Source: an uncultured virus (IMG/VR IMGVR_UViG_3300034062_004781)
Taxonomy: Duplodnaviria; Heunggongvirae; Uroviricota; Caudoviricetes
Virus record (IMG/VR): IMGVR_UViG_3300034062_004781
Direction: 5' to 3' (one strand)
Length of the DNA: 20,000 nt
This document shows, one piece after another, positions 1-20,000 of the stretch. Below the pieces are notes generated by a model that was given only the letters and a program-made list of their open reading frames with translations, was not told where the DNA came from and ran no database searches. Within the stretch, counting starts at the first letter, position 1. Each line of letters starts with the position of its first letter. Position numbers and translations under genes: made by a program.

Positions 1-1326
1 GTTCTGCCTCGCACCTGTGTCCGCCATGAGGAAGCCGGGGAAGTTCGCATACATGCCGGCGTCCAGCATTTCGCGCCACGCGGCAGTAACCGCATTTGTG
101 GTATTACCCAGAATATGAAGTAGACCGATATCGTAAAAACCCATACCGGGAACAAACTGATATTTGACAAAATTGACGCGAGCCTCTGGCAGCTCGTCGC
201 CCTCTTCACCTGTGGGCTCATCGTAGTTCCTCACGATTGAGAGGATTTCCCTTGAGCTTTTGTCGATTGTTACACGATACGGGATCTCGAGCCCCGTTAT
301 CTTACCTTTGTATTTATGTTCGAAGCCGCGAATGTCTAACTCGCAATAAACCTCATAGATCTCGCGATCACGGTCATCAGGATTGCGCGCCTCGACAGCA
401 ATGCCTTGCTGATCTGCCTTCTCGCGCTTTACGGCGTCGGCTTCTTCGAAGCTCGGCGTTCCGAGATCAACGTCGCGATAAACGCCAAGGATCTGAAGTC
501 GCTTGACGGTAGATGGCTTGAGGCTGACGCGATGCGTAATGCGTTTAGCCGTGCTGAGATCGGTTGCCGCGTTATTGACGATGAGATCATCAGCGTCAAC
601 AGATTCGGAAACCGGGCGTCCTCTAAGCGGACAGAAATAGACTTTCTTGAAAGCCGTTCCGCCAAAGCCCAGCATGAGAAGCATTCGATCCGTGTCAGGG
701 TAATACTCCTTCGCGACAGCCGTCAGATAATGATTGAGATCTGACTCGAGCGCATTGGCGCGCTCGTCTTCTTCAATCGTCGTGCCATCAGCTTCGCTGC
801 GCACCTTCACAGGACCATCGGTCGGCAACAGCTCGCTGCGCGCATTAGCCTGAAAGCGCAACACCGCTTCAAGAAGAAGCGGATGACGCACCTTCGACAT
901 GCCTTCGACCGGAGCGCCATCAGACGCGCCCTGCAGGCCGGGGATCTCGATCTTCAAGCCAAGCAGCTTGATGCCCTGCGCACGATCCTCGATCCAATCC
1001 TGACGGCTTGTCAGATCGTCTTCGATGCCACGCAGCAAGTCATCGGCAATCATGCCAAGATCGCTGCCGTCGATGTCTTCGACAAGATTGTCGAACCAGC
1101 CCGGCGGGTTCTCGCCTTCGGCGCGCTCCACAGGGTTGCCGTCGAGCGAAACGCTCACCGAGCCATCATCGTGCTCGATGCGCAGAATATTGCCCTTGTC
1201 GTCGGTCTCTGGTTTGTCGTGACCTTGCTCGATCTCGACAAGGATGTCTTCAAGGCCGCCAAGGCCGCCGGTCGGCACCCCTTCTTGCTGGCGGAGTGAA
1301 GGTGTGAGCCCGGGCGTCAATGGCAT
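1..1326 (-). CDS. Phage portal protein, N-terminal part (runs off the window's left edge)
   Basis: Manual translation gives an open frame from ATG at 1326 to the edge: MPLTPGLTPSLRQQEG...DDLTSRQDWIEDRAQGIKLLGLK...HPLLLEAVLRFQANARSELLPTDGPVK...GTAFKKVYF...FVKYQFVPGMGFYDIGLLHILG. These motifs resemble podovirus-type portal proteins and the gene lies downstream of TerL. It is absent from the ORF track because there is no stop codon in the window. Confidence 0.85.
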   Translation of the reverse strand, partial: MPLTPGLTPSLRQQEGVPTGGLGGLEDILVEIEQGHDKPETDDKGNILRIEHDDGSVSVSLDGNPVERAEGENPPGWFDNLVEDIDGSDLGMIADDLLRGIEDDLTSRQDWIEDRAQGIKLLGLKIEIPGLQGASDGAPVEGMSKVRHPLLLEAVLRFQANARSELLPTDGPVKVRSEADGTTIEEDERANALESDLNHYLTAVAKEYYPDTDRMLLMLGFGGTAFKKVYFCPLRGRPVSESVDADDLIVNNAATDLSTAKRITHRVSLKPSTVKRLQILGVYRDVDLGTPSFEEADAVKREKADQQGIAVEARNPDDRDREIYEVYCELDIRGFEHKYKGKITGLEIPYRVTIDKSSREILSIVRNYDEPTGEEGDELPEARVNFVKYQFVPGMGFYDIGLLHILGNTTNAVTAAWREMLDAGMYANFPGFLMADTGARQN

Positions 1327-1328
1327 GA

Positions 1329-1547
1329 TCAGTCTTCCTTGTCCTCATCGATGAGGCGTGAAATTTCGTCGACGAAACGCTCGAGGCCTTCGCGCGCAGC
1401 CATATTATCATCTTTGGCTTGGATCTCATAGACGCGCACATAATCGTGGGGCTCCTTGCCCCAGACGGTGACGCTGAATTTTCCAAGGCCCTGACCGTGG
1501 GCCGGCGGCTCGTCGATCACGTCGACGACAGCATTTGCATAGATCAT
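1329..1547 (-). CDS. Hypothetical protein (72 aa) between TerL and portal
   Basis: Fills the gap between TerL and portal on the same strand with tight spacing. Confidence 0.75.
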   Translation of the reverse strand: MIYANAVVDVIDEPPAHGQGLGKFSVTVWGKEPHDYVRVYEIQAKDDNMAAREGLERFVDEISRLIDEDKED

Positions 1548-1558
1548 CTTGATTCCAA

Positions 1559-3190
1559 TTAAACGGGATAGAGCGGCTGCGGGCCAGCGCCTTCATGCAT
1601 TCTACTCTCGTCGAGACTGGACGTCCATTCTGCGCCGCGCACAAGGATGCCGATCTCGCGAAGATGCTTCAGCGCCATTGATGTCGTATCGACAAGGTCG
1701 TCATGCTTGCCGCGCGGGAACTGCGCCGCTTGGTTGATGACCATCTCGGCCCAAGGTCGATTGGCAGGCGCGTAGATCAGCCCCTCGGCGAATAGATGCT
1801 GGATCGAGTAGAGACGGGCAAGCTTGTCGAGCCCCTTCGGGTCAATCAGCTGGACGGCGAATTCATCGTATCCGTAGACGCGACGGATTTCCTGCGCCAC
1901 GCTGTAGCCGCTGGCTTTGTTCTCGATGAGCAATTTCTCGACGCCATAATTGTCCATCGTCTCCTGCACCTTATCGATCAGCTCGTGCAGCTCGAGGCGC
2001 TCAGCCCATGCATACATGAGCATGCAGCGCGGGTGTTCTTCCTTATATTGGCGATTGAGGATCGCCATCTGGCCGTCTTTGTCGAGCGCCCGGGTGACGA
2101 CGGCTGTCTGGTCGCCGCCCTTCCAGACGCCCCAGACGGTCATGGCGCTCGGATCGTTCTCGGCCTTGGTTGTATAGGCAGTGTCGATTGAGGCTATGAC
2201 GTAGTCAAAGGGCGGGTATGACGGCTGATCCCAGCGGATCCACCAGTCGCGCTTGATGACGCCGCCGCCGCGCGGCTCGGGGCTTTGCTGGAACTGCCCG
2301 GCTGTGGCGTAGGGGCCCAGAGAGTTTTCATCCCTATCGACCACAATCTCGGGAAAACGAGCCGGAAAAAGAAGCTGCCCCTCTTCGGTTCTGGGGTCTT
2401 CAGTTCCGAGCAATGTCTCATGTGCTCGCCCCGGGTCGTAGCGCATCGGAAGCATAATATGGTCATAACCGAGATCCTTGCTCAGGATGACGCCCGACAC
2501 GTCCTCTTCGTGCAGGCGCTGCATGATGACGATGATGGCTGATTCGAGCGGCTTGTTCAGACGGGTTGGGACGGCCTCGAGAAACCACTCGATGGTGCTC
2601 GCGCGCTGCTGATCAGAGTTCGCACCTTCAACGCTGTGCGGGTCGTCGATGATGACGCGGTCGCCGCGCGCGCCGGTAATGGAGCCGGCGGCCACAGCCT
2701 GCCGGAAGCCGGTCGAGGTCAGTTCGAACTTGGTTTTCTGATTTTGATCTTTGGTGATCTGGACGCGGTCGCCCCAGCGCTCCTGATACCATTCTGATTC
2801 GATCAGGCGTCGCATCTTGGTCGAATCACGGATGGCAAGATCCATCGAGTGTGACGCGCAGAGATAGCGCAGGTGCGGCATGTTCTTCGGCCCCCATTCC
2901 CATGAAGGCCAAAAGACGTTTGTGAGGAGCGACTTCATCATGCCCGGCGGCACGTTGATCAGCAGACGATTGTATTTCGTTCCGTCGTCGAACTCGACGC
3001 CATATGTGATGGCCTCGAGATGCTCGCAGATGATGTCAACGTGCCAATTGTGAATGTAGTCTGCACCGGGCTCGACGATGTGCCACGCCTGACGAATAAA
3101 CTCTGCAAGACTTTCTTCGCACTCGTCGCGGCTGATATCAATTAGCGTTTTACGAGCGTCGATCTTTTTGCCGAATAATTCGACGATCAA
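1559..3190 (-). CDS. terL: Terminase large subunit
   Basis: Walker A-like INVPPGMMKS, Walker B VIIDDP, coupling motif IMQRLHEED, RNase H-like nuclease motifs SIDTA and HDDLVD. The ORF track starts at 3211, but TTG at 3190 has an AAGGGA SD and overlaps the upstream stop (TTGA). Confidence 0.95.
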   Translation of the reverse strand: MIVELFGKKIDARKTLIDISRDECEESLAEFIRQAWHIVEPGADYIHNWHVDIICEHLEAITYGVEFDDGTKYNRLLINVPPGMMKSLLTNVFWPSWEWGPKNMPHLRYLCASHSMDLAIRDSTKMRRLIESEWYQERWGDRVQITKDQNQKTKFELTSTGFRQAVAAGSITGARGDRVIIDDPHSVEGANSDQQRASTIEWFLEAVPTRLNKPLESAIIVIMQRLHEEDVSGVILSKDLGYDHIMLPMRYDPGRAHETLLGTEDPRTEEGQLLFPARFPEIVVDRDENSLGPYATAGQFQQSPEPRGGGVIKRDWWIRWDQPSYPPFDYVIASIDTAYTTKAENDPSAMTVWGVWKGGDQTAVVTRALDKDGQMAILNRQYKEEHPRCMLMYAWAERLELHELIDKVQETMDNYGVEKLLIENKASGYSVAQEIRRVYGYDEFAVQLIDPKGLDKLARLYSIQHLFAEGLIYAPANRPWAEMVINQAAQFPRGKHDDLVDTTSMALKHLREIGILVRGAEWTSSLDESRMHEGAGPQPLYPV

Positions 3191-3456
3191 TGCGGCGTCC
3201 CTTCGATCCACGCAGTCATATTATTTTTCTTCGCGAGCATCACCGACCTATTTATCGCCTCGGTGAACATTTCAAATTCTTCTTTGACGTCTTTCTCTTG
3301 CGTAACCATCGAGCACAACATACACGAAGCGGCTGAGGCCAAGATCTGCAAAGCGAAGTGCGCGTCATCTTGCTTTTGCAAAACCGCCATCACATCCTTT
3401 ACGCCCTCAACCAGCTCCCGCAGCTCCTCACTGATCTCGCCTTCATTGTCGTTCAT
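3187..3456 (-). CDS. Hypothetical protein (89 aa) between TerS and TerL
   Basis: Overlaps both neighbours by 4 nt, suggesting translational coupling. Confidence 0.75.
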   Translation of the reverse strand: MNDNEGEISEELRELVEGVKDVMAVLQKQDDAHFALQILASAASCMLCSMVTQEKDVKEEFEMFTEAINRSVMLAKKNNMTAWIEGTPH

Positions 3457-3911
3457 TTATCGTCCGCCACAGCCATGAGCGCCGCTTTCAGCGCTTCACG
3501 CTGTTCTGCGTCGAGAGCCTTCGTATCAATCCGGGCGACGGTCTCGGTCTTGATCGCGCCACCGTCAGCGCCGGTGACTTCTGTCACCTTGCGCTCGGTG
3601 TAGTCTTCGCGGAATCGCGCCTGCATAGACGTGCGCCAGACGACCGCGTTGAACTTGTCCATGAACATGCCGCGACGCCCTGCGTTCTCCCACCACTGCT
3701 GCTCGAGCATCTTCGCGCGCGTAAGGGCTGTCGAAAATTCTTCATGAGAGGCGGCCCAATCATAGAGCGTCGGCCTATCCACATCGCATGCGAGCGCCCA
3801 ATCGACCGGCCCAGCGCCTTCTACAGCCAGCTCGACGATCTTCTCGCAGAACTCCGGCTTATACTTGCTCGGGCGGCCCACAGGGCGCTTTTTGGGGGCT
3901 TCTTCGGCCAT
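3453..3911 (-). CDS. terS: Terminase small subunit
   Basis: GRPSKYKPEFCEKI...CDVDRPTLYDWAASHEEFSTALTRAK HTH N-terminus and EVTGADGGAI C-terminal motif, typical of Sf6/P22-like TerS. Located upstream of TerL. Confidence 0.85.
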   Translation of the reverse strand: MAEEAPKKRPVGRPSKYKPEFCEKIVELAVEGAGPVDWALACDVDRPTLYDWAASHEEFSTALTRAKMLEQQWWENAGRRGMFMDKFNAVVWRTSMQARFREDYTERKVTEVTGADGGAIKTETVARIDTKALDAEQREALKAALMAVADDK

Positions 3912-4153
3912 CAGAAATCATCCTCGCTGATCAACTTGCGCATCTCTTTTATCCTGTTGCGCAGTTCATCTGACTGTCGTCGCAGATCGTTTGCAACATC
4001 CTCGAGGATATTGAGCTGTGTTTTTACATATTCAACGGGCATTATCTTCTGCAGATTTATATGCCTGTTGGCTTCTTGATCATCCTCGATGTAAACGTCT
4101 TGGCCTTCCAGCCAAGCCTTTTCATTTTTCCCGAGCGGTCTATCGAACGTCAT
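3911..4153 (-). CDS. Hypothetical protein (80 aa) with C-terminal coiled coil
   Basis: TGATG stop/start overlap with terS. Confidence 0.7.
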   Translation of the reverse strand: MTFDRPLGKNEKAWLEGQDVYIEDDQEANRHINLQKIMPVEYVKTQLNILEDVANDLRRQSDELRNRIKEMRKLISEDDF

Positions 4154-4154
4154 C

Positions 4155-4295
4155 TCAATTACAATTCTCTGGCTGGGTTACGGTGCAGTGAAAGATATAC
4201 TTAGCGGGGGTGCATCCTGCTAGGGCTGCGACGCCCAAAAGTAGAAAGCTGTAGGTTGCTGCCACGATCAGCGCCCGCAAAGTAATTTCTTTCAT
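4155..4295 (-). CDS. Small predicted lipoprotein (46 aa), not in the ORF track
   Basis: Strong SD GGGAGG, then MKEITLRALIVAATYSFLLLGVAALAG-CTPAKYIFHCTVTQPENCN*. Basic N-terminus, hydrophobic core and canonical LAGC lipobox. Confidence 0.75.
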   Translation of the reverse strand: MKEITLRALIVAATYSFLLLGVAALAGCTPAKYIFHCTVTQPENCN

Positions 4296-4316
4296 AACTC
4301 ACCCTCCCGTTAGTTA

Positions 4317-4348
4317 GCCGGGACATGATAACACATCCCGGCCTTTTT
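4317..4348. terminator. GC-rich hairpin just downstream of gapR
   Basis: Minus strand GCCGGGATGTG-TTAT-CATGTCCCGGC forms 11 bp including G-U pairs. The T-run (4344-4348) is on the + strand, so the direction of action is unclear. Confidence 0.5.
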
Positions 4349-4353
4349 GTTAC

Positions 4354-4662
4354 TTATTCAAAATCGCTGTCGTCATCTTCGTCGACAGAAGACGCTGCTC
4401 GATCCATCGCTGCTTTTCCCAAGGGGGTGTCTGCCAGCATCCCCAGAGCATCCATGTAAACTGAAAGTAGAGCCTGCTCCTCTGCTCTCTTTGAAGCATC
4501 CTTCTTGCGAAGAGCCAGAACCTTTTTAATGATTTTAGGATCGAAGCCATTGGCCTTCGCCTCGGAGAATACGGACTTAACGTCATCGGCGAGCGCCGTG
4601 CGTTCCTCTTCTAACTTTTCGATTCGCTCAACAAGAGCCTTGAGCTGGTTGTTTGACGACAT
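4354..4662 (-). CDS. gapR: GapR/DUF2312-family nucleoid-associated protein
   Basis: QLKALVERIEKLEEERTALADDVKSVFSEAKANGFDPKIIKKVLALRKKD...EEQALLSVYMDALGM matches the DUF2312 (UPF0335) consensus. Confidence 0.92.
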   Translation of the reverse strand: MSSNNQLKALVERIEKLEEERTALADDVKSVFSEAKANGFDPKIIKKVLALRKKDASKRAEEQALLSVYMDALGMLADTPLGKAAMDRAASSVDEDDDSDFE

Positions 4663-4837
4663 TGTCTAATCCTTCTTCCAGTTGTCTACATATGTGCTCT
4701 GCAGCCGAACGACAATAATCGCACGGCTCTTGGCATGTTTCTGTTGATATTTGAGGGACCATTTGCCCGGATATATCAATAGAGACATTGAAGCCGCAGA
4801 TCGCGGCTGAAATTATTTTCAATTTTTTTTCGTCCAT
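4628..4837 (-). CDS. Cys-rich hypothetical protein (69 aa)
   Basis: First gene of the leftward unit, start context GGAAAATTGACATG, Cys cluster CQEPCDYC. Confidence 0.6.
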   Translation of the reverse strand: MDEKKLKIISAAICGFNVSIDISGQMVPQISTETCQEPCDYCRSAAEHICRQLEEGLDNVVKQPAQGSC

Positions 4838-4850
4838 GTCAATTTTCCGC

Positions 4851-4879
4851 TTGTAGAGTGAAGAAACTTCATATATGGT
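4851..4879 (+). promoter_or_regulatory. Sigma70-like promoter P1 with a palindromic operator in its spacer
   Basis: TTGTAG-N17-TATGGT. The spacer contains TGAAG-AAA-CTTCA (4859-4871). It lies directly upstream of the early operon. Confidence 0.65.
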
Positions 4880-4914
4880 GATTCTATTGATTGAGATTGA
4901 ACTGGAGACTGACC

Positions 4915-5217
4915 ATGAACAACACCGCTGCTCTCGCCGACGCCTACGCCGCTCTCAAGCACGAGGAAGCCTCCATAAAGGCTCGCCTCGAAACGCTCAA
5001 GGGCGAAATCGTCTCCTACGGCGAGAAGGAGCTGGTCGGCGACACCTGCATCGTGGCGCTGGTCGAGAAGAAGGGCGCTTCGACGCTCGACAAGGATGCC
5101 GCGCTGAATCTGCTGCGTTCGCTCGGTGCCTCTGACGAGCAGATCGCCAGCCTGACGAAGATCGGCAAGCCGTCGACGTCACTGCTGATCAAGCCGAAGC
5201 TGTCGCTGGCTATATAA
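4915..5217 (+). CDS. Hypothetical early protein (100 aa), coiled-coil N-terminus
   Basis: SD GGAGA with ATG at 4915 (MNNTAALADAYAALKHEE...). The TAA stop abuts hammerhead 1. Confidence 0.85.
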   Translation: MNNTAALADAYAALKHEEASIKARLETLKGEIVSYGEKELVGDTCIVALVEKKGASTLDKDAALNLLRSLGASDEQIASLTKIGKPSTSLLIKPKLSLAI

Positions 5218-5271
5218 GGTCGAAACGGGGCTCCGGCCCCGTCTGTCCGTCAAGCGGGCACTGATGAGACC
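5218..5271 (+). ncRNA. Hammerhead ribozyme, type II (copy 1); predicted cleavage after C5243
   Basis: GGUC-GAA-[ACGGGGC UCCG GCCCCGU]-C-[UGUCCG UCAAG CGGGCA]-CUGAUGA-GACC. Complete CUGAUGA and GAAA core, GUC cleavage triplet, three stems with stem II open. Confidence 0.95.
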
Positions 5272-5284
5272 GATGGAGATTGAT

Positions 5285-5437
5285 ATGATCAAGGTGCGCA
5301 AAAACTCGAAGATCAAAGTGTGGAACATCTATGCGTTCGATGGCGAGAACCTCGGCACCTATTCGTTCCATACGCAGGAGGTGAAAGCTTATTTTCCCGG
5401 CTGCACGATCAAGGGCAACAACGTCTACCTTTTGTAA
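5285..5437 (+). CDS. Small hypothetical protein (50 aa) bracketed by two hammerheads, not in the ORF track
   Basis: ATGGAGATTGATATG start motif, then MIKVRKNSKIKVWNIYAFDGENLGTYSFHTQEVKAYFPGCTIKGNNVYLL*. The TAA stop abuts hammerhead 2. Confidence 0.85.
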   Translation: MIKVRKNSKIKVWNIYAFDGENLGTYSFHTQEVKAYFPGCTIKGNNVYLL

Positions 5438-5489
5438 GGTCGAAACGCTCTTCGGAGCGTCTGACGGTCAGGCCGTCACTGATGAGACC
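5438..5489 (+). ncRNA. Hammerhead ribozyme, type II (copy 2); predicted cleavage after C5461
   Basis: GGUC-GAA-[ACGCUC UUCG GAGCGU]-C-[UGACGG UCAGG CCGUCA]-CUGAUGA-GACC. Core identical to copy 1 with compensatory changes in stems I and III. Confidence 0.95.
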
Positions 5490-5502
5490 AAGGAGAATTG
5501 AC

Positions 5503-5733
5503 ATGCGTTCTATTGCTGTTATCGCTCGCGAGATCCGCGCTGATTGGAAGAAGCCTTACTTTGGCGCTGTGCCGTATCTCGATGCAATGTGCGAGCTTAA
5601 TTCAATCAACGACAACTATTACTATGATAGCGGCGAATCAGTCGTTCGTTATTTTCTTGCCAACGCCAATACATGGCGCGGCGAGAAGGCTCGCGCTGTT
5701 AAAGCTGAACTCAAAAAGATTTTGGGAGAGTGA
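5503..5733 (+). CDS. Conserved-looking phage hypothetical protein (76 aa)
   Basis: SD AAGGAG with ATG at 5503: MRSIAVIAREIRADWKKPYFGAVPYLDAM...FLANANTWRGEKARAVKAELKKIL. It resembles a phage family of unknown function (recalled, not searched). Confidence 0.85.
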   Translation: MRSIAVIAREIRADWKKPYFGAVPYLDAMCELNSINDNYYYDSGESVVRYFLANANTWRGEKARAVKAELKKILGE

Positions 5734-5734
5734 T

Positions 5735-6022
5735 ATGAGCGAAGATAAAAAATATACAGCATTCGTTCGCGCAGGCGGAACTTGCTCTTGGTATTGTGCC
5801 GAAGGAAAAACAGAGGCAGCGACGAAAGCCGTTCAACAATACAAGCGCGACTTTAAACACGTCTTCAAGATCAAGAAAGGCGTCGAATACAAGGTCGTCG
5901 TGTTTGACACGACAGGCATTGAAGAATGGGTCACAGATGACGATGGCTTTCTTCATCCATTTTACAATGGCGTCGCAAGCGATCCGATCAAAGATTATGA
6001 GATTGTAAAAGTATATGCTTAA
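5735..6022 (+). CDS. Hypothetical early protein (95 aa)
   Basis: GGGAGAG-TGA-T-ATG coupling to the previous gene; starts MSEDKKYTAF. Confidence 0.8.
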   Translation: MSEDKKYTAFVRAGGTCSWYCAEGKTEAATKAVQQYKRDFKHVFKIKKGVEYKVVVFDTTGIEEWVTDDDGFLHPFYNGVASDPIKDYEIVKVYA

Positions 6023-6024
6023 AC

Positions 6025-6044
6025 GATGGGGCTACGGCCCCATC
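6025..6044 (+). repeat. Intergenic UNCG hairpin GATGGGGC-TACG-GCCCCATC
   Basis: Perfect 8-bp stem just after a stop codon, with no U-tract. Same core as 7147-7164 and as stem III of hammerhead 1. Confidence 0.7.
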
Positions 6045-6061
6045 TAACACCGGAGATTGAT

Positions 6062-6271
6062 ATGCTCGAGATCATCAAGCCAATACCTGATAGCCCTCTG
6101 CATAATGAGAGCGATGCGTCTCTAAAAACGCTGATCAATTATTTTAGAGACGACATGCAGATCAGGCCGAACGCTGTCATCATCGAGCATCATGCAAACA
6201 AGATCGATGAAATATACAAAGTGCTCGGATATCGCTGCGCACTTGAATACATCAAACAGTATGGAGATTGA
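6062..6271 (+). CDS. Hypothetical early protein (69 aa)
   Basis: GGAGATTGATATG start motif; starts MLEIIKPIPD. Confidence 0.8.
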   Translation: MLEIIKPIPDSPLHNESDASLKTLINYFRDDMQIRPNAVIIEHHANKIDEIYKVLGYRCALEYIKQYGD

Positions 6272-6272
6272 T

Positions 6273-6716
6273 ATGGGAACGCGCGCTGTTTACACCTTCA
6301 ACGACGGTGATGATCGCTTTCACGTTTACAAGCACTGGGACGGCTACCCGTTAGGCGCTGCGCTCTTCTTCATGAAGGCCATCCCCTATGCATGGGGCGG
6401 TAAACGCTTTGAAGCTGGCGATTTTGCCGCAGCCTTCATATCTGGCAACAAGCCCGAAGGCGGTGGCGACGTCTACCTTACAAAAGGCCCCAATGCCCAT
6501 TGCGACCTCGAGTATGTGTATGAGCTCTACCAGAACAAGCTGGGTGGCCTGATGATCAAGGCCTACCATATGGACTGGGATGGCGAGACAGACAAGACCA
6601 GCAAGAAGCGGTTCTTCAATGGGTCACTGGTCAGCTTTGTCATGGAGCATGGCGACGACGAAGCCAAGCAAAAGGCCGATGAGCACTGGAATCTGAGCCC
6701 AAAAGCAGCCGCATAA
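6273..6716 (+). CDS. Conserved phage hypothetical protein (147 aa) with M-x-T-R...Y-x-H-W-D-G-Y-P motif
   Basis: Start motif present; MGTRAVYTF...HVYKHWDGYP resembles a widespread phage family of unknown function (recalled, not searched). Confidence 0.85.
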   Translation: MGTRAVYTFNDGDDRFHVYKHWDGYPLGAALFFMKAIPYAWGGKRFEAGDFAAAFISGNKPEGGGDVYLTKGPNAHCDLEYVYELYQNKLGGLMIKAYHMDWDGETDKTSKKRFFNGSLVSFVMEHGDDEAKQKADEHWNLSPKAAA

Positions 6717-6745
6717 AAAAGAGGGCCTTCGGGCCCTTTTTCTTT
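6715..6745 (+). terminator. Rho-independent terminator, possibly bidirectional
   Basis: AAAAAAGAGGGCC-TTCG-GGCCCTTTTTCTTT immediately after a stop codon. Confidence 0.85.
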
Positions 6746-6755
6746 GTCAGGTGAA

Positions 6756-6784
6756 TTGACATAGTGAAGTTTCTTCACTATCCT
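6756..6784 (+). promoter_or_regulatory. Sigma70-like promoter P2 with a perfect palindromic operator
   Basis: TTGACA-N17-TATCCT. ATAGTGAAG-TTT-CTTCACTAT (6761-6781) spans the spacer. Confidence 0.8.
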
Positions 6785-6811
6785 ACGAATCATCAACTGA
6801 TGGAGATTGAT

Positions 6812-7144
6812 ATGTGCAACGTCAAAAATGCTCCCGAAGGCCGCTACTTCGTCGAATCCGGCTGGTCTGACCGCACCCCTTGGGTCGTCGTCAAAGAGAG
6901 CCCCTCGGGCATGACCCTGACCCTTGTGCCGGTCGAGGTCGAAAAGGATCCCGAGTTTAAGCCTGACTTCAGCGTCGGCGGCTTCTCGGCCCACTGCAAC
7001 AATAACCATGAGCAGACGTGGCTGTATGCCGGCACCTGCCCCATGCGCAAGAAGACGATCCGCCTTGGCAAAAAAGGCTGGGCCAGCGGCACGTTCCGCG
7101 AGACGCACAAAGGTCCGGTGCGCTTCTACGATTATAACTTCTAG
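6812..7144 (+). CDS. Hypothetical early protein (110 aa)
   Basis: Start motif at 6800-6814; MCNVKNAPEGRYFVESGWSD...RFYDYNF. Confidence 0.85.
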   Translation: MCNVKNAPEGRYFVESGWSDRTPWVVVKESPSGMTLTLVPVEVEKDPEFKPDFSVGGFSAHCNNNHEQTWLYAGTCPMRKKTIRLGKKGWASGTFRETHKGPVRFYDYNF

Positions 7145-7146
7145 TC

Positions 7147-7164
7147 GAGGGGCTACGGCCCCTC
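7147..7164 (+). repeat. Intergenic UNCG hairpin GAGGGGC-TACG-GCCCCTC
   Basis: Perfect 7-bp stem just after a stop codon. Shares GGGGCTACGGCCCC with 6028-6041. Confidence 0.7.
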
Positions 7165-7193
7165 ACCTTCCTCTCAATTTTATGGAGATTGAT

Positions 7194-7487
7194 ATGCAGG
7201 ACAACGCCAACACCATCAAGGTTTCTTACCCGGAAGCTTTCATCACGGTGAAAGAAGACAAGCGCCGTGACTGGTCGGAAATCGCCGTCTATGTCGATCC
7301 CGTTCTGCCGGGTGCGGGCAAGATCTGCGCTTCAATCATCACGCATCCCTGCAAGGGCGCAAAATGGTTCGTGCATGACCGTGACACGGGATGCCGTGGA
7401 GTTCCCTTCAAAACCAAAAAGCTTGCTCTGTGGGCTGCTATTGAAGCAGCCAAAGACATCGAAGCTTACAAGCATCACGCAAAGTAA
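7194..7487 (+). CDS. Hypothetical early protein (97 aa)
   Basis: Start motif at 7182-7196; starts MQDNANTIKV. Confidence 0.8.
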   Translation: MQDNANTIKVSYPEAFITVKEDKRRDWSEIAVYVDPVLPGAGKICASIITHPCKGAKWFVHDRDTGCRGVPFKTKKLALWAAIEAAKDIEAYKHHAK

Positions 7488-7498
7488 TGGAGATTGAT

Positions 7499-7735
7499 AT
7501 GACCAACCCTAACCCCGACTTCATCGTTCACGCTGGCGAGTGTGCCACTGTGTGGGGCTTTGAGCCTCAGAACGAAGTGGCTTTAGACTTTATTCAGGAA
7601 CTTGGTGGAGAAGATTGGCAGTGGAACGGCAAGATCTTCTACACCGACCATCGTCCTGCGCGTGATCTTGCGCGTTACATGGTTGGCGAAGGCTTTGTCG
7701 TTATGCATCCTCAATACGGTTACTTTGGAGGTTGA
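7499..7735 (+). CDS. Hypothetical early protein (78 aa)
   Basis: Start motif at 7487-7501; starts MTNPNPDFIV. Confidence 0.8.
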   Translation: MTNPNPDFIVHAGECATVWGFEPQNEVALDFIQELGGEDWQWNGKIFYTDHRPARDLARYMVGEGFVVMHPQYGYFGG

Positions 7736-7736
7736 T

Positions 7737-8066
7737 ATGGATCAGTCGCGTCCCTTTATTCTCGCGTCTACCGAGCTTTGCTATGAGGCTAATCCGACGC
7801 TGTGGCATCTATACTGCGCATTGACTAATCGAATCATCGGACAGCCTAGCGCACTATGGACTGAGCAAGACGTTGTCATCGCAATACTAGCAAGAGGACT
7901 AAACCCAAATGACGCCAGAAAAAATGATTCAGATAATGAACAATCAAGGTCTGTCAAATCAGGATATCGCTTCGATATCCGGCGTGACATATCGACAGGT
8001 AATGTCATGGCGGTCAGGGAAGCATCCAGTTCCAATGATGCTGTCGTTTTTGTTGTCGGCGCTTGA
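7737..8066 (+). CDS. Hypothetical protein whose 3' half overlaps the downstream HTH gene
   Basis: GGAGGT-TGA-T-ATG start; begins MDQSRPFILA. Overlaps 7909-8133 by 158 nt. Confidence 0.6.
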   Translation: MDQSRPFILASTELCYEANPTLWHLYCALTNRIIGQPSALWTEQDVVIAILARGLNPNDARKNDSDNEQSRSVKSGYRFDIRRDISTGNVMAVREASSSNDAVVFVVGA

Positions 8067-8133
8067 TGAAGGACAGTTAAGCGCAGACTGGCTTGTTGAT
8101 GCGTTACAAAAAGAACTAACTGAAAGAGTATAA
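7909..8133 (+). CDS. Small Cro/XRE-like helix-turn-helix regulator (74 aa)
   Basis: MTPEKMIQIMNNQGLSNQDIASISGVTYRQVMSWRSGKHPVP has a classic HTH pattern; SD GAGGA. Confidence 0.85.
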   Translation: MTPEKMIQIMNNQGLSNQDIASISGVTYRQVMSWRSGKHPVPMMLSFLLSALDEGQLSADWLVDALQKELTERV

Positions 8134-8173
8134 AATAAACGGCCCGAGGCATGGCGTCCTCGGGCCTTATGTT
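8132..8173. terminator. Probable bidirectional terminator between convergent operons
   Basis: GGCCCGAGG-N8-CCTCGGGCC (8141-8166) flanked by AAAATAAAC and TTATGTT. Confidence 0.65.
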
Positions 8174-8279
8174 ACGCGATATCAGCATGTAGCTGCGTGT
8201 GAGTTTTCTCGATTCCGTTCTCCGTCGTATTAAGTATTTATCCGCCATTACATAGATTGCAGGGGCGGACGCCTACAAT

Positions 8280-8468
8280 TCAAAAATCAGTGTCATATCT
8301 TTCGTTTAGCTCTTTGAGCATTTCAAGGCGAATAACCTGCCGCTTCAATGCAGATATTGCTTCTTCGTTTTCATCGAAGATTGCGTCATGCAATTTTGAT
8401 TGAGCAAACTTTAATTCGCGCTCAACTTCTCGGGGAGGTGCAAAAAGAGATGTTTTTGCTTCTGTCAT
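8280..8468 (-). CDS. Hypothetical protein (62 aa)
   Basis: ATGA overlap with the HNH gene; helical composition. Confidence 0.7.
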   Translation of the reverse strand: MTEAKTSLFAPPREVERELKFAQSKLHDAIFDENEEAISALKRQVIRLEMLKELNERYDTDF

Positions 8469-9019
8469 GACTGCCTCGCATAGCTTCCGTGATATTTTAT
8501 CTCCGCTTGCTTTCTTGCGTCAACCGCTTCTTCAATAGTATTAAAACATCCAAAATTATGAGCCTTATTATTTATGTATATTCTTGCTCTCCATTTACCG
8601 CTTCTACCATATTTATAAACGCCCTTATAACCAGAAGTATTGGACGGAAGTAAATTCTTATTTATCTGCTGTTGAGAATCTGTTGCTTCTCTTAAATTTA
8701 ATATTCTATTGTCGCTTTTAATTCCATTTATATGATCTATTTCTTTCTTAGGAACGTATCCATGATGCATAGCAAAACATAGAATGTGGCCGCCAACATA
8801 CCTGCCAAACAATTCGACCGATAAATATTTTTGATTATCTATAAAACCAGCTTCTTTATTCGCATAATTTGAATTGAAATAAGAAGATGACCTTAATGGG
8901 TATTTAGCATGCGAGCACATTTCGGGTGTTCGTTCTCTCCAATATAATTTTCCTGTTTCGGGATCATACCGAAACAGTTGACGCAAAGTCTCAATGTCGG
9001 GTAAATCTTTTTTAGCCAT
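8465..9019 (-). CDS. HNH endonuclease with C-terminal AP2 DNA-binding domain (free-standing homing endonuclease type)
   Basis: LRQLFRYDPETGKLYW N-terminus, EIDHINGIKSDNRILNLREAT (HNH), NTSGYKGVY...KWRARI...GCFNTIEEAVDARKQAE (AP2). Visibly AT-rich relative to its flanks. Confidence 0.93.
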   Translation of the reverse strand: MAKKDLPDIETLRQLFRYDPETGKLYWRERTPEMCSHAKYPLRSSSYFNSNYANKEAGFIDNQKYLSVELFGRYVGGHILCFAMHHGYVPKKEIDHINGIKSDNRILNLREATDSQQQINKNLLPSNTSGYKGVYKYGRSGKWRARIYINNKAHNFGCFNTIEEAVDARKQAEIKYHGSYARQS

Positions 9020-9084
9020 TTCCCAGTTCCTTTGGGGTTTAGGTCAGAAGGCCCGAAGCTGTTAGCGCAGCGACGGGCCTTTGT

Positions 9085-9113
9085 TTTATATCACCACCTT
9101 ATGTAGATGTCAC
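9085..9113 (-). promoter_or_regulatory. Putative promoter for the HNH gene
   Basis: Minus strand GTGACA-N17-TATAAA with an extended -10 TG. Confidence 0.55.
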
Positions 9114-9769
9114 CATTCTGATTCAAATCCATCGACGCCATCCAGTGGCGTTCCCGGATCCAATATTCCTTCACCTTCACCGTCTATTGGCTGATGAAGA
9201 GCATTCACAACCTTCATTTTTGTCGGCATGACTTCCGCTCCGGGGAAGTGCTCCTTGACCGCAAGAACTTCTTTAAATGCGAATATCAATCTTCCAATCT
9301 CTTCTAGAGAATATACAGAAACCCTCCGCCCATCGGCCATAACCTTGTTGACGAGATCTGGCTCCCTGACAATCGCCGCTACTGTTCCATCCTCGAGCGT
9401 GACTTCAAACACCGCCGGATCTATAGGAACGCATCCAGCTTCTATCGCCGCTTTGTCGAGCGCCTTCCAAGCTTTGATCATGCGGTCGGATTCACGCTGA
9501 ACGTCAATCAGCTCGCCTTTCCATCTGGCATGGCTAAACAAATATTTTTGACGATAGAATTTTTCCCTAAGTTCTTGCGGAACGAGCAGTGGAAGCCTTC
9601 CGCGCCCCCAACGCATTTCAAGCTCAACTTCAAGCGCGTCCGCGCCATCGATTGCTGCTCGCCCTGACAAATAAGTTCCGTTTGTCACAAGCCAAGGCGC
9701 TGACGGAAGTCGCGCTGTTGGTATGGATCTATCAGAAACTGGCGGCTTCCTTGTCGGCTTCTTCGCCAT
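9110..9769 (-). CDS. Hypothetical phage protein (219 aa)
   Basis: Long ORF with SD AAGGAG, in the operon downstream of the primase-helicase. Confidence 0.85.
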   Translation of the reverse strand: MAKKPTRKPPVSDRSIPTARLPSAPWLVTNGTYLSGRAAIDGADALEVELEMRWGRGRLPLLVPQELREKFYRQKYLFSHARWKGELIDVQRESDRMIKAWKALDKAAIEAGCVPIDPAVFEVTLEDGTVAAIVREPDLVNKVMADGRRVSVYSLEEIGRLIFAFKEVLAVKEHFPGAEVMPTKMKVVNALHQPIDGEGEGILDPGTPLDGVDGFESEW

Positions 9770-9772
9770 TGG

Positions 9773-9991
9773 TCACTCCTTGTCCCATGAGAACTTGGGA
9801 AGAGAGACATTGGCGCGCGCCTTCTTTGCAGTCTCGCCGTAAAGTTCGCCGGCAAGCTTCTTTTCGTATCTTATCGTGCGGAGCGACGCGATCCGAGGGG
9901 GATTTGCGTCAATATTGCCAGAGCCGATTGAATCGCCTCCCCTCCGGCTTGCTCTTGATCTTGGTGCTCCAAACGTCCCTTGATTCGCCAT
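9773..9991 (-). CDS. Basic hypothetical protein (72 aa)
   Basis: Start context AAGGAGAGATTGATATG. Confidence 0.75.
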   Translation of the reverse strand: MANQGTFGAPRSRASRRGGDSIGSGNIDANPPRIASLRTIRYEKKLAGELYGETAKKARANVSLPKFSWDKE

Positions 9992-10009
9992 ATCAATCTC
10001 TCCTTCATA

Positions 10010-10393
10010 TCAATCTAACGGGTCGAACCTGACATACTCCCAAATGCCGCGAGAGTGGCTCGCCTTATCCTTCGGCTGATGCATGCGACCCGTGCGCTGC
10101 AGCCACCGATTCTTGACCGCCTGCATAATCGCCGCGCCCCATGCGTTGGGATGCCCGGGATTAACAATGCCAGCTTCCTGCGCAAGGTGGCGGATATCCT
10201 CGCCGGTGCCCTTCCATCCCTGATGCAGGTCGTTCTCAATGAAATCCATGATCTGTGCGCGCCAGATCCAGTTTCTGTTCAACACGCCATCGAGCGCCGC
10301 GTCCCGCGCATCCCGACCTTCATTATTCCCCATAGGAAAATATCCCGCCATTTGTGAGCACGACATCCCGCCGGTTCTGCGGGCCGTTTTCAT
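10010..10393 (-). CDS. Hypothetical protein, possible winged helix (start uncertain)
   Basis: GTGEDIR...PGHPNAWGAAIMQAVKNRWLQRTG...SHSR is a phage-like motif. The true start may be a later ATG. Confidence 0.7.
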   Translation of the reverse strand: MKTARRTGGMSCSQMAGYFPMGNNEGRDARDAALDGVLNRNWIWRAQIMDFIENDLHQGWKGTGEDIRHLAQEAGIVNPGHPNAWGAAIMQAVKNRWLQRTGRMHQPKDKASHSRGIWEYVRFDPLD

Positions 10394-10671
10394 GTTTGGA
10401 GACCGGTTTGATCATCATCGCCAATATCAATTTAAACCTACCACCATCAAACCGCCGACAAGGCTAAACCCAAAACCCGCAGGCCGTCAAGCGGCCAGTC
10501 CGTGGGTCTGGGCAAGCCCGACCGGAGCCTTAGCGGAGGGAGGGCGCAGCCCTTATGCGCGCGCGCGCGCGAGGCTGTGTGAAAACAAACACTTATCCAA
10601 CACTCCAAGAGAAAAAACGCTTTTGAACGGCGTAAGATGTTGTTTTGATTTGTTTTCAGGATTTGCATTTT

Positions 10672-12873
10672 TCACAGTCCCTTCCCGATGCGGAGGCCCT
10701 TTTTGTTTGACTTATCGCCCCACAAATCGGTGACGATGACGTCCGAGCGGTGCCACATGTTGACATACTTCTCGCACACATTGACTGACAGATTGAACAT
10801 GTCGCTGAGTCGATCCGGCGCATATCGATCCGTGTCACGGCTCTTCTTGTCACGGCTCCACGGATATCCGCCGCGCCATGCCGCGTCGATTGCTGAGACC
10901 ATTTTCCTACATGTCTCCATGTCGGGCTCGTTTCCTGTCTCCTGCACGCCCCCAAAATCGCCCGCTGATGCGTCTTCTGGCTTCTGGGGTGTCACCGTAG
11001 CAGGATCTACCGGAAGGGCCACCAGCGAGCTTCTGCCGAAGCCCAGATCGATGTCCCTGAGCTCGAATGGCAGATCCCACCCGTCCCGGGCTTCCTTGAT
11101 CTTCATCATGGTCATTGTGCCGAACATGCCGGGCTTTTCTCGTTCGACGAAGATCGCGCAGTTGGCCGCGCCCTCGAGGACATTTGACCCGCGCAGGGCC
11201 TTCCCGTTGCCTTTGGAGACGTGATGCGCGCCTGTGGCCGAACAATCGAAAGCAAGGCGCATGGCGTCATTGGCTTGAATGTAGAGCGTCATGTCCTTCT
11301 GCAGGTTTTCGTCCGCGCCCGGCAAGACGCGCGAGACCGTGTCGATGATGATCATGACAGGCTTCTCGCCGCACTTGTTTTCGACCTCGATTTTGATTGT
11401 CTGAATTAACTTCACAATATGCGCAGGGTCCATAAAGTTCACGGGTTGCCTGATAAAGTGAAATCTCTTCCTGTTAATCTGAACTTTCTTCGCCTTTTCC
11501 CATGCCATCATGCGGAACTTCATATCCGTCGTGCCTTCCGACGAGATATACACGATGGGGCCATGCCGATTGATCTTCTTCCCAAACCAATGCGTGATCT
11601 CATCGACACCCAACGAGAAGGCCATGTCCATCGCGATGAACGTCTTGCCGCAGCCGGGAGCGCCATAGATAAATGCTGTCGCGCCTTCGATGATCAGATC
11701 TTGGATCAGAAACACCGGATCCGGCAGATTGAATATGTCGTCTACACTGAGAACCTCGAATAAATTTGAGGAGGTTTTTGGATCGGCAACCGAGAACTTA
11801 TGCGCAGGCGCATCCCAGTCCTCTGATTCTTCGGGTTGCGTTTTATTATCCGTATTTTCCGCAACTCCTTCCGATATCTGATCGGCGAAGGATTTTGTCG
11901 GCTTCTGATTCGGCTTTGGCTCCTTAGCCGCTTCGATGATCTTGTCCCAGTCTTTTATTGACGCGCGCCATTTGGCCTTGAACTCTGTGATGCCACGGCC
12001 TTCTTTTTCGAGCGCCGCTTCCTTGCTTTCAGATAGGCCCGGTAGCCGGCTTTCAACTTTACCGAGATAGATCGAGAATAGATCATCGCGCTGCTTGATT
12101 AATTCTTCGTCGCTTGGCTTGATCGGGCAGTCGCGCGCGATGTCGACCAACCGCGCCCAGATCATGCGGAACATGTAATCTTCGCGACCATCCTTCAGCG
12201 CGCCCCATGCATCATGCAGATGATCAGGCGTTGCTGTCTTGACGTGCGGGCCTGCATGCGTCGATCCGCCATGCTGCTCGGCGAGAAGATCGATCTGCTC
12301 GCACAGCCAGCGCGGCGCTTCAGCGATCTCAAGATTCCACGGCTCTTTGTCTTCGATCCACTGATAGCGCGTTCCGCTTTCGTGCATTGACGGCGCAGCA
12401 ACAATGAAGCCGCCAACGCCACGGATATCGACGCCAATAGACGTCTTGATCGTCGGAGAAGTCCAGCCTTCCGGCGCACGGAAAAGGATCTGCAGGCCAC
12501 CACCGCCAGTGCGCTGGGTCGGCGATTCAAGCTCGTCGGCTTTCTCCTGCATATCCATGCAGCAAGACCACCACAGCGCGGCCTCTGGCTTTGAATGCGT
12601 GTCGAGATCGACGACAAAGACGCGACCGCTGCAGTTGCCAGTGAGAATGCCGATATTGTTTTTTGTGTCGCTGATGCCGTCGAACCACTTATGGAACGTC
12701 ACATCGTCGACCAGTTCGTTTTGATAATCACGCCATCCATCAAGCGCGGGGCGCTTCCAGTTATGGACATGGCGCGTCGGATAGTGTGACGGCACAGCCT
12801 GCAGCCCAAGCTCGCGATACATGCGCGCGTAATCTGCAAGACTTGCGAAGTCTTCGTTGAAATCTGTAAGCAT
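10672..12873 (-). CDS. Bifunctional primase-polymerase (Prim-Pol) fused to an AAA_25/RepA-type helicase
   Basis: Prim-Pol motifs NIGILTG, VVDLD, TGGGG, GVDIRGVGGFIVAAPSMHESG. Helicase motifs YGAPGCGKTF (Walker A), IIIDT (Walker B), AHHVSK and LRGS. Confidence 0.93.
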   Translation of the reverse strand: MLTDFNEDFASLADYARMYRELGLQAVPSHYPTRHVHNWKRPALDGWRDYQNELVDDVTFHKWFDGISDTKNNIGILTGNCSGRVFVVDLDTHSKPEAALWWSCCMDMQEKADELESPTQRTGGGGLQILFRAPEGWTSPTIKTSIGVDIRGVGGFIVAAPSMHESGTRYQWIEDKEPWNLEIAEAPRWLCEQIDLLAEQHGGSTHAGPHVKTATPDHLHDAWGALKDGREDYMFRMIWARLVDIARDCPIKPSDEELIKQRDDLFSIYLGKVESRLPGLSESKEAALEKEGRGITEFKAKWRASIKDWDKIIEAAKEPKPNQKPTKSFADQISEGVAENTDNKTQPEESEDWDAPAHKFSVADPKTSSNLFEVLSVDDIFNLPDPVFLIQDLIIEGATAFIYGAPGCGKTFIAMDMAFSLGVDEITHWFGKKINRHGPIVYISSEGTTDMKFRMMAWEKAKKVQINRKRFHFIRQPVNFMDPAHIVKLIQTIKIEVENKCGEKPVMIIIDTVSRVLPGADENLQKDMTLYIQANDAMRLAFDCSATGAHHVSKGNGKALRGSNVLEGAANCAIFVEREKPGMFGTMTMMKIKEARDGWDLPFELRDIDLGFGRSSLVALPVDPATVTPQKPEDASAGDFGGVQETGNEPDMETCRKMVSAIDAAWRGGYPWSRDKKSRDTDRYAPDRLSDMFNLSVNVCEKYVNMWHRSDVIVTDLWGDKSNKKGLRIGKGL

Positions 12874-12979
12874 TTTGAGGGGCCTTCTATATCGATTGAT
12901 TTACGTCATGATTTATGAGATATTCGCATTGTTACCTTGGCTCTCTGTCATTGTGACGTTTTCCTCCCTTGAATGACTG

Positions 12980-13006
12980 GAGCGGCGAAGGGGCCGCTCT
13001 TTTTTT
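12980..13006 (+). terminator. Hairpin with a T-run, oriented against the leftward genes
   Basis: GAGCGGC-GAAGGG-GCCGCTC-TTTTTTT. Confidence 0.55.
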
Positions 13007-13394
13007 ATAGCTCAACAATTATATGACCATATGAATCGATCTCAAGTTTAGGATCTGGTCGAGGCAAAACTACAAAAGTTTTCCCCTTGCTGCTTTGCTT
13101 CCACATAAATCCATATTCGCAATCTATTGTATGTATAACCGGAACCACTACAGGGCCTTGAATAATATCACCCTCCCAACCGATCTTTCTTGCAGCTTGA
13201 AGAGATGCATTAAATTTCCCTATAAAATCATTTATGTCAGAATAATCGAGTGAGTAAACTTTTAGCCTCTTCAAAGAGTTATCTGTTCTTTCTTTGATTG
13301 TATCACAGTGTTGAAATATCATGTCTTTTACAGGAACAAAAAAATTCCAACCGAAATCAACCGGACTTATTGCGTATGCGTAAAGATAATCCAT
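13005..13394 (-). CDS. AT-rich hypothetical protein (129 aa)
   Basis: SD AGGAG; YAYAISPVDFGW...ARKIGWEGDI...FMWKQSSKGKTFVV. Compositionally distinct insert. Confidence 0.8.
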   Translation of the reverse strand: MDYLYAYAISPVDFGWNFFVPVKDMIFQHCDTIKERTDNSLKRLKVYSLDYSDINDFIGKFNASLQAARKIGWEGDIIQGPVVVPVIHTIDCEYGFMWKQSSKGKTFVVLPRPDPKLEIDSYGHIIVEL

Positions 13395-13403
13395 GTTTGT
13401 CTC

Positions 13404-13862
13404 CTATCTTTGCGTTTGCGCGCCATAAAGCGCCATAAGAGCCGCTTCTCCGCGACCATTATCTTTCTTGCGACGGAAGTGCTCGCATCCCGGCCACTTG
13501 TCTATCGCAAGCTTGCGGGACTGTTCTTTGTCGGCTGTGAGACCGAAGTATTTTTTCCATTTGCCCGGACTGACGTGGACAACAGGGATTTTAAGCGCGC
13601 CAATAACACCGAGCGCAATGCCGTAGGACATCCCGAAGTTAAAGCTGGACGAGACACCTTGTTTCGGCATGGCATGCACGATCTCCACTACGGCCATGTC
13701 GGGGCCATGCTGACGGATTAAATCATAAAGCGCTGCAGGATTAATCTGACGCGCAGCTAATGGCACATCATAGGCCGCAATCAATTGCGGTTTATCAGGA
13801 TAATAAAACGCAACTGCCCCAGACATGCCGGGGTCAAGACCCATGATGCAGGTATATGTCAT
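13404..13862 (-). CDS. RuvC-like Holliday junction resolvase
   Basis: IMGLDPGMSGAVA, AVVEIVHAMPKQGVSSSFNFG, VSPGKWKK and DNGRGEAALMA motifs. Confidence 0.9.
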   Translation of the reverse strand: MTYTCIMGLDPGMSGAVAFYYPDKPQLIAAYDVPLAARQINPAALYDLIRQHGPDMAVVEIVHAMPKQGVSSSFNFGMSYGIALGVIGALKIPVVHVSPGKWKKYFGLTADKEQSRKLAIDKWPGCEHFRRKKDNGRGEAALMALYGAQTQR

Positions 13863-13865
13863 GAT

Positions 13866-13988
13866 TTACCAACCTCTCTTGTAAATATCGTATATCATGC
13901 GAACCATATTAAACACGAAGAACGCGCAAAGCGTCCATGCGACGATGACGATGGGGCCAATCAATAAAAAGTCCATGATGTGATTCAT
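13866..13988 (-). CDS. Small membrane protein (40 aa), not in the ORF track
   Basis: Exact ATGGAGATTGATATG start motif, then MNHIMDFLLIGPIVIVAWTLCAFFVFNMVRMIYDIYKRGW*. Confidence 0.7.
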   Translation of the reverse strand: MNHIMDFLLIGPIVIVAWTLCAFFVFNMVRMIYDIYKRGW

Positions 13989-14080
13989 ATCAATCTCCAT
14001 ACATTAAAGTCTCAGCCGGCCCGGTTGCGTATTGAAGTAGCCATCGACACGCGGGTGAGTTGGGCCGGCTGAGGCGCAAA

Positions 14081-14152
14081 ACGTAAGCGAACAGCCGCGA
14101 TTCTGTCAATCCACAACCACCAGTTGACTTCATCGCTACCCGCCGCTATGGA
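14081..14152. promoter_or_regulatory. Back-to-back divergent promoters (putative)
   Basis: Rightward TTGACT(14124)-N17-TATGGA. Leftward TTGACA(14109-14104) with TACGTT 18 nt downstream. Confidence 0.5.
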
Positions 14153-14177
14153 TAGTGCGAATCGATATTGAGGCGCT

Positions 14178-14933
14178 ATGAACAACAATCCCTTCACCGC
14201 TTACGGCATCCAGCACCTATCCCCTTCAACCGCCAACCTGTTCATCGGGTCTCCGGCTGCGTTTGTCCTCGACAAATGTATGAAGAAGCGGTCACAGGTG
14301 GGCGCAGCCGCACACAGGGGAACAGCCACGGAGACAGGCGTTGTTCATGGTCTTACAACAGGCGCAACGGACGACGAATGCATAAAGGTGGCGAAGGATG
14401 AGTTCTGGCGACTTATGGTCTTCTCGAGTGATCCCGCTGCCGAAAAAGAAGAAGCCGCAGTTCCTGAAATGGTTAAAAGAGGCCTTGCAGAATTGCGAGG
14501 ATACGGAAAGCCGACGTCGACCCAAGGTAAAATTGAGCATTGGTTTGACGGCATCGCAGTGCCCTTTATTGGTTTCTATGATGTTGAATGGGCGAACCAT
14601 AACATTCTGGTAGATCTGAAAACGACGCATGCCTTACCATCTAAAATCTCCACCAACCATGCTCGGCAGGTTTCACTGTATGCTGTTGCGCGCGGCAATG
14701 GCATTGACCCACGGGTTGCTTACATCACGCCAAAAAAGTCTGCGACGTATCGGGTTGAGAATGTATCTGAACATGTCAAAGCTTTGGAGCGAATCGGTCT
14801 TGCGATCCAACGGTTTTTATCAATAAGCGAAGATCCTATGGAGCTGGCAAAGCATGTCATGCCTGACGTCGACAGCTTCTACTTTAAAGATCCGATGGCG
14901 AGACAGACTGTCTTTGAGATTTGGGGCGTATAA
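14178..14933 (+). CDS. PD-(D/E)XK (RecB-like) exonuclease
   Basis: HLSPSTANLF, AAHRGTATE, FIGFYD...LVDLKTT and HARQVSLY motifs. Confidence 0.88.
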   Translation: MNNNPFTAYGIQHLSPSTANLFIGSPAAFVLDKCMKKRSQVGAAAHRGTATETGVVHGLTTGATDDECIKVAKDEFWRLMVFSSDPAAEKEEAAVPEMVKRGLAELRGYGKPTSTQGKIEHWFDGIAVPFIGFYDVEWANHNILVDLKTTHALPSKISTNHARQVSLYAVARGNGIDPRVAYITPKKSATYRVENVSEHVKALERIGLAIQRFLSISEDPMELAKHVMPDVDSFYFKDPMARQTVFEIWGV

Positions 14934-15529
14934 TGAAACATGAGATCAAAGATTTCATTGGCGTCTTTCACGACGTTGTCAGTGAAGAATATTGTAAGGA
15001 AGTGATTGAGTTTTTCGAGCATGTCGACGAGCTTGGCGGGGTGTATTCACGTCAAGATCAAGAGCCAGTATCCTCCATAATCAAAGACAATAATATATTC
15101 CATACGGACGACAAATGCCCTTCTATGGTATTCCATTCGCTGTTCAGGTTGATGAAGCCTTTCGTGAAAGCATGTGATGAATCATATGCTTTGTATCGAA
15201 AAAAATACGGTATTATGGAAGAGTTTCCATCGCATAGAATTAGTCCGTCTATACAAATGCAGCGCGTAAGGCCTACGCAAGGCTATCATGTCTGGCACTG
15301 CGAAAACAGTTGCTTGGCGTTCGGGCATAGAATATTGGTGCCGATACTTTACCTGAACGACGTTGCTGAAGGCGGCGAGACAGAGTTCTTGTATCAAAGC
15401 ATGCGTATAGCTCCCAAAAGAGGAACGCTTGTTCTTTTCCCTGCCGCGTTTACGCACACACATCGAGGCAATCCGCCGCTTAGTGGCGATAAATATTTCA
15501 TCACCAGCTGGATACAATTTGTGGAGTAA
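14933..15529 (+). CDS. 2OG-Fe(II) oxygenase, prolyl-4-hydroxylase-like
   Basis: GYHVWHCE, ILYLNDVAEGGETEF, GTLVLFPAAFTHTHRGNPPLSGDKYFITSW. Start taken at the TAATG overlap (14933). Confidence 0.92.
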   Translation: MKHEIKDFIGVFHDVVSEEYCKEVIEFFEHVDELGGVYSRQDQEPVSSIIKDNNIFHTDDKCPSMVFHSLFRLMKPFVKACDESYALYRKKYGIMEEFPSHRISPSIQMQRVRPTQGYHVWHCENSCLAFGHRILVPILYLNDVAEGGETEFLYQSMRIAPKRGTLVLFPAAFTHTHRGNPPLSGDKYFITSWIQFVE

Positions 15530-15534
15530 TCGAT

Positions 15535-15789
15535 ATGAGAGAGCTGCCGGAAAACAAGTTTGGATATCTTTGTCTTGGTGTCATTTCGGATGAAGGTGAA
15601 AGAGTTGGCTTGTATGTTAAGGCCAACAAAATAGCACTTATTTCTCATCCTGATGACGATGAACTACAATATCATCCGTGGTGCAAGTCTGTAGTCTATC
15701 TAAATAGCACTGGCGATTATAATAGAGTTGTAGATACAATCGACGAGATCTTAGAGCAGCTTGAAAACATTCATCCGAGCTTACGCTGA
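15535..15789 (+). CDS. Hypothetical protein (84 aa)
   Basis: SD GGAG with tight operon spacing. Confidence 0.75.
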   Translation: MRELPENKFGYLCLGVISDEGERVGLYVKANKIALISHPDDDELQYHPWCKSVVYLNSTGDYNRVVDTIDEILEQLENIHPSLR

Positions 15790-15893
15790 TGTGCATGCCA
15801 ATGAGCGCGCTTGTGAGAGCGCCTTACAGAGTTCCCCCGCCATAGGGTAAGGCAAGCGATGGGCCAGATCATCGCATAACATGGAGTGGTAAA

Positions 15894-16541
15894 ATGGCTT
15901 TTGGTGGATTTTTTGACGGTGTCGGCGAAGGCGGTTCCTTCCTTCCGATCATCAAGTATGACTCTCGTTCGGGTCGACTGTCGCGTCGCGACCGCGACAA
16001 CGGTGAGAACAACGATGTTGATATCACGCGCAACTTTAAGGCGATCTTCGATTTCGAAAATGTCGAAATTGGCTGGATCAACTTCAATACAGGCGGCGCT
16101 CCTGATTTCCGCGTCACTCGTTTTGCTGATGGCGGCTCTATCGATAAGCCTGCCGGCGAAGGTTTCAAGCGTGGCGTTCGTTTCGTCATCAAGCTTTCGA
16201 AAGAATGCGGCGGCGATATTCGCGAGTTCGCGTCAAATGCTGCTGCGTTCCTCGACGGTGCCAAAGGGCTGATGGATGCTTACGAAAAAGGCGTGAAAGA
16301 AAACGCCGGTAAGCTGCCTGTCGTCGAGCTGAAAGACACGGTTGCAAAGACTTCATCTGGAGGGGCGATGAAGACGACGAACTATGTGCCTGTTTGGGAG
16401 ATCACGGGGTGGGTAAAGCGTCCCGAAGATCTCGTTTACACGGCGCGTAGTTTGTCGGCCTCCTCCTCTGCGAGCGGCCCCGCTGCGACAGGATCGACTA
16501 AGGTCGACGCGCCTGCCGGCGGTGACGACGATTTCGGCTAA
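15894..16541 (+). CDS. Probable single-stranded DNA-binding/annealing protein
   Basis: Beta-rich body, Ser/Ala/Gly linker, acidic-aromatic tail GGDDDFG, SD GGAG, and position near the exonuclease. Confidence 0.65.
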   Translation: MAFGGFFDGVGEGGSFLPIIKYDSRSGRLSRRDRDNGENNDVDITRNFKAIFDFENVEIGWINFNTGGAPDFRVTRFADGGSIDKPAGEGFKRGVRFVIKLSKECGGDIREFASNAAAFLDGAKGLMDAYEKGVKENAGKLPVVELKDTVAKTSSGGAMKTTNYVPVWEITGWVKRPEDLVYTARSLSASSSASGPAATGSTKVDAPAGGDDDFG

Positions 16542-16640
16542 TCGCCGATAACAGTTGAAGGGGCGGCGATATCATTCACTGTGATGTTGTCTTGGTCGAC
16601 CGACAGCGTCGCCTCTTCTCTTTAATCACAAGGATGGACA

Positions 16641-16937
16641 ATGCGTTTTCTGGTCACGATGAACATGCCATCGTTCAACAATAATCTGGTTCATCAGGTT
16701 AATGTTGAGCATGCAGAATCGAACAGTTTAGAAGACTTCGTTACGGCTCTAACCAATAACGACTTCGTTCTGGTCGAGGAGTTCTATCGTGACCAGCAAA
16801 CCGGGACAGAACACAGCCGGGGTCAACTGGCTTTAAACTACCGCTTCATCGGCAAAGTAAAAGTGATGAACGGTGAATCTTTCCAAAACACTCAACTGAG
16901 AAGAGATCGATATGACCACCGCAAGCAATCCGTATGA
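16641..16937 (+). CDS. Hypothetical protein (98 aa)
   Basis: SD AAGGA; starts MRFLVTMNMPS. Confidence 0.8.
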   Translation: MRFLVTMNMPSFNNNLVHQVNVEHAESNSLEDFVTALTNNDFVLVEEFYRDQQTGTEHSRGQLALNYRFIGKVKVMNGESFQNTQLRRDRYDHRKQSV

Positions 16938-17361
16938 AATGCTCACACAGGCCGCTGAACTGATTCAGGAGCGCGGCCAGAACTACGGCGAGATCGAGAA
17001 TAACTTTCAGCTTATTGCTGATCTTTTTTCTCTTCGCGTCGGTCGCCCTTTCCATCCCTATGAAGCTTGCATACTTCTGGAATGCGTGAAGGACGCGCGT
17101 ATGTTCGCGACGCCGATGTTCGTCGATAACTATCTCGACGGCATCAATTACAGGGCGTTTGCCGCGCTGTTTGCTGAAGACTATGCGCAGCGTCGCACTT
17201 CGTTGACCGACGTCGCCTATCAGCGCAAAGATAACCTACAGAAGGCTGAGATGAAGCCGGTTGTGGTTAAGCAAAAAACGACGAAGGGTGCGCAGATTGT
17301 GCAGGGATCGTCTGCAATGCTGGCTGATCTCGAAAAAATCGAGACAGAGCTTGCTCGATAA
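16912..17361 (+). CDS. DUF6378-like all-alpha protein, possible nucleotide-metabolism role
   Basis: AAELIQERGQNYG...NFQLIADLFS...VKDAR...DNYLDGINY pattern. Confidence 0.7.
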   Translation: MTTASNPYEMLTQAAELIQERGQNYGEIENNFQLIADLFSLRVGRPFHPYEACILLECVKDARMFATPMFVDNYLDGINYRAFAALFAEDYAQRRTSLTDVAYQRKDNLQKAEMKPVVVKQKTTKGAQIVQGSSAMLADLEKIETELAR

Positions 17362-17363
17362 AT

Positions 17364-17395
17364 GATCGGGGGCCACGGCCCCCGGTTCTTTTTTT
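17364..17395 (+). terminator. Rho-independent terminator
   Basis: GATCGGGGGC-CACG-GCCCCCGGTT-CTTTTTTT. Confidence 0.85.
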
Positions 17396-17432
17396 GACGT
17401 TGATATGATATGATTCGTCTTGAGAGGGCGAC

Positions 17433-17648
17433 GTGGAAGAAACCTGCGAATATTACAAATACGTCCCGCATCACCAGCAAAAGATCTGGGAAGAAGCCGG
17501 GTGGGTATTTGAGAGAGATCTAGGACCGCCTCACGCGGCCTATGCAAGCTTGTTTAAATGGCCGCTGGATAGCGCGCCTGTCATCCCAGACAATACAGGC
17601 GTCGTGATAATTAAAACACTACCGGAGATTGACGATGGCGAACAATGA
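17433..17648 (+). CDS. Hypothetical protein (71 aa)
   Basis: SD GAGGG with GTG start; YKYVPHH...GW...HAAYASLFKW. Confidence 0.7.
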   Translation: MEETCEYYKYVPHHQQKIWEEAGWVFERDLGPPHAAYASLFKWPLDSAPVIPDNTGVVIIKTLPEIDDGEQ

Positions 17649-17832
17649 TCCTGATTACGCTGCTGGCGTTAAAGACGAGCGCGCGCGCTGCATGACCATT
17701 TGCGAATACTGGAAGCGCCCCTCTTATATCGCCACACATTACGGCCCCATTGACGAGGTCGGCATGCGCGTCCTACAACAGGTTGTTGCTGGCATCGAGG
17801 CGGACATCGCCAGCGGTCAGCAGCCTAAGTAA
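17635..17832 (+). CDS. Hypothetical protein (65 aa)
   Basis: GGAGATTGACGATG start; YAAGVKDERARC motif. Confidence 0.75.
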   Translation: MANNDPDYAAGVKDERARCMTICEYWKRPSYIATHYGPIDEVGMRVLQQVVAGIEADIASGQQPK

Positions 17833-17858
17833 CTTTCTTTTATTGACTGGTGATTGAT

Positions 17859-18497
17859 ATGAAACCGACTGAAAACTACGCTGTAGCTGCGCGCAGATTG
17901 TCGCCAACTGGCGACAGTGATGACTTTCCGACGCCGCCGTGGGCGACGCGCGCGCTCATTGAGCATGTAATCGGGCCTATGCGCGTATATGGAGAAATAT
18001 GCTGGGAGCCTGCCGCCAATCGCGGTTATATGGTTCGACCGCTTCAGGAGTATTTCGGAAATGTTATTTACTCCGACATCGTCGATTATGGATATGGTAA
18101 CGTCGTTGATTTCTTGGCTCCTGAAATTAGTCAAAATAATTTCGACGTTCATTGGATAATCACAAACCCGCCATTCAATAAGGCGCAGCAATTTATCGAG
18201 CAAGCGCAACGAATCGCAACTGATGGCGTCGCCATGCTTGTGCGCACGTCCTTCCTCGAAAGCGTCATGCGCTATCATACATTGTTCATGCACAATGCAC
18301 CTGACATCGTCGCGCAATTCTCTGAGCGGGTGCCGATGGTGAAAGGTCGATATGATCAGAAGGCGTCAACGGCGACAAGCTATGCGTGGCTTGTCTGGTA
18401 TGCGGGTCCAAAGGAAGCAAACAAGCAAACAATCCTAATGTGGATCCCGCCATGCAGGAAGGAACTGGAGAGGAAGGACGATATCAATGCCGACTGA
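17859..18497 (+). CDS. SAM-dependent DNA amino-methyltransferase, no cognate nuclease seen
   Basis: DDFPTPPW (motif X), WEPAANRG (motif I), IITNPPF (motif IV), YAWLVW. Confidence 0.88.
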   Translation: MKPTENYAVAARRLSPTGDSDDFPTPPWATRALIEHVIGPMRVYGEICWEPAANRGYMVRPLQEYFGNVIYSDIVDYGYGNVVDFLAPEISQNNFDVHWIITNPPFNKAQQFIEQAQRIATDGVAMLVRTSFLESVMRYHTLFMHNAPDIVAQFSERVPMVKGRYDQKASTATSYAWLVWYAGPKEANKQTILMWIPPCRKELERKDDINAD

Positions 18498-18708
18498 TCG
18501 TAGATTTAAGGATCCGTCTCTTCTGACGCCTTATGAGCAAAAGATCTACGATCTGCATTGCCAAGGTATGGGCCCGGCGCAAATATCCAAGGCTTTAAAT
18601 GGATCTTCAATGCCGAAGACAATCGATATCCGGCTGCGTCTCATTAGAGAGAAGATCGAATTAAAAAGGATTACTGATGCACAAGACAGACGTATATCTT
18701 GGGGTTAG
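18487..18708 (+). CDS. LuxR/sigma-region-4-like HTH protein (73 aa)
   Basis: LTPYEQKIYDLHCQGMGPAQISKALN...KTIDIRLRLIREKI. Confidence 0.75.
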   Translation: MPTDRRFKDPSLLTPYEQKIYDLHCQGMGPAQISKALNGSSMPKTIDIRLRLIREKIELKRITDAQDRRISWG

Positions 18709-18757
18709 CATCGTTATTATGTGCGTTGCTTCTGTAATGGCTGCGAGAGGGTGGTGA
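18677..18757 (+). CDS. Tiny membrane peptide (26 aa), not in the ORF track
   Basis: SD AAGGA, then MHKTDVYLGVSIVIMCVASVMAARGW*. TGATG-coupled to the next gene. Confidence 0.5.
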   Translation: MHKTDVYLGVSIVIMCVASVMAARGW

Positions 18758-19398
18758 TGGTTTACTTGTTTCCTTATGCTGGTGACGACAGACGACCGAG
18801 CGTTCAAAAGTCGGCTGCAAGACGGCAAAAGGCCAAGCCTAAAGTAGAGAAGTCGCGCGTTGTCGACGAGATTGTCACGCCGATTTTGAATCACAGCAGC
18901 GAGCTGATGCCGGTGCCGATGCCGGGCTCGATGTGGACGATCATGAAGGAAGTATGCGACCGCCATGATTGCAAGCCCAGCGAACTGGCCGGGAATGGCA
19001 AAGAATATAAGCTTGTGTATGCAAGACGCGAGTATTGCCTGCGCGTTCGTCAGGAAACGAGATACAGCCTTTCGCATATCGCAAAGACGATCAAGAAAGA
19101 TCACACGACCGTTTTGCATGCGATCAATATGGCCTCGAAAGGGCCTGAGCATTACGCGCCATTTGCAAAGAAGAAGCCGCCTCGCAAAGCGTATGAGCCT
19201 TACAAGATCATACTCGAGCGCGAATATACGGTAGACTTTTCAGATCGAGACAGGCGCGTTTATAAGTATATGCAGGAAGGCTTAAACAATCAGGAGATCG
19301 CTGATGCTATGGGCGTAAGAGTCCGTCAAGCGCGTGATTATAAGTATCAAGTAAACTGCAAATTGAAGCGCATAGAATATCTCGAAAAGGTCGATTGA
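18757..19398 (+). CDS. DnaA C-terminal (domain IV)-like HTH fused to a LuxR-type HTH
   Basis: LVYARREYCLRVRQETRYSLSHIAKTIKKDHTTVLHAI (DnaA_C) and FSDRDRRVYKYMQEGLNNQEIADAMGV (LuxR-like). Confidence 0.8.
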   Translation: MVYLFPYAGDDRRPSVQKSAARRQKAKPKVEKSRVVDEIVTPILNHSSELMPVPMPGSMWTIMKEVCDRHDCKPSELAGNGKEYKLVYARREYCLRVRQETRYSLSHIAKTIKKDHTTVLHAINMASKGPEHYAPFAKKKPPRKAYEPYKIILEREYTVDFSDRDRRVYKYMQEGLNNQEIADAMGVRVRQARDYKYQVNCKLKRIEYLEKVD

Positions 19399-19399
19399 T

Positions 19400-19702
19400 A
19401 TGAAGACCGGAACGTATGTGTATGGATTTTTATGCGTCTGCGCAGGCTCTGCGGCGACGATAATTTCGACGCCTAATCCTGCAGATAAAGACGCATGCGG
19501 GACATATAAGGTGCGCAACAAGGTTGCGACTGCATATGTATTGAGGCCGCCGCCTGCAGAGGTTGTCTATAAAGCCTGCCCGCAGGTTACTGAACATGTC
19601 GAACAAATCGACACATCGGAAAAACGTGTCGAAGAAACGCCAAAAAACGAACATGAGCCGCGTCACCATCGGCGTCATAGGGTGCGGAGGTATTGGCGAT
19701 GA
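19400..19702 (+). CDS. Hypothetical exported or membrane-anchored protein (100 aa)
   Basis: TGA-T-ATG coupling, hydrophobic N-terminus and His/Arg-rich tail. Confidence 0.65.
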   Translation: MKTGTYVYGFLCVCAGSAATIISTPNPADKDACGTYKVRNKVATAYVLRPPPAEVVYKACPQVTEHVEQIDTSEKRVEETPKNEHEPRHHRRHRVRRYWR

Positions 19703-20000
19703 CTGACTACACCGACCTAATCGCACGGCTGCGCTTATCACAAACCGGAGGCATTCACTACGAAGCCGCCGACGCATTAGAGGCGCAGGCGCGACGGATT
19801 GCGGAGTTGGAAAAAATGCTCGCCGTGCATCGTCTGGCGGTGGATGTTGACGCCTTGAAAGCCCGCATCGCGGTGGAGACGCATGCCAACCCTTCACTCG
19901 GACCGTTTCTGAAGAAGGCCCGCCAGGACATGCGGATGTCGCTGCGCGAGGTTGAAGAAGCCACGGGTAAGGAGATCTCGAACGCGTATCTGAGCCAGTT
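19699..20000 (+). CDS. Coiled-coil protein with an XRE-type HTH (partial, runs off the right edge)
   Basis: SD GGAGG and ATGA overlap. MTDYTDLIARLR...EAADALEAQARRIAELE...SLGPFLKKARQDMRMSLREVEEATGKEISNAYLSQ. Confidence 0.75.
   Translation, partial: MTDYTDLIARLRLSQTGGIHYEAADALEAQARRIAELEKMLAVHRLAVDVDALKARIAVETHANPSLGPFLKKARQDMRMSLREVEEATGKEISNAYLSQ

Follow-up and report, generated by a model that had tools for sequence, protein, structure and literature searches.

Hammerhead ribozymes in phage-derived DNA

Hammerheads between the genes of phages and prophages have been described since 2011, and the arrangement reported here is thus not new. Perreault et al. (2011, PLoS Comput Biol) found clustered prophage hammerheads in Clostridium scindens, Azorhizobium caulinodans and Agrobacterium tumefaciens and proposed that they process polycistronic phage mRNA without the help of proteins, into pieces that differ in stability (PMC3088659). 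The proposal has been restated in reviews (PMC6155905, PMC6765202). Cleavage was observed in vitro for three prophage clusters and in E. coli as well for one (PMC3088659), and the biological role of such hammerheads is still regarded as unknown (PMC6765202, PMC13725137). In Desulfovibrio vulgaris, three type II hammerheads cleave in vivo, with 5'-OH and 2',3'-cyclic phosphate ends detected by cyPhyRNA-seq (PMC8782182).

The DNA analyzed here (the window, 20,000 nt in total) belongs to an uncultivated tailed phage from freshwater and carries two type II hammerheads, HH1 and HH2, which bracket a single gene (Table 1). It shares with the clusters of 2011 the presence of more than one hammerhead, type II among them, around single genes or short gene blocks that are phage-derived and have no known function (PMC3088659). 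In D. vulgaris the ribozymes are also of type II and near hypothetical and phage-like genes, and there the three occupy separate genomic sites and do not bracket one gene (PMC8782182). Unlike the type II majority of Perreault et al. (PMC3088659), which is pseudoknotted, the window subtype has no detectable pseudoknot linking loop I with the tail, and it is further set apart by a fixed 4-bp helix II, a 7-bp stem I with a U.G pair and triloop, and flanking A's. The subtype may already be listed in Dataset S1 of that study. What is added here is the family-wide placement between stop codon and Shine-Dalgarno sequence, in which the stop codon ends in a conserved A of the ribozyme, the lack of signal for the usual pseudoknot, and the presence in relatives of a hairpin with the same stem, or a terminator, at the same junction.

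Two further systems are instructive. In the RiboJ insulator a hammerhead just upstream of the ribosome binding site trims off the upstream RNA and leaves a constant leader, by which downstream protein is raised 2- to 10-fold and the transcript around 2-fold (PMC6206723). RiboJ is engineered and placed at promoter-gene junctions, whereas the window ribozymes stand between natural genes. It was derived from a type III satellite-RNA hammerhead to which a hairpin was added. The other comparison is with stabilizing hairpins and terminators, in which, like with the ribozyme, the upstream mRNA would end in a hairpin. A terminator halts transcription and leaves a 3'-OH, whereas a ribozyme lets transcription go on, cuts afterwards and leaves a cyclic phosphate. 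The classic case of segmental mRNA stability is the puf operon.

The two elements and their fold

The analysis confirmed that both elements look like genuine type II hammerheads. The core strand C3-U4-G5-A6-N7-G8-A9 reads CUGAUGA in either copy, G12-A13-A14 with the A15.1:U16.1 pair is found as GAA-A (5222-5225 and 5442-5445, with pairs A5225:U5242 and A5445:U5460), and the N-U-H triplet between helices III and I is GUC (5241-5243 and 5459-5461). The first pair of helix II, G10.1:C11.1, is C5221:G5268 in HH1 and C5441:G5486 in HH2; it is CG in 117 of 117 distinct sequences, for most of which it was fixed by the search pattern. The topology is that of type II, i.e. the 5' strand of helix II, GAAA, hairpin III, GUC, hairpin I, CUGAUGA and the 3' strand of helix II in this order, with loops closing helices I and III, and helix II open and bearing both ends. 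Both copies have GGUC/GACC as stem II; stem III consists of 7 bp and a UCCG loop in HH1, and of 6 bp and a UUCG loop in HH2; stem I has 6 bp plus U.G in both, with a CAA triloop in HH1 and CAG in HH2. Taken alone, each element has a predicted minimum free energy (MFE) fold identical to the hammerhead secondary structure. When 12-19 nt of flank are added the prediction departs from this fold for both elements, and in flanked HH2 the Shine-Dalgarno region pairs into stem III; the departure counts against the main explanation given below.

An earlier note had placed complete type II hammerheads at 5218-5271 and 5438-5489, on the coding strand of a phage, each preceded by a stop codon and followed by the Shine-Dalgarno sequence of the next gene, with cuts at 5243/5244 and 5461/5462 and G5 at 5263 and 5481. 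The sequence agrees with this base for base, the numbering is correct, and the setting is confirmed: the TAA stops occupy 5215-5217 and 5435-5437, the GGAG motifs (5275-5278 and 5492-5495) begin 3 and 2 nt past HH1 and HH2, respectively, and start codons follow at 5285 and 5503. Only the 5' limits had to be moved; given that the base before GGUC is a conserved A, each ribozyme in fact begins with the final A of the stop (5217 and 5437). The role that the note gives the pair, protein-free processing of the phage mRNA, had already been proposed in 2011 (PMC3088659).

Table 1. Positions in the window of the ribozymes, the genes around them and the putative transcription signals.
Feature	Position	Strand	Details and basis
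Putative promoter P1	4851-4879	+	TTGTAG, 17-nt spacer, TATGGT; sequence
Operator-like palindrome GTGAAGAAACTTCAT	4858-4872	+	inside P1 spacer
g100 (100 aa, upstream gene)	4915-5217	+	scan for SD plus ATG motif; TAA abuts HH1
HH1, type II hammerhead	5217-5271	+	sequence; RF02276 35.6 bits; R1 63.0 bits; MFE fold
HH1, 5' side	GGUC 5218-5221; GAA 5222-5224; stem III A5225-U5242, loop UCCG 5232-5235; C17 5243	+	
HH1, 3' side	stem I 5244-5260; CUGAUGA 5261-5267; GACC 5268-5271	+	stem I UGUCCG/CGGGCA
HH1, predicted self-cleavage site	5243/5244	+	after C17 of GUC; counted in sequence, chemistry inferred from family
g50 (50 aa, between HH1 and HH2)	5285-5437	+	scan for SD plus ATG motif; orthologous loci
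HH2, type II hammerhead	5437-5489	+	sequence; RF02276 29.6 bits; R1 73.4 bits; MFE fold
HH2, 5' side	GGUC 5438-5441; stem III 5445-5460, loop UUCG 5451-5454; C17 5461	+	
HH2, 3' side	stem I 5462-5478; CUGAUGA 5479-5485; GACC 5486-5489	+	stem I UGACGG/CCGUCA
HH2, predicted self-cleavage site	5461/5462	+	counted in sequence; inferred
g76 (downstream gene)	5503-5733	+	AAGGAG 5490-5495, ATG 5503; phrog_13953, E 2.4e-31
g95	5735-6022	+ (block)	separate gene 3' of g76
Intrinsic-terminator-like hairpin	6722-6745	+	AGGGCC UUCG GGCCCU, then UUUUCUUU; sequence
Promoter P2	within 6722-6784	+	TTGACA 6756, TATCCT 6784

Statistical support and model searches

The half-pattern GGTCGAAAC..GTCTG occurs twice in the window where 0.01 occurrences are expected, and two were reached in none of 200 shuffled sequences. 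Both elements aligned to the Rfam Hammerhead_II model (RF02276) over its full length (model positions 1-66) with every core position matching, with E-values of 1.1e-5 (HH1) and 3.9e-4 (HH2) in a scan of 411 nt and of 5.2e-4 and 0.019 in a scan of the whole window. Since their scores (35.6 and 29.6 bits) are under the gathering score of 37 bits, which is an annotation threshold and not a property of the RNA, a default Rfam scan of the window is empty and the E-value mode is needed to see the matches. The check proposed in the earlier note was in this way positive by E-value and negative by gathering score. The model expects a shorter helix II than the window copies have and a conserved 3' tail. 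The E-value scan gave one more match in the window, a weak suhB-like one.

A model of our own (R1), built from 42 relatives with HH2 in the seed and HH1 left out, scored 63.0 bits for HH1 (E 3e-17) and 73.4 bits for HH2. Run over the 20-kb window with filters off, it recovered nothing else above 10.2 bits, and a listing of CUGANGA across the window yielded no additional site with a GAAA partner. Among the 42 gap-free relatives 99.0% of 714 helix cells pair, and double changes occur at 10 of the 11 pairs left free by the search pattern. The covariation score of 0.672 compares with 0.119 after shuffling (0.672 was reached in 0 of 500 cases) and with at most 0.108 for slid partners. Helix II likewise shows compensatory changes within the 117 distinct model-aligned sequences (GC to AU, UA to AU or CG). 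Covariation thus supports all three helices around the core and bears out what had been proposed from the two window copies.

Genes and transcription signals around the ribozymes

The functions of the genes in the plus-strand block around the ribozymes are unassigned. The 64 protein clusters homologous to g100 are all unnamed or hypothetical, none of the 6 clusters homologous to g50 has an assigned function, and a family search with both proteins gave no Pfam or PHROG match. The frame of g76 is settled by its match to phrog_13953; a longer open reading frame (5498-6022) was rejected as a mis-framed fusion of g76 and g95. In a blastn search against cultured phages only g76 was matched (171 nt, 70%, Gordonia phages). 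The nearest GenBank phage by terminase is MW202675.1 (62% identity), on which R1 returned no match, an empty return that carries no weight either way.

The putative promoter P1 is sigma-70-like and failed a consensus promoter scan; its architecture is common to P2 and to a promoter of the related locus L134. The palindrome in its spacer has 2 full sites against 0.36 chance matches expected. The earlier note took the block to be an early operon; what was found upstream that bears on this is only P1 with its operator-like palindrome. Judged from sequence, the transcript bearing both ribozymes likely starts at P1 and likely has its 3' limit at the hairpin at 6722-6745. This terminator-like hairpin followed by P2 constitutes the other type of gene boundary within the same block. 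A translation-initiation motif of 17 nt, ATGGAGATTGATATGGA, is shared by most genes of the block and precedes them. Ribozymes are found at only 2 of around 10 junctions; the choice of these two is unexplained and counts against the main explanation.

Placement and features of the subtype

The subtype was recovered from at least 128 viral contigs and from 119 stretches of prokaryote assemblies of many phyla. In 28 of the 73 contigs examined, 2-9 copies occur within around 3 kb, as counted by hand from the output of the model search; a regular expression, which detected a ribozyme in no more than 60 of the 73, gives too low a number. Placement was inventoried for 140 members. The upstream reading frame ends -1 to 15 nt from the ribozyme in 120 of them (18% at random positions), and within -1 to 3 nt in 102 of those 120. 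A start codon preceded by a Shine-Dalgarno sequence follows within 40 nt in 103 members (control 14%), and the median distance from ribozyme to first start codon is 20 nt. The A before GGUC, which was not demanded by the search pattern, is present in 139 of the 140. The subtype furthermore keeps a U as first loop-side base (42 of 42) and an A at +1 (112 of 138), next to a helix II of 4 bp, for which GGUC/GACC is the default, and a stem I of 7 bp closed by U.G and a triloop.

In type II hammerheads as described in 2011 a pseudoknot of at least 4 bp between loop I and the nucleotides just 3' of helix II is common, though not defining. For 138 sequences with a 15-nt tail the mean longest Watson-Crick match was 2.47, versus 2.43 +/- 0.06 with tails permuted. 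Matches of 4-5 bp to the UUGA of the start region, seen by eye in the window, were accordingly discarded as chance. Considering the lack of a pseudoknot signal in the subtype, fast cleavage at cellular Mg2+ would need another tertiary contact; this counts against the main explanation, as do the Rfam scores under the gathering score.

Orthologous loci

The nearest record (G001) is near-identical and carries the same two ribozymes, and the unit of ribozyme, g50 and ribozyme is found in four related contigs (G001, G002, G003 and G005). All positions of the catalytic core are intact in 8 of 8 orthologous copies. Changes in helix II of the orthologs are compensated (AGUC/GACU in L136, AGCC/GGCU in L135), and stem I is altered to UGUGGG/CCCAUA.

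A search for g100 relatives by protein alone gave 17 usable viral loci. The stop codon of g100 is directly followed by a hammerhead in 5, by a GC hairpin only in 10 and by something else in 2. A GGGGC-N4-GCCCC stem is common to 7 of the 10 hairpins and stem III of HH1, and the 14-mers GGGGCUCCGGCCCC and GGGGCUACGGCCCC are present in both classes. In L139 the hairpin is accompanied by A and U tracts and then a promoter. The g100 tree has only 1 well-supported inner branch of 11, and hammerhead and hairpin states appear in both of its halves; both states even occur within a pair of g100 genes that is 97% identical.

What the ribozymes may do

Our preferred explanation, to which we assign a probability of around 0.6, is that HH1 and HH2 are functional type II hammerheads on one polycistronic phage mRNA of the plus strand, which they process into separate messages. 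The analysis shows the sequence, fold, covariation, placement and phylogenetic persistence of the elements; that they cut in vivo, what the new ends are like and what is gained we infer as follows. The transcript would probably begin at the promoter near 4851-4879 and end at the 6722-6745 terminator. As soon as its GACC 3' strand is made, each ribozyme would fold and cut after C5243 or C5461, after which the 4-bp helix II would melt and three RNAs would separate. The first would be the g100 message, ending in the unpaired C17 with a 2',3'-cyclic phosphate, just past the GC-rich tetraloop hairpin of stem III. The second would be a g50 message of 218 nt (5244-5461) with a hairpin at either end. 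The third would be the message for g76 to g147, with a 5'-OH at the base of the stem I hairpin and 11 nt of single strand between this hairpin and the Shine-Dalgarno region. Type II is the sole topology in which both new ends are flush with closed hairpins. The stop codon would stay with the upstream gene and the downstream leader would be fixed regardless of the upstream sequence. The ribozyme would in this way provide a terminator-style 3' end without halting RNA polymerase, as a natural counterpart of RiboJ, and the likely pay-off is an uncoupling of stability and translation between neighbors that share a transcript.

A rather unlikely alternative is that ribozyme, ribosome binding site, small gene and second ribozyme form a mobile or mosaic cassette, in which the ribozymes insulate expression wherever it has landed or merely travel along, and are not kept for any need of this phage to have its mRNA cut. 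The unit is indeed constant while its neighbors vary (the upstream gene is g100 or, in L134, g56; the downstream gene is g76, one of 132 aa, or a homolog of the window gene at 7737-8066), the subtype is spread over viral contigs and prokaryote assemblies as described above, and unrelated contigs from the same metagenomes match the window only at the ribozyme parts. However, the one mapped rearrangement junction (L135 versus the window) lies at ATGGAGATTGATATGGA, outside the ribozyme, and no transposase, integrase or repeat was found beside the unit. As insulation is itself an mRNA-processing function, this alternative overlaps the preferred explanation.

We consider it unlikely that the elements act as a conditional switch, in which a terminating ribosome, or a 30S subunit on the Shine-Dalgarno sequence, competes with folding so that cleavage reports translation of a neighbor. 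In 50 of 140 members there is no gap between stop codon and ribozyme, or they share a base (distance 0 or -1), the Shine-Dalgarno sequences in the window begin 2-3 nt past helix II, and that of HH2 joins stem III in the alternative fold, all of which would suit such a switch. Yet no conserved alternative structure was found, the start-codon distance varies between 0 and 42 nt among family members, and the tight placement is equally explained by economy of intergenic space.

It is very unlikely, in our view, that the hairpins alone matter, as 3' stabilizers or leaky terminators and as 5' stabilizers, around a decaying or neutral core that cleaves negligibly in vivo. A plain hairpin suffices at the g100 junction in 10 of the 17 relatives, the pseudoknot signal is absent and longer context gives alternative folds. 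Nevertheless, the core is fully intact in every orthologous copy, helix II, for which a plain hairpin has no use, varies solely by compensatory pairs, and the unpaired A at -1 is retained almost throughout the family. Taken together these three constraints indicate selection on the whole ribozyme.

A circular g50 RNA seems hardly probable. Because the helix II strands of HH1 and HH2 are identical, the ends of the 218-nt RNA are the halves of a hybrid hammerhead, made up of the 5' half of HH2 (the 3' end of the RNA) and the 3' half of HH1 (its 5' end). Folding of this hybrid would place the 5'-OH and the cyclic phosphate in the active site, and the reverse reaction could then ligate the excised RNA into a small, exonuclease-proof mRNA for the 50-aa protein. 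The window, L134 and L136 (with one G.U pair) have halves that fit each other, and L135 does not, with only 2 of 4 pairs formed; GGUC/GACC is the usual helix II of the subtype anyway. A search by Perreault et al. for circles or splice products in their clusters was negative (PMC3088659). Chance resemblance or a non-functional motif, for which the two Rfam scores under the gathering score could be cited, is in effect ruled out by the covariation, in which 99% of cells pair and changes are compensated, and is also opposed by the expected count of 0.01 and a 53-bit gap to the next match in the window.

Implications

The Rfam cut-off was passed by 1 of 11 Hammerhead_II matches among 20 related loci and by 1 of 14 in 5 related records. 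With most scores under the cut-off, routine phage annotation misses an abundant subtype, and gene callers stretch the downstream reading frame into the ribozyme via the AUG within CUGAUGA. The role of genomic hammerheads in bacteria and phages has been open since 2011, and HH1 and HH2 do not settle the question. They do provide an unusually clean natural comparison, in that the same gene is followed in some closely related phages by a hammerhead, in others by a hairpin alone, of identical stem, or by a full terminator plus promoter. The benefit of ribozyme over hairpin can in this way be addressed by a direct swap experiment.

Two hammerheads in a block of small phage genes

The window belongs to a tailed phage, with portal and large and small terminase genes on the minus strand (1-3911) and, beyond a GapR-like gene, genes for an HNH endonuclease, a primase-helicase and a RuvC-like resolvase. 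Its terminase shares 62% identity with the terminase of an uncultured spring-water phage and 42% with a Paracoccus phage enzyme. The DNA runs in which the window occurs derive from freshwater and lake metagenomes. Two structurally conserved hammerheads, HH1 and HH2, lie on the coding strand of a block of small genes (named by codon count, e.g. g100), where each fills the gap from a stop codon to the next ribosome-binding site.

Features of the ribozyme-bearing region of the window
Feature	Coordinates	Strand	Remarks
GapR-like gene	4354-4662		
Putative promoter	about 4851-4879	+	upstream of g100
Ribozyme-bearing block	4915-8066	+	ten small genes; PHROG matches of unknown function only
g100	4915-5217	+	followed by HH1
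HH1	5217-5271	+	55 nt; sequence reading
g50	5285-5437	+	followed by HH2
HH2	5437-5489	+	53 nt; sequence reading
g76	5503-5733	+	followed by g95, g69 and g147
Terminator-like hairpin	6722-6745	+	after g147
Promoter P2	6756-6784	+	followed by four more genes
GGAGATTGATATG-type start regions	5273-5287, 6050-6064, 6261-6275, 6798-6814, 7182-7196, 7487-7501, 7725-7739		
GGAGATTGATATG-type start region	13988-14000	-	

The order of parts is the same in both elements: A-GGUC-GAA, a stem III hairpin, an unpaired C, a stem I hairpin, CUGAUGA and GACC. Helix II consists of GGUC paired with GACC, and stem III is opened by an A:U and then a C:G pair in both copies (loops UCCG in HH1 and UUCG in HH2). Together the parts make up a complete type II hammerhead core: helix II is open, and helices I and III are capped. 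Cuts are predicted 3' of C5243 and C5461. The coordinates, cut sites and G5 positions proposed for mutation in the earlier note all agree with this reading. Between the two copies, stem I differs at two pairs with pairing kept (U.G to A:U and C:G to G:C), and stem III differs in both sequence and length. The MFE fold of each isolated element is the hammerhead secondary structure (z-scores -2.75 and -2.12); competing folds appear once 12-19 nt of flank are included.

Significance and covariation

The half-pattern has two occurrences in the window, where 0.01 would be expected by chance. A search with the Rfam Hammerhead_II model (RF02276), which had been put forward as a check, aligned both elements end to end, at 35.6 bits for HH1 and 29.6 bits for HH2 (E-values of 1.1e-5 and 3.9e-4 in a 411-nt scan, and of 5.2e-4 and 0.019 over 20 kb). 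Because these scores fall below the curated cut-off of 37 bits, a default Rfam scan returns nothing. Only one of the 11 Hammerhead_II matches among 20 loci, and one of 14 among five related records, exceeded this cut-off. Model R1 was seeded with 42 equally long sequences aligned without gaps, namely HH2 and 41 viral relatives; it gave 73.4 bits for HH2, a seed member, and 63.0 bits for HH1, which is outside the seed. No further ribozyme was recovered in the window, the next-best R1 match reaching only 10.2 bits with filters off.

In the search pattern underlying the 42-sequence alignment, the only fixed parts were the core, helix II and the two opening pairs of helix III; the other 11 pairs were free to vary. 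Pairing was found in 99.0% of 714 cells, ten of the free pairs had changed on both sides, and the covariation score was 0.672, versus 0.119 for shuffled alignments (not reached in any of 500) and no more than 0.108 with slid partners. The helix covariation claimed earlier is borne out. Helix II showed double changes in three of its four pairs among 117 distinct model-aligned sequences, in a model-fitted alignment that favours pairing. We consider HH1 and HH2 to be genuine hammerheads (probability around 0.95), and almost certainly real ribozymes that are further members of an already described kind.

Distribution and placement of the subtype

The exact subtype pattern was present in at least 128 viral stretches and in 119 stretches of prokaryote assemblies from many phyla. 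An upstream ORF ended at -1 to 15 nt from the ribozyme in 120 of 140 members (control 18%), and at -1 to 3 nt in 102 of them, while an SD-preceded start followed within 40 nt downstream in 103 of 140 (control 14%). An A stands immediately 5' of GGUC in 139/140 members, stem I has U as its first loop-side base in 42/42, and GACC is followed directly by A in 112/138. Most type II hammerheads have been reported with a pseudoknot between loop I and the tail, whereas this subtype gave no signal for one.

Arrays were counted in an R1 scan of 80 viral loci, merged by hand into 73 contigs where loci shared a contig. In 28 contigs at least two ribozymes lay no more than about 3 kb apart in all; 14 contigs had three or more, and the maximum was nine. 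The nine-hammerhead arrays span ~3 kb of one IMG/VR contig (L015, 1-3064) and ~6 kb of another viral contig (L074-L076); they are much denser than the pair in the window or the triple clusters of the 2011 paper (PMC3088659).

The unit of g50 between two hammerheads is retained in four related viral contigs, with all core positions intact in every copy. G001 is near-identical to the window. In G002, g100 is separated from the first ribozyme by a terminator, a promoter and one additional gene of 56 aa. The second ribozyme of G003 has AGCC/GGCU as helix II and UGUGGG/CCCAUA as stem I, and is followed by a homologue of the window gene at 7737-8066. G005, a complete 58.6-kb phage, has AGUC/GACU as helix II of its first ribozyme.

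Organization of the surrounding genes

Most small genes of the block are preceded by a near-identical translation-initiation region, GGAGATTGATATG. The only rearrangement junction mapped, between G003 (L135) and the window, falls on this shared 17-nt sequence, outside the ribozyme, and the start region may for this reason serve as a linker at which genes are shuffled by recombination. A 15-nt palindrome, GTGAAG-N3-CTTCA, lies between the -35 and -10 hexamers of the two plus-strand promoters (4858-4872 and 6764-6778); with a weaker site at 11401-11415, this compares with 0.36 chance matches expected in the window. It looks like an operator for a phage regulator. The palindrome also occurs within a promoter spacer of G002 (L134, 2360-2374).

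Mechanical ORF calls enter or cross the ribozymes (5264-5437 and 5498-6022). An in-frame AUG within CUGAUGA lengthens g50 to 57 codons; in databases, the gene's versions measure 55-67 aa. The ORF at 5498-6022 was rejected as a single gene: it fuses an out-of-frame stretch across g76 with g95, and a match to phrog_13953 (E 2.4e-31) sets the g76 frame. Part of g76 (5545-5715) resembles a hypothetical gene found in phages of Gordonia, an actinobacterium, at ~70% DNA identity, which is unexpected as the other genes look proteobacterial. Between the primase-helicase gene and a small minus-strand gene, a weak Rfam match to the suhB/mmgR sRNA (12940-13014, plus strand; 27.6 bits against a cut-off of 41, E 0.042) is probably due to chance.

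Hammerhead, hairpin and terminator at one junction

When viral contigs were searched with an alignment of g100 proteins, 18 loci were recovered; 17 were usable, among them the near-identical G001 (L138). Directly 3' of the g100 stop we found a hammerhead in five of the 17, only a GC-rich tetraloop hairpin in ten and something else in two. A GGGGC..GCCCC stem occurs in 7/10 hairpins and in 5/5 hammerhead stem IIIs, and the 14-mers GGGGCUCCGGCCCC and GGGGCUACGGCCCC are common to both classes. In L139 the hairpin is flanked by A and U tracts, with a promoter behind it. This terminator hairpin (L139/L134, 2326-2350; GGGGCUACGGCCCC plus the tracts) is identical in letters to the stem III of the hammerhead that another relative has in this position (L141/L135, 2325-2345), which suggests that terminator and ribozyme interconvert or that recombination takes place inside the hairpin. 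Resolution of the g100 tree is poor; hammerhead and hairpin states are found in each half and within one 97%-identical pair, indicating that hammerheads, bare hairpins and terminators substitute for each other at this site. The common feature of the three junction types is a stable hairpin immediately 3' of the g100 stop codon. Two loci, L144 and L150 (1200-1270), have neither a hammerhead nor a simple GC hairpin after the stop of the g100 relative, and share another conserved 70-nt sequence that includes a hairpin, GGCGGGCACG..CGUGCCUGC.

Relation to earlier work and possible function

Perreault et al. (2011; PMC3088659) reported type II hammerheads and, in prophages, clusters around single genes or short gene blocks; three of the clusters were shown to cleave. 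In their proposal, processing turns long phage transcripts into mRNAs of gene length, and they sought circular or spliced products but found none. A 2019 review (PMC6765202) voices the same idea, in terms of differing stabilities or translation efficiencies, and urges further work, and a paper of November 2026 (PMC13725137) still terms the roles elusive. Our literature search, which did not extend to supplementary datasets possibly listing this subtype, retrieved no paper settling hammerhead function. The structure and covariation observed in the earlier note stand; its processing interpretation matches the hypothesis of PMC3088659 and is not new, and its description of the operon as early is unsupported. 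The additions are modest: a placement rule for the whole family, the inclusion of the stop-codon A in the ribozyme, the absence of a pseudoknot signal, systematic under-detection by Rfam, and a natural hammerhead/hairpin/terminator series at one junction.

From the known chemistry of the family, each hammerhead would cut itself after transcription, whereupon the 4-bp helix II would melt; cleavage of HH1 and HH2 in vivo is likely. By geometry, the upstream RNA would retain the stop codon and end in a cyclic phosphate one unpaired base past the tetraloop hairpin, and the downstream RNA would have its 5'-OH at the base of a hairpin, with 11 unpaired nucleotides leading on to the SD region. Type II would be the only form that closes both new ends with hairpins. 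The 3' exonucleases and poly(A) polymerase require a single-stranded 3'-OH end, and single-stranded ends with a 5'-monophosphate enhance RNase E activity. We lean slightly towards the view that the ribozymes serve to uncouple neighbouring genes in stability and translation, a role that would fit the substitution of a hairpin or terminator in relatives and the behaviour of the synthetic insulator RiboJ (PMC6206723).

What the first reader, a model, noticed from the sequence alone, without database searches (positions are those of the whole stretch)
5244..5461. Ribozyme-excised 218-nt mini-mRNA that could circularise (retrozyme/viroid-like architecture carrying a 50-aa ORF)
Seen: cleavage at both sites releases 5244-5461, which is stem I(1)-CUGAUGA-GACC-SD-50-codon ORF-UAA-GGUC-GAAA-stem III(2)-GUC. 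Stem II (GACC/GGUC) is identical in both copies, so GACC 5268-5271 can pair with GGUC 5438-5441. That rebuilds a chimeric hammerhead around the fragment's own two ends, with the whole ORF looped out of stem II. Established: tandem hammerheads generate circular RNAs in viroids and retrozymes, and 5'-OH plus cyclic-phosphate ends can be joined by reverse hammerhead chemistry or RtcB. Inference: the phage may make an exonuclease-resistant circular mRNA for a small basic beta-rich protein, or the unit 'ribozyme + SD + ORF' is a mobile cassette. I know of no characterised phage example.
Basis: inference. Interest (0 to 1): 0.88.

Follow-up and report, generated by a model that had tools for sequence, protein, structure and literature searches.

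The report
Two hammerhead ribozymes flanking phage gene
Two genuine self-cutting hammerhead RNA motifs bracket a 50-codon gene in a lake phage operon and most likely chop one long message into hairpin-capped single-gene messages, a layout known in phages since 2011; nothing tested supports a circular mRNA.

Summary
Two canonical type II hammerheads lie at 5218-5271 and 5438-5489 (+). Their predicted cuts after 5243 and 5461 would release the 218-nt unit 5244-5461, which carries a 50-aa gene under purifying selection (dN/dS 0.04-0.17). The layout is not new. Perreault et al. 2011 described clustered hammerheads flanking single prophage genes, considered circular products and detected none. This scan has also raised the same idea on other phages.

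Comparative tests argue against a selected circular form:
- 4 of 14 loci with the gene lack one of the two ribozymes. A promoter-like stretch, a plain gene junction or a terminator-like hairpin sits there instead.
- In 34 adjacent hammerhead pairs with different stem II, each ribozyme's own stem II is perfect in 62 of 68 cases. The "chimeric" stem II across the gene is perfect in 0 of 34 and mismatched in 27.
- The 218-nt RNA has no unusual structure (z -0.78).
- The junction probe found only chance matches, and no RNA data exist.

The chimeric helix is thermodynamically accessible here (P 0.41), but no more than in shuffles.

Best reading: intercistronic processing into linear, hairpin-ended mRNAs. 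The ribozymes also coincide with mosaic gene junctions, which partly supports the "cassette" idea.

The parts
4915..5217 (+). Gene A (100 aa from ATG 4915, SD GGAG 4904; frame open from TTG 4891). Its stop TAA 5215-5217 abuts the ribozyme, and its last A is the conserved A just before stem II.
   Evidence: No Pfam or PHROG match. 8 related loci in viral contigs; a hammerhead follows the gene in 3 of these 8 (L213, L214 after one extra gene, L215). In a ninth locus, L131 (found through gene B), a hammerhead also follows gene A.
5218..5271 (+). Hammerhead 1, type II. Stem II 5' strand 5218-5221; GAAA 5222-5225; stem III hairpin 5225-5242 (UCCG loop); C17 5243 with the cut between 5243 and 5244; stem I hairpin 5244-5260; CUGAUGA 5261-5267; stem II 3' strand 5268-5271.
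   Evidence: (RF02276 35.6 bits, E 5e-4).
5244..5461 (+). Predicted 218-nt RNA released by the two cuts. Expected ends: 5'-OH with the stem I hairpin, and the stem III hairpin with a 2',3'-cyclic phosphate.
   Evidence: Coordinates. Fold: (MFE -65 kcal/mol, z -0.78). Chimeric stem II probability 0.41, not above shuffles. The end chemistry is inferred from hammerhead chemistry and was not measured.
5275..5287 (+). Translation initiation region GGAGAUUGAUAUG of gene B.
   Evidence: The same 13-mer also starts genes without any ribozyme at 6053-6064 and 6262-6275 and in L135.
5285..5437 (+). Gene B, 50 aa, basic, function unknown.
   Evidence: 12 related loci plus L215. dN/dS 0.04-0.17 in the pairs where dS could be estimated. 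No family. No Atlas lead. AlphaFold best model pLDDT 80, other four 45-64, beta-beta-alpha-beta-beta. No PDB fold match at E <= 0.001.
5438..5489 (+). Hammerhead 2, type II. Stem II 5438-5441 with 5486-5489; stem III hairpin 5445-5460 (UUCG loop); cut between 5461 and 5462; stem I hairpin 5462-5478; CUGAUGA 5479-5485.
   Evidence: (RF02276 29.6 bits, E 0.019).
5503..5733 (+). Gene C, 76 aa, conserved phage protein of unknown function (phrog_13953), with SD AAGGAG 5490-5495.
   Evidence: 72 related loci; only 2 (close relatives of the window) have a hammerhead directly upstream.

Best explanation
The two hammerheads are intercistronic self-cleaving elements of a phage operon (A-HH1-B-HH2-C-D...). 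As the polycistronic transcript is made, each ribozyme folds on its own. Its own 4-bp stem II closes it, using the sequence just after the upstream stop codon and just before the downstream Shine-Dalgarno. It then cuts between stems III and I.

The result is linear single-gene mRNAs. Each begins with a 5'-OH and the stem I hairpin followed by its own ribosome-binding site. Each ends with the stem III hairpin and a 2',3'-cyclic phosphate.

This uncouples the stability and translation of gene B from its neighbours, much like a natural ribozyme insulator.

Shown here: the motifs, their family, their covariation and their position at gene junctions.
Inferred: cleavage in vivo, the chemistry of the ends, and the benefit for stability and insulation.

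The ribozymes also coincide with the points where gene modules are exchanged between related phages.
For: 1. Canonical core and three helices; Hammerhead_II match over the full model. Strong covariation. 131 of 138 core-bounded spans form both stems.

2. The window is a phage: terminase, portal, primase-helicase.

3. Position at gene junctions. In 187 distinct hammerhead contexts, the stop of an open frame of at least 40 codons ends within -5..+2 of the ribozyme in 148, against 6.3% of 3740 random positions. An SD plus start lies within 40 nt downstream in 158, against 19.8%. In 66 of 80 adjacent pairs, one ORF fills at least 60% of the gap.

4. Each ribozyme's own stem II is a perfect 4 bp in 62 of 68 ribozymes whose neighbour has a different stem II. 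This shows selection on each hammerhead as a separate unit.

5. Where gene B is first in its operon (L138, AT-rich promoter-like upstream) or last (L139 and L140, terminator-like hairpin), the ribozyme on that side is absent. That fits elements that separate cistrons.

6. Literature. Clustered prophage hammerheads cleave in vitro and in E. coli (PMC3088659, passages). Two D. vulgaris type II hammerheads about 313 nt apart yield captured 2',3'-cP and 5'-OH ends in vivo (PMC8782182, passages). Processing of polycistronic transcripts is the suggested role (PMC6765202, passages).
Against: - No RNA data exist for this phage, so cleavage in vivo is not shown.
- Both motifs score just under Rfam's gathering score.
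- The loop I / 3'-tail pseudoknot reported for type II hammerheads is not detectable in this subfamily (observed 3.16 against permuted 3.15). The tertiary contact needed for fast cleavage at cellular Mg2+ is therefore unidentified.
- Only 2 of about 6 junctions in this operon carry a ribozyme, and other genes use the same ribosome-binding site without one. Processing is thus not generally required for expression.
- 70 of 72 homologues of gene C have no ribozyme of this subfamily directly upstream; one of the 70 (L211) has one 243 nt upstream.
- The benefit for stability or insulation is inferred only.
Confidence: 0.7

Rival explanations
1. Circular mRNA as a selected product. After both cuts, the 218-nt RNA re-forms a hammerhead around its own ends (GACC 5268-5271 with GGUC 5438-5441). 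It is then closed by the reverse reaction or by a host RtcB-type ligase, giving an exonuclease-resistant translatable circle.
For: - The geometry is right, and stem II is identical in both copies.
- The chimeric helix has probability 0.41 in the folded fragment, ddG +0.55 kcal/mol.
- E. coli RtcB joins 2',3'-cP and 5'-OH ends (stated in PMC8782182).
- 46 of 80 adjacent pairs share an identical stem II. This set was seeded on GGTC/GACC, so the count is biased.
Against: - 4 of 14 loci with gene B lack one flanking ribozyme.
- In loci with both ribozymes, the chimeric stem II is perfect in only 3 of 10. L131 has a wobble pair, L132, L133, L134, L136 and L137 have a wobble plus a mismatch, and L215 has two mismatches.
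- Across 34 pairs with different stem II, the chimeric helix is perfect in 0 and mismatched in 27. These pairs are not all independent.
- The 0.41 is reached by 27% of shuffled interiors.
- There is no rod-like or otherwise unusual fold.
- 0 of 5 related phage records, 3 of them complete, encode RtcB.
- Perreault et al. report not detecting circular products from such tandems (data not shown in the paper).
Confidence: 0.08
2. The main significance is at the DNA level. The hammerhead sequences are the shared junctions at which gene cassettes (stem I + RBS + ORF + stop + stem III) are exchanged between phages by recombination. RNA cleavage is secondary.
For: - Gene B lies between at least five different pairs of neighbours.
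- Upstream of B, the stem I arms UGUCCG/CGGGCA are constant although the upstream gene varies.
- Downstream of B, in the window, L130, L131 and L215, stem III CGCUCUUCGGAGCG is constant, while stem I changes with the downstream gene in three ways.
- In lake DNA contigs, similarity to the window starts or stops at ribozyme edges (5217/5220, 5271, 5435, 5489). One 151-nt contig has an HH1 copy with 2 differences and unrelated flanks on both sides.
Against: - The sample is small, from essentially one gene family.
- A wider crude survey found only 22 related pairs of contexts, with breakpoints on either side of the ribozyme.
- Mosaic junctions at gene borders are usual in phages with or without ribozymes.
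- Strict conservation of the catalytic core and compensatory changes in all stems show selection on the RNA, not merely on a DNA site.
- No A-HH-C 'empty site' was found among 8 gene A loci and 72 gene C loci.
Confidence: 0.12
3. Conditional or regulatory cleavage. The ribozymes cut only under particular conditions (ions, a factor, transcription speed) and so tune the ratio of polycistronic to processed mRNA and the dosage of gene B.
For: - No recognisable tertiary stabiliser.
- In a plain secondary-structure model, each ribozyme's own stem II in precursor context has a low predicted probability: 0.23 for HH1 and 0.02 for HH2.
- Perreault et al. raise regulated cleavage for phage hammerheads.
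Against: - No ligand-binding or switch element is visible.
- The core is fully canonical.
- The secondary-structure model ignores tertiary and co-transcriptional folding.
Confidence: 0.07
4. Inactive relics or selfish hitch-hiking motifs with no role for the phage.
For: - Sporadic distribution. Homologues of genes A and C mostly lack them, and L135 expresses gene B without the upstream copy.
Against: - The core is invariant in 109 of 109 aligned copies, and there are compensatory changes in every helix.
- Placement relative to stop and start codons is precise.
Confidence: 0.03

Closest known systems
Clustered hammerhead ribozymes flanking single genes or short gene blocks in prophages (Perreault et al. 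2011, PLoS Comput Biol, PMC3088659; passages read)
   Same: - Type II architecture and same-strand tandem copies.
- One small gene per interval, with the flanked genes varying in identity.
- Phage context.
- The same proposed role, cutting long phage transcripts into gene-length mRNAs.
- The authors already raised circular or spliced products.
   Different: - This is a free lake phage from metagenomes, not one of their prophages.
- It belongs to a subfamily with a fixed 4-bp stem II (mostly GGUC/GACC) and no detectable loop I / 3'-tail pseudoknot.
- Activity was not tested here.
Desulfovibrio vulgaris type II hammerheads loc 2 and loc 3 (Olzog et al. 2021, cyPhyRNA-seq, PMC8782182; passages read)
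   Same: Two type II hammerheads about 313 nt apart beside a small gene among phage-like genes. Both kinds of cleavage ends were captured in vivo.
   Different: - A different organism and different sequences.
- There the linear ends were observed; here nothing was measured.
Rfam RF02276 Hammerhead_II (clan CL00010)
   Same: Full-length alignment to the model, including the conserved A before stem II, GAAAC, GUC and CUGAUGA.
   Different: Scores of 35.6 and 29.6 bits are below the gathering score of 37. Stem II is 4 bp here against 2 modelled pairs, and the 3' tail does not match the model consensus.
Plant LTR retrozymes and metazoan retrozymes; hammerhead viroids (de la Pena et al. 2020 review, PMC7761336, passages read)
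   Same: Two same-polarity hammerheads delimit a unit whose ends could be ligated.
   Different: - Those use type III or type I hammerheads, are non-coding and highly structured, are repeated in the genome, and are known to accumulate as circles.
- This unit uses type II, encodes a protein under purifying selection, has no unusual fold, is single-copy in a DNA phage, and has no evidence of a circle.

Membership tests
Type II hammerhead ribozyme (RF02276) | Catalytic core: CUGAUGA, GAAA and an NUH cleavage triplet in the right order | tested here: met
   Both copies have CUGAUGA, GAAA and GUC. These core columns are invariant in 109 of 109 aligned relatives.
Type II hammerhead ribozyme (RF02276) | Three helices around the core, with helices I and III closed by loops and helix II open-ended | tested here: met
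   Stems were read directly and appear in the Rfam alignment. 99.5% of cells are paired, and 12 of 15 pairs have changes on both sides.
Type II hammerhead ribozyme (RF02276) | Score at or above the curated gathering score (37 bits) | tested here: not met
   35.6 and 29.6 bits; no match at gathering level. Relatives with the same architecture also score 26-36 bits, so the model is weak for this subfamily.
Type II hammerhead ribozyme (RF02276) | Tertiary contact: pseudoknot between loop I and the nucleotides just 3' of stem II (Perreault 2011) | tested here: not met
   GUCAA/UUGAU and GUCAG/UUGAC are complementary in the window. Across 176 contexts, however, the best helix score is 3.16 against 3.15 for permuted partners. 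In close relatives loop I varies while the 3' sequence stays GGAGAUUGAUAUG.
Type II hammerhead ribozyme (RF02276) | Self-cleavage activity | not testable with these tools
   No RNA run is listed for this DNA.
Clustered prophage/phage hammerheads flanking genes (Perreault 2011) | Two or more same-strand hammerheads at gene junctions of a phage operon, with flanked genes that vary | tested here: met
   Phage genes in the window. 80 distinct adjacent pairs spaced 215-1185 nt in viral contigs. One ORF fills the gap in 66 of 80. The neighbours of gene B vary.
Viroid-like / retrozyme circular RNA | Circular molecules (junction-spanning sequence) | tested here: inconclusive
   The 19-nt junction probe gave 3 matches in metagenome contigs, all inside unrelated coding sequence with no hammerhead context. 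No RNA run is listed. One 'goes back' joint in a 151-nt DNA contig is a related phage's downstream ribozyme aligning to HH1.
Viroid-like / retrozyme circular RNA | Compact, highly base-paired non-coding RNA | tested here: not met
   z-score -0.78, with 42 of 200 shuffles folding as well. The unit encodes a conserved protein.
Viroid-like / retrozyme circular RNA | Both delimiting ribozymes kept together, and their halves mutually compatible across the unit | tested here: not met
   One ribozyme is missing in 4 of 14 gene B loci. The chimeric stem II is perfect in 0 of 34 informative pairs against 62 of 68 for the ribozymes' own stems.

The most novel reading that the evidence does not exclude
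The cleavage-to-cleavage unit (stem I, ribosome-binding site, ORF, stop, stem III) is both an RNA unit and the unit of gene shuffling among these phages. In phages like this one, where both flanking ribozymes share stem II, part of the excised 218-nt mRNA re-forms a hammerhead around its own ends. It is then closed by the reverse reaction or by host RtcB into a circular, translatable mRNA. This would be the first natural circular mRNA made by tandem ribozymes in a DNA phage.
Probability: 0.1. Interest if true: 0.8.

Novelty: new member of a known kind. Interest (0 to 1): 0.27.

Why it matters
The biological role of bacterial and phage hammerheads is still unsettled (review PMC6765202). This locus adds a clean, well-bounded example: one tiny conserved gene, two ribozymes, and natural relatives with zero or one ribozyme on either side. 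That makes a convenient test bed for three questions:
- whether such ribozymes insulate and stabilise single-gene mRNAs;
- whether they ever yield circles;
- whether they serve as junctions for gene exchange.

By itself it does not change what is known.

Tried and rejected
- **Pseudoknot.** I proposed that loop I (GUCAA/GUCAG) pairs with UUGAU/UUGAC just before the start codons. Rejected: no excess complementarity over permuted partners in 176 contexts. UUGAU is part of a stereotyped initiation region, GGAGAUUGAUAUG, that is also used by ribozyme-free genes.
- **RNA evidence.** No RNA holder is listed for 4840-5760. All 24 runs are freshwater or lake (one labelled fungus) DNA metagenomes.
- **Laying DNA contigs of 4 runs.** This gave one 'goes back 190' joint in a single 151-nt contig. 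Its inserted letters and loose end match the L133-type relative (gene B followed by an AGUC/GACU ribozyme), so it is a mis-placed relative and not a circle junction.
- **Junction probe in metagenome contigs.** 3 chance matches in unrelated genes.
- **Thermodynamic support for the chimeric helix.** P 0.41, but shuffled interiors give mean 0.26 and median 0.07, and 27% reach 0.41.
- **RtcB in 5 related phage records.** None found. The host is unknown, so this does not exclude a host ligase.
- **Function of gene B.** No Pfam or PHROG family, no Atlas lead, and only one of five models confident. No PDB match at E <= 0.001.
- **Breakpoint survey over all contexts.** Only 22 related pairs, too few and too crude to conclude anything.
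- **Locus-wide ORF clustering.** The output was noisy because near-identical loci make spurious ORFs cluster. I used it only for the larger conserved genes.
- **Promoter scan.** No consensus sigma-70-like site for the + strand upstream of gene A.
- **Papers.** Searches for a phage circular RNA made by hammerheads found none. Only listings and the cited passages were read.
- In one search the L215 frame was off by one, so all rows with L215 there are invalid.

Full report
**What is there**

The window is phage DNA. It carries a large and a small terminase subunit and a portal on the minus strand (1-3911). It also has a GapR-like protein, a prim-pol/helicase, a resolvase and an HNH endonuclease.

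A plus-strand operon begins near 4900. Gene A (ATG 4915, stop TAA 5215-5217) comes first, then a 67-nt gap. Gene B follows (5285-5437, 50 aa), then a 65-nt gap. Next come gene C (5503-5733, phrog_13953), gene D (5735-6022) and further small genes.

Each of the two gaps holds a complete type II hammerhead:
- HH1 lies at 5218-5271, with the cut after C5243.
- HH2 lies at 5438-5489, with the cut after C5461.

**Is it real**

Rfam's Hammerhead_II model aligns to both motifs end to end, at 35.6 and 29.6 bits (E 5e-4 and 0.019). The gathering score is 37, so the default scan showed nothing.

Of 138 distinct spans bounded by those strings, 131 form both hairpin stems.

I aligned 109 copies:
- 99.5% of cells are paired.
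- 12 of 15 pairs carry compensatory changes.
- 0 of 500 shuffles reach the covariation score.
- Slid controls fall to 29-44% paired.

Most of those rows had passed a stem filter of mine. One search is the unfiltered check.

A covariance model built from this alignment finds only the two known copies in the window. It finds 244 matches in the fetched loci. I used 240 and left out 4 truncated ones. These gave 185 distinct ribozymes and 80 distinct adjacent pairs spaced 215-1185 nt.

**Where these ribozymes sit**

I examined 187 distinct contexts:
- The stop codon of a long open frame ends within -5..+2 nt of the ribozyme in 148. Random positions on the same strands give 6.3% of 3740.
- A Shine-Dalgarno plus start codon follows within 40 nt in 158, against 19.8% for random positions.
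- In 66 of 80 adjacent pairs, a single ORF fills most of the interval.
- The base before stem II is A in 191 of 193 contexts. In the window this A is the last letter of the TAA of genes A and B.

This is the arrangement described by Perreault et al. 2011. They reported type II hammerheads common in prophages and multiple copies flanking single genes of varying identity. They saw cleavage in vitro and in E. coli. [quoted passage not shown]

In D. vulgaris, two type II hammerheads about 313 nt apart give captured cyclic-phosphate and 5'-OH ends in vivo (PMC8782182, passages).

This scan has already raised the same circular-mRNA idea on other phage windows, with the same outcome.

**Testing the circular reading**

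*a. Are both ribozymes kept with gene B?*

B is a real gene: dN/dS is 0.04-0.17 wherever dS could be estimated.

Fourteen loci carry it: the window, 12, and L215. Ten have both ribozymes. The other four differ:
- In L135 the upstream gene's TAA runs straight into the same ribosome-binding site, with no ribozyme.
- In L138 an AT-rich, promoter-like stretch precedes B.
- In L139 and L140 a terminator-like hairpin follows B.

These are shown. So ribozymes appear where B abuts another cistron and are absent where the transcript would begin or end anyway.

*b. Is the chimeric hammerhead conserved?*

Stem II varies among relatives (GGUC/GACC, AGUC/GACU, GAUC/GAUC, AGCC/GGCU), and it always covaries within one ribozyme.

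Across B, the chimeric helix is perfect only in the window, its near-identical record (L129) and L130. L131 has a wobble pair. Five loci have a wobble plus a mismatch. L215 has two mismatches.

Over all 80 adjacent pairs, 46 share the same stem II. That set was seeded on GGTC/GACC, so the figure is biased. In the 34 pairs that differ:
- each ribozyme's own stem is perfect in 62 of 68;
- the chimeric stem is perfect in 0 of 34;
- it is mismatch-free in 7 and mismatched in 27.

Several of these pairs come from the same contigs, so they are not independent.

*c. Folding.*

The 218-nt RNA has no unusual stability (z -0.78).

Its probability is 0.41 and its ddG is +0.55 kcal/mol. But 27% of shuffled interiors do as well.

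*d. Direct evidence.*
- No RNA run is listed.
- The junction probe hit only unrelated genes.
- One back-joint in a DNA contig is a relative laid on the wrong ribozyme.
- Five related phage records, three of them complete, encode no RtcB. A host ligase remains possible.

**The cassette reading**

B occurs between at least five different pairs of neighbours. The stem I arms upstream of B stay UGUCCG/CGGGCA whatever the upstream gene is.

Downstream of B, the window, L130, L131 and L215 keep stem III as CGCUCUUCGGAGCG. Stem I changes with the downstream gene. So each half of the ribozyme tends to travel with the gene it will remain attached to after cleavage.

In lake DNA contigs, similarity to the window begins or ends at ribozyme edges. 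A near-identical HH1 copy sits in a wholly different context.

The sample is small, and a wider crude survey was uninformative. I rate this as a lead only.

**Conclusion**

The most likely mechanism is co-transcriptional self-cleavage of a polycistronic phage transcript into linear single-gene mRNAs. Each has a 5' stem I hairpin and a 3' stem III hairpin.

A circular product is not excluded for this particular phage. However, it has no comparative support, and several comparative results count against it as a selected function.

Noticed in passing
window 6025-6044: An 8-bp hairpin with a UACG loop sits right after the stop of gene D and 8 nt before the next GGAGAUUGAUAUG. Its core GGGGCUACGGCCCC is identical to the stem III hairpin of the upstream hammerhead in L133 and L215, but no hammerhead core is present. 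It could be a relic of a ribozyme's 5' half or an independent 3'-end hairpin.
   Followed up: partly
window 5275-5287, 6053-6064, 6262-6275; similar at 17624-17637: A stereotyped translation initiation region GGAGAUUGAUAUG is reused by several genes of this phage and its relatives, with or without a ribozyme before it.
   Followed up: partly
L006, L021, L046, L049, L060, L074, L104 and others (23 of 191 contexts): In other phages the five bases right after stem II are AUCAG, the exact complement of the core's CUGAU. About 0.2 such cases are expected by chance, against 23 seen. The pairing could form an alternative hairpin that locks the core, perhaps after cleavage. It is not present in the window's two copies.
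   Followed up: no
window 5217 and 5437; 193 related contexts: The base before stem II is A in 191 of 193 hammerheads, and the base after it is A in 147. In the window this conserved A is the third letter of the upstream TAA, so the stop codon overlaps the ribozyme.
   Followed up: yes
L068-L070 (one 43-kb viral contig): At least 9 hammerheads of this subfamily lie on one strand within about 6 kb. This is a much denser array than in the window.
   Followed up: no
window 12940-13014 (+): A sub-threshold match to the alphaproteobacterial sRNA family suhB/mmgR (27.6 bits, gathering 41, E 0.042), with a CUCCCU motif and a terminator-like hairpin, lies between two minus-strand replication genes. 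It may be only a terminator.
   Followed up: no
window 8280-9019 and 13005-13394 (-): An HNH-AP2 endonuclease gene (8465-9019) and two neighbouring or nearby ORFs have third-position GC of 0.28-0.32, against 0.5-0.8 for most genes. This suggests recently acquired homing-endonuclease-type insertions.
   Followed up: no
window 5217-5271 and 5435-5489, in runs X10, X12, X13: Short DNA contigs from lake metagenomes carry near-identical copies of HH1 or HH2 (2-6 differences) with unrelated sequence on one or both sides. Contigs of the window's own type tend to end at the ribozymes.
   Followed up: partly
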